Shown piece by piece: positions 1 to 64,000 of a DNA stretch of 64,000 bases; the stretch's first letter is position 1; each line of letters starts with the position of its first letter. The position numbers and the translations under genes are program-made. The stretch is from Macrostomum lignano (lineage: Eukaryota), in contig NIVC01000606.1 of NCBI GenBank assembly GCA_002269645.1, positions 449,231 through 513,230 on the forward strand. Direction: 5' to 3'. Below the pieces are notes generated by a model. That model saw nothing but the letters and a program-made list of their open reading frames with translations. It searched no databases and was not told the origin of the DNA.

Positions 1-109
1 CAATTGCTTCATTGCTCCCAGTTGCTGAGCCAGCGCTGGATCGCGGCGCTCGGAGACGGCAGCAGTGGGTGGCGGGGAATGAATGAAAAATTCTGTTATT
101 TGGCCAGCC

Positions 110-122
110 GTGAGCCAATCAG
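110..122 (+). promoter_or_regulatory. CCAAT box upstream of GPCR start
   Basis: GAGCCAATCAGC about 20 nt before ATG 138. The same AGCCAATCAGC context occurs at ~15093 before the 15202 gene. Confidence 0.35.
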
Positions 123-137
123 CTGGCAGCGGAATGC

Positions 138-3100
138 ATGACTATAAATTCCCATGAGCCCATGGATAGTAACCAGGCGAGGGGGCCATCCGTAGCAGTC
201 ATGGACAAGCAGTCTTTGTTAATGTTACAAGGCGCCGCCAATCAGTCTTTGTCGGCGACTACGGCCGGCGAGGAGGACTCGTTTCACATGTTTAAAAAGT
301 ACTTCATGTCCTGGTTCATGCCCATGCTGCTAGGCATCGGGTTCTGCGGCACGTCAATCAATTTGTACATCATAGTCATGTGCCGGGTGTTCCAGAAGAC
401 AACTTCTATTCTGTTCGCCGCACTGGCCATTGCCGACATCGTTAACCTGGTGTTTGCCGCCACCTACCTGTACGTGTCCGTCTATTGGGATTATGATCCC
501 ATGCGCTACTCGGCGGCCGGCTGCTATCTGGTGCCCTATCTGGAGGCTATTGGCTACTGGCTATCGCCATGGATACAGGTGCCACTTTGCAGTTTCTCTG
601 TACGATTCATTTTAGTAATGTAGAGAGTCCTCATCCATTCAAATCTGTGTGATTGGCTTAAACTCTATGACACAAAATTTCTATAACAAACCGTCTATGA
701 CTCAAACTGTCTATGATCAAACTGTCTATGATCGAACTGTCTATGATCAAACTGTCTGTGATCAAACTGTCTATGATCGAACTGTCTATGATCAAACTGT
801 CTATGATCAAACTGTCTATGATCGAACTGTCTATGATCAAACTGTCTATGATCAAACTGTCCACGACTCAAACTGTCTGTGATCAAAATGTCTATGATTA
901 AACTGTCTATGATCAAACTGTCTGATCAAACTGTCTGATCAAACTGTCTATGATCAAACTGTCTGATCAAACTGTCTGATCAAACTGTCTATGATCAAAC
1001 TGTCTGTGATCAAACTGTCTATGATCAAACTGTCTATGATCAAACTATCTGTGATCAAACTGTCTGTGATCAAAGTGTCTATGATCAAACTGACTATGAT
1101 CAAAATATCTATGATCAAACTGTCTATGATCAAACTGTCCACGACTCAAACTGTGTGTGATCAAACTGTCTGTGATCAAACTGTCTATGATCAACCTTTC
1201 ATAGACTCAAACTGTCTGTGATCAAACTGTCTGTGATCAAAGTGTCTATGAACAAACTGTCTATGATCAACCTTCCATAGACTCAAACTGTCTATGATCA
1301 AACTGTCTATGGTCAACCAATGACTCATACTGTCTATGATCAAACTATGACTCAAACTGTCTATGATCAAACTATGACTCAAACTGTCTATGATCAAACT
1401 GTCTATGATCAAACTGTCTATGATCAAAACCTGTCTATGACTCAAACTGTCTATGACTCGCACTGTCTATGATCAAACTGTCTATAGCTTAACTTCTGTC
1501 TCAAACTGTTTATGACTCAATCAGTTTATGACCCAACCTGTCTATTGACTAAAACTATCTATGGCTCAAAGTATTTGGTAAAATGTTTCAGAATATTAAA
1601 ATATTTAGAACTGGCTGGCAATGAGACAACCAGGAAAATTCGAGAAGTACAACTCAGACTCAGTGGCATGCGTGCTAGGCTGTTGAGCAACTGCAAACAT
1701 CTGATTTCCGGTGAAACATTTTGAAAATTGGTTCCCACTGAGGGAATCGGTGAACTGGGGCGAAATTATACGAAGCGAGAGCAGTCACGATTCTGGAGTA
1801 GTGGGATTTCAAGTTCGGGCTCTTCCCTCCCTTGTCATCCTCTCTGGTCCATCCGCTCCGTTAACAGCTTAGATGCGTCCTGAAAAGCACTTTTGCGATA
1901 AATAGCTTTTGGGTGGAACAGATTGATCATGCGTGCGCCCAGTGAGTGTGCATCTATCTGCCTATGTGTCATTGTCTGCCACACTGTCTGTGTTACTGTC
2001 TGTCATACTGTCTGTCATGCTGTCTGTCATACTGTCTGTGTTATTGTCTGTCATACTGTCTGTCATAATGTCTGTCATACTGTCTGTCATGCTGTCTGTC
2101 ATGCTGTCTGTCATGCTGTCTGTCATACTGCCTGTGATACTGTCTGTCATACTGCCTGTCATACTGTCTGTCATACTGTCTGTCATGCTGTCTGTGTTAT
2201 TGTCTGTCATACTGTCTGTCATGCTGTCTGTCATGCTGCCTGTGTTATTGTCTGTCATACTGTCTGTCATAATGTCTGTCATACTGTCTGTCATGCTGTC
2301 TGTCATACTGTCTGTGTTATTGTCTGTCATACTGTCTGTCATACTGTCTGTCATACTGTCTGTCATGCTGTCTGTCATACTGTCTGTGTTATTGTCTGTC
2401 ATACTGTCTGTCATAATGTCTGTCATACTGTCTGTCATAATGTCTGTCATACTGTCTGTCATGCTGTCTGTCATACTGTCTGTGTTATTGTCTGTCATAA
2501 TGTCTGTCATGCTGTCTGTCATGCTGTCTGTCCTACTGTCTTTCATGCTGTCTGTCAGTCATACCGTCCGTCCTAGTGTCGCAGTCGCATCAGCTGATTC
2601 GTTATAATTTTTCTAGCTGTTTTCTTTCTCCAAGTCTCACCTGGCGGAGCCCCCGAGTCGTGTCCGCGGTGTCTCCCAGGCTCGCCAGCTAATTAGCCAG
2701 CGGAAAAATGAGCTGTCACGAACCCCGGATGTGTCAATGGGCTGCACAGTGGCTGCCGCTTTGCATTTCTGTGTTAACAGGAAGCTGATTGCGCCTCTTG
2801 GCTGTGCGCTTCTTTGTTGTCAGAGAGCGATTCGGGCTCTCTGGCAGTCACTGAGCACTTTTGCTGTAGATTTGTGTAGACTGCAGGTTTAGAAATTTTT
2901 GTTTTAAAGATAGGCGCTTCAGAGTCCTCACTGCTAGTGTAAGACAGGTTTTGGCCTTTATAGCCATCTATGCAGGTACCCTGTTAAACCTCGTATTAAA
3001 GGGCCGTATCCAGGATTGTAGTATCTAAGGCTGGTATCTAAGGCTGGTATCTAAGGCTGGTATCTAAAGCTGTATCCAAGGGCTGGTATTCAAGTCGGTA

Positions 3101-6100
3101 TCCAAGGCTGGTATCTAAGTCTGGTATTCAAGTCTGGTATCCAAAGGCTGGTATCTAAGGTTGGTATCTAAATCTGGTTTCCTAAACTGGTATCCAAGGC
3201 TGGTATCTAAAGCTGTATCTAAGGGCTGGTATCTAAGGCTGGTATCTAAAGCTGTATCCAAGGGCTGGTATTGAAGTCTGGTACCCAAGGCTGGTATCTA
3301 AGGCTGGTATCTAAAGCTGTATCCAAGGGCTGGTGTCCAAGTCTGGTATCCAAGGCTGGTATCTAAGGCTGCAGTATCCAAGGCTGGTATCTAAGGCTGC
3401 AGTATCCAAGGCTGGTATCTAAAGCTGTATTCAAGTCTGGTATCCAAGGCTGGTATCTAAGGCTGGTATCTAAAGCTGTATCCAAGGGCTGGTAGCCAAG
3501 TCTGGCATCTATGGGTTGTATCTCTATATTTATCTATACCTAAGGGCGCATTTCTATATATAATTTTTCCTGTAGCCACGATAGGAAATGTAAATGATGA
3601 TTAAGCATTTTTAAGTAAAGAAACACTAGAAATCTTAAATTAACTATATAATCTTGCATGCAGTATTTCCCAGGCAAATCGCACTTGACCTGCCCGAATG
3701 ACTGACAGACTGATATTGGAATTTAATCTCCTATACTTTAAAGACAAGCCGGGTCCCGCTGGCAAAGAATTCATGCAAAAGATGGGTCAGTCAGAAGCCG
3801 GTCATGGGATTACTGAGATAATCTTGCCAAGAGATAAGTCCTGCTCCGCGGCTGCAAACATAACATTTGATAGCACAAGGGCAGAGGGCATCTGCTGCTT
3901 GGATCAAACAGATTCTGTAAAAAAACATGCGCGGCTGAAGGTTGCAAGTGCATGTCGCGTGACCCTTGTGTTAAACATGCGGAACTTATGTTGCTTGCAG
4001 TTCTGCTCAGATTCGGTTCTGTTCAGATTGTGTCGGATTGTGTCATGCTCAGTCAGATCTGTTTACATTGTGTCAGGCTCAGTCAGATCTGTTTACATTG
4101 TGTCAGGCTCAGTCAGGTCTGTTTACATTGTGTCAGATCCAGTCAGATCTGTTTAGATTGTGTCAGATCCAGTCAGATCTGTTTAGATTGTGTCAGGCTC
4201 AGTCAGGTCTGTTTACATTGTGTCAGGCTCAGTCAGATCTGTTTACATTGTGTCAGGCTCAGTCAGGTCTGTTTACATTGTGTCAGGCTCAGTCAGATCT
4301 GTTTACATTGTGTCAGGCTCAGTCAGGTCTGTTTACATTGTGTCAGGCTCAGTCAGATCTGTTTACATTGTGTCAGGCTCAGTCAGATCTGTTTACATTG
4401 TGTCAGGCTCAGTCAGGTCTGTTTACATTGTGTCAGATCCAGCCAGATCTGTTTAGATTGTCAGATCCAGTCAGATCTGTTTAGATTGTGTCAGATCCAG
4501 CCAGAGCTGTGTCAGATCCAGTCAGATCTGTTTAGATTGTGTCAGATCCAGTCAGATCTGTTTAGATTGTGTCAGATCCAGCCAGAGCTGTGTCAGGTCC
4601 AGTCAGAGCTGTGTCAGGCCCAGTCAGAGCTGTGTCAGGCCCAGTCAGAGCTGTGTCAGGTCCAGTCAGAGCTGTGTCAGGTCCAGTCAGAGCTGTGTCA
4701 GGCCCAGTCAGAGCTGTGTCAGGTCCAGTCAGAGCTGTGTCAGGCCCAGTCAGAGCTGTGTCAGGTCCAGTCAGAGCTGTGTCAGATCCAGTCAGAGCTG
4801 TGTCAGGCGTATCCTGCTGAACATTATACTCAAACCAAGCAAAGAGTCGCTGAGCACAGCATAAACGCAGCAAATTTGGCAACTTTGAGCCTAGCAAATC
4901 CGCCTCATCATGCTCATGAAGTCTTCCAGCAGAGAGCTGAGCGCTGTCCGTTGTAGGCAAGGTGGTTCCCCATTGCAGGGAGCTTCCGACTCGCATAGCT
5001 AATTGGGTTAGACTGTGAGCCGTTGCTCGGCTCTCATTCAGTTCCGCTTCGGTCATCCGTGTGCCTGGGGGGGGGGGGAATTTGCATTCGAATAGCTGCA
5101 GCTCGGGGCCTGAGCGAGGCGGAAGAATGCACTGATATTACTCAGGGAGTACAGTAGCTCAATAGAGACTCAGATCTACCTGTCAATATTTAGTTTTTTC
5201 CTAGCCTAGCTATGCGCCTCGTGTGTCTTTGTGAACGAGTGAGCCTTTGCTTTATCCGGGAGGTAAAGAAGGCTGAATTATTTTCTAGGCCAGCACTGCC
5301 CACACATGGCGGCTCTCGAATGTAATTAGTGCCGAAAATATGGGAAGCCTTGCCCATCAATCAACTTGTGTATTGATCAAAGTCTACCAGCTCCCCTAGC
5401 ACTCCACTGCTTGTGTCAAACTGAAGCTCAGCAGGCTTCAACTTTCATTGTCTGCTCGATGCACCGATTGGTCCTGTACCAACTGTGCTGATTGCAGCTC
5501 AATATGCACCGATTGGTCCTGTACCAACTGTGCTGACTGCAGCTCAATATGCACCGATTGGTCCTGTACCATCTGTGCTGATTGCAGCTCAATATGCACC
5601 GATTGGTCCTGTACCAACTGTGCTGACTGCAGCTCAATATGCACCGATTGGTCCTGTACCAACTGTGCTGACTGCAGCTCAATATGCACCGATTGGTCCT
5701 GTACCAACTGTGCTGATTGCAGCTCAATGCACCGATTGGTCCTGTACCAACTGTGCTGACTGCAGCTCAATATGCACCGATTGGTCCTGTACCAACTGTG
5801 CTGACTGCAGCTCAATGCACCGATTGGTCCTGTACCAACTGTGCTGATTGCAGCTCAATATGCACCGATTGGTCCTGTACCATCTGTGCTGACTGCAGCT
5901 CAATATGCACCGATTGGTCCTGTACCATCTGTGCTGACTGCAGCTCAATATGCACCGATTGGTCCTGTACCATCTGTGCTGACTGCAGCTCAATGCACCG
6001 ATTGGTCCTGTACCATCTGTGCTGACTGCAGCTCAATGCACCGATTGGTCCTGTACCATCTGTGCTGACTGCAGCTCAATGCACCGATTGGTCCTGTACC

Positions 6101-8831
6101 ATCTGTGCTGATTGCAGCTCAATATGCACCGATTGGTCCTGTACCATCAGTGCTGACTGCAGCTTAAATGACTTTTCATGTACAAGCCAGGGCATGCAAC
6201 TAAACTGCAGAGCAAGCCGTTCCTTTAAAAAAAGAAAATCAACAGGGGTCGCCTGATTGACAGCAGCGGACTGCGACAGCGATTAGGGGAGAATATCTGC
6301 TTGAGCTTAATCCGCTTTTTAGCTGAGATTTGTCCTGCGTGTGAGTGGCTTGGAGAAAGTTTTCTTTACAATTGCAGAAACAACTCCTTGAATTGCTGTG
6401 CAGAATTGCTGGAATTATTGGCTGTACTTATTGTCAGTTCTTCATGCTATTGTGTACTGAGCGATACATTTCGCATGCCCCACACATTTCACCGCCACCG
6501 TTTGGAGAAGTTGCCTAGCTGAGTAAAAATTGTCATAGTCACACTTCTCAATGTCTGGTTGAGTTGGTTTCGCACAGACTGCTCATACTTGTATTTATGC
6601 GCTTGATTGAGAGCTGCTCGCCTTGCTACCTTCCCGTCCTTGCTAAATGATTGAGTATTTCTCACGTTGGTCAATATCGAATTATTACAAATTTCAACAA
6701 ATAATCATTTCTGCCGATTAAATTGAAGGGTCAAAAGTACACACTTAGGTTGTCGGTTGAAATGCCTTTTAAAGTACACACTTAGGTTGTCGATTGAAGG
6801 GCCATTTAAAATGTAGACTTAGATTGTCGATAAAAGGGTCATTAAAAGTACACACTTAGGTTTTCAGTTTTAAGGGCCATTTAAAGTACAAACTTAAATT
6901 TCCGATTTAAAGACCATTTAAAGTACACACATGGGTTGTCGATAGAAGGGCCATTTAAAGTACACACTTAGGTTGTCGATTGGAGCGCCTTTTAAAGTAC
7001 ACACTTAGGTTGTTTCTTGAATTGAAGGGTCATTTTAAGTACACACTAAGGTTGTCGGTTTAAGGGCCATTAAAAGTATACACTTAGGTTGTCAGTTGAA
7101 GGGACACTTAAAGCACACACTTAGGTTGTCAGTTGAAGGGACATTAAAAGTACACACTTAGGTTGTCGATAGAAGGGACATTTAAAGCACACACTTAGGT
7201 TGTCGATAGAAGGGACATTTAAAGCACACACTTAGGTTGTCAGTTGAAGGGACACTTAAAGCACACACTTAGGTTGTCAGTTGAAGGGACATTAAAAGTA
7301 CACACTTAGGTTGTCAGTTGAATAGACATTAAAAGTACACACTCAGGTTGTCGATTGAAGGCTCAACCTCTGCCTGCACCCCCTTCCTGCAGGCGGTGAT
7401 CTCATTTCACCGGATGCTGGCCATCAGATTCCCGCTGCGCATCCGGCAGTGGCTGACAGCCAAGAGGACCCGCTACCTGCTGTGCGGCCTCTCCTCGTTG
7501 GTGGTCGGCTACGCCTCCATCGTTCCCGCCTGCCACCGATGGACGACCTCAGAGCCACCGGCTGGCGAGGGCGGAAACCGCAGCAGCACCTCTCCGAGGG
7601 AGCCGGGCAGTTCGGGCGTCTGCGACAAGCGAGGCCGCGAGTTCGTCATCTATTATTCTCACGGCCTGTTCGGCTCGATCGTGCCGTTCTTCATCATGAT
7701 TCTGTGCACCTGTCTCATTGTCTACTTTGTGTGCCAGAGCCGGAGTCACGTGATTCGCACCTTCCGACGCATGAGTGTCCGGCAGGCGCGACTGCTGCGC
7801 TCCCAGCTGGCGGGCCCCGGAGCCGGCGGTGGCACCGCAGCCGCCCCCGCCGCCCCTCGCGCCGCCGGCTGGTTCGGCACGCAGCGTCGGGCGCCACTTC
7901 AACTTCGGGCGCGTCGGCAAGTTCAGCGCCGGTGGCTGTGGCCACGGGATCCGGAACTGAACGGCGGATCACGCAGATGCTGATCCTCATGAATGTGACC
8001 TACTTTGTTACTAACGGCTTCGCCGGCCTCTTTTTGATCTCGAAGGTGCACCTGACCACAGGCGGAGGCTCCGAGTTCGCCCGGGTGTGGACCATGCTGC
8101 ACCGCTTCTTCGACGTCTGCGCCTGCGTCAACAACAGCACGAACTGGATTTTCTACTTGGTCTCCGGGCGGAAGTTTCGCGAGAAATTTTTCAGCTTACT
8201 GTTTGGCTGCTGCAGGCGCGGCAACGCCGGCGGCGCTGGAGGCGGCGGAAGCGCAGAAAGGCTGCGGCAGTTTCGGCTGCAGTCGGCTGCGGCCGCTTCG
8301 TCTCAGCAGATAAAGCTGAGGCAGCGCCAGCCTGTCTCGCGGTAGGTGCTGTGCATTTTTGTTCGTGCATTGCTACTTTGAGTAGCGAAATAATAATTAG
8401 GAATACTGTTTACTACTACTACAACTACAACTACTACTTCTACTACTACTACTCCCAGATATCCCGGCAATGATCTGTCCCAGCAGCAACAAACAGCAGC
8501 AACAAGCAGGGGATGCCGGCTTGGCCAAGAAAGCCAACGTTCGGCCATCTCAGCAGGCGGCGACAGTCCGAATTACAGCAGCGAAGCCGGCGGCAGCGGC
8601 AGCAGCGACGAGTTCACCGGTCTGAATGCTGAAGCAACCAACGGCTGCAATCGAAACAGCAGCCGACGTCGCCGCAGCGACCACAGTCCGGAAGAGGAAC
8701 GGCGGCCGCTGGTGGCTCTGGCGAAGGCTTCGGCAGTACAGGCTGCAGCGGTCGCGAGCGAGGCAGCCGACTGCCGGAGCAGCAAGCGCCGCAGCAAAGA
8801 GATCACCATCGACTGCACTTCCTCGGTCTAG
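138..8831 (+). CDS. Class A (rhodopsin-like) peptide-type GPCR; exons 138-578, 7393-8341 (frame break near 7800-7890), 8459-8831
   Basis: TM1 WFMPMLLGIGFCGTSINLYIIV and TM2 ILFAALAIADIVNLV. Phase-0 intron 579(GT)-7392(AG) joins SPWIQ to AVISFHRMLAIRFPL (DRY position = HRM). TM5 GLFGSIVPFFIMILCTCLIVY. TM6 RRITQMLILMNVTYFV and TM7 CVNNSTNWIFYLVSGRKFR lie in a second frame. Phase-2 intron 8342(GTAGGT)-8458(CAG) leads to an open C-terminal exon ending TAG at 8829-8831. AATAAA at 9286. Confidence 0.85.
685..1485. repeat. 15-bp minisatellite (ATGATCAAACTGTCT) in GPCR intron 1
   Basis: Directly visible tandem units with variants. Confidence 0.95.
1965..2560. repeat. 12-bp minisatellite (CTGTCTGTCATA-type)
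   Basis: Tandem units with ATA/ATG/TTA variants. Confidence 0.95.
3022..3510. repeat. Degenerate ~13-bp minisatellite (AAGGCTGGTATCT)
   Basis: Tandem degenerate units. Confidence 0.9.
4010..4806. repeat. Compound minisatellite: 30-bp unit grading into 21-bp unit (shared TGTGTCAG..CAGTCAG core)
   Basis: 30-mer TGTCAGGCTCAGTCAGATCTGTTTACATTG to ~4570, then 21-mer TGTCAGGTCCAGTCAGAGCTG. Confidence 0.95.
5458..6165. repeat. 45/43-bp minisatellite (GCACCGATTGGTCCTGTACCAACTGTGCTGACTGCAGCTCAATAT)
   Basis: About 16 near-identical units; some lack 2 nt. Confidence 0.95.
6722..7360. repeat. ~37-bp minisatellite (AAAGTACACACTTAGGTTGTCGATTGAAGGGCCATTT-type)
   Basis: Degenerate tandem units ending ~35 nt before the GPCR exon 2 acceptor. 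Confidence 0.9.
8410..8452. repeat. (TAC/AAC)n microsatellite in short GPCR intron
   Basis: Visible trinucleotide run just before acceptor 8458. Confidence 0.8.
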
Positions 8832-8914
8832 ACCCGACTTGACATCATGTTCTCATGTCCTCCTGACATGGCCCCGTGCCATTGTGTCTTCGTTTCCGAT
8901 CATGTTCCAATATG

Positions 8915-9182
8915 TACACTCATGTCCCCGTGTCTTCATGTCCCCGTGTCTTCATGTCCCCGTGTCTTCATGTCCCCGTGTCTTCATGTCCCCGTGTCTT
9001 CATGTCCCCGTGTCTTCATGTCCCCGTGTCTTCATGTCCCCGTGTCTTCATGTCCCCGTGTCTTCATGTCCCCGTGTCTTCATGTCCCCGTGTCTTCATG
9101 TCCCCGTGTCTTCATGTCCCCGTGTCTTCATGTCCCCGTGTCTTCATGTCCCCGTGTCTTCATGTCCCCGTGTCTTCATGTC
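8915..9182. repeat. 16-bp minisatellite (CATGTCCCCGTGTCTT) in GPCR 3' UTR
   Basis: Near-perfect tandem units between stop 8831 and AATAAA 9286. Confidence 0.95.
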
Positions 9183-9594
9183 TTCGATCATGTCTCCGTA
9201 TTGTCATGTCCCTGTCTTTTTTCTCATCTCCATCACCAGAGGATTTTGGGGTATTTGTTTAAGTCTCGCTTGAGTCCTTATTTCTAATAAAAAATTGGGT
9301 TGAAGTTCTGAAGATAATATTTTATTATAGTAAAAACTGCAATGTTGCATAATTGCTTGATGGCTGTGACAGCCATTATTTTTTATAGTCGCTGTTTTCT
9401 AAGAAAAAGTTTCATATTTCTGTTAATATATCCATATACATATACCTGTATTTTTTTAATATTTAACTCACCGCACTGATTCGAGCAGTGCATTATGTTT
9501 ACGAGCCGTATTAATTAAAGAAGCTTCATAAACAGTTTTCATTAAATTAGTTTATGCATGAGCTCGCAACCCAATGATTTCAGAAAAAACAGCC

Positions 9595-9790
9595 ATTGAG
9601 CCCTATTGGCTGCTAGCTGCAACCCCGCGCCTTCATTTCTAACCCATCTCGCCTAGCCACCTCACGCCTCTCACAGTACAGCCGTGCCCCCACCCCTCCC
9701 TCTCCGCTCATTGGCTAACAGCGCGTGGACCAATAGCCGATCGCCGACTGGCTCTCTGTCTGCCAACGTGGGGTGCGGTGGCGCTGAATC
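9595..9790 (+). promoter_or_regulatory. Cluster of CCAAT/ATTGG boxes and a GC-rich element upstream of caveolin exon 1a
   Basis: CTATTGGCTG (~9603), TCATTGGCTA (~9708), GACCAATAGC (~9728) and GGGGTGCGGTGGCG (~9770), 150-350 nt before ATG 9946. Confidence 0.45.
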
Positions 9791-9945
9791 GCAATATAGG
9801 ATGACACTTACTGGCAACAGCTTTTATACGAGTACGAGTAAGATAAAAAATACACGCCATTTGAGGCCGAGTAGTCTTGTCACTTCAAATCTCACCCCTG
9901 CGGTTGAAGTTCTGCATTGGACCTCGGCAGTAGCCAAAGATAAAA

Positions 9946-10266
9946 ATGCATACCAACTTTGCTATGAACAGTGTCGGAACCCACCCTAACAATATGGGCA
10001 GCAATATTAATATAAACACCAATAGTTTGCATAACAATCCTCACATTGCCGTGCCTGAGGAAGACTATAGCCCGGACTCTGCCCAGGAGCAGCCAAGCAG
10101 ATTCAATTTCAAAGGCAAGTCGCATCAGCAGCAGCAGCCTTGGTCAAAGCGACTGGTGCCATCGGTGCCCAAGGTAGCCGGAAACAGAGTGCGCTTTGAG
10201 CAGTTCCGAGCCGACAATTTGGACGTTGTGTCTCGCGATCCAGAAGGACTTAACAGCCACTGTAGG
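9946..10266 (+). CDS. CAV: Alternative first coding exon of caveolin (long isoform, splices to 11660)
   Basis: ORF ends LDVVSRDPEGLNSHCR|GTGAGT (phase-0 donor at 10267). This is homologous to the end of exon 11438-11539 (LSVTDRDPKEINQHLK). Confidence 0.75.
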
Positions 10267-11437
10267 GTGAGTGAGGCGATGCCTGAATAGCCTACTAGCA
10301 ACAGTAGTATATATAACATTTTGCGAGCAAAATATCGTTTATTATGTAGATAATATATAGTAGTAGTAGTAGTATCATTGACAAACTGATTTTGTCTAGT
10401 ATGAAGTTGGTCAAAATTTCCTCAAAATAAAATTGGTGCCACAATTGGGCAATTAGTTAGTCTATACAAGTGCTATTCAGCTGTCAGATGGATTGGTTGT
10501 TTGCTCTATTCTTGCTGTGTATTTGGGAGTTTTTTAAGCATTAAGTTGTTTTGAGTATAGCTAGATTCAGTGCCTCTCCCCACCCCACTTTCTCATTAGT
10601 CTCAGTTATTAAGTCCCCTCTGTACGCTCGTTCTTGTTCGTACTCGTAGGTGAGAAGTGCATTATTAAGAAACGGCGGATGAAGCCCCCCCCCTAACAAA
10701 TCGATGCACAATGGCCTCACCCCCGCTTCCTCTTCCCGCCTCTGCCTCACTGTCGCTCTACCTATAGCTATACTCTACTCTTGCTCAGTCTTTCGCTCAA
10801 GTAAGTATGAAGGCAAGAGTATTGGATTGAAGCCCCCCCCCAAGTGTGGCCTGTTAGTGCTTTCAAAAAGTTGAGACTCACTGCAGTGTGTGAACTAGGG
10901 GGTGGGGATGAATAGCTACACTAATCTGCTGCATGGGGGAAAAGTATCGAGCGGATCAGCCCGACAAGCAGTTTGCGTCCCAACTTGCACACTGACCCCC
11001 CCCCCTCTGGCGAGAGTCTCCGACTCTCTGGCAGGTGGAGGGAGGTCATAGCCAAGTCTGAGACACGCAGCAATGGCCAAGGGTGGGGCGTGTGCCCTAG
11101 CAGTGCACTGGGCGTAGCCCTTGGCCTTGCTGCCCCAAAATGCTTTGTTTAGTCTCGCCTCAGGGGCTGGCATCGTGTTTGCACAGAACGAGTGGCAGGG
11201 GAGCAGCTATTACATAGGGGAGCCAATCCTATGTATTCCCCATTCTCTCCCCTCCCCTCTCTCCCTCACCATTCCCACAGCCATTGCGGCTATGTAAAGC
11301 TTGTCCCCAGAGCATTTTTCAACTCTGCTCCGCCGCTTTCGCTTCTGTCATTCCCCTCACCCAGGCTTTCCCAGCAGACTAAATCCCCATTCTGAATTCA
11401 CGTATCAGTCTAATCAAGGGATTAACGCGAACTAGAA

Positions 11438-12366
11438 ATGGCCGCCGCAGTGGGTGGTGAACAGGTTGAAGTCAAGCTGGAGGAGAAGGACCTCAGCGTG
11501 ACCGATCGCGATCCAAAAGAGATTAATCAACACTTGAAGGTAGCGCCTGATGGTTCCCGGGGTTCGAATCCCGTTGTAGCTGTTTGAAAATCGGTTTGAA
11601 AAAAGATTAATTCGTAGCAGCTTTTTCGAATATCTCCCCCACGATTCGATCTTTCACAGGTAAAATTTGAGGACATAATCGCCGAGCCTGACCCAACTGT
11701 GTTCAGCTTTGATGGAGTCTGGGTGCTCAGCTACAAGGTGAGAAGATCAGCATCATTATCAGTATTTTTGTTGTAGGGTCCTGGAGCAGACAAGACTTAC
11801 CAGGCAACTAATTTAGTGCAGGGCATTGGTAGCTTTGTTAGCGCTGGACCTGTTCAAAAATTGAAGGACTTGATGACAGGTTTAGGGTAGGACTTGATGA
11901 CACATTTAGTGCAGGACTTGATGACAGGTTTAGGGTAGGACTTGATGACACGTTTAGTGCAGGACTTGATGACACGTTTAGTGCAGGACATTATAAGAGA
12001 CTAAGCCTACAGTGCCGGACTTGACGAAGCCCTCAGTGCAAGACTTAGCAACTGCTAAACCAGACATTGACTATCGAACCTCTTCTTCGCCACCCCCAGG
12101 TGTTCAGCTCCACGAAGCTCTGGTGCTACCGCATCACCTCTTTGATCTGCGCCATACCGGCCGCGATCTGCTGGGGCATCGAGTTCGCCTGCCTGTCCTT
12201 CTGCACCATCTGGTGCTGGCAGCCCAGCATCAAGGCCTATGAAATCTCGCTGTGGTACACGAGGCGCATCTTCGAGATCCTGCTGGCCGTGTTCCTGGAG
12301 CCCTGCTTCAACGCCATGGGGAAATGCCTCAGCCATATTGTGGTCACGGTCAAGCGCGAGGGCTGA
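11438..12366 (+). CDS. CAV: Caveolin, short isoform; exons 11438-11539, 11660-11737, 12100-12366
   Basis: Spliced product MAAAVGGEQVEVKLEEKDLSVTDRDPKEINQHLK|VKFEDIIAEPDPTVFSFDGVWVLSYK|VFSSTKLWCYRITSLICAIPAAICWGIEFACLSF... contains the caveolin signature FEDxIAEP and the hydrophobic hairpin. All introns are GT-AG, phase 0. Confidence 0.93.
11805..11990. repeat. ~25-bp minisatellite (TTAGTGCAGGACTTGATGACACGT-type) in caveolin intron
   Basis: About 6-7 degenerate tandem units. Confidence 0.8.
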
Positions 12367-12734
12367 AGACTACACAGCTGCTATCGCTCCCCGGACAAGC
12401 CACTCTTCCCAACATTCTATTTTGTTATTTGCTATTTAGAGGCTACTTTTTCTTTACAATGGACAACTTAATTTGTTCGTCTTCTAAACGTAAATATGAG
12501 AGACCTGAGATTCACATGCTGTTAGACATTTGTCCGTCAGTAGCGAGATTTTAAAAGTGTTTAAAGTCGTACTTAATACTTTATATACTGGCACTCTGAA
12601 ACCTAAAGTCACTTTCCAGAGTCGTACAAGCAAACTGAACAAGTATAAATTCTGGACAATACGCTTTACTGCCACTCTTCCGCTTCTCATTGGTCGAAAG
12701 CCGCATTGGCTCTCTACGATCCTTCAATTCCTCA

Positions 12735-12990
12735 TCCCAGAAAACCTCTCTCATTGGCTGGAGTAGCCTTGAAAATTCTTAACAGTATATCTGCCCCCAG
12801 CTCCTCTCTCATTGGCTGGAGTAGCCTTGAATATTCTTAACAGTATATCTGCCCCCAGCTCCTCTCTCATTGGCTGGAGTAGCCTTGAATATTCTTAACA
12901 GTATATCTGCCCCCAGCTCCTCTCTCATGGGATGGAGTAGCCTTGGCTCTCCCTAACAGTATACCTCTCTGCCCCAGCTCCTCTCTCATT
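12735..12990. repeat. 58-bp tandem repeat (CTCCTCTCTCATTGGCTGGAGTAGCCTTGAATATTCTTAACAGTATATCTGCCCCCAG)
   Basis: About 4.5 units, period 58 (12801 to 12859). Confidence 0.9.
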
Positions 12991-14094
12991 TGTTGAGGAA
13001 ACTCTGTTGGATTGACGGATGAGCTCGCCTGTAAAAATACCATAATTTCCTTACAGATTCCGCAACTAGTGTTCCGTCTCTGAAGCACTCAAATGGCTGG
13101 AATAGTCGGGAATAATTATTAGCCTCATTTCACCTACTACGAGTATTTACTTGTTCTGCGTTGAAAGTTTCAGGATATTTTTCTATTTTATTCCTCTGCA
13201 CTCCGTTATGATAGAGAAGTTCGACAAACCATAATCGAGTGATTAGTTTTATTATGTTTTACCAAACAATCGCAAAATCGCCGTTTTTTCTTGTAGTTTT
13301 TGTTTCGCGTTAATTTTTGTTTTTTTGCATGTAAAGTAGATTCAATTAGCAGAGATACAGAACAAACAATAAGAAATGTTCCTTCCGATTGAAATAGAAA
13401 ATATGCACAAGTCTTCCTACAAGCCAAGAAAATCAGTTGGTTATTCGCAAATTTTGGTCTACCTTTTAATCTTTCTTCATTTTTGGGCACTCGCTAGCGT
13501 ACTAGTCTACTTTGAAGACGCAAATCAGTAGTACTGGAAGTACTCAAAAGGATTGGTAGAGCCTATACTCACTGCATGATTGTGGCCAAACCAGCTCCAG
13601 ACTCCGAACAAAGCTCGGGAATCATCGAATTGAGCACTGCAACCATAGCGTGACTCCAGCTGGGCACTTGCCAATCTCGGCCCTCTTGCCGCACCTGGAG
13701 GCCCCTAAAACAGACCGTGTTATTGATTGCCTATGAATAAACATCAGTTGCTTTTTTCTATTCGTTTTCTCTGCAGTCATTGCCGGCTTGCATGATGCTG
13801 GATATAATTCTTGGAAATTTCTGCCCCAAAGGAAATCAAAGGATTTCGTATCGGTTGCGACCAAAAAACTCGCGTTTGGTGTGTCGGGCTCTTGAATGAG
13901 ACTATACCGTTTTTTAACTAGAGAGCCTTTGGAAATGCCATGACTTGAATTGAGGTTTGATGAATTTTAGAGTGATGGGACTAAGACTGACGGTGTTTCA
14001 TGGAAAACTGCCTGCCGGCATTTGCCAGCCGACCTTTGCAAGACAGGAGGACCAGCACCAGGGGGTTTGACAAATGTCCAAGCAACATCAGGGA

Positions 14095-15068
14095 ACGGCG
14101 ACAGTAGATAGTAGGGTGACAGTAGGGTGACAGTAGGGTGACAGTAAAGTGACAGTAGAGTGACAGTAGAGTGACAGTAGGGTGACCAGTAGGGTGATAG
14201 TAGGGTGACAGTATGACAGTAGCGGGTGATAGTAGGTGACAGTAGATAGTAGGGGTGACAGTAGGGTGACAGTAGGTAGGGTGACAGTAGGGTGATAGTA
14301 GGTAGGGTGACAGTAGGGTGACAGTAGGGTGACAGTAGGGTGACAGTAGGGTGACAGTAGGGTGACAGTAGGGTGACAGTAGGGTGACAGTAGGGTGACA
14401 GTAGGGTGACAGTAGGGTGACAGTAGGGTGACAGTAGGGTGACAGTAGGGTGACAGTAGGTAGGGTGACAGTAGAGTGACAGTAGAGTGACAGTAGGGTG
14501 ACAGTAGGGTGACAGTAGGGTGACAGTAGGGTGACAGTAGGGTGACAGTAGGGTGACAGTAGGGTGACAGTAGGGTGACAGTAGGGTGACAGTAGGGTGA
14601 TAGTAGGGTGACAGTAGGGTGACAGTAGGGTGATAGTAGGGTGACAGTATGACAGTAGCGGGTGATAGTAGGTGACAGTAGATAGTAGGGGTGACAGTAG
14701 GGTGACAGTAGGTAGGGTGACAGTAGGGTGACAGTAGGTAGGGTGACAGTAGGGTGACAGTAGGGTGACAGTAGGGTGACAGTAGGTAGGGTGACAGTAG
14801 GGTGACAGTAGGTAGGGTGACAGTAGGGTGACAGTAGGTAGGGTGACAGTAGGGTGACAGTAGGGTGACAGTAGGTAGGGTGACAGTAGGGTGACAGTAG
14901 GTAGGGTGACAGTAGGGTGACAGTAGGGTGACAGTAGGGTGACAGTAGGGTGACAGTAGGAGGACAGTAGGGTGACAGTAGGGTGACAGTAGGGGGACTG
15001 TAGGGTGAGAGTAGGGTGACAGTAGGGTGACAGTAGGGGGACTGTAGGGTGACAGTAGGGTGACAGTA
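14095..15068. repeat. 11-bp minisatellite (GTGACAGTAGG)
   Basis: About 85 units. A variant block at ~14210-14290 recurs at ~14648-14725. Confidence 0.95.
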
Positions 15069-15201
15069 TCTCCACAGATACTGCGAGTAGCCCAGCCAAT
15101 CAGCGGAGCGGCTTGAGAGCGATCAGGTCCATAAGGCTCACCTACAGAGGAAATGAAAAGCTCCGATCGTGAAGCGTTCGATCAAAGCAGAGCGAAGACC
15201 A

Positions 15202-16128
15202 ATGCAAGCGGCTGTCTTGGCTTCGCTGTTGATGCTGCCGCTGCTGCCGCTGCAGGCGGTACCGTCTGGCGGCGAGAAAGCTGCGGCAGCGGCTCGCCTT
15301 GTCGGCAGCGGCAACCGGTCCGAGCTGGCGGATCCAGCTGCCACCGACGCCGCCGCCGCTGCCGCCGCCGTCCTGGCGAACGAGACTCTGACACCAGGCC
15401 GCTACAGGGTCAGAGGAGGTCAGTCGGCCGTCGCTGCAGCCGCTGCCGCCGCAGCCGCCGCTGCCATCGCTGTGGTGGGCGCCGTGGCCTGCGCAGCCAC
15501 CCTGGCGGCCCTGCGCTGGCGGATGCGCCGCCTGCTTCTGCGGCGAATTTGGCGTCAGCAGAATCGGCGGCGCGTTCATCCTCGGCGGGAACGTCAGCTG
15601 GCTGACGACGACTGGCGACCGCAGGACGATGATGACGACGACGAGAGCAGCGACGTGGCCGAGGAGGCAGCGGGGAGCGGAGCCGAATCTGAGCCGCTGC
15701 TGTTGCCGCCGCCGCGGCCGCCGCCACTGCTCAGCCTCCACTCGGCGGCATCGGGCGGCTCCGACTCCGACAGCCCAGGCAGCGAGGAGGCGCCGCTCCC
15801 ATCGACCTCTCGCCACCAGCGGCAGAAGCGCCGGCAGCGTCGGCAACTTCGCTGGCTAATTCGACGACAAACTGACGGCGCCATCGTCTGCGGCGGCTGC
15901 GGTGCGGCTGCGGAGCCGAGCGACTCCGAGGATGAAGAGGCGGGCGAGCCGCGGCAGCAGCAGCTGCTGCTGGGCGAGTCGGCGAGCTGGTGGGTGCCGA
16001 AGAAGCGACGGTGCACCTGCGGCCAGCTGCGCACGGTGTCGCTTGCAGCCGCGGCCGCTCCAGCGCAGGGACATCCAGCGGCAGCCACGGGCCCGGATAA
16101 ATTCGCTGATATAATTTCATTTTTCTGA
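15202..16128 (+). CDS. Intronless predicted type I single-pass membrane protein, low complexity, function unknown (308 aa)
   Basis: ATG 15202 starts a signal-like MQAAVLASLLMLPLLPLQA. NET sequon, then hydrophobic AAAIAVVGAVACAATLAAL followed by RWRMRR. Acidic/Ser-rich tail. CCAAT at ~15093 and AATAAA at 16191. Confidence 0.6.
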   Translation: MQAAVLASLLMLPLLPLQAVPSGGEKAAAAARLVGSGNRSELADPAATDAAAAAAAVLANETLTPGRYRVRGGQSAVAAAAAAAAAAAIAVVGAVACAATLAALRWRMRRLLLRRIWRQQNRRRVHPRRERQLADDDWRPQDDDDDDESSDVAEEAAGSGAESEPLLLPPPRPPPLLSLHSAASGGSDSDSPGSEEAPLPSTSRHQRQKRRQRRQLRWLIRRQTDGAIVCGGCGAAAEPSDSEDEEAGEPRQQQLLLGESASWWVPKKRRCTCGQLRTVSLAAAAAPAQGHPAAATGPDKFADIISFF

Positions 16129-16253
16129 TCGCCTGAGCAAATTTTCACTCAGCTCATAGTTTCTTGGCTTTGCAGGTAGTCTTATATTTGAATAAATAAA
16201 TTTCTGGCTTGAATTTCAGCGGAGTACTAACTTTACGTCAATTCGAAGCGCAA

Positions 16254-16555
16254 TTGTGTCGTAGCCTAGTGGTTAGGATACAACATCATTGCGCTACTCA
16301 CGACTGGAAGGTCGGAGGTTCGATTCTCGACCCAATCGGAATAATTTTTGTCCTTGAGCAAGACACTTTAAACTCTGAATTGCTTCAGTTCACCCAGCTG
16401 TAAAATGGGTGCCAGCATTAGCTGGGGTAACTGAGGGGGTGTGTGGCGACCCCCAGTCCTTGGACTGAACAGCCGTACGCAGCCTTCAGATGCAAAGCGC
16501 AATTGCTGCGGCTGAGCTGTCAGTTGCACAACTGCCCATCAGAGCAGGTGTAATC
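16254..16555 (+). mobile_element. tRNA-derived SINE with CORE-like central domain (family A)
   Basis: A-box-like GTAGCCTAGTGGTTAGG (16261) and B-box GGTTCGATTCTC (16317). These are followed by GTCCTTGAGCAAGACACTTT...CTTCAGTTCACCCAGCTGTAAAATGGG, which resembles the CORE-SINE consensus as I recall it. Second copy at 27725. Confidence 0.8.
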
Positions 16556-16593
16556 AATTATGATTAATTACAATATTATGTAGTGTAATGAAA

Positions 16594-16865
16594 GTGCCCA
16601 GGCTCGATTCCAAGTGCAGTCGCATTAATTTGGGGCTGAATTGGAATCTCGGCTTGGCTCTGCTCGTGCAATTAACGCCCCTGAGGGCCAACCCCCAAGG
16701 CGCAGTAAAGTGTACATGCCTAACAATAAATAAAGTTAGGGCCGCTGTACACTCCTGTGTGAGTGTGTGCCTGTGCGTATGATTGCGTACGTATCCGCGC
16801 GCGTATCTCAGGGGAGTCGATTGGAATGGGCAGTAATGCCTCTCGCTAGTTGCATAACAAAGTCC
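16594..16865 (+). mobile_element. 5'-truncated copy of tRNA-derived SINE family B
   Basis: Aligns by eye with 61585-61860 from CCCAGGCTCGATTCCAAGTGCAG through GGGCAGTAATGCCTCTCG. Confidence 0.8.
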
Positions 16866-17756
16866 TCTGCTTCTAAAAGAGCATGCAGTCACCTCTGTTG
16901 CCCTCATTTTACGCCAGACAAGCTCACAAGCTGAGTTGTTAATCAAATTTCACCGAATCGCAGCTACATGCCGACAGCGAGGCTCACTCGAGTCGAGCAG
17001 CTAGGGGTAATCCCGGAGATTAAGGGCGGCAATACAGCGAGCGACAGGTGACGGATGAGCTCGGAATGCTGGGAGAATGGGGATGTCTATCAGATTTCCA
17101 ACCCTAACCCTACTGGCCCTTACAGTCGGGGGCATTTCGAGAAAAAGATTTTCAGACCGACCCACAGGTACCCTAAGGCACGAAATGCGCAGATGAGGAA
17201 ACCCGATATGGACTGTTGAAATAAGTGTGCGGTGAGAAGGAGGCAAGACAGAGAAAACGAAGGTCGATCAGCGAACCGCAGGGCTCTCTCGGGTCTCTGA
17301 GGGTTGCAGTTTCAAGCCCGTTCCCGTCCAGGCCCCCTGCTGCGGCGAGCTGCTTAATTTGGAACCGATTTTCGCCGGGTCCGAATATCGTCCGGGATCG
17401 ATGCCGAGGGTCGCCGTCACGGGCACGGGGGTGGGGTGGTGGTGAGGGGGGAGCAGAAAGTGAAAGAGAAAAGAGGAGTCGGGAAAAGCATTTCTGGAGG
17501 GAGGTTCAGTTCCAGTTTTTCCCATTTCCTTGTTTTCACTTGGGCGCTATCGGAGGGAGGCGATAGGGAAGGGGAGGGAGAACTGGGAGACTGCATGGGA
17601 GTCGTCAGGAGTTTGTTTGGCCTGTGGGGACTCGGGTGAGATGAGGCGCTGAGGCTGCGCAGGCAATGGAAGAAAAGCGACTCACCAAGTCCAGTGAGGC
17701 ATGCACTTAGACCTTCTCGGGTTTCTCATTTCCCATTACCGAGCCCTCTGCACCCT

Positions 17757-19362
<1,606 letters not shown>

Positions 19363-20324
19363 CTTCTATTCCTAATAATTTTGATTTAGCTCGGTTTTTA
19401 CTTATTTTTTGCCAAATTGGAAACAGAAATTCAGAGCGGTTCGTTCTAGGCAGGAAGTCACGCGCCCCGCCCCGTCCTGCTGCGGCATTCAGGGCGACAT
19501 GATGAAGCTGCAGCATGCTCAGCCTCTTCAAAAAACAGAAACCCTCTCCGCCGCAGTCCCGCTTTCACTCGGAGGCTGCCTGGCCGGAGAGAATAGAGGC
19601 CAAGCACGCAGCCTCCCAGCAGCCGCATCTTCATCTCTGCCGCATGCAGCCAAGAAAAGCATTGGGACTGAGTGTGAAAATTCCTCATTTCACTCTCCCA
19701 TGGCTATTGCGGGTGCCTCTAAGCCTGTCTCGGCCTGGCGCTCCCGTCGCTTCCTCATTAGAGCGGTCAGGGGCCGTCGGGCAGGAGAAGTCACTTATAG
19801 GAGGAGAACCGGGCAGAGATGAAGACGGGAGGCTGGAGAATAAAAAAGCACGAAACGCAACTGGGATTTGATTTCAGCGGGGCGGTCAGCTGTAGTAGCC
19901 GGGCGCCACTTCTCCCATGCCAAGACGGAGGGTATCAGTTCTGACTTGGGTGAGAGGCAGGCTGGAACCCGTTGCAAAAGTGGAAATTGCGTTTCCTGTG
20001 TTGCTGAACTGGCCCTGCCTCCCTTCCAAGACGATGGGCGCGCTCTCTTCTAGAAGAAATAATAGGCAAAGTACCTACATGTATAGGTCTGCGGTCTGCT
20101 GCCGGGGAAAAAATCGCTACAATGCCTGGGGTTTTTCGTGCGATTTGTTAGCTCCATTGTGGCCAATATAGCTAATTTTGGCTTTGTTGAGACTACAGAA
20201 GTCGCTGTTAGTTAAGACTTCTTGACTTGCACTTCTAACCTCCCCGTTCAGATCAGTTCCATCTACCTTTCTCTCTTTGTAGCCCCGCGTCCGCCTTCAT
20301 GTCGCTATACACATCCTTTAGCCC

Positions 20325-20905
20325 TGCTTCCCTTCTCTGCCTCTGTCTGCCCCATCTCTACTTCTTCGCCTACGTCTGTCTGCCCCATCTCTACTTCTTC
20401 GCCTACCTCTGTCTGCCCCATCTCTACTTCTTCGCCTACGTCTGTCTGCCCCATCTCTACTTCTTCGCCTACCTCTGTCTGTCCCATCTCTACTTCTTTG
20501 CCTACCTCTGTCTGCCCCATCTCTACTTCTTCGCCTACGTCTGTCTGCCCCATCTCTACTTCTTCGCCTACGTCTGTCTGCCCCATCTCTACTTCTTCGC
20601 CTACCTCTGTCTGTCCCATCTCTACTTCTTTGCCTACCTCTGTCTGCCCCATCTCTACTTCTTCGCCTACGTCTGTCTGCCCCATCTCTACTTCTTCGCC
20701 TACCTCTGTCTGTCCCATCTCTACTTCTTTGCCTACCTCTGTCTGCCCCATCTCTACTTCTTTGCCTACCTCTGTCTGTCCCATCTCTACTTCTTTGCCT
20801 ACCTCTGTCTGTCCCATCTCTACTTCTTTGCCTACCTCTGTCTGTCCCATCTCTACTTCTTTGCCTACCTCCGTCTGTCCCATCTCTACTTCTTTGCCTG
20901 TCTGC
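20325..20905. repeat. 33-bp minisatellite (GCCTACCTCTGTCTGCCCCATCTCTACTTCTTC)
   Basis: About 17 units. Confidence 0.95.
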
Positions 20906-21696
20906 CCCATCTACACCTTCTCTGTCTACCTCTGTCTACCCAATCTCTACAATATCTATACCCTCTGTGTCTACCTCTATATTCAGATCTCCATTTGTTC
21001 CCATTTATCAAGCCTGAAGATCCCGATAATCTCTAACTGCGGACGGAGCAGACTGATCGATACCTCATTTTCAAGCCCATCTGCAATTTCTCTCCAGACT
21101 AGAATAGTTTTCCATAGGAGCGCCAAAAATAAGGGAGAAAAGGAAGCAAGTCAAAGGGAAATCAATTACTACGCGGAACAATTTTTTCGCTAAATTTTTT
21201 CATCAATTACCCACCCGGTCGGTGCCCGGGCCTGTCGATCAGGCCCAGAAGTCAGTGACTGATTTCCCCAAAATGCTTCCATTTCCTGCCTATAGTGAAG
21301 TCTAAAAGAAATTTCGCAGTCATTAGCAGAATAACGTGACCGCAGCCATTCGCCAGAAGCAGAAAGCTCTTACATTACAAGGCCAAAGAGACACGCCTGC
21401 ATGTTTGCAGAAAGTTTTCGCAATGTTATTATTGCAGAATTTACAGTACACTATTTTGCGTCACACTGGGCCGGATTGCGCGTGTTATTAATATATCTGC
21501 TAGATAGATAAAGAACTGGTTTGCTTTTCTCAACGCTGCGCAAGGCTCAGCTGCAAGGCAAGGCAAGGCTTGGTGAATTTAATATAAAATTTGTGAAAAC
21601 TGTGGCTGCACATTTATACGTTTCGATCTGCCTGACAGACAGCTAAAATAGTTATTTGATTTTTCATCTGTTAAACTTACAACTCTGCGCCGCAAC

Positions 21697-23436
21697 ATGT
21701 CCTGGGGAGTAAGTTGCATCGAACATGCTTGAGCCAGAGTGGCATTGCGCTTTTGTTTAGTTCTACTCACAGATACTAGAATAATTAGATGGGCCACTCA
21801 GGCATATATACTCGAACTTAATAAAACAGCTTTCTACTTTCAGTTCCGTAGCAATGAAGAATACATAAGCTATTTTATAAAAATACGTCGTAAAGGCAGC
21901 TGAAATGACTTTGATAAGTTTAGAAGCCCAAGCTTGCAGGCGTAAACAACTTGCTAATTGGTTCAGCAATAATGTACATTGGCCAGTCCACTGAAATGTA
22001 CATGGCCGCTTTAGGTTGGAATTCCGAGAAAGGCAATAAAAATTGGGGTAGTGTTAGTTGGAGGGTTTAAGCGGGGGGGGGGTAAGAGGCAATAAATAAG
22101 CCTTGGCTTTAAAAGACATTAAAATGCTTCAGTTTCACTTACTACTGAACTGAAAGTAGCTTGCACGCAGATGTGCTGAGTGGCCCATCTATCTGTGGTT
22201 CTATACATAAGCATATATGAGCATATGCGGCATGCTTGGCAAAACAGTTTTCTCGTACTTCAGTAGCAAGGAAGAATACATAACTAAGCTATTTTATAAA
22301 AAAAACTGTTGAAATGACTTGATAAGTTTACAGGCCAAGTTTGTTCAACGTTAACACTGCTGCTAGTAAGGTTCAGACATTATGCTTACATACATTACTC
22401 GTATTAATGTAGAATTATTAGCCAAAGCCACTTAAAATGTACATGACAGCTTTAGACTGAAACACCAAATAAAATTGGGTGGCGGAGAGGCAGGGTAAAG
22501 ATTTTTGTGTGGAAAGGCGCGACCGGCAGGTGCTGGGGGAGTGCAATAAACTTGACCCTAAATAATCGTGTTCTAAAATACATTAAAATGCTTCTATTTA
22601 ACTTTTACTACTGAACTGAAAGTAGGTAACACGCAAATATGCTGAGTAACTAACCTATCTATTTTAAGTCTGTGGCTTCTGTTCTATTTGTACAAGAGAG
22701 GAGGGAGTATGAAAGGCTGTTTCTTCTCTGCTGTCAAAATTTATTATCAAGAAACTTTACGATACTACTGACAGTTGAAAAGTAGAGTAGTCAAAATTTG
22801 GTCTACTTCATCGTTAATGCGTTAGTTGAAGCGAATCTAAGTTTACCAATCAGCGTAGGTTGACTATATGCAAGTCTTGAAAAAAGGGAAAAAACTTATA
22901 CTACTACTAAGTACTTATGCGAGTAGAATATAAAAAATATATTATATAAACATTGCCAACAGGATCATCACCACCATCACCACCACGGCCACCATCACGG
23001 ACATCCGCATCTGCCACCACCGCCGCCTCCGCTGGGACACCAGCACCACCATCACGGACCCTTCCCTTTTCCGGAGCCGCACCAGCACCACCATGATCAT
23101 CACGGACCCTTCCCTTTTCCGGAGCCGCACCAGCACCACCATGATCAACATGGACCCTTCCCTTTTCCGGAGCCGCACCAGCACCACCATGATCAACATG
23201 GACCCTTCCCTTTTCCGGAGCCGCACCAGCACCAACATCATCACCGCCCGCCACCGCTGCCAAACTGTGGGCCGCTGCCGCCGCCGCTGCCGCCGCCGCC
23301 GGGACCCTACAGGCCGGGCCAAGGTCAAGGAGGCTACCCGATCGGTGCCTGTCCGCCGCCACCGCCGCCACCGCCGCCTCCCCCAGGCTGTCAGCAGCCT
23401 CCGTACCCGTCAGCGCCTAACGCTAGACCGTGGTGA
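21697..23436 (+). CDS. His/Pro-rich 161-aa protein; exons 21697-21708 (MSWG) and 22963-23436
   Basis: GCAAC ATG TCC TGG GGA|GTAAGT (consensus donor, phase 0) and CCAACAG|GAT CAT CAC (acceptor, phase 0). The product is [35 protein letters not shown], 4x GPFPFPEPHQH(H/Q)H.., then a Pro/Gly/Cys tail to TGA 23434-23436. The frame is open with mixed synonymous codons and is missing from the ORF track because exon 2 has no in-frame start. Confidence 0.65.
21768..22674. mobile_element. Two tandem copies of a ~430-bp MITE-like repeat with imperfect terminal inverted repeats
   Basis: Copy 1 (21768-22197) has CACAGAT..AGATGGGCCACTCAG at left and CTGAGTGGCCCATCT..ATCTGTG at right. Copy 2 (~22225-22674) is similar. 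A third copy lies at 59634-60057. Confidence 0.7.
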
Positions 23437-23789
23437 ACTGAGTATCTGGGCGAAGCAACATTTTTATCCCGACACACGAATGCCAATAGTCTATGGCAGT
23501 TATTTAATTAATTCAGCCTGGGAGAATGTCTATGGCCAATCGGGCTGCACCATGACTGCATAGTCTATGGCCAAAACATGGGTTAACTCCTTGAGATTTC
23601 CCCTTCCCTGAAAATAATTCTATTGGTCATTAATCATTAATCTCAACTTAAATTATTATAACATACAGAAATTTCCTCATAATGATCTTTGGTTGTCATA
23701 AAAACAATAAATTATGAAAATTAATTAAAATACTTTGTTAATATGCTTTAACTTTTTTTTAGCTTCAGATATTTACCCATTCAATCCTT

Positions 23790-23990
23790 ATATTCTTGAA
23801 TCTCACCCATCTAATCCTTATATCCTTTAATCTCACTCATTCAATCTCAATCTCCTACAATCTCACCAATCCAATCTCACTCTTCCATCTCACCCATCGA
23901 ATCTCACTCTCCTACAATCTCACCAATCCAATCTCACTCTTCCATCTCACCCATCGAATCTCACTCTCCTACAGTCTTACCCATTCAATT
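23790..23990. repeat. Degenerate AATCTCAC-rich repeat with internal duplication
   Basis: CTCCTACAATCTCACCAATCCAATCTCACTCTTCCATCTCACCCATCGAATCTCACT occurs twice. Confidence 0.7.
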
Positions 23991-24369
23991 ATACTTTCTT
24001 GCGGCACAGCTCATTGGCCGCTGACCGGTAGCTGGGAAGGGATTCGGCCCAAAATCTTTCTCCAACTCACCGAATATCTCGAAACTGAACCCGGCATGCC
24101 AAGTCTGTCATTTCTAATCACCAGAGGATTTGGGCGAACGACTCTTCCAGTGCTCGCGTGTTTCTCCTCTCAGGAGTTTGTTGGCTGGCGGCGATAAGCT
24201 CGCCAGGTCATGCAAGGCGGAGCACGAGGCCTGTGCCCCCTGCCACCCTCAGTGTCGTCCCTCCTGCCCTCAGCTCTGAAGATTCTTCCCGCAAGCAGCT
24301 GGGCACGAGTTGTCGTGCCTTTATAAAGCGAATATTGGATTCCTCGATGCCTTTCAGCTTTGCATTCTT

Positions 24370-25045
24370 AGCTAGAGGGGCAGGGGTGCTAGAGGGGCAG
24401 GGGTGCTAGATGGGCAGGGGTGCTAGAGGGGGCAGGGGTGCTAGAGGGGCAGGGGTGCTAGAGGGCAGGGGTGCTAGAGGGGCAGGGGTGCTAGATGGGC
24501 AGGGGTGCTAGAGGGGGCAGGGGTGCTAGAGGGGCAGGGGTGCTAGAGGGGCAGGGGTGCTAGATGGGCAGGGGTGCTAGAGGGGCAGGGGTGCTAGAGG
24601 GGCAGGGGTGCTAGAGGGCAGGGGTGCTAGAGGGGCAGGGGTGCTAGATGGGCAGGGGTGCTAGAGGGGGCAGGGGTGCTAGAGGGGGCAGGGGTGCTAG
24701 AGGGGCAGGGGTGCTAGATGGGCAGGGGTGCTAGAGGGGCAGGGGTGCTAGAGGGGCAGGGGTGCTAGAGGGGCAGGGGTGCTAGATGGGCAGGGGTGCT
24801 AGAGGGGGCAGGGGTGCTAGAGGGGCAGGGGTGCTAGAGGGGCAGGGGTGCTAGATGGGCAGGGGTGCTAGAGGGGGCAGGGGTGCTAGAGGGGGCAGGG
24901 GTGCTAGAGGGCAGGGGTGCTAGAGGGGCAGGGGTGCTAGATGGGCAGGGGTGCTAGAGGGGCAGGGGTGCTAGAGGGGCAGGGGTGCTAGAGGGGCAGG
25001 GGTGCTAGAGGGGGCAGGGGTGCTAGAGGGGCAGGGTGCTAGATG
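24370..25045. repeat. 17-bp G-rich minisatellite (GAGGGGCAGGGGTGCTA)
   Basis: About 40 units with G-run length variants. Confidence 0.95.
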
Positions 25046-25451
25046 GAGGGACATCATTGCCACCTCCAGCTGAGCAAATGACATTGCCCAAACTGCATTC
25101 AAAGAGCAACAGAGCGTGTCCAACTGAAGAGTGAAAACGTACTAAAGCTGCCCGACCTCCGCCCCGCTCCGCCTGAGGTCTGAGCAATCTTGGCTGTCCC
25201 CCCCCCAGCCAGCCCAGAGCAGATTACAGATCTGTCAGCACCAATCAGGGCATCGAGGGAAAAACTCACGGACCACTGCCCAGTTGCACTTGATTAGGCG
25301 GGACACTGCAGAGCCCCCCTCCCCGGATTCTGGGGACACCCATCTGCAGACTTTAGACTGCAATGCGCGGGCACTTTCCCTCCCAGCCTGCCTGCCGCCT
25401 CCCTTCTCTCTGAGCCATCGACGCGACAAAAATTGAATCGCGGCGCGCGCG

Positions 25452-25520
25452 CCCCAGCCCCAGACCCCCGCCCCAGCCCCAGCCCCAGCCCCAGCCCCAG
25501 CCCCAGCCCCAGACCCCCGC
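25452..25520. repeat. (CCCCAG)n hexamer run
   Basis: Visible upstream of the lectin-like gene. Confidence 0.8.
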
Positions 25521-25758
25521 CGCCGTCGCCGCCTTCCAAAGCCATGGCCTACTTTTTCTCCCCAAGCCTCCGCCTCTTATTTCTCCTCAGAAGCCGGTTA
25601 TCCCTGAGAGCAAATCCACTTACGCAGCCCCTTCCCCAGCTCCCAGCAATTGGTCAGCAGGCAGCGCCAGCAGCGGATATATTTACCCCCCCCCCTCCAG
25701 TCAGCCTCCAGATCGAAGTCGAGAAGCCTTCATCGAGTTCGAATGAGAAAAGGACAAC

Positions 25759-26784
25759 ATGTCGCAGATTGCTGCCGGTTTGCTTCTAGTTGCCATGGCA
25801 ACAGTTCTAAGAATAGCGTCATGTCAGGCGGACGCGCAACAGCCACTGCCGGGACTCCGGGTGATTCTCGGCGCGATGCCCTGGTCGGAGGCCGCCCAGC
25901 TGTGCGCCAGAGAGGGCCTGGCGCTCGCTCCAGCGGCGGCCGTGGACGGGGGCGCCGCGGCGGCCGGCGCTCGGCTGGCCGAGGAGCGCGTCGACCGCCG
26001 GCTGTGGATCGACGGCGTCAGGGACAGGCGCCGGTGCAGCTGCCGCTGGGAGCTGGGCGAGGGCGGCGGCGTCGGAAGCGGCGAGGTGGCGGAGGACTGG
26101 CGGCTGGCCAGGAACGAGTGCCTGACGATCCAGCCGCCAGCGCTGGTCGGGTTTGCCGACTGCCAGCAGTACCAGGGCGGCGCCCTCTGCTCCCGACCGC
26201 TGCCTCCGCAGCCAACTTCAACATGGCCGCCGCCATCTAGCCCGACTCCGACGCCTTCGGCGGCATCGGCTGCGGCGGCAGCGGCGGCAGCAGCAGCGGC
26301 GGCTGCGGCGGCTGCGGCGGCCGGGCATCGAGAGGCCTGGCTGCCAGCGGCCACGGCAGCCCTGGCAGTCTGCCTGCTGGTCATCGTGGTGCTCCTGATC
26401 ATCATCGCCGCTCAGCGGGCGTCGTCGTCCAGATCGATCAGATCTTCGGAATCCTCGGCTAGCACTGCGGCGGCGGCGTCGGCGGCCCTGGCGGGCGGCG
26501 GTAGCGGAGCTTCGACGAACCATCGGCATCTTCTCAGCGGCGGCGGCGTCGGCGGCGGCAACGCCGGTCTGTCGTCGGCAGCTCGACAGGTTTTCGCGAA
26601 CCGGCGCACGGCGGCCACGGCGCCGCTGCATCTGAGCGGGGAGGCGGCCGCGGCGGCGGAGGAGGGGCCGTGCGAGATCGCCTCGCTGTACGAGACAGCA
26701 ATGTGTCGGGGCGGCGGCTGCAGCAGTTTTGGCGGCGGCTGCAGTTGCAATGCTATCGGCGCACTGGCCAGTCAGAAGCTGTAG
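25759..26784 (+). CDS. Intronless type I membrane protein with a divergent C-type lectin-like domain (341 aa)
   Basis: Signal peptide, then MPWSEAAQLCAREGLALA...LWIDGV...W...ECLTI...DC..ALC (CTLD-like pattern, no EPN/QPD). Pro/Ala stalk, TM ALAVCLLVIVVLLIIIAA, tail with LYET. AATAAA at 26866. Confidence 0.75.
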   Translation: MSQIAAGLLLVAMATVLRIASCQADAQQPLPGLRVILGAMPWSEAAQLCAREGLALAPAAAVDGGAAAAGARLAEERVDRRLWIDGVRDRRRCSCRWELGEGGGVGSGEVAEDWRLARNECLTIQPPALVGFADCQQYQGGALCSRPLPPQPTSTWPPPSSPTPTPSAASAAAAAAAAAAAAAAAAAAGHREAWLPAATAALAVCLLVIVVLLIIIAAQRASSSRSIRSSESSASTAAAASAALAGGGSGASTNHRHLLSGGGVGGGNAGLSSAARQVFANRRTAATAPLHLSGEAAAAAEEGPCEIASLYETAMCRGGGCSSFGGGCSCNAIGALASQKL

Positions 26785-27724
26785 GAGCTTGGCGCGGATT
26801 GACTTGCTGGATTCAGTCTGAGTTTTATAACAATGTGTCTTATGAAAAATTGATAGAAAATTATGAATAAACCGTTTTAGTGCTCAATTTCGAATTAATA
26901 AAATAAAAGTATAATTCAACATGTTGTAAAGAGAACGGCAGTTTTAAATGATGCAGCGACAGAGGAGTCGGCAGCACATTCTCAGTCTTATGCTCACATT
27001 AGCGGACATGTGTATCAGTCAGCTGTCAGTGCCGCGGCCCCCCCCCCCCACGGGAGGCTGGACTAACGAGCGATGTAGGAAGCGGCAGAAGTATCTAGCG
27101 AATTACCGCGAGGGCCCAGGTCTGGCTGTACACGACCGCCCGCAGACTACAGAAGCAATGAAATCAGCTTACAAGCCGGCCTGCCAATTTTTGCACAATC
27201 TCTCGGCCTCGCCCACTTGATGCTGGGCGCAAGATGTGTGAAAATACGGTTGCTCTCCAGAGCTGCCAGTTCAGGGCTGCTGTATGGACTGAGTCATTGC
27301 TCAGCTCTCAGCTTCTTCTTCATCAATTCCGCCTTCTCCCCGTGCAGCCTGATTGCGGCTGGTGCAGATAAGCGGCAGAGGGAAGCGCTTCCCAACTCTT
27401 GTCCCATTAGCGGGGAGGCAGCGGAGTGAGACAGAAGGGAGCGGATAGACCAGGGATATTTCTCCTACTACTTTTCAGGCTGTGTAAATGCATATTTAGC
27501 CAAGCAAATTATCTCATTTGCGAGATTAGGCGAGATTTCTTGCAAGGTATAGGGTCAGCCGACCCCCATTGACCCCGTCCAGATCTACCATTGCTCAAGG
27601 ACTACTCAGGTAGAAGGATGGGAAACTACGTTTCTTGGAAAACGTTATAGTCAGCAGGTTTTACGTACCGAAAATACACAATACGGAGAATTGAGGTTTT
27701 CATTATCTCAGCGAGACTAGCCTA

Positions 27725-27845
27725 GGGGTTGTAGCCTAGTGTCACTGGAACAAATTGTGTCTTAAGCAAGACACTTGACTCTGCATTGCTTCAGTTCACC
27801 CAGCTGTAAAATGGGCACCAGCATTAGCTGGGGTAATTGAGGGTG
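27725..27845 (+). mobile_element. Internally deleted copy of SINE family A
   Basis: GTAGCCTAGTG followed directly by TGTGTCTTAAGCAAGACACTT..CTTCAGTTCACCCAGCTGTAAAATGGG..GCATTAGCTGGGGTAA, matching 16350-16435. Confidence 0.75.
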
Positions 27846-30098
27846 AGTCCTTGGCCTCCCAAAAAATTTATAAGAAACGCGTAGTTTACCTACTATTAGA
27901 GTAAAATGATTGTATAAGTTAATTCCCTGAAGTAATTTTACTCAAGTTCAAGTTATCGCTATTTTAAACAGTTTTCTGAGGTGCTCATGTTTTAAGCACG
28001 AATCTCCAGTTCTAAGGAGAATTTTCCCTCACAGCCGCTGCCTATTTGCATTTCCCCAACTGTTTACCTACAAGTCCGTGACGCCAAGACTGCATAAGCT
28101 AATTTAGCAGTTCCAGCCAAGGCAGTAATAAAAATGGCCAATCAATATTTGACAAACCGACAGGGCATCCAGTTTGGCAGATCGGGTTTCAAGCAGAAAA
28201 GAAATGGGAAAGGCGCCGCTGCAGCCCCTGAAATCCCTCGATCTGATCAATGAGTTTATAATTCTGGGGAGGCCTCGGAACTCCTCTGGACCAGCCCTCT
28301 GTCTTTTCTTGGCTGGCCATTTTACCAATGAACGATAGAGATGAGATGAGTAATCAATCAGATCAGCTGACCGGCTATTCGAGCTGTAGTCAATAAATCA
28401 ATGACTAGCATGCCGGGGCATTAACATACGTGTTTAGAGTTTATTAAACAATCCAAATTCAAGAACTGCGTGCAGGTCTTGCTGACAGACGGTTCAATTA
28501 TAAGCTCACAGAATACTAATTAGCTGCCGAGGCATCTCGCTATTTGAATAAAAGTTAGTTACTCCTGCCGTTTACCCAAAACAGCTGGTAAATGTTGGCT
28601 GGCAAATGGCCGTCTGGCAATCGGTGTAGACTCAAGAGAGCACACATCAAAGAGATCAATAATGATGGAAAAAGAGTTTAAGCAACAGCAAGTTTCTCGT
28701 GACCCATAGGATGCAAACAGCAGTGAAATTCTACAAGGCTTTGCGCTGAACAAAACAGGCAATTATTAACAGATTATTATTATTATTATGTATGAAATTA
28801 TGTAATATTACAAATAATGCTTCAACTTACTGTTATATATAGAATCAGTAAGGTTATAATACACAGAAGTTTTGGTACGATCGCTAACATAAATATTGCA
28901 ACAGGGCTGCTGTTACTATTAGAAATTTATTAATAAATTCGTGTATAAAATTATTGTATTACAGCATATTTTATTGTAGAATCTTATTTACAAAGAGAAA
29001 CCAAGTCTAAATTAGGATAGAAACAGGGGACGCACAACAGGAGAAATATTTTCATGCTGAAAAATTTCGAATTTACAAATTTGAAAACCGACCCAGATGC
29101 CAAAGTGGAGTGCATGCAGGCTGTGCTAGGACCCTGGGGTAGAAATGTTAATGAAATAATGGAATTATTTGTACTACTGGCATATGTTGGCATCAATGGC
29201 CAATTGACAGCCCAATATCTCCAAAGTTTGTCAGTATCCTGTGAAACATTTGCAGCCTTCCGACTGAATTTGCAATGCTATCTAAAATCATTTTGCAAGC
29301 TGCTAGGATTGCTTCAGTTTAATACGGTAGGACTTGAAGGGTCAAAGCATTAAATATGACAATCAACAGGTGCTCAGGTATTATATAGTGCGCAATAGTA
29401 CAGCTGCTCTCCTATATGTTACAACAGGTAAATATTGATAATGTAAATAAGCCGCATTATATAACACAGCAGCAAATTCAACTAGTTAACAGGTGCGGCA
29501 AAACAGAGCACAGGCAGTTAAAGACAAGAACTTAAGAAACATCCAATAAACAGAAGAGCCTGCAAGCTGCTAGTTAAATCCGCCTTAATCCTGCAAGAGT
29601 CAAAACGTAAAAACAAGTGAAAACAAAAACAGAAAAAACACAGGTAAAAATTCGGTTACACTATCAGCAACAAACCGAGAGCTCCCAGGTGATGCCAGTT
29701 ATGTGATACAGTAGTATTAAATAGCATATTGTAACTAGATGCGCGGTAAATCGCTGCCTTTATCAAATAACAAAAACTAGCAAATTAATAAATAATAAAT
29801 CGAAGCCATTCACAGATTCTATGATAATAAACTAGACAGGCCGCCCAGCAAATTTGCGTGTAAGCTACTTTCAATTCAGTAGTAAGAGTTAATCAAGCAT
29901 TTTGATGTATTTTTAGGACAAGGTTCATTTGTTGCCTTTCAATTCCCCTACGTGGAAAATCATTTTTTTGTTTCTTTTCACAAAATAGCTTACAAACTCT
30001 TCCTTGCTACTGAATTGACAGTAGGTAAACTGCTATACATGTAAATAGCCAATCTAGTTATTATCATATCTGTGGAAATTCCTACAGACATCTTCAGG

Positions 30099-31217
30099 CT
30101 AGGAAGCGTCTTCGCCGCCGCTTTTTCCACCGCCGCCGTTGCTAACGGCAACTGCAGGCGCCGATTCTGCGGCCGCCGCCGGCTCTGCCTCCGTTGCCGA
30201 CTTGTCCTCCTCGTCCTTGCCGTCGGCTGCAGCAGCCTCCGGCTTTGAATCCGTCGCATTCGAGCCCGCCAGCTCGTCACCTTCAGCGTTGTCTTCGGCT
30301 GCCACCGCCGTGGGAGCCGCGGTTTTGCTGTCGCCTTCGGCGCTGCCCGACTGCGACTCCGCATCCTTGCCGGCCCTGGGAGGAGTCTTGTCCTCCTTGT
30401 CGGCGGTACCGTCGGGCTTGTCAGCAGTGGAAGCTGACGCCGCAGTCTCTTCCTTCGCCTGCTTCTCCTCCTGGGTTCCGTCAGCGGCCTTCGGCTGCGA
30501 CTGTGGCGGCGGAGTCGGCGACTTATCCTTGACGACTTTTTCGTCGCGTGGCTTCGCCGAGTCCGCAGGTTTGGCCGGTGCTTCAGCCGGTGCTTCAGCC
30601 GGCGCTGCCGCAGCCGTTTCGCTAGAATCTCCCGCCTTCGCGCTGCTGCCGTCCTTGTCTTTGTTGTCCTTGGCCGGCGCTGCCGGTTTCTTCTTGTTCT
30701 TCTCGTCTTCTGCTTCCACTGCAACGGCTGCCGAGCTTGCTGTCTTGGAATTTGTTGCCGCCGTCGTCTCGGCCTTCGTTGCCGCCGCCGCTGCTGACGT
30801 AGCCGGTTTCGCTGCCGCTGCCGACGCCGCCTTACCCGGTGGCGCCGTAGATTTCGGCGCAGATTTGGCGCCAGTCGCAGCCGGATCAACCAGTTTAGCC
30901 AGGCCCCCGCATTTGGTCTCCTCAAAGCTGACCTCGCCGCTCTCCAATCGCACAATGAATTGGTGCACCGAGCGCACCTGGCCAAGTGGATCATCTGGCT
31001 GGCACGGCATCGAGGATAAGAAGCAGTGGGCCTCGCGGAACGGCGCCACGATGTGCACCAGGCTGTTGTCAGCGGACGGCCTGTACAGGTATTTCCTACC
31101 GTCGATGGCGTGCTCTTCAAAGTGATAAATGTTGAAGTTGCTCAAGTTGATGGAGTGAAACTTTTTAGAAAACAGCTCCGCTAAGCTTAGCTTGCTCTGC
31201 TTGGCTGGCGTTGCCAT
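30099..31217 (-). CDS. 372-aa protein: ~95-aa globular N-terminal domain (putative divergent cystatin/stefin fold) plus acidic Ala/Glu/Asp/Lys-rich disordered tail
   Basis: Long GC-rich ORF in an AT-rich context. The N-terminal domain is clearly paralogous to 33148-33456. Confidence 0.8.
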   Translation of the reverse strand: MATPAKQSKLSLAELFSKKFHSINLSNFNIYHFEEHAIDGRKYLYRPSADNSLVHIVAPFREAHCFLSSMPCQPDDPLGQVRSVHQFIVRLESGEVSFEETKCGGLAKLVDPAATGAKSAPKSTAPPGKAASAAAAKPATSAAAAATKAETTAATNSKTASSAAVAVEAEDEKNKKKPAAPAKDNKDKDGSSAKAGDSSETAAAAPAEAPAEAPAKPADSAKPRDEKVVKDKSPTPPPQSQPKAADGTQEEKQAKEETAASASTADKPDGTADKEDKTPPRAGKDAESQSGSAEGDSKTAAPTAVAAEDNAEGDELAGSNATDSKPEAAAADGKDEEDKSATEAEPAAAAESAPAVAVSNGGGGKSGGEDAS

Positions 31218-31364
31218 TGTTGACAGGGCAGCGACGATGTCTCTCGCTCAACAGGTGACGCTGGGAGTTAAAGGCTGCAACGTTAATTTATCATTTATTG
31301 GTGCTGTTTAAAATGAAGTCTGGGTTAAGGTTAAAGTGCCAAGTCATTCAGACTGTCACTCATT

Positions 31365-31780
31365 GTAGCTGTGGATAAACTCTCATTCTGGCTGTGGATA
31401 AACTCTCATTCTGGCTGTGGATAAACTCTCATTCTGGCTGTGGATAAACTCTTATTCTGGCTGTGGATAAACTGTCACTATGGTTGTGGATGAACTCTCA
31501 CTATGGCTGTGGATGAACTTTCACTATGGTTGTGGATGAACTCTCACTATGGCTGTGGATGAACTCTCACTATGGTTGTGGATGAACTCTCACTATGGCT
31601 GTGGATAAAATCTCACTATGGCTGTGGCCTGTGGATAAACTCTCACCATGGCTGTGGATAAAATCTCACTATGGCTGTGGCCTGTGGATAAACTCTCACT
31701 ATAAGTGTGGATAAACTCTCACTATGGCTGTGGATAAACTCACTATAACTGTGGATAAACTCTCACTATGGCTGTGGATG
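31365..31780. repeat. 23-bp minisatellite (TGGCTGTGGATAAACTCTCACTA)
   Basis: About 18 units. Confidence 0.92.
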
Positions 31781-33147
31781 AGCTAGTACTTGGCATTGGT
31801 AAAATTCATATATGACTATGTATAATGTGTAACTTGGCTATGAATAAAAATTCTAATGCAGTTGTGCATTAATGGAAAAAAGAAGCAGTAAAACATATTG
31901 ATATTTATGACTGAACTGTGTTAGCGACTAAATGTATTTATTAATTGCGTTATACCAGTCATCAGTGACAATATTAAATAGCAACGAGAATGGGAAAGAG
32001 CAGGCATTTGCAGGCGCACTGCCAATTACAGTGCTATAAAGATACGGAAAGAACACGCAGACTGCTCTACTTACAGTAGAGATGCAAGTAAATCATGCGC
32101 GCCATCTGTGCCGCAGCGCAAGTATTAATCGCAGTAAAATGAATACGAAAAACCTAAATAAAAATCGTCATTAAATCTTACAATTAAAATTGGCATGCAT
32201 AAAATATATATTTTTAAAATGTATTATATACGAGCAGGAACAATTGCAAATACCGGTGTTATTTGACAAAGTTAACGCATTTTGTTCGGGGTGTTCTTTG
32301 TAAAAACAATTGTCGAATAAAAAGCGCGCAAACTACTGAGAGAACAGTAGGCAGTGACAGAAATTAAGGACTGCAGCTTTAGTTGAGGCTGAGGTGGGCA
32401 CACAAGGTGGGTCAAAACAACAAATAAAAATATCAATATTAACACACATTAGTAAAGCGTTCTTGAAAGCGAAATAAACAAGGTCAAATGAAGGACAAAT
32501 CGTTTAACTAAGGTATCGTCTTCGCGTACATTATGAGCAAGCGCATACTTAATATGTAGATACAAACGAAAGAATATGGAGATCTTCTAGCAAGCATGAA
32601 CCAGTCTAGTCAATAAAATTGAAGCTCATTACAAGATTGCCTTACACATTGAGACATTACTTTCTTATGCGGTCATAGAAGCCAGTGTAAATAAATCATT
32701 GCGTTTTGTGACTCAAGGTGACAGCAAGGAATATACTACTGAATTAAACTCCAGTCAGTAGTATTCTTTTCACGATTTACTGTCCTAAGGTCTTTATCTA
32801 ACAGATATTTATCTTTGCAAGTCACTCGCTATTGATATTATTGTTTATGTCCCATAATACTACTAAATTCAACTCTTGTCAGTAGTAGTCTTGTCGATAG
32901 CTTTTATTCTTTTATACTATTTATACTTAAAAATATATTTTTTAAATGCCTAAAATCCTAATATTTTGAAATGGGTCAATTTATTAACGTGAAATTTTTC
33001 ACCTAGCGCATTGTGCAAATATGGACAGCATACCCAATCAAAAGCTATGGAAGAATTCTCCTTAATTTTGAAATACCCCTCGTACAGCCAAGTCTTTGAA
33101 CAGACAAAACACTGCCTTGTGATATTGAGGCTGCATATAAGAAAAGC

Positions 33148-33456
33148 TCACACACCAGCCGCAGACTCTGACTGCATAACATACTGGTGAATCTCGTGTA
33201 TCCTAGCGGCCGGGTCTCCACTAGGGCAGGGCATGGACACAAGCAGGCACATGCGGTCGCGGTATTTCAGCACAACAGTCAGCATGTCGTTGCGCACAGA
33301 TGGCCGGAACAGGTACTTCCGGCCGGATATGGTCAGCTCCTCGAAATGATAGATATTGTAGTTGTCCGGATTGAAGCTGTGCAGTTTCCGACTGAAGATG
33401 TCGCCAATCTCGGCCAGCTTAGCAGTCGGCTGCCGGTTCTCCACATCTGAGGACAT
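33148..33456 (-). CDS. 102-aa paralog consisting only of the shared domain (putative divergent cystatin/stefin fold)
   Basis: ATG at 33456 (MSSDVENRQ...). Shares FS.K.HS.N..N.NIYHFEE..I.GRKYL.RPS..N and C.L.SMPC...DP......HQ with the 30099-31217 protein. Minus-strand AATAAA at 32980-32985. Confidence 0.75.
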   Translation of the reverse strand: MSSDVENRQPTAKLAEIGDIFSRKLHSFNPDNYNIYHFEELTISGRKYLFRPSVRNDMLTVVLKYRDRMCLLVSMPCPSGDPAARIHEIHQYVMQSESAAGV

Positions 33457-35795
33457 TGCGTCCGTGTCTGCGTGAGTTGGCGACTGCAATTGGAGCCACT
33501 AAACAGCTATTCAGAAAGTTTAAACATTTAGTTCTGGTAGTATCAGCAGCTGTGTGTCATGACAAGTAATGGTGCATAAGATAATCAACAGTTTTCTATT
33601 ATTCTATTTTTAAATAAAATAAATTATGGTTGATAAGACTTAAAATGCCAATACTCTCAATAGTCAAAATTTTTGGGACTTAAAGGACCTGTGTAATTTA
33701 AGGATTCCTTATCTATAGTCATAAAGTCTGATGAATTGATTTAAATCATTCTTTATCTTACTATCTAACCATTTTATCCACTTTAATAAGGTTTTCAATC
33801 CCATCTCATTGCTTTTAATCTCAAATCATCCGATTCTAAAAGAAAAAATACTGAATTTGATTGATAAGGGATTATATCAATTATTAATTAGAAACACTTA
33901 CCTTATGGTTAGGTAGGCACTATGACCATACATTTGCAACCTTTAAAATCACACTGATCATGCAACTTTTTTGCAAATCACCCAAAATTACAATAAAATC
34001 TTAATTTTTATCAAGTTTAGTCAAAAGATATGACAAATTCTTTAAGTTTAAGGTGACAATAATATAGAATTTTTCAAGTTCTTAAAATTGAACACAAGTA
34101 TAATAATCAGCTATTAGTCCTATAAGATAATGGCCTAGACTTCAACGTCATAGACATTGCAAAGATTGAAGCTTATTAGTACGAGCTAGATATTTGGAAC
34201 TAGATAATTATTGGTTTAAAATAATTGTTTAAAGCAATTGTCAAAAGGCTTTCATTATAATTTATTACCTATACTTAAGTTGAAGCTTAACTAATTTGTT
34301 CAAAAATTAATAGCTTAATAGTTGGGCCTATCTCTATTATTAGAATATTCTTAGATATTTATAGACAATATATTAAGGTAAATCTAAATCAACATAGTGT
34401 TATAACACAGCATATGTTTTTAATAACAATAAGTCCTTTAGTCTAGGATTTTCTGCACAATAGGAAAGCTATAGCATCTTGACTTTTTAAATCCTATTTT
34501 GAAATTGGACCTTAGATCTACTATTATAGCTTGTTTTAAATAGAATGTTTTTTTTTCTTTTTGTAAAGAGAAACTTATATATCTTAAATAAAAATGTCTT
34601 TTCTAGTGATTTTTAGCATAACTATACTTATAGGCTTAACAAAAAACTATAAGGCAAGTCCCATACTTTGAAAGTTATATGCATGCCAAAAATATCTAGC
34701 ATACTAATGTAATGAATAGTTTAGCTATTTTGGCATAGGCCTACCATTTTGATCTCAAGTAAATTTTTGGCACACTAATTTATGCTTACTAAAACTTAAA
34801 AGTTTGACAAATACACAAGTTACACATTGCAAGAAATTTTCTCTTTAAAAAATACATGCATTATAAAAGTTTTGAAGAACTCTTTTAGCTTTTTATTAAC
34901 AAAACAAGCAGTATTTTTATAGATATAGGCTCTAAGCTTCAATATACTAAAACTGATTCAATGTTTGTCTGTTGCAAGTGAACTCCTACAATACTGCCAA
35001 ATCAGCATTGAATCTTATGGGAAAACTGCAAATTTTCCAGATCAGGCTTTAGGCTGTTTTAATTTTTAATTTTTACATTTTAACATCCCTAAAAAAGTAG
35101 AAAACTGCTTTTAACCTTCTTTGGCCCTTCTGTCTTTCCAGTGGAAGGGTTGCAGTTGGTTTATAAAAAAAGCCATCCCAACCTCCACCTGCAAGTTGCT
35201 ATGTATTGGGGGTGGGTGCACATGTTCCAGGTTCAAGGCAAATAACCCCCCTGTGTTGGGGGCTGCAATTAAATTTAATGATTCCCTCGGAACAGGGGGT
35301 TGGGCTTGGGCAAAGTGTACATAGCAGTTGTAGTGTGAAAAGATAGATAGGACTCTGTTGAGATTCAATAGGTTTTATTATTGGCGCCTTTCAATATGTA
35401 GCCCTATGTATTAGCTGAGCAATGAAATTCAATGAATAAACTTGCAAGCCTCTTTCCTATAGGAAAAAGTTGTAAAACTGCGGATGGACTTTTGAAATTT
35501 TTCTAAAGCGCAGTGCACGCACAAATGGGTTTATTTAACTTTTCTTTAAGCCTAGTCATATTTTTCTTGTTAAAAAATTTGACAACTGCAAAAAAGGTCC
35601 TTTATTGTTTATATTTTTAACAATATAAAAGTGGCATATATTTGTTATAACATAAAAAGAGGCATTTTTCTAGCATACCATGTTGTACTATCCTAACTAT
35701 AGGGTAGATCTAAGCACAAAATTTAAAGGCCTAAGGCTAAGCACTGACATGGCTTATAAGATATCTTATAAAAGTAATTATATTTTGTACTTTTT

Positions 35796-36322
35796 CCATA
35801 GTCAGGAAGGTTGCCTCTGAGGGGGAAAATTCCCGCGCACACAAAGGGTCTCAGCACACAAGTGCGGCGCACACAAGGGGTCGTTGGCGCACTTGGCGCA
35901 CACTGAGGTCCCTAGCGCATGCGGCGCATAATTGCAGCGCATAAGGTCCCTGACATGCATGAAAATTATAATGAAAATTAACAATTTTATATAAAATAAA
36001 GGAGATTTATATAGTCTAGAAAGTCAGTAATAAACTTTTTGCTTCTTTAAAATTAACAGTAAATAAAATTAGTATAAACTATTGCTAAAAACGTCAATTT
36101 TGCATTACTCTATTCGTAGGTATAATTTAAGTTTGTTTAAAATGAAAATATGCATAACATTTTAAAAAGGCTTTTCGTACAAAGGCCTTTCTTAGAAAAC
36201 TCTACTTGTGAAGAGTGGCGCACAGACGGTGCACAGACAGTGCACAAATGGCGCATAGACGGAGCACATATCGTCCCAAAAAAATTATTCCGGCGCACAC
36301 TGTGCCACCTTCCTGACTATGG
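35796..36322. mobile_element. MITE with CCATAGTCAGGAAGG TIRs and perfect 8-bp TSD (hAT or P superfamily)
   Basis: TIRs CCATAGTCAGGAAGGTTGC / GCCACCTTCCTGACTATGG. TACTTTTT flanks both sides (35788-35795, 36323-36330). Confidence 0.9.
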
Positions 36323-37579
36323 TACTTTTTTCACATTGCATTATTTGTATAATTTGTATTCTATTTAATATTGTACTGTACTTTTTATTGTATTTATTAT
36401 TTATATAAGTTTTCAAAACTTGTTTATAACATATTTTGTTTTATTGCTTATGCAATATTAACTAATATATAATAAATTGTCGCATTGCTCATAAGAGTTG
36501 GCCACTCTGATTCAGCACCTCTTGATTGAAAATTCAAATTATGGTCTTCGTGGGAGACTTTGGCTATTCATTTCATTTTACAAGCTATTGCCCAAAAATC
36601 ATTGACAAGAATCAAGATAAATGATATTTAAAATGTTAAATTGACATTGCAATGCTTTTCCACATTTGCTATGAAAATCCAGTACATTTACTGATATTAT
36701 TGTTAATAATATACACTATAGATAGGGCCTATACTGACAAAGCATTGACACACACCACTTTTTTTAGAATCAAACATCCATGTCTGGGCTTTACCATATT
36801 AATTTTTGAATCACAGTTAACTAACTGAGATATTTAAATGCAGCCATTGTGTTTATAGTCCAAACCTTACTTCAAGAACGTCGAACGACCGCGATTCTTA
36901 TTAATTTATGACAGTCACATCGTAGAAAGCAAAAGAAAACAAGATTTAAAAACAGACATATTTACCTTAACAGTTATAACAATGTCTTATTGACAGCTGC
37001 ACGGTTACAAGTAATATATATTTCATATTTTAAATACTCTTATATTCTTAAAAAAATATTTTATATTTAAAAAAAGTAATAAAAATTTTAGATTTTAGAT
37101 TTTAAGAACCTTTAAACTGCGTATGTTCGTTCGTTCGTTCGTTTTGTTCGTTTAATTATTTCCGGAATTATTTCGCCCTCTATTCAAGGGTGGTGGGGGG
37201 TGGGTGTTGGAATTAAACGAACGAAACTAGAAGATAGCCGTTCGCAGTTGGGTTAGTTTATTGGCCCGGCCCCTGGCCTTTTCACTAAGTCAAACTTATA
37301 CTACAGCTAATATTGTAAGGCCTAACTAAGTGGCAACCAGTCATTTCACTTCAGTGAAAAGCTTTTCTCTTCTTGACACAATGATGCAGTCCTAGGGCCT
37401 ACTCTAGTCTCCTAGTAATAGTAATAGGCTCTAGTAAGTATTATGTTTTAAAGCAGTGAAGACAACAGTAACAAGGGTGGGTTGGTACAGTTTTGAATAA
37501 AAAAGTAAAGTGAGTTAGTGATTTTTAGCAGAACAGTTATTTGGCCCTAATGTCAATGGCATGCATGCGCATTGCGCAA

Positions 37580-37775
37580 CCCCCCTGATTTACACTGGCC
37601 ATGCCCATGCGACTTACTTTTTTAACAAAAATGCGACTTACCTGTAAAAAAAAACCTAACGCAATTTTGGGTAAACGGCAGGAGTAACTATAACTGTCTT
37701 ATTAGGGCTGAATGCCTCGTCATCTAATTAGTAATACGTCTATTCTTTAGGCTGGGCATTTTTGCGACTTACCCC
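37580..37775 (+). repeat. Dispersed repeat carrying a 66-bp 28S rRNA-derived segment (37669-37734)
   Basis: Homologous to ~38699-38895 (CCCCCTGATTTACACTGG ... CTATT.TTT.AGG.GGGCATTTT). The insert matches the LSU rRNA sequence as I recall it at 55/66 positions, ungapped. Confidence 0.8.
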
Positions 37776-38698
37776 TGGTCCACCACAATTTACGGTGGCC
37801 AGATCGGCCAGCAGTTGCGCATTTATGGTCAATGGTATTATGCGGAAGAGGGTAGGGTAGGGTGTGGTAAGGTTAGACACAGACAGCAAGTTTGTTTGAG
37901 TAGTGTGCTTGATTGAACCTTGTAGTTGTAGAAATAAAATTTGCAGTTCATTTCAAGAGAAGCTTATATATTTTTGTGCATTTATTTTTTTGTGTACTTC
38001 TTTAAATTAAGAATATATACAATAAATAGGCTACAGTGTGAAGAACAGGTGAATCATGTTCTAAGAAGTATAGTCACAATATGCTAACAATAAATGTTTA
38101 TTTAAACAGATTGCACTGTTTACTAATAAAAAATAACAAATTGCTATTCTCCCATGTAGTATTTTATTATATAAAATTATTTCTATTTGACCTAAATAAT
38201 ATTATAAATTATATTAAAGCTAAAAATTAAGTAGGCCTATCTAAAAGATGCAACATAGAACATGTTAACATAGTAATATAGGTATAGTACTAATTAGCTG
38301 ATTAGTCATTTAGTCTTAATGAGACAGTTAGTTACTCTTGCCATTTATCCAAAACTATAATGCAATACCAAAAAGTTACAAAATTACAATGGAAGGTTGG
38401 ATGCCTTTTGTCCACTTATAGAGGAAATAGAGGAATAGAGGAAATAGACGAAAAGAGAGGAAGAAAGAAAAAAAGTAGAAAAAAATAAAAAAGAAGAGGA
38501 AAGAAGAAAAATCAAAAAAAGAAAAGAAAAACAAAAAGACTATATCACAACTAGAAGCAACTAAGTTGCAACTAGATGAACTTAAGTTGCAACTGGAGGC
38601 AAGCAAAGTAATATGCAATTTTTGGGGAAAAAACTAAGTCATAATTATTAACTAAGTAAAATTTTGAAATTGGAAATATATTCATGCATATATATATG

Positions 38699-38895
38699 AC
38701 CCCCTGATTTACACTGGTTGTGCAACTTATTTTTTGACCAAATTGTGATTTACCTATAAAAGAAACCTAAGCAAAAATAACATTACATTTGTCATTAGGA
38801 TAAATGATAAAAAACTATGACTATTATTAAAGTTAAATGCTTTATCATCTAATTAGTACTATCTATTTTTTCAGGTGGGCATTTTAATCACTTAC
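38699..38895 (+). repeat. Older, AT-drifted second copy of the 28S-carrying repeat
   Basis: Shares flanks with 37580-37775; retains AACTATGACT and AAATGC...TCATCTAATTAGTA. Confidence 0.65.
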
Positions 38896-40119
38896 TTTGT
38901 CTGGGCCCCTTGTCAGATAGCAAGATTACGAGCTAGCTAGGTCAGTTAGGTATTGTGCATATATGTATATATATCATTTTTTAATGCAACTATGAAGCAC
39001 AGTGATTCTAATAATGGTACATGCTTAGAGAATTGAGCACATACTACTATGTAGTGCATATAAAAATCTTAACCAAATTAAGTTTCTATTGCCTATGGTA
39101 ACTGATAGTTCAAATCATTATATAGAGATATAACCTAGTTATCTAGGAATATTGTCATGTTCCATAGCCTTATTGCAGCCTATAGCCATTATTGCAGATA
39201 GCGTCTAGCATGGATTAGCCTTATTGGAAAAAGTTTTTAAATGGTAGATGACTATCACTTTTTCTTTATTCTTTCCTCTTTGTATAATTTTCAATTGCTC
39301 TAAAGCCAGCTAAGCCAAAGGCTACATTGCTAGTTATGGGCCATTTAGTTTCACCAGGGATAACTTTGAATTTTTGATAGACAATAAAGCCATAAGATTA
39401 TAAATGTAGTTGAATTTTAATTTTGCTAAAATTTATATTAGAGTATATTGCATTACTATATTTATTCTCTACTATATATAATAGAAAGATAATTGTTGAA
39501 CCATTAATCCATTATTTGCCAGCTAATATTTAAAGTACAATTTTTTGTTATTTCAATGTGGTAATGCCACATAATTTAGTAGTTTAAACAAAACATGTCA
39601 AAACAATTGCTAGCACTATTTATTTTTGCTTATTTATATTTTTCTAAAAATCTATTGTATTTCTCAAAATTTATTTTCAATTAATTTTTTAATTAAATTT
39701 TAGATAAAAAAATGCAAAACACTAGCACTAGCTTTTATACAATACAATACAAAGTCTATATAAATGATAAAGAAATGGTATAAATGTAGAAATATGGATT
39801 GTCCCAAAACAGCCACATTTAAAATGTAGCCTATATAGTAGCACTGGCTATATAACTTATTTAGACAGTTATATCAGACAATCACAGACAGTGCCAGATT
39901 TAAGGGTTTTTTTTCAAATTTTGGAAAGGATTTGATTTTTGAAGGGCTGTGTTTAGTTTAAGCTTGGCCTCCATCAAACAGTTTCTCAATCTGTGCCTAA
40001 TCAAGATCTACCAGTGCACCGGTTTTTCAGCTTTATGCAGCATATTTGCATATTAGAAAAGCTATAATTGAAACCATTTCAGATTTGGCATTTTCTGTTC
40101 TGGCATTTTGAAAACGCCA

Positions 40120-43100
40120 ATGGATAATATAGGTAAGCATTTATTTGGATACATACTGAAAGTGTAAATAGTAGAGCACTGTAACTTCTGCTAGACGACA
40201 ATGTTTTGTCATCACTCAATTTAGCCGGCGCAGGTGCGGTGACACTACGCGTGCTGTCGTGGAACACTGAGGGGCTCAACTCGGAGCAGCTGGCAGCGCG
40301 CACAGAATCTGTGGCCAACTGCATCCTGGCGCACGATGTTCACGTGGCCCTGCTTCAGGAGGTCGTGCCCGCCAGCTTTGACCAGCTGCTTCAGCGGCTA
40401 AGCAACTATCGCCTGCTGCCGGGCGGTCACACAGACCATTATTTTGTGGCCACCCTGATCAAAGATTCTGTGCAGTGCCTGGACTGTCGGGTCCTGCCGT
40501 TGGACAATTCTAGAATGGGCCGCTGTCTGCTGGCCTGCAATGTGCAGCTTGGCGACAAGCAGGCCCGGCTGTTCAACTGTCATTTGGAATCTGGCGCTTC
40601 TCAGACTGCCGAACGGCGCGCCCAGCTGGTCACCTGTCTGCGCGCCATGACCTCGTCTGCCGCGACCCGCTCCCTGCTTGGTGAGCGCAAACAATTCAAA
40701 AGTTCTCTCCGATTTCTAAGAAACTTTTTAAGAGCAGCATAGCCTACGTATTTCTATGTCAAGGCTTACAGGGGGAATTGCTATAATAATGTCAAGGCTT
40801 ACAGGGGGAATTGCTATAATGTCAAGGCTTACAGGGGGAATTGCTATAATAATGTCAAGGCTTACAGGGGGAATTGCTATAATAATGTCAAGGCTTACAG
40901 GGGGAATTGCTATAATAATGTCAGGGCTCACAGAGGGAATTGCTTTAATGTCAAGGCTTACAGGGGGAATTGGTATAATAATGTCAAGGCTTACAGGGGG
41001 AATTGGTATAATAATGTCAAGGCTTACAGGGGGAATTGCTATAATAATGTCAAGGCTTACAGGGGGAATTGCTATAATGTCAAGGCTTACAGGGGGAATT
41101 GCTATAATGTCAAGGCTTACAGAGGGAATTGCTATAATAATGTCAAGGCTTACAGAGGGAATTGCTGAGATGTCAAGGCTTGAGTGGAATTGCTGAGATG
41201 TCAAGGCTTGAGTGGAATTGCTGAGATGTCAAGGCTTGAGTGGAATTGCTGAGATGTCAAGGCTTGAGTGGAATTGCTGAGATGTCAAGGCTTGAGTGGA
41301 ATTGCTGAGATGTCAAGGCTTGAGTGGAATTGCTGAGGTGTCGAGGCTTGAGTGGAATTGCTGAGGTGTCAAGGCTTGAGTGGAATTGCTGAGATGTCAA
41401 GGCTTGGGGGAATTGCTGAGGTGTCAAGGCTTGAGTGGAATTGCTGAGATGTCAAGGCTTGGGGGAATTGCTGAGATGTCAAGGCTTGGGGGAATTGCTG
41501 AGATGTCGAGGCTTTAGTGGAATTGCTGAGATGTCAAGGCTTGGGGGAATTGCTGAGATGTCAAGGCTTGGGGGAATTGCTGAGATGTCAAGGCTTGGGG
41601 GAATTGCTGAGATGTCAAGGCTTGAGTGGAATTGCTGAGGTGTCAAGGCTTGAGTGGAATTGCTGAGATGTCAAGGCTTGGGGAACTGCTGAGATGTCAA
41701 GGCTTGAGTGGAATTGCTGAGATGTCAAGGCTTGAGTGGAATTGCTGAGATGTCAAGGCTTGAGTGGAATTGCTGAGATGTCAAGGCTTGGGGGAATTGC
41801 TGAGATGTCAAGGCTTGGGGGAATTGCTGAGATGTCAAGGCTTGGGGGAATTGCTGAGATGTCAAGGCTTGAGTGGAATTGCTGAGGTGTCAAGGCTTGA
41901 GTGGAATTGCTGAGATGTCAAGGCTTGGGGGAATTGCTGAGATGTCAAGGCTTGAGTGGAATTGCTGAGATGTCAAGGCTTGAGTGGAATTGCTGAGATG
42001 TCAAGGCTTGAGTGGAATTGCTGAGATGTCAAGGCTTGAGTGGAATTGCTGAGATGTCAAGGCTTGGGGGAATTGCTGAGATGTCAAGGCTTGGGGGAAT
42101 TGCTGAGATGTCAAGGCTTGGGGGAATTGCTGAGATGTCAAGGCTTGAGTGGAATTGCTGAGATGTCAAGGCTTGAGTGGAATTGCTGAGATGTCAAGGC
42201 TTGGGGGAATCGCTGAGATGTCAAGGCTTGGGGGAATTGCTGAGATGTCAAGGCTTGAGTGGAATTGCTGAGATGTCAAGGCTTGAGTGGAATTGCTGAG
42301 ATGTCAAGGCTTGAGTGGAATTGCTGAGATGTCAAGGCTTGAGTGGAATTGCTGAGATGTCAAGGCTTGGGGGAATTGCTGAGATGTCAAGGCTTGGGGG
42401 AATTGCTGAGATGTCAAGGCTTGAGTGGAATTGCTGAGGTGTCAAGGCTTGAGTGGAATTGCTGAGATGTCAAGGCTTGGGGGAACTGCTGAGATGTCAA
42501 GGCTTGAGTGGAATTGCTGAGATGTCAAGGCTTGAGTGGAATTGCTGAGATGTCAAGGCTTGGGGGAATTGCTGAGATGTCAAGGCTTGGGGGAATTGCT
42601 GAGATGTCAAGGCTTGAGTGGAATTGCTGAGATGTCAAGGCTTGAGTGGAATTGCTGAGATGTCAAGGCTTGGGGGAATTGCTGAGATGTCAAGGCTTGG
42701 GGAATTGCTGAGATGTCAAGGCTTGAGTGGAATTGCTGAGATGTCAAGGCTTGAGTGGAATTGCTGAGATGTCAAGGCTTGAGTGGAATTGCTGAGATGT
42801 CAAGGCTTGAGTGGAATTGCTGAGATGTCAGGTAAATAGGATTCTGTCAGTAGACTTCTTGCAGACTCAATGTTTACAGAGTACGCAACTTTGACGATTG
42901 ATAAAAGTCTTAATTAGTCCGAAGAATCCCAATAATAAAACAAATTAGCGATGCAATTCATCCAACTTGGAAAAACGCGGGTGCCAATTTGGCATCCGAG
43001 GTCCAAATTCAGCATGCTATTAAAGCCGATGTATCTTGACACACTCAGAAAAAAAAATTATGACAAAAATAAATGAATGACCAGCTTAGCTGATAAACTT

Positions 43101-43502
43101 TATGTTCTAATTATGTTCAAATCAGAATCTGTTCGCCATTCCGCTATAACAAAACCATCCGATTCAATAAAACAAACAGGCGGCGATTTCAATATAATGT
43201 GCAGCGACGAGCTGAAATCGGCGGGCGGCCTGCCCGATACGGTCTCGGACGCGTGGGAGGCCAGCGGCCGGCCCAAAGGTGAAAAGTACACGTGGGACGC
43301 AGCTAAAAATTTGAACGCTGCCCGGCGTTGCGGCCGGCGCTGTATTGGCCGTTTGATGCGGTCCAGTTACCGGCCCGATCGCCTGCTAGTGCGCGGCATG
43401 ACAGTTGATAGGTTCGAGCTGTGCGGGCGGGACAGGCCGCCAGGCCTGCAGATGCACACTTCTGATCACTACGGCCTGCTGGTCAGTCTAGTCCTGGATT
43501 GA
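40120..43502 (+). CDS. TDP2: Tyrosyl-DNA phosphodiesterase 2 (EEP nuclease family); exons 40120-40132, 40225-40680, 43180-43502
   Basis: Motifs LSWNTEGL, LLQEVV, SRMGR, NCHLES, GGDFN (made by the phase-1 splice 40681-43179), YTWD, PDRLL and SDHYGL. Candidate first coding exon ATG GAT AAT ATA G|GTAAGC has the matching phase 1. Confidence 0.9.
40755..42830. repeat. 2-kb compound minisatellite in TDP2 intron: ~33-36-bp unit grading into 27/28-bp units (GAGATGTCAAGGCTTGAGTGGAATTGCT / ..GGGGGAATTGCT)
   Basis: Visible; both parts share ATGTCAAGGCTT...GGAATTGCT. Confidence 0.97.
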
Positions 43503-45014
43503 GGCTGAATGCTTTTGCAGTTTCCCAGAGGTCATATGAACACCCACCTCCCCTAATCTTTCTCGCGCAGGGTGAGTTACTGGTAAGCACCCTTTAGACC
43601 GCCAACTTCGCTCGTAGAGGTAAAAAACGAAAATGTACTTGAAAAAAGTGCAATATAGAGAGAGAATCGGTTTTCTAATTTTGGCTATCTAGATTTGTCT
43701 GCGACTTTAACACCGAATACCTACCTGCCAACCATTGCTTTGTACAATCGCCAGTGCTTTTGTCTGTCAGTCTCATTAATACTAATGCCATTGTCTTTTG
43801 TCATATTGAGCTGACAAATTTTTACGGGGATTTTTTAGGACACTTATCCCATCTTGTGGATAGATGATCTTTGGTCACCATGCTCGAATAGCAATTCTTT
43901 ACTTGATTGTGTTTGGCTTGTAGTCTGTGGGAGACTGCAGCTTGGAGTGGGAATTCTTATCTTGATGGCCCTAATGATTAACTTATAAACTGACAGAACT
44001 ACTAAGAAGCTGCCAGCTCATCTTGCTATTGATTAGTGTGCTTTAATTCAAAATTAAACTCATCATTTTCGAATCGCTTACTCTGCATGTCCTTTGTTTC
44101 TAGATTATTTAGATTAGACGAGCTTAAGCACCAGGTGCTTTATTATTATAAAATTATAAACTTCAGATTCACCGATGATTCGCCCGCATCGAGCGTTGGC
44201 CCGTCTGTATTTCCCCTGTCGCGTCTTAAGGATTCTTTGTATAAAATGCTCCATCATCATAAGATTAATTCTAATAAAAGTATTATATTCTTTGCTTGTA
44301 GCAGTTTATATTTTCAACAAAGAACTGAGATGAAGTTCTTTTGCTTTTGCTCGACTTCGCTCTCTATATTTACCTGTAAAGACTGTCTTTTTATAAATAT
44401 TTCTGCGAGAATAGAAATGAAATTCTCTAATTTTATTGCTGCTTGTTCATATAGAGAAGCAGAAATATATCTGCTGGTGCAACTTAACAGCGTGTAAAGA
44501 TTTTTTGCTTTTATAATTTAAAGCTACTTCTTACTATGAAAGAATTAAAATAACTAATTAAAAAACTTTAACTGCTTTATTATTTACTTGTTTTGCGCAT
44601 AGACAAGCCAAGTGGAAGAACGCTACGTTTGATTTCTTAGAAATAAGCTGAAAGCAGTCAAGGAACCTTTATTTGTAGTACCGCAAAGCGCTGAAAGAGG
44701 TTTTGCCATAGACAATTTCGGTTGAGAAAAAACGATCTCTTCTCTTCCAGTTATTTTCTAGGAAAATCGAGTTTAGCGCCCCTTCCACTGCATTTCCATG
44801 ATTTTAGATGAATACCTGCTTAGTGTATTTAGCATCAGCACAAGTGAATAGCATGCGTATGTACGTACATGGAATGGATAGCACATTTGTTAGTTATACT
44901 GGTATAATAAAATATGACATAAGTATAGCTCGCATTAACTAATGTGTAAGCTATTAAGAATAAAGCAGTAAAACTTATAACTTAATTAACAAGCGGAAGC
45001 GGACAGGGGCCGTA

Positions 45015-45120
45015 GCAGAGTGGAAAGTTAGGGCCGCTGTACACTCCTGTGCCTGTGCGTACGTACCTGCGCGCTTATGTGCCACTCGCCGGTTGTGTGA
45101 CAGTGTTGCTTAAAGTGTGC
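45015..45120 (+). mobile_element. Fragment of SINE family B
   Basis: AAGTTAGGGCCGCTGTACACTCCTGTG..CTGTGCGTACGTA..CTCGCCGGTTGTGTGACA matches 16733-16800 and 61730-61860. Confidence 0.6.
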
Positions 45121-45425
45121 TAGGGTGCGCAAGTCCCTGGCCTGTCTTTAACTAAAAACATTAGAAGCGGATACAGCTGGAGCTACAGGGCATTCGATGA
45201 AAAATCGGAACAAATCAGGCCAAGGTGCTGGTGGTGGCCTCATCAAGTGGAGGCCCAAGCAGCACGTTATAAAGGCATAATAATGATCAAAGAAAATAAC
45301 AAAATGTGATATTCTGAGTAATGAAACGCTGCAAAATTGCGAAAAATGATTAATCAGAAGCTGCTCATTTAAAACTCGAATCTAGCTACTTAAAAATGGA
45401 GGGGCCCAGTAGTCTGACAAGGTCA

Positions 45426-47000
45426 TTATATATTAACCATGATTTTTTCCACCGGCTTGCGAGTCAGATTAGGCACCTGGGCATTGTGGGCCGCGTAGCC
45501 AAGCGGCAGAAGCAGGTGCACCTTCTCGTTGGGCGGCCGGCCGAGCAGTCGGCGAAGCGCTGGCCCGGCGTTCATCGGCGTGCTGGTTAAAGTGCACAGG
45601 CCGACATTCTGCACAGCGGCCAGGAATAATCCGGCTGAGATGCTAACCGAGATTTCCGAGTAATAGTGCTGCCGCTTCTCCTCCCGACCGCTGCGCCAGC
45701 CGTGCACCTGTCCAATTGCATTTCAAGGTGGTTATGGGCTATCCAATATTTATCTTTCAGTGGGCTGCTATCTCTCAGTTCTGCAGTGCCTGAGCTACCT
45801 CTCTCACGTCTCAGTTCAGATTGAAAAGAATCAATGTACATACAGAATTCTAATTTTGTCCAAAGAGAGGTTTAACCCACTTTTTAGTGTTTTTTATCGC
45901 TCTGTAAGAAATTTGATTCGCATCCTTTTCTTGCTACTCGTTAGTAGCAAGGCAACCATCACACAAAAAAGTGCGTCGAGCACTAACTTGCGTACCTGTC
46001 GCATAAGCACAACAATAACCGGAGCCTCAGTAAGATACGGCTTCTCCCAGCTAGTCCGCAGTTTAGCCAAGTCCGCCTTCCACTCTGCGCTCATCCTTCT
46101 GGCGTAGTTAATCTCCTCTTCCTCTTCCACAATCTCCCGGATGCGCCGCTTCATCAGCTCGTTAGTGACGCACACGTAGGTCCAGGGCTCGGTGTGGGCG
46201 CCGCTGGGCGAGGAGCCGGCCGCTGTGACCAGCAGCCGCACCAGTTCGGGGTCCACCGGCCGCTCACTGAACTGGCGGCACGAGCGCCTGCGGCTCAGCA
46301 AGTTGGCAAAGTCGGTCGCCCGTTTCAACATCTCGGATTCGGAATAGGCGACATTGGAATACGGCACCAGGCTGAGTTCCGCCTCCTCACCAGCTGACTG
46401 CTCCGAGCTGTCTTTGTCCGTCTTGTCTTCAGATTCCCCAGCTTCTTCTTCATCTTCGTCGTCATCTTCTTCCGGATCGACTGATTCATTCACAACCGGG
46501 GGGCGGCCTCGCCGACGCCTGAGCTCGCTTTGTGGCGCCTGCTTTAAAGTCGCTGCTGGCTTTGATTTCTGCTTCTGCTGTTGCTGCTGCTGCTTCCGCG
46601 CTGGCATTCTGCCTTCCCCTCGCTGCTCGTCGGAGTCCTCCTCGCTATCATCCTCTTCGTCCAGCATCTCAAACAGTTTGCGCTCCAGCTCGGCTGTCCG
46701 CTTCTGCGTAGCCTTCTGGTCGGCTTGCTGACTCTTCTGCTTCTGCTTCTCGGGTTGCTTAGAATTCTTTGTCTTCTGCGACTTTGAGCCCACGCTAAAT
46801 GGTATGTCGCTGGGCATTGTAGCAGCGGACAGGCCGCCCCTGTACCCTGGCATGAGCCTCTCGTCCATGGGCATGTTCGGCACGGCGGTCCTGCGCTGCT
46901 GGAACAGGTGCATCACTAGAAAGCCGATGAGCGAGCCCAGCACGGCCTGCAGCGTGGTGGAATCCTTGAACAGACTCCACAGTGTGAATGCGTCCGTCAT
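45426..47000 (-). CDS. IYD: Iodotyrosine deiodinase (FMN nitroreductase superfamily), 428 aa; exons 47000-45996, 45707-45426
   Basis: N-terminal membrane anchor; RRRSCRQFS, SPSGAHTEPWTYV, EEEEEINYARRM, W.KPYLTEAP, RQ|VHG, HYYSEISVSISAG, TSTPMN, GRPPNEK, LLPLGY, RKP. Phase-0 GT-AG intron 45995-45708. Confidence 0.95.
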
Positions 47001-48303
47001 GGTTGGCAGGTTCCAACTAGGCAGTCAAATATTACTGGAGTTGCAATTCAATTTGTTTGCTTTTTAAGCATGAACAAGATCAGGCCTAGTTTTACCCTTA
47101 TTTGAATGTTTACTATCATCATATATGCAAAACTTGCTAAAAACCTAAGCATTTACATACTTCAACAAATTAATTATACTATGAAATACAATAGTTAGAG
47201 CCAGAGTACCAGAGGTTGTCTCAAAAGTTTTTCAGGACAGAGGTCACCATTTTTTACACAAATGCTCAAGGAAGCTGGAAGTTTAGATATTATCTAAGAG
47301 AACTTTAACAAAGTCTTTAAGAAAGGGTAGTGTTAGTTTTATGCAATTTCAATGGTTAAGTTCAAATATTATTAACACAATTTTTGCCCAAAATATTCCC
47401 CATCACTGTTGCTGTCACAGATATTCACCATTCATGAAGATGCACTGTTAGTAGTGCTCAATCAGCTTGTCAGAGTCTCTCAAAAGTGGCATCTATCTGG
47501 CTTAGGTAATGCTCTACTGTAACTGCAGCTACAGTTATAGGAAATTTAGGGTAGCACTTTTTTGAGCACAATTAGGTTATAGATTGTGGCTATGGAAATC
47601 TTGCCTAGTAGCAGATAAAGTTATGGATTATAGATTTGGAGCACCTAATGTAATTTCTAAAGTAAATTGAAAATTATTTTTATATGCAAAAAACTATTTA
47701 CCTTTTTTCATTTTAAATTTTATATTTTTGGCTAAATAAAAAGATACATTATTGCCTTTTGCATATAAAATGTATTTATATTTATTGTACCAAACTAGGC
47801 CTTAAAAGCCATTAAATTTGAAAGTTTTCACTGTTTGCTTGATTGCTTTTGCTTTGGCTTCAAATTTTTGCTTTTTGGTTTTTGAAATCAATGATTTTGT
47901 TAATTTTGTTGATTTATAATATGGCTATAGGAAATTTTGGAATATGGAGATTTGACTATCTAGAAAATAACAAATTACAGCTACAGGGATAGCATAATAA
48001 AATTTAGTATGGCTATGGTTATAAAGGTACAGAGGTATAGCAATAGAACACTAGGTTTAGGGATTTGCTGTTGGCACTAATCATTTTCTAAGGAGTCAAG
48101 AAAAAGATAAAGATTTACAATAGTTTTAGAAAACAAAAGCTAAACTCTTTTACTTTTACTTATATATAAGCAACAGCATAAGGATATGCATTTTCTCACA
48201 GAATGAAAGGTTTCTAGTGCAAAGTGCAGCCCTTGTTTAAGACAGTATTTGCAAACAATGGAGTTGATCAATGGCATTATTATAATTAAACTATAGTAAC
48301 TAG

Positions 48304-48710
48304 TAGGGGTCGGACGTGATCACAATTGTGATCACGATTTTGTGAATTCACGACCATTTTTTTCACGATTGTTATTTCCTTGAAACCCGTTCACGACAGT
48401 CGCGAATTTCCGTTTTATTACATTTTTATTAGAAGTATAACTTTTCTACTTGGTTTACCAAAATATGTGAACACAAATGTGTAAAAGAGTAATAAATTTT
48501 AATTTTGTTGACTTGACAGCATTACCAAGTAGCTATTATCAATTTATAAATATTTCTTTTCTTGTTTTGTTATTTTCAACACTTGTAACTTACGAGCTCA
48601 AAAACGTGTATGCAAATATAAATTCACGATCACGATCACGATCACGCCTGACTTTAAAAATTTCACGAAATTTCACGCCCGACCAAAATTTTCTGCTCAT
48701 CCGACCTCTA
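48304..48710. mobile_element. hAT-type MITE with TAG.GGTCGGA.G TIRs and perfect 8-bp TSD
   Basis: TAGGGGTCGGACG / CATCCGACCTCTA. GTAACTAG on both sides (48296-48303, 48711-48718). Interior rich in TCACGA repeats. Confidence 0.88.
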
Positions 48711-48723
48711 GTAACTAGGGCCT

Positions 48724-48889
48724 AATATTGAATATATAAATATAGTAGTTCTATAGTTGGGAACATTCTATATATACCCTGGAAAAAATTAATTAATTTT
48801 TTAGAATATACTAATATTATATGCCGAATATCCCAAATATCCCAACTATAGAACTACTATATAAAAAAATATTTATATATTCAATATAT
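48724..48889. repeat. Foldback element with ~39-bp inverted arms
   Basis: AATATTGAATATATAAATATAGTAGTTCTATAGTTGGGA vs TCCCAACTATAGAACTACTAT...ATTTATATATTCAATAT. Confidence 0.7.
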
Positions 48890-49062
48890 TATATTATATT
48901 ACCTTACACTAAGCTTCATATTTTCAATTTGAAATGTTATTAATAATGTGTAGATAACTATTATAATTGTTATTAGTATTGTAATTTTCAATTTTTAGCG
49001 TATGTAACACAAAAAGTAGAAAATCACTTTTTGTATACTAACATGTATGCTAATTTCTTGAG

Positions 49063-49608
49063 TAGTGATGGACCAAATGTAGATTTTTGCAAGTTTGCAA
49101 GTACAAAAAATTCCAAATCTGAATATCCAAATATGTTTCCGAATGTAGATAAAAGTAAAAAGTAAACGGCGGCAGTAACTATGACACCTTTCTGGACAAA
49201 AATGCCTTGTCATCTAATTAGTAATCGTATTAGTGCTATACATTAATTTACTGACAAGATTCAATCTAATCTCGGGCTTATACTATATCCATCTAGTATC
49301 TGAATTGAATTCAACTCAGAATTGAACTCAATTCTTTTATATCTAATCTAAGTACAATTACTAATACTAACTGACATTTTTGTGCAATTTGATAACTTCA
49401 CCATGTAGGCCTATAGTGCATATAAAATCTGTTGCATTTGCATTTCAAAAAAGATTAAACTTAAACAATGATTATTACAATTAAATGTTTTTGTGACTTT
49501 TACATTAGCATAATTTTGTTTTGGTTTTTCAATTTTTTTATATTTGGAAGCACATTTGGAAATTCGGATAGTAAAATTTCCAAATCCAAAAATTAGGACC
49601 CATCACTA
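49063..49608. mobile_element. hAT-type MITE with TAGTGATGG TIRs; carries a 28S-derived segment at 49162-49224
   Basis: TAGTGATGG / CCATCACTA. Flanks TTCTTGAG and TTGTTGAG (7/8 TSD match). Confidence 0.75.
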
Positions 49609-50358
49609 TTGTTGAGTGTAGACCTATACCAAAAATTTATAGCATATATGCTTTCTTCCTAATTATAGGTATAGCAGTTAGCAGTAATTGGTTACTATTT
49701 TATTTTTAGGTAAATTTATCTATGTTCTAAGAATTACATTTGGATCTACTTTTAAGATACAATGAAAATAAAAAATTAGGTCTAACTTCTAAATTTAAAT
49801 AACATTTCTAATTAATATTTAATATAATAAATAGGTCCTATTAAGATTCTTAAGCCTTGCTTTTTTGCTTCATTGGTTGGGGTTTTTAAGTGTGGTTGCA
49901 GTTAGGCTTTTCACAAAGATTGGTTCTAAAACCAAAATAATTCCAATTCTAGAACCAAAATTAATAGGAAAATTAAAAGCTTCAAACCTAGGCCTAATTT
50001 GTTTGTCAGTCTTTATCATTTTTATTTTGTCTTTCCTTGAATTTGTTTTCTATTGGATATGACAAAATCCAATAATTTTATATATTTTAAAAATATTTTT
50101 TAACAATAAAAAAAATTGACAATTTCAAATATATTTTACCATTAAAGTATAAACATGACAATGGATCGAGAAAATTTCTTGATCCAAATTCTAGAACCAG
50201 AACACAATTCTGGAACTGATTCTGAAAATGGAATAAACAATATGAAAAGCCTAATTGTATTTAAATATTCATTAACAATGCCTTATTTAGTACCAATTTA
50301 AATTAAACTAGCTTACTTACTAAACAAAATCAATTTTTAACATATCACATAAAATTCA

Positions 50359-50649
50359 GGCAATGGCTAGAGTTCCAGCAACAGAACCTGTTTTCTAATG
50401 GCTATGGATCTGGCAGTCTACTGCAGGCAGTTATCTACTAATGAAGTATTTGAACATTAGAAGTATCTTATTTTGAATCTCCTTGTTTCATTTTGATCTT
50501 ATCTTGAACAAAATCTCAATACAAACCAACCGTTAAAAAATTAAAATGTTTCTGCTATATTATACCCATAAATTGCACTACTGGAATACCACTGCCGGAT
50601 CCATAGCCGTTAGAAAATGGGTTCCAGTGCCGGAACTCTAGCCATTGCC
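50359..50649. mobile_element. MITE with ~60-bp TIRs and 9-bp TSD (Mutator/MULE-like)
   Basis: GGCAATGGCTAGAGTTCC...GCTATGGATC.GGCAGT at left and its reverse complement at right. TAAAATTCA at 50350-50358 and 50650-50658. Confidence 0.88.
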
Positions 50650-52435
50650 TAAAATTCATACACATACATCAGATAAAAGTGAAGAAGGTAGTGAGAATGT
50701 CAGAAGGTGCATAACAAAGTAAATAGCGAAATCGGACACGCGGTATATACTTTGGGGCATCTACAGAACGAAACAGGACATTTCGCATTTCGTCCAGCGA
50801 AATTATGGCGAAGGTCAATGAAAATTCATAAACAATAAGTTAATTCAGAGAAACCCACAATTCGGTTTTGTAACGAAAAAATCTTAGAAAGTAGTGTCAG
50901 TGTTAAACAAAAATCTTTCTGAGATTTGTCTTTAGAAGTTCATCAGTACAATAAAAGTTACTTATACGTAGAAAATTTAAATTTGGGTAAATTTACACTT
51001 ACCGGTTTGTCAGTATACTGTATATTGTTTCAAAGGTGAACTGTTGTTAGTTGTAGTTTCACCATCCAGGCCTGCTCTTACATTACCAGCCGCAGCCAGT
51101 CCTGGCTAGTTGGGGACGTACAATTCAAATCGTCCTTGGAAAGGTGTTTAAGTTGACTTACTTAAATAATGATTATTGGGTTTAAGAAGCTGGAAATTAT
51201 GATTTCGAATGCATGGAATTAAAAAATTATTGTAAAATGTGGATAATTTGTTGCCTTCGAACTGCAGCTTAAAGTGGAACTGTGTCGAATACATATGTAA
51301 GTGGCAATAAGACTTTGGACAACAAAGTGATGCAAACCCTACAGGCTTCAGCTTATCATTCCTTCACCGTTTTAGAATCTCGAGTTTTAAGATGGTACAG
51401 TTGTAGCTGCATGCGCCTCTAATAAAATCCTATACATTTAATTTATACATAAAACTCATTTTGTACATTTGTACTACGCAGCATACATTGTACAGGGTAC
51501 AGCTAGTGTGTATATGAATAGTATACTATATAGTGGTCTGATAGACTACAGTAAATGTAAACCATACATTTATTATTCTACATATATCATACTGGTAAAT
51601 GTACATTATTGCTGATTCATAGCAACGTGCATGCAGGCCCGGGAGTGCCGGCCAGAGAAGAGCCAATTAAAATTAACTAATTCGCGAGTGGTGACAGCCA
51701 GCTGCAAGAGAAATTCAGTAAAACTGTTTAAGATTTTCCGGTATAAAAGTACGTGTTGACGCGCGGCAACTCGGTCGGTAAAATTCAAGGCGTTAGAATT
51801 CACACTGTGATGATTTGTTTTCTAAATTGCAATGCAATGTCTCTGGAAAAAAACGTAATCGGCACTAATCATTGAGCCTGCACACCCATGTAAAATAGAG
51901 TAATGATGAAAGGCTTTCGAATGACAATGTACCTTGCACATGTACATTTAGATTTGTACATTCAGTGATTTTTGTGTGCATGTATTCATGTAAATAAGGC
52001 TACAGTGCATGCATTTAGATTTACATATAAATTTACGCAATTGAGGTTAAAGCCGACGAGTTAATTGACGTCATTCTGAATTCACTATATGCAATTCGAA
52101 CACTTCACTAAACTTATGCATGGTTGTGAGTTAATTTCTGACTGTGGAAGCAGAGCAAAGCTCGAGAGAGCTATGTAGGAAAAGAAAAATTATGCAAACG
52201 CGGGACAGATAAAGCTTGGGGTTTGGTCGCTTTATCTTTCAACGCTTTGATTATCTGCAGAGCTTAAAATGCTTGACGCCAAAATAATAAGAGGCCGCAG
52301 ATATTTTATCGAAAGTTGACAAAATTTTGCTTGAAACTGTAATGCGATCGGAGCAACGCACGCATGTAGGCTATCACTGGATCATTGTTGGAGCTTAGCT
52401 TTAATCAGTAACAAAAGCACAAAAACGACTCAAAT

Positions 52436-55264
52436 ATGCTCTACAAGCCTGGCAAGGGAAAGTCGGCAAAGCAGACTGGCGCTGGGAAGCAGAAATTTGC
52501 CAACGCCCAGCAGCAGTCGCAGAAGCAGCAATCAACGCAGCACCAACATCAGCACCGCTGGCACAGGCTGAGTCACCTCCTGAGCAACATCGGCCACCTG
52601 AGCTTCTTCGGATCCCAGCACAGCCTCGCTAGCACCAGTTCCGGTGGCGAGCAAGTCAAGCCCGACATCGATGAGTTCGCGCCACCTTGCAGATTCCCGC
52701 AACATCAGCTGCACCAGCACGGCAGTCAGGGCCGTTCCAAACTGGCTGTCAGCTGTCAGAATCTGGCCCAGATGAAGGAGACGCTTGACTTCGACGACGA
52801 CTGGATGGTCGGCGGCCAGCTGAGCCGGGACTGCGCCGCTGCAGCAGCGGGTACGAAAATATGGTAGCTCTGCTTGCGTACCATTGTCCCTAGATCCCTA
52901 TGAACAGATGGGCGCAATTATATGCACTCTACCTCCAAAGTCTGACTGGGATGTCAGATTTTTCTTCCGGAATGTTATGAAACAAATGTATGAGCTATTA
53001 CATGTGCGTTTCATGCAGTCTGTTTGAAGAGAAAGGAGAGTATAGATTCAGGAGCGTGAGTATAGTGTCAGGAGTGCCAGTATAGTGTCAGGAGTGCCAG
53101 ACAGTATAGTGTCAAGAGTGTCAGCATAGTGTCAGGAGTTCAAGCATAGTGTCAAGAGTGTCAGCATAGTGTCAGGAGTGCCAGACAGTATAGTGTCAAG
53201 AGTGTCAGCATAGTGTCAAGAGTGTCAGCATAGTGTCAAGAGTGTCAGCATAGTGTCAAGAGTGCCAGTATAGTGTCAGGAGTGCCAGCATAGTGTCAGG
53301 AGTGCCAGCATAGTGTCAGGAGTGCCAGCATAGTGTCAGGAGTGCCAGCATAGTGTCAGGAGTTCCAGCATAGTGTCAGGAGTGCCAGCATAGTGTCAGG
53401 AGTTCCAGCATAGTGTCAGGAGTGCCAGCATAGTGTCAGGAGTGCCAGCATAGTGTCAGGAGTGCCAGCATAGTGTCAGGAGTGCCAGCATAGTGTCAGG
53501 AGTGCCAGCATAGTGTCAGGAGTGCCAGCATAGTGTCAGGAGTGCCAGCATAGTGTCAGGAGTTCCAGCATAGTGTCAGGAGTGCCAGCATAGTGTCAGG
53601 AGTGCCAGTATAGTTCCATCACAATTATTCATTGCAGGCTTGGAGGAGCTGCGACGCGGAGCGAATCGGGTAGCCAAGTGGGCCACCGGGCTGGACCACC
53701 TGCTGGCTGACACCGACGGTGTCTGGGTGTTCGCCGACTTTCTCCGAACCGAATTCAGCGAAGAGAACATCCAGTTCTGGCTGGCTGTCGAAGAGTTCAA
53801 GCAACTGCCGACGGATGAACCTGGCGAGGTGAGGCTGGCAGCTCAGCTGAGAGCTTGTTAGTTTGAAGCTTTCGCGGTTAAGCAGAGTTGATCACAGTTA
53901 GTGCTCAGCTGAGTAGGCTGTATGAGCGTCATCTCCCAAGCCAGCCAACTGTGAGCCAGTTGCACATTTGAGCTCTGGGCTCCAGCTCACCCTGCTGTGA
54001 TTGGGCAGCAGCTGGGGTGCTGGGATGGCCCGAGTGCCCGCGGAAATCCATATTAGAGACACCTTGTTGGAGGCACCTAAGCAGTTAAGCTACCCGATGC
54101 AGTCTAGGTGGTGGTGGTGCGCTCAAGGGCGAGGATCGCTGATTGACTGTCTGAGTACAGGAGGATCTCCTTCTCCCAGACTCGCATTATGCCATGACGC
54201 AGCTTTTCCGAATGGTCACCACAATTTTTTCATCAATTTTCCCACCTGGGAGCTCATTTATCTAGTAAAGTCAATAACGTCTGCACCCTCTCTCAGCAGA
54301 TTCTCGCCGCGGCCCATCGTATCGAGCGACTCCACATTGGCTGCGAGGCTCCAGCGAGTATCAATCTGGACGGCGCCACCGAGCGCGAGGTGCAGCGTCG
54401 CCTGAGCAGCGGCCAGCTCGATGTCGGCATGTTCAACGCAGCGCAGAGCCAGATCTTCAACCTGATGCGCATGGACAGCTATGCTCGTTTTCTTAAGTCG
54501 GCGCTCTATAAAGACTGCCTGCTCTGCGAGCTGGAGTCGCGTCCTCTGCCGACGTCCGCCGCACCTCATCGACGAAGCAACGACTCGCTGCTGCAGTCAT
54601 CGATGCCGCCGGTGCGTGGGTCGCCGCAGAAAGCTCATGCAAGCAGGCGCCATCAATTCGGCAGTCAAGAACGGATGCTGGATGTCATTCGGCCTGCAGC
54701 GGATTCCGCCACATCAAACGGGACTAATCTGAAGAAATCAGACGTGAGCAGCGTCACTTTGAAGACCTACCGGAGTCGTGAGCCAAGTTTTATTGTTGCG
54801 GCTCTGGACTTGGACTGCGGATCCAGCGTGTGTTAGCAAGAGTGTACAAGCATGAAGTTCCATTTCTTTCGATGCCTGTGTGGAATTTATGCTCACTGCT
54901 CCAAATTACCTTATCACAGTAATTTGACGTTTAAATTATACAATAGTCGAAACGATTTGTACAAACTAAAATCAAGTTAAACACCGCTCTTGAAACTCCC
55001 TTCTCTGCTTACGTAGCTTACTGCATATGAATTACGAGTAGCACCGTGCTAGATCAAATTTTACGTGATACGTTTTCGACCTTCTTTAATTTGGCCTTTG
55101 ATCGGAAACAGCTTCTTTAGCCTCAGAATACAGAAAATAATCTCATGTCAGATGGTCAGCTCCAAGCTGGTAGCAGAGATGTGGCGAGCAGCTACTGCAC
55201 ATGTAGGTCCTGTTGGCTAAGAAGGCAGCGAGAGCCAAGCAGAGCGATTTCCAAAAGATTATAA
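52436..55264 (+). CDS. Regulator of G-protein signalling, R12-type (RGS10/12/14, loco-like) RGS domain; exons 52436-52850, 53638-53828, 54300(or 54297)-54743, probable 55121-55264 (alternative: read-through to stop 54836)
   Basis: RVAKWATGLDHLLADTDG..FADFLRTEFSEENIQFWLAVEEFK|ILAAAHRIERLHI...INLD...QIFNLMRMDSYARFLKSALYKDCLLCELESRPLP. Splice phases 1, 0, 0 are consistent. The last exon is less certain. Confidence 0.88.
53058..53612. repeat. 20-bp minisatellite (ATAGTGTCAGGAGTGCCAGC) in RGS intron 1
   Basis: About 27 units ending ~25 nt before the acceptor. Confidence 0.95.
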
Positions 55265-56861
55265 ATCAGCTAATCCGTAGATTAAACTAATCCATAACCG
55301 CCCCCTCAACCCTAGTTTGAGGATCCTAGAAGGGACTCCAAGCTATCCTGCCAACTGGTTTCTTTTGCTGCTGGGACTGGATCGCATTGATCATGCAGAG
55401 AGGACTTGTGCAGTAGGTTCTTGCGTTGGCGAGATTGTGAGTGACCGAATGCAGTACACATGTACACTTCACCGAATTGTGCAAATCGTCACCGGGCGTC
55501 GCCACCGGGGGCCCCAAATAAAAGCTATGGGGGACATGCCAATATGTTGTCCCTTACCCCACCTTTTTGTGACCCGTTGTGGAGATCAATAACAAATTAA
55601 TAAATTAATACGAAACCAAAATGAGTGCCTGTATAATGTCTGCGGCGCCAAAACGAATTCCTGCAGCACCAATTAAATGAGTGCTAACAACACCGATTCT
55701 CAAAATAATAATGTAGATGTAGGAATTTAGCTATGCACATGTAGAATTCTTGACTTGTCCCCACAACACAAAATCTATGGCGACGCCCCTGTTTAATAAC
55801 GAACCTCTCTAATGTAGCGCTGACGTAATCATTAATAATTAATCTTCAGAGGCTAACTAAAGCTATATACGGTGAACATTAAAAATAAATTATAATTTGC
55901 CCGCGGCTGCCTGACGGGGCACAAATGATATGCAGATGCATGCATGATCTGAATGATTCAATGCACTGATTGAACGACTGATCGACGAGATAGCTAGCTG
56001 TTTCGCCCCATATACTAGTGCGCCGCTCCCTCCTGTGTAATGTAGATCGTTTGTTGTAGAGCACTCCGATCGCTGCTGCGATGCGATAATTATCGAACAA
56101 TTTCTGCTTTAATTCAGCACAGATAAGCAAACAAGCAAAAATTAAAGTCCCTCTCCAGCTACCAAGAGTGTAGTTTCAGATGGGGGAAGCGATCATCTGA
56201 TTAAACAAGTTTTAATTATGTGACTGTACTTACATGCATGTAGCCTTTTCTCCCAACAATCAGATTATCAACGTGCCAACAACCTGCTGGTTTCCAAAGT
56301 GACCGAGGCTTTTTAGACAAATTACTGCTTGCAAATCAGCGCGTAAAAAAGTGACAAAACGCCACCGGCCCAGGTGGTCCGGAATAGAAACACAAATTAG
56401 GTCCTCTCGTCAAGATTTATTTAATATAATGTTGGAATAGTCGTTGAACCCATAAAATTTTACTTTTGAGTTTCGTATTTTTTCAAATAAAGCATTTTCG
56501 AAAGAGTAAGGCAAACATTTTCACATGTCAATTTTCATGTATAAGTTTTAAAAGTGGCCGGAATCTAAATTTTAAATGTTTTTCGATTAAAACAAATAAT
56601 TTTTGCTAAGAAGTAAATCCGAGTGAATAAACTACGTTGTGTATCCACATTATTTGAAAAACAGAAAATATATTTTTTTTATATCAAACAATTATGTGCT
56701 TTATTGTGTCATAAATAAATATATTACGTGTTACAAGATTTTTAAGAAATGCTTTTCTGCGAAGATCACGACATTCTTTGAACAGTCCTGAATCTTAAAT
56801 GTGTTGAAGTTTCATTATTTATATAATTTAATCTTACGACAACGTATTTAAAGCTTCGTTA

Positions 56862-59800
56862 ATGGGTGCTGAAAATAGCACACCTGTACCTGGAGGTGGG
56901 ACAGAAGGATATCATGTTCTTCGGGTACGCTATTCGTAATGTTACTCATTTTTTGACAATACTTTCTAGGAGAAATATTAGTTTATAAACTGTAAGCGTA
57001 ATAAATATGTGATTCATTCTAAAATGTAAGTGAAATGCTAATGTGAACAAAATGGTATAAAAAGCATATATCTTTAGGCAAACAAAACCAACAAAATATT
57101 ATTCATCTCGTATTAGACAAGTCACAACTCACAATCACAAGTAAAACCAACATGAACATAGTTGCGCAACCAGGATCGAGGGCAGTCAGTCCCCCTTAGG
57201 CGAAGACCTAAAAAATAAAGGACACTTATTATTAAAGTTTTTGGCAGACTCTAGCACAATTGATAATATAGTAGACCAGATTTATAAACATGTTGGCCCC
57301 AAAATAATGCTTCTAATGTATTCTTAAAGATATAAATCAAATAGGTTGTCACTTGTCCATTATGCTATGCATTTGATAATATAGATTTGCCAATATATTT
57401 AATTATTTTATATAAGTTAAGTAAAAGTACAATGATTACTATGGTGCAAGTCAATATAAAGTTTCTAAATACTATTTTTTTTAAATTATCTTGATGATTT
57501 CTTTGAATGTCTATTTAAATATATCTTAGGAAATCTATTTGGTTGTTAAGAATGTTCTTATAGTTTCTAGAACCTTCCTCCAAACTGAGTTTTTTAATGT
57601 AAATAAGAAGCAAAGTAATTGCCATCCAAATTGATCACTGCTTGCTATTTTTCAGGTAGAATTTAGAAATAATATTATCAGTCTAGAATTTCTTAGGTTT
57701 TGAGGAAAAAATTATTAAGCTAGTTATTCAAGGCTTCTTCATCAATAAAATTTTTGCTTGTTAAGATATTGGTTAGGGCCAAGAATAGATAGTAGTTACT
57801 AGGCACCAGGGTAGAAGAATATAGGGAATAAGACATTAGTTCCTAGCCAAATCTTAGCAATGTGGGGCAGACATTATTTTGCAAGAATTGGACCAAACCA
57901 TGATTCAGTTGCTTCTATGCAATGGTAGTAGCTAATCTGTCTAGCCTTTGGACCTTTGTACTAGTTAGCTATAATTGATATGTTGGATGACAGCAGCTCA
58001 TAGACCATACTCAGAAAGGTGGCCTGCACGTGGGAATTTTCCTGCGTGCACAAGCCACGCTAAAATTTTGGCGTGCAAAGTTGGCGTGCAAATAGGGGTC
58101 TCAAGCCACGCCTAAATTTTTAGCGTACAAGTTTTTTACTTGGCGTGTAACCTTGGCGTGCAATTACAAACTGACAGTATATCAACAAGTCAGATATAGA
58201 TGTATACACAATATATATATAATATATAAAGTTAAATGTGAACAATTGAATTTGAATATTGATTAAACCAACTAGTTGAGGCTACAGCCTAGCCTACAGC
58301 CAGGCCTACACTCTACAGCCTACATTAAAATTAAAATATCCAATAACTTTTAAACGCTCTTATTTTGTGACTCTTGTAGACTTAGTTTATTTGTTTCTTG
58401 AAATGTGAAGAAAAAGTTTTTGATACTCACTATGTTCTTTGTAGTGAATTTCCTTTTTTTATATAAACTTTGTTTAATGTAAGTAGAAAATTTATTTAAA
58501 AATAGTATCTAATACGGTTAATATTCAAATTTTTACAATTTACTGTAGGGTAAACAGACAGTGTAACCACTTTTGGCATACAGGATTTTGGTATACACAA
58601 TTTTCGGCGTACATGATTTTTGGTATTCAAGATTTTTGGCATGCAACAGAAACGTCATGTTAAGGGTTTTAAAAAATTGGCGTACATTGGCGTGCGCCAA
58701 GGATTTTTCCATAAATTGATTCCCGCGTGCACTTGCCACCTTCCTGACTATGGCTCATAGAGGATCACACCTTTATAGTCTTACCAAATGCATAGCATGA
58801 CCTTATAAAGGTGGAGTCTGGCCTTAGACTATGGCTTAGGGGTTGCATAAGAATTCACTTGACTGGCAATGCTTGATATTTATATGTAAATATAATTTTT
58901 ATTGCCAAAACAATCAACTTTAGCCACTTATACATATGCCAATAGAAAAAAAGATGTGGCCATCTCTGCCTTACATTTGTGGTCCCAATTGGACAATTCA
59001 TGGGATACCCATTGAGTCAACTTGTGCACCTTGCCCAGTTGATGCAAGTGAATGGCAATTGTTTGATGTCTACCCTAAGGACTTGCACCAACTTACAAGT
59101 AGTTTCTCGGATGTTAGCCTCAATAAGTGTGCACAGATAGTCATCATTCATGTCAGAAGGATATCCTAACCAGGGCAAATCTTTGAGGCTAAAATATCTT
59201 TGGCAAAACTGAGCAAACTAATCTTTGTAGTATGTTTAGACACTATACTGGCACCCAATGCACTGTTAATATAGTGGCTCAATTCAGTTGCTTTAATGCC
59301 AGATTTGAAGTTATAGAATAATAGGCCATTAATAAAGGGTTAATAGAGATCCATTTATTTGATCTGGCTTCAAAAGCAACAATCATGAAAAGTAATCTCT
59401 TAAGATTGCACATACTCACCCTCAATATATATCTACCCAGTAGGCTTCTAGAATGTTCCATAAAGTTTTTGGATCAAATTTTCTAGAAATTATGAGAATA
59501 TTCTCAATAAATATATATATAAAACTAATAAAAAGTAATATACAAATTATATAGAATATAGAAATAATAGATTAACTTATAAAAGCATTTCTACTTCAAT
59601 TTTTATATTTTTGCTTCAGCATTGCTTCTAATCCACAGATACTAAAATGACTAAATAGCTTTCTACTTTTAGTTTAATAGCAATGGAGAATATATAAGCT
59701 ATTTTATAAAAATAAAGGCAGCTAAAATGACATTGATAAGTTTAGAAGCTCCTGAGCTTGCAGGCATAAGTAGCTTGCAAGCTAATTGGTTTAGCAGTAA

Positions 59801-62655
59801 TGTACATTAGCCAGTCCACTGAAATGTACATGGCAACTTTAGGCTGGAGTTCCAAGAAAGGCAATAAAAATTGAGGCAGGGTATGGGAGCAGTGTGGAAA
59901 GGTGCATTTGAGGGTTTAGTTGGGGTAATAAAAGCCAATAAATGATTCTTATTTATATAAATATATTAAAATTCTTCTGTTTAACTTACTACTGAACTGA
60001 AAGTAGCTTACACGAAAATGTTCTAAGTGGCCCATCTAGTTATTCTAGTAATCTATGTTCTAATCTATTAATAATCTAAATTATCTAGATCTAGGCCTAG
60101 ATATGATAATTATCTTGTTTTTAATTGAAGCTCTAAATTAATGATTAGGCCTAATAATTATTTATTGTATAAGAAGAATGGCTAAAACTGAATTTATTTT
60201 AGATTTAGCCCACACCACCCCAACCATACAAATTTTGTTAAATAAATTTGCAATTTGTATCAGGTACAAGAAAACTCGCCAGGTCACAAGGCAGGCCTAG
60301 AGGCATTCTTTGACTTCATCATTGCTATTGGAAATACACGATTAGTAAGTTAAGCTCTATGTGAATTGCCTGTTTAATAAGCAGCAAATAGTTTATTCAA
60401 AATTTATTAAATCAAATTGCCTGTCTAAACCAAATTTCAGAATGAGGACAATGAGAACCTGAGAGACCTGCTAATCCAGCACAAGGACAAGCCTGTGCGC
60501 ACTCTGGTGTACAGCAGCAAGACTCAGAGCTGTCGCGAGGTCACCCTGGTGCCGTGTGAAGGCTGGGGCGGCCAGGGCCTATTGGGTGTCAGTATTCGAT
60601 TCTGCTCATTCGACGGGGCCAACGAGAACGTTTGGCACGTGATGGACGTGCAGCCGAATTCGCCTGCGGGTCTGGCTGGACTGCAGTCTGACACCGACTA
60701 CATTATTGGGGCCGACACTCTGTTGCAGGTCTGTTCTTTTTTGCCTTCTGCGGCACTGTCAGATCATTCTGTACTGACAGAGACACAGTCAAATCATTCT
60801 GTACTGACAGAGGCACTGTCAGATCATTCTGTACTGACAGAGACACTGTCAGATCATTCTGTACTGACAGAGACACTGTCAGATCATTCTGTACTGACAG
60901 AGACACTGTCATATCATTCTGTACTGACAGAGACACTGTCAGATCATTCTGTAGTGACAGAGACACTGTCAGATCATTATGTACTGACAGAGACACTGTC
61001 AGATCATTATGTACTGACAGAGACACTGTCAGATCATTATGTACTGACAGAGACACTGTCAGATCATTCTGTACTGACAGAGACACTGTCAGATCATTCT
61101 GTATTGACAGAGACACAGTCAAATCATTCTGTACTGGCAGAGATACTGTCAGATCATTCTGTACTGACAGAGGCACTGTCAGATCATTCTGTACTGACAG
61201 AGACACTGTCAGATCATTCTGTACTGACAGAGACACTGTCAGATCATTCTGTACTGACAGAGACACTGTCATATCATTCTGTACTGACAGAGACACTGTC
61301 AGATCATTCTGTACTGACAGAGACACTGTCAGATCATTATGTACTGACAGAGACACTGTCAGATCATTATGTACTGACAGAGACACTGTCAGATCATTAT
61401 GTACTGACAGAGACACTGTCAGATCATTCTGTATTGACAGAGACACAGTCAAATCATTCTGTACTGACAGAGATACTGTCAGATCATTCTGTACTGACAG
61501 AGGCACTGTCAGATCCCTCTAGCAAACAAAAAGTCAGGCTTAGGGGCACGTAGCCCAGTGGACTAGCGCTGCGCTCTGTTGTGCCAGCGGCCCAGGCTCG
61601 ATTCCAAGTGCAGTCACATTGATTTTGGGCTAAATTGGAATTTTGGCTTGGCTCCGCTCGTGCAATTAACGCCCCTGAGAGCCAACTCCAAGGCACAGTG
61701 AAGTGTACATGCCTAACGATAAAATAAAGTAAGGGGCGCTGTACACTCCTGTGTGAGTGTGCCTGTGCGTATGACTGCGTACGTATCCGCGCGTTTGTGT
61801 GACTGCTCAGAGGAGTCGGCGTAATGGGCAGTAATGCCTCTCGCCGGTTGTGTGACAATGTCACTTAAACTGCCGCATACTGAGTCGGAATAGCTCTGGC
61901 AACCCTCCGCAGGACTACGAGGATCTGATCACACTAATCGAGGCCCACGATGGCAAGCCGCTGAAGCTGTACGTGTACAGCACTGTGTCGGACTCCTGCC
62001 GCGAGGTGACGATTACACCCAACTCTGTCTGGGGCGGCGAAGGCCTACTTGGCTGCGGCATCGGCTACGGCTATTTGCATCGGATCCCCACGAGGGAGCC
62101 GCCGGTAGATCAGCTGACTCCGTTGCCTAGCGACGTAATGCGCGCTCCGGCTAGCGACGGATTTACTGAGGTAGAAGTTCGAGTCTTCAACAATATACTT
62201 TTATTTGTACTTTTTAGGCTTTGTCAAACTGAATACTCCATCATTTCAACAGGTTTCTGTTAATTTTTTATTAGTGTATTAGTATATGTGGACTAGCCAC
62301 CCCCCCCCCCCCACGGGGAAGAGATAAAATTTTGAATTGCAGCAGTTTTAAAACCATCCAATTACCATTCCGATTTGGTCACCAGACTTGATTTGAAATA
62401 TTTCAGGTGCCGCTCAGTTCAGCCGCCGCCACGCCCAGTGCTGCCCCCGCCCCCGTGTCTTCACCGCTGCCTCCGCCGCCGCCGCCGCCTCCACAATCGA
62501 TGCCGCCGCCCACCTATGCGGCTTCTCAATCGCTGCCGTCACCGCCGCCTCCGCCGCCACCGGCGCCAGTTTCTGCGGCTTCTCCACTGCCGCCGCCGCC
62601 GCCTCCGCTGGTGCCGCCCGAGACTTCTACTGCTTCTCCGGCGCCTCCGCCACCT

Positions 62656-62687
<32 letters not shown>

Positions 62688-62895
62688 GGCAGATTTACAC
62701 CTTCCACCAGTGAGCACAGAGCTCACTTTGCCCGGCATGCCGCCTGTGTCAGTTAACGTGCCGCCAATAGACCTGCCACCTCCGCCGCCGCCGCTGCCAC
62801 CAGCCGCTTTGGCTGCGGATACTCAAGCAGCTGAGCAACCACAGCAGCAGCAACAACAGTCGGAGTCTACGGAGAGCCCCGGCGTGGCGCCGTAA
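56862..62895 (+). CDS. GORASP2: Golgi reassembly-stacking protein GRASP55/65; exons 56862-56924, 60264-60344, 60441-60728, 61913-62170, 62407-62895
   Basis: [21 protein letters not shown]|[22 protein letters not shown]|NEDNENL...[26 protein letters not shown]...[15 protein letters not shown]|...[20 protein letters not shown]. Gly2 myristoylation site, two PDZ-like domains, Pro-rich tail. All introns are phase 0 GT-AG. Confidence 0.95.
58005..58753. mobile_element. Second MITE of the CCATAG-TIR family with perfect 8-bp TSD, in GRASP intron 1
   Basis: CCATACTCAGAAAGGTGGC / GCCACCTTCCTGACTATGG. CTCATAGA at 57997-58004 and 58754-58761. GGCGTGCA subterminal repeats. Confidence 0.9.
59634..60057. 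mobile_element. Third copy of the ~430-bp MITE-like repeat seen at 21768-22674
   Basis: Collinear match (AGCTTTCTACTTT..AAGCTATTTTATAAAAAT..GCCAGTCCACTGAAATGTACATGG..ACTACTGAACTGAAAGTAGCTT..GTGGCCCATCT). Confidence 0.75.
60755..61515. repeat. 30-bp minisatellite (AGACACTGTCAGATCATTCTGTACTGACAG) in GRASP intron 3
   Basis: About 25 units, with variant patterns recurring every 330-360 bp. Confidence 0.95.
61543..61870 (+). mobile_element. tRNA-derived SINE family B, copy with intact head
   Basis: GGGGCACGTAGCCCAGTGGACTAGCGC (A-box-like), GGCTCGATTCCA (B-box-like). Body shared with 16594-16865 and 45015-45120. Confidence 0.8.
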
Positions 62896-63174
62896 AGAGC
62901 TCCGATCGAGATAGCTGACTCGATCCTCAATTGGGAAGAAATTTTGACACCAGATTGTTATGTGCGCAGCCGCTTGTGTAATTCTTCATGCTATTAATAT
63001 ACAATATTGACGCCGTTTCTGTGCCTGTTAGCGTGTTTAATTTTATTTCTCATTTTGCTAAACTGTTCCTCAGTTGCCCCGCTGCGAACGTTATCAGTGT
63101 CCACAAGCGTCGCCATTGGAGTTGGCTTTTCAATAAGAAAAGGGCGTAGTCGGTATTTTTTATTGAAAAGCCGC

Positions 63175-63345
63175 ATCGTGAGGACGTCATCGTGGGGTGG
63201 CGTCATCGCCTGGAGGGGCACCATCGTGTGTGACGTCATCACCTGGAGGGGCACCTTCGTGGGTGACGTCATCACCTGGAGGGGCACCATCGTAGGTGAC
63301 GTCATCACCTGGAGGGGCACCATCGTAGGTGACGTCATCATCTGG
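63175..63345. repeat. 33-bp minisatellite (GTGACGTCATCACCTGGAGGGGCACCATCGTAG)
   Basis: About 5 units, each containing the palindrome TGACGTCA. Confidence 0.85.
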
Positions 63346-64000
63346 AGGGACGCGCTATCATGGGGGCGCCATCGTTTTTGCCAGCCTATTGGATGGTGCG
63401 GCCCCCTTACTCCTCAACCAAGAGTAAGCCACCAAGGAATTCATCGCAATGTCATGTATTTGAGTCTTTAAAAAGTGGCACGAGCCGCTCTTAAGTTGCC
63501 GCTTGTCACGGTTAACGCTTTCGCAGGGCTTGGCTCGCTCCCTCCCTTGCGGTTGCTGGATCTGATATTAACTATAGTGTATGCAAATTCTGTCTCATGA
63601 GATCCCCCCCATTTATGAACTTATCTGCAGAGCAATGCGGATCGGACTTCATTTTTTGTCTTTTTGAACAATTTTGTGATTTCTGACCTTACAATTTGAT
63701 TTCTTCACATTACTACTTACAAACTAGTAGTAAAGATAGGTGAATTAGCACAGCATGCGAGTCAAATTTTCATTTTTTTATATACTATTATAATTATAAT
63801 TATTATATATTTAGGCGTGAGATGACCACATTATTGTACTTGAGCAACTAAGCAATTTCAATTTTACCTACATTGTATGGTTATGTTAAAGTTTGTTAGA
63901 TACTACTTACAAGTAGAACATTTGCTGTTTAGCGTATACGGTAGCTTCTGATTTATTAGAAAGATTCGCAGACATTTGGTTAAGTGATTTTCTTTTATCT

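Follow-up and report, generated by a model that had tools for sequence, protein, structure and literature searches.

28S-like modules in the window

The window analysed here forms the final 64 kb of Macrostomum lignano contig NIVC01000606.1. It contains five 28S-like modules (c1 to c5), each about 66-80 bp long and surrounded by unique, genic DNA, not by rDNA. All of them lie inside 21 kb, with c1, c5 and c2 inside 1.2 kb. The original prediction had named three copies of the 28S target site, c1, c2 and c3, and all three are found where it placed them; c4 and c5 had been overlooked. In window coordinates, the features are as follows.

28513..28581, minus strand: c4, consisting of TTTT and the module, with core ACTTTTATTCAAATAGCGAG and flanks unrelated to those of the other copies
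37581..37775, plus strand: A-unit with the c1 module at its centre; the repeat measures about 190 bp, perhaps as much as about 280 bp, and recurs at c2
37665..37744, plus strand: c1 module, the best preserved copy, CpGs kept; 28S-like part 37669-37734, laid out as TTTT, left arm (37669-37690), core (37691-37711) and right arm (37712-37732), followed by AATACGTCTAT
38275..38354, minus strand: c5, module alone with its own flanks and an A-type core, decayed by G>A and C>T
38700..38895, plus strand: A-unit holding c2, old and heavily decayed; module 38794-38873, 28S-like part 38798-38858
49158..49237, plus strand: c3, 28S-like part 49160-49224; core ACCTTTCTGGACAAA peculiar to this copy, flanks unrelated to those of the other copies

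The intact core is CTCTCTTAAGGTAGC, the common target site of I-PpoI, R2 and Pokey (TTAA, with the nick between GG and TA). The 28S consensus given in the original prediction is correct, being identical to the 84-bp R2 target oligonucleotide in PMC12180492 and also to the native LSU of dozens of environmental eukaryotes. An nhmmer search of the window with the 66-mer gave E-values of 4.6e-10, 8.7e-8 and 1.8e-6, far beyond chance. Relative to the R2 site, 28S identity of the modules ends at -36 and at about +30/+42. No rDNA other than the five modules was found in the window: LSU-bearing contigs (227 kb) matched it at the five 60-80 nt modules only, and a scan with Rfam at gathering thresholds detected neither LSU nor any other family. 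The modules are not a genuine 28S gene or rDNA unit, and no contiguous LSU surrounds the segment; they are dispersed copies of the R2/I-PpoI site carried in repeats, as had been proposed.

Against 28S, c1 matches at 55/66 positions, and 7 of its 11 differences fall in one patch (AGGTAGCCA>TTAGGGCTG); c3 matches at 23/24 and 22/24 positions in the flanks of the 15-mer ACCTTTCTGGACAAA; both sets of counts are as first reported. The core is altered in every copy, the intact CTCTCTTAAGGTAGC being present in none, either in the window or in its two homeologs. The H69 stem of 28S is disrupted in c1.

Copies were compared between the window and two homeologous contigs, NIVC01000197 and NIVC01003586, in which all five are found at orthologous positions; all five therefore go back to before the three homeologous regions diverged. 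Copy c1 is identical across the homeologs L060, L062 and L063. The c3 core does not vary among three homeologs, and core and right arm are common to L001 and L060, in which a deletion of about 90 nt takes out the 5' half of the left arm. A reading of this 94-nt difference as a refreshed left arm was set aside in favour of the simpler one, a microhomology deletion in L001/L060. Copy c4 is present in L062 and L063, the latter differing at 4 positions of the core and at none of the arms.

Proposed single origin and context of the copies

All lineages share a right end that is not 28S (AGTAAT-CGT): each ends in AGTA-(A/T/C)-T, where 28S has AGTGAC. On the other side, TTTT precedes c1, c4 and c5, where 28S has GCGC. 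The core variant ACTGTCTYATTARGRCTRA is common to c1, c2 and c5, with c5 carrying the core nearest to that of c1, and the A-type copies share with c4 the change TTAAGG>TTATT, an insertion of TT after TTA. Some of the G>A and C>T changes held in common may be parallel transitions. These shared features change two parts of the original prediction. Copy c2 is generally decayed, as described, but its core is not a third, separate one. Nor are the cores unrelated replacements, as c1 and c4 hold recognisable diverged 28S cores and c1, c2 and c5 a single variant. Inheritance of one core variant from a master repeat, which had been named in advance as evidence against the original prediction, is thus seen in part of the family, namely in c1, c2 and c5.

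The A-units of c1 and c2 align by BLAST (37581-37762 with 38700-38885, 67.7% identity), and their flanks score 72 against 18 for shuffles. Past about 200-280 bp homology between them is not significant, so that a large tandem duplication is unsupported. Copy c5 is 79% identical to c1 over 80 nt, and a separate search recovered it at E 1e-19. The flanks of c1, c3, c4 and c5 are mutually unrelated and no more alike than shuffles, and within them the boundaries of the repeated unit are sharp and identical. The module thus occurs in at least three unrelated contexts, i.e. the A-unit of about 190 bp (c1, c2), alone (c5), and two others (c3, c4). One short domain recurs amid unrelated parts, as in elements with a conserved central domain, and the carriers would have been mobile.

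We sought the hallmarks of transposable elements at the copies, which are old. Neither inspection by eye nor a repeat search gave convincing target-site duplications, and the only fixed border is the TTTT (AAAA on the other strand) at c1, c4 and c5. Terminal inverted repeats bracketing the modules were absent from the three regions, with only inverted matches of 7-11 nt at chance level. We found no poly(A) tail at the copies, no Pol III head (tRNA, 5S, 7SL) at or near them in Rfam gathering and E-value scans, and no promoter or terminator consistent across them. There is no ORF of at least 130 aa within 1.5 kb of any copy, no reverse transcriptase in a Pfam scan of the large ORFs of the window, and no RT-like motif seen by eye in six-frame translations around the copies. 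Rfam at E <=10 yielded no ribozyme and no R2 element, and the window contains no half-module or R2 remnant. With a gap of only 15-21 nt between the arms, the copies are not R2 or another non-LTR element, be it full-length, 5'-truncated or a SIDE.

The missing hallmarks and the clustering within 21 kb, for c1, c5 and c2 within 1.2 kb, are what would be expected of a neutral relic, i.e. of one 28S insertion outside rDNA that was spread by a few local segmental or ectopic duplications and was never functional. The difference between arms and core described below would then stem from a few complex mutations (multi-nucleotide indels) in a short, T-rich stretch. Modules do change about neutrally among homeologs, and few sequences were compared, only three or four independent insertions, all from one 64-kb locus. 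Sharp, identical unit boundaries within unrelated flanks are, however, unlike segmental duplication, and as the difference also recurs independently in three lineages, we consider this explanation unlikely.

Within M. lignano, exact-protein look-ups and cluster members led back to the window and its two homeologs only. Outside this locus, a metagenome scan for both arms together with the derived AGTA end gave zero matches. The left arm with A at -25 was found in 57 contigs, mostly native LSU genes, and no Macrostomum-like module was among them. In these contigs A at -25 is a common native LSU variant, paired with ACTCTTTT, and it is therefore weak as a derived character. Several of the 57 contigs hold R2 or intron insertions. 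The reading of L010/L054 as a poly(A) tail followed by a 28S leader was dropped, as inspection revealed native, AT-rich LSU with an intron.

Divergence of arms and core

As the original prediction had held, divergence from 28S is not uniform along the segment: in each independent lineage the arms are conserved and the core is altered. In three independent lineages, the arms (21-22 nt each) differ from 28S at 1-4/43 positions and the 21-nt middle at 9-11/21 (Fisher p 1e-3 to 9e-5 in each). For c1 the values are 1/43 and 9/21, for c4 3/43 and about 11/21. Compared with each other, c1 and c4 differ at 2/43 positions in the arms and at about 9/23 in the core (p 7e-4). That they hardly differ in the arms but by about 50% in the core, together with the recurrence in three lineages, speaks against a neutral relic.

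Within the subfamily of c1 the picture is different. Between c1 and c2 or c5 the arms diverge by 16-28% and the core by 21-38% (hand counts on the alignment), for c2 at 12/43 and 8/21 positions, and all CpGs of c1 are mutated in c2. Arms and core decay evenly in c2 and c5, so that the contrast must have arisen in the source lineages. The arms of c1 are nearer to those of c4 than to those of c2 and c5, although the core is common to c1, c2 and c5. This tree conflict among the five sequences suggests that the arms may have been under selection.

The core changes lie at the cleavage positions (TT insertion at TTA^AGG; TA deletion at +1/+2 in the A-type core) and consist of indels and transversions, whereas ordinary decay at this locus is mostly G>A and C>T. 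R2 protein leaves footprints at -37..-25, -21..-15 and +8..+20, and the full-length protein covers about -40..+20 (PMC11204384), so that the arms coincide with binding footprints. Such a pattern could reflect endonuclease scarring: the arms would be kept because copies or sources are young, while the middle was mutated by repeated cuts of an R2-type or homing endonuclease with error-prone repair, or only cleavage-resistant cores escaped insertions. The core of c4 points in the same direction, with 4 differences between homeologs next to identical arms and flanks (p about 0.002, a post hoc value). Yet the cores are inherited, one variant being shared by c1, c2 and c5 and that of c3 by three homeologs; the proposal that each copy had been cut and misrepaired separately is not supported, in view of the shared cores, insertion and right end, of the sites common to homeologs and of the even decay of old copies. 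The proximity of the c1 arms to those of c4, and not to the core-sharing c2 and c5, requires conserved sources, not merely young copies. Moreover, the window lacks half-modules and R2 remnants, and R2 in M. lignano is itself hypothetical. Scarring of this kind is, in our view, improbable.

A function for the host, as a regulatory DNA site or as a family of small-RNA genes (e.g. rRNA-mimicking or antisense) with c1 and c4 functional and c2 and c5 pseudogenes, would fit the c1 A-unit, which is identical in three homeologs and retains every CpG throughout; if transcribed antisense, the 22-nt arms would be perfectly complementary to 28S rRNA. However, the zero differences of c1 over 80 nt are not significant at 2-4% divergence, c3 is without half an arm in two homeologs, and neither an Rfam match nor a consistent promoter or terminator was found. 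The folding energies of all five copies are no better than those of dinucleotide shuffles (MFE z-scores -0.66 to +0.55), for which reason the structured-RNA reading was rejected. We regard host function as very unlikely.

Proposed origin and relation to known systems

Our leading explanation, held tentatively and at somewhat less than even confidence, is that the five sequences form one old short interspersed repeat family of single origin with a 28S-derived conserved module. The shared module of about 80 bp would go back to one capture of 28S rDNA, from -36 to about +33/+42 around the R2 site. Since it is present in at least three unrelated contexts, it would behave like the conserved central domain of non-autonomous elements. 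In the source lineages both arms stayed nearly unchanged, while the 21-nt middle gathered substitutions and small indels; different sources hence have different cores, and copies of one source the same core. We infer a link of the module to R2, in that the arms may have been retained as parts used by a 28S-site-specific (R2/NeSL-type) retroelement system. The left arm would correspond to the upstream Myb/ZnF footprint and to the up-to-36-nt 28S leader of R2 RNA, and the right arm would overlap both the footprint downstream and the sequence to which the primer anneals. The middle would be the nick/junction region, in which variation may be tolerated and propagated. Within the window, the copies are probably relics, inert and older than the split between the three homeologs.

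A more specific version, which we rate as distinctly unlikely, sees the module as an imitation of the R2 landing site maintained by selection, with binding arms kept and a cleavage-dead middle. It could either draw away R2-type proteins as a decoy or sink or represent all that is left of a non-autonomous partner which had been mobilised outside rDNA by R2-type machinery, and the cores would then be a record of past endonuclease activity.

In the literature we found no dispersed repeat on the R2/I-PpoI site, no repeat whose conservation tracks R2 footprints around a free nick region, and no description of an M. lignano R2; the species is absent from the part of the supplementary tables of PMC13188248 that the search covered. 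If subfamilies with conserved arms hold genome-wide, they would provide natural data on the target positions that R2-type proteins need and a possible case of target-site mimicry. They would also indicate a way out of rDNA for 28S-specific elements or their ends in flatworms, for which R2 families and lineages without target specificity are already documented (Kojima et al. 2016, PMC5035012). If there is only a handful of local copies, the module is an ordinary decayed rDNA fragment. R2 proteins are under development for transgene insertion, and pseudo-targets with intact binding arms therefore matter for off-target considerations.

Among known systems, R2 itself uses the same 28S segment in its 28S leader and 3' UTR. 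Up to 36 nt of 28S from upstream of the insertion site are present in R2 RNAs (the module, for comparison, begins at -36), and variants close to the junction are passed on via the RNA (Eickbush et al. 2013, PMC3774820); some R2 families hold diverged 28S-like sequence internally, in their 3' UTRs (Kojima et al. 2016, PMC5035012). Unlike R2, the module has no R2 body (ribozyme, ORF, 3' UTR), its upstream and downstream 28S parts follow each other after a gap of only about 20 nt, and its copies lie in unique, genic DNA instead of rDNA. With the R2 SIDEs (PMC3414825), which are short, internally deleted and non-autonomous, it shares the idea of a minimal derivative, reduced to what the R2 machinery requires. 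The SIDEs, however, keep ribozyme and 3' UTR, measure hundreds of bases and are inserted in the 28S site, whereas the dispersed module lacks both parts.

SINE28 goes back to another part of the gene, the 3' end of mammalian 28S. Like the module, it is an interspersed repeat containing 28S rDNA fragments (Longo et al. 2015; review PMC10946416, Table 2). The other rDNA-derived transposable elements in that review involve 5S promoters or IGS repeats, and none is built on the R2/I-PpoI site (PMC10946416). In organisation, the module resembles the SINE superfamilies with a conserved central domain (CORE, V, Deu, Ceph, Meta, MESC/Nin), in which a domain of about 60-80 nt is common to otherwise unrelated elements (PMC4824008, PMC4758252, PMC11481361) and single copies likewise decay after insertion. 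It differs from them in that no Pol III head or LINE-like tail was found, in the 28S derivation of its domain, which is unreported for those superfamilies, and in its split conservation, with two arms around a free middle.

Copies of the module and their surroundings

The window, the final 64 kb of the 513-kb contig NIVC01000606.1 in assembly GCA_002269645.1 (contig coordinate = window + 449230; 100% identity), is ordinary genic DNA, with GC-rich exons amid AT-rich spacers; its genes comprise a GPCR, a TDP2-like gene, an iodotyrosine-deiodinase-like (IYD-like) gene, an RGS exon and a GRASP exon. It carries five copies (c1-c5) of a 28S-like repeat spanning the R2 insertion site, the module; they are listed here with a 372-aa ORF and the IYD-like exon:

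28513-28581, minus strand: module copy c4
30099-31217: 372-aa ORF
37665-37744, plus strand: module copy c1
38275-38354, minus strand: module copy c5
38794-38873, plus strand: module copy c2
45894-47000, minus strand: IYD-like exon, 98% identity to M. lignano BOX15_Mlig026904g2
49158-49237, plus strand: module copy c3

The original prediction had located c1, c2 and c3, which were confirmed, and had overlooked c4 and c5; a profile built from all five found no sixth copy in the window. Its counts were reproduced for c1 (55/66 matches, with 7 of the 11 mismatches within one 9-nt patch) and for c3 (flanks of 23/24 and 22/24 on either side of a 15-mer), and the 28S consensus that it gave is correct, being identical to the 84-bp R2 target duplex shown in PMC12180492 and to the native LSU of dozens of environmental eukaryotes. 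Matches to the 66-mer in the window are far above chance (E 4.6e-10 to 1.8e-6). As 227 kb of LSU-containing contigs, compared with the window by BLAST, matched it at the five module sites only, it is this single 28S segment that is dispersed, and not rDNA generally; an Rfam scan of the 64 kb returned no rRNA or other RNA family. Inferences on the module are based on 3 or 4 independent insertions at one locus.

Micro- and minisatellites are numerous (17777-19369, 41047-42830, 60754-61515, 14110-15068, 24371-25043), examples being (CTAT)x398, a 28-bp unit x64 separating two TDP2-like exons and a 30-bp unit x25 next to the GRASP exon; they give rise to spurious ORFs as long as 602 aa. Exon 1 of the IYD-like nitroreductase gene (45894-47000, minus) encodes a ~200-aa low-complexity charged extension that lies between the N-terminal hydrophobic segment and the nitroreductase domain; there are three homeologs of the gene (g1 to g3).

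Anatomy and divergence of arms and core

Positions are numbered from the R2 nick between TTAAGG and TAGCC. Resemblance to 28S begins at -36 (GGGTAAACGG) and extends to +30 (AATTAGT) or beyond. Just before this 28S-like part, c1, c4 and c5 have TTTT in place of the GCGC of 28S; just after it, all five copies read A-(A/T/C)-T in place of GAC, extended in c1 and c3 as AGTAAT(A)CGT. The likeness between c1 and c5 spans exactly 80 nt (37665-37744 vs 38354-38275), and the flanks of c1, c3, c4 and c5 are no more similar to each other than shuffled sequence. A larger shared unit of ~190 bp occurs in c1 and c2 only (37581-37775 / 38700-38895), their homology past roughly 200-280 bp not being significant. 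At none of the five copies were terminal inverted repeats, clear target-site duplications, an A-tail, a Pol III head or an adjoining ORF found, and no copy surpassed its shuffles in RNA folding.

For comparison with 28S, three segments of the 28S-like part were counted separately: the left arm, 22 nt at -36..-15; the core, 21 nt at -14..+7; and the right arm, 21 nt at +8..+28.

Differences from 28S in arms and core, with Fisher p
c1: arms 1/43, core 9/21, p 9e-5
c4: arms 3/43, core about 11/21, p 1e-4
c3: arms 4/43, core about 10/21, p 1e-3

The contrast is real, and the non-uniform divergence originally proposed is upheld by the core excess in these three copies (p 9e-5 to 1e-3); base composition does not explain it, because the G+C content of the arms is at least that of the core. 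The cores are not of foreign origin. Against shuffles, the c1 core aligns with the 28S core (p about 0.001); the c4 and c3 cores align weakly (p about 0.07 and 0.04), and the mutual likeness of the three core types is no better than chance. In alignments read by hand, the c1 core has TT inserted in TTAAGG, TA deleted at +1/+2 and four substitutions, while the c4 core has TTATT as in c1, with TAGC retained and with two C and also the TG at -13/-12 missing.

Inheritance of cores and proposed source copies

One core variant, ACTGTCTYATTARGRCTRA, is common to c1, c2 and c5 (subfamily A), although c5 has its own flanks and the opposite strand. The TT insertion is common to c4 and c1/c2/c5, two more characters (-13/-12 loss, CATC>CAGC) to c5 and c4, and the non-28S right end to all lineages. 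The cores are therefore inherited, not generated copy by copy. Of what was first proposed, the uptake of an R2-site segment into repeats and the non-uniform divergence are upheld, but a separate hit on each copy is not supported.

The window was compared with the homeologous contigs NIVC01003586 (pieces L001, L063) and NIVC01000197 (L060, L062), which are 87-98% identical to it and carry all five copies at corresponding places. In the three homeologs c1 is identical and the c3 core is the same. In L001 and L060, c3 is shorter by ~90 nt, and the 5' half of its left arm is gone (window 49080-49173, 94 nt, vs 4 nt at L001 7811-7814 and L060 8450-8453); this loss is most simply a microhomology-mediated deletion, since the AAA-G microhomology at the junction (CCAAATG / GTAAACGG) fits. 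The c4 core (window 28535-28556 vs L063 14965-14985) shows four clustered differences (ACTTTTATTCAAATAGCG vs CCCTTATTCAAATGGCG), with arms and ~40 nt of flank identical and a region identity of 97.6%; this core-only change is suggestive (Poisson p about 0.002, post hoc). Pooled across copies in manual counts, the density of homeolog differences in cores is not clearly above that in arms.

NIVC01003586 also contains a full-length LINE (L001 17216-21567, minus; insertion point at window 38632) with a 1272-aa ORF2 that is intact and encodes endonuclease, RT and RNase H, a 177-aa ORF upstream and a tail of (TAAG)n. The window and NIVC01000197 both lack this LINE, which makes it a recent insertion; in UniProt, many M. 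lignano gene models have close copies of it fused to them.

Within subfamily A, decay is even across arms and core (c1 vs c5: arms 7/43, core about 4-6/21; c1 vs c2: arms 12/43, core 8/21). The changes in c2 and c5 relative to c1 are almost all G>A or C>T; the c1 unit (37581-37775) keeps about 10 CpGs in a region of 34% GC, all of them mutated in c2. Relative to this unit, 38700-38895 and 38275-38354 suggest a transition-biased decay, methylation-driven or other, on some repeat copies only; CpG decay of old repeats is plausible, as low-level 5mC is present and DNMT1 and DNMT3 are conserved in M. lignano (PMC11292947).

Between c1 and c4, of different core type, arms differ at 2/43 and cores at about 9/23 positions (p 7e-4), and the c1 arms are thus nearer to c4 than to c2 and c5 of their own type. 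Together with the even decay in subfamily A, this places the contrast in the sources. The simplest reading of the sequences is a transposable-element master-copy picture, in which c1 and c4 would be relatively recent products of two sources that retained the arms and allowed the middle to change, and c2 and c5 older products of the A source under neutral decay. In the sources, selection may have kept the arms, targeted damage may have removed the middle, or both.

Relation to R2 and to known repeats

The left arm falls where R2 N-terminal domains leave their upstream Myb/ZnF1 DNase footprints (-37..-25, -21..-15), and the right arm overlaps the downstream footprint of D-clade R2 (+8..+15, +17..+20); the footprint of the full-length R2 protein of Bombyx is about -40..+20 (PMC11204384). 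Ribozyme-released R2 RNAs carry up to 36 nt of upstream 28S, whereby junction-proximal variants are propagated via RNA (PMC3774820). In some R2 families the 3' UTR includes diverged sequence resembling 28S, target specificity has been lost in two flatworm R2 families, and several NeSL elements target 28S in Schmidtea (PMC5035012). We infer that the module boundaries and conservation pattern would fit a sequence used by R2-type elements, with the nick/junction region as its free part. No element body or insertion hallmarks were seen at the copies, and no listing of an M. lignano R2 was found in the literature searched. That the module is a selected R2 target-site mimic or decoy recording R2 activity seems quite unlikely.

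Two scans of environmental metagenome contigs found no Macrostomum-like module. Isolated fragments of the same 28S region, without LSU context by Rfam, occur there (L003/L005/L028, L044, L048, L030), for example a -33..-4 piece that three contigs share without a difference, -36..-6 pieces duplicated in tandem, and a 51-bp tandem array with units beginning GCGGGTAAACGG; three further contigs (L004, L012, L026) have R2-type ORFs at TTAAGG within native LSU.

The rDNA-derived transposable-element sequences reviewed in PMC10946416 (5S-promoter SINEs and TRIMs, Pokey IGS repeats, SINE28) include none built on this 28S site, and full-text literature searches turned up no account of R2-site repeats dispersed in the genome of Macrostomum or of any other organism. 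The module was classified as an rDNA-derived module within interspersed repeats. It differs from a SINE in having no Pol III head, and lacks the defining features tested for a MITE, for an R2 copy or SIDE, and for an intact R2 target site. Its behaviour is most like that of the central domains conserved in SINE superfamilies, and its sequence origin is closest to that of the 28S leaders of R2 and of R2 UTRs resembling 28S.
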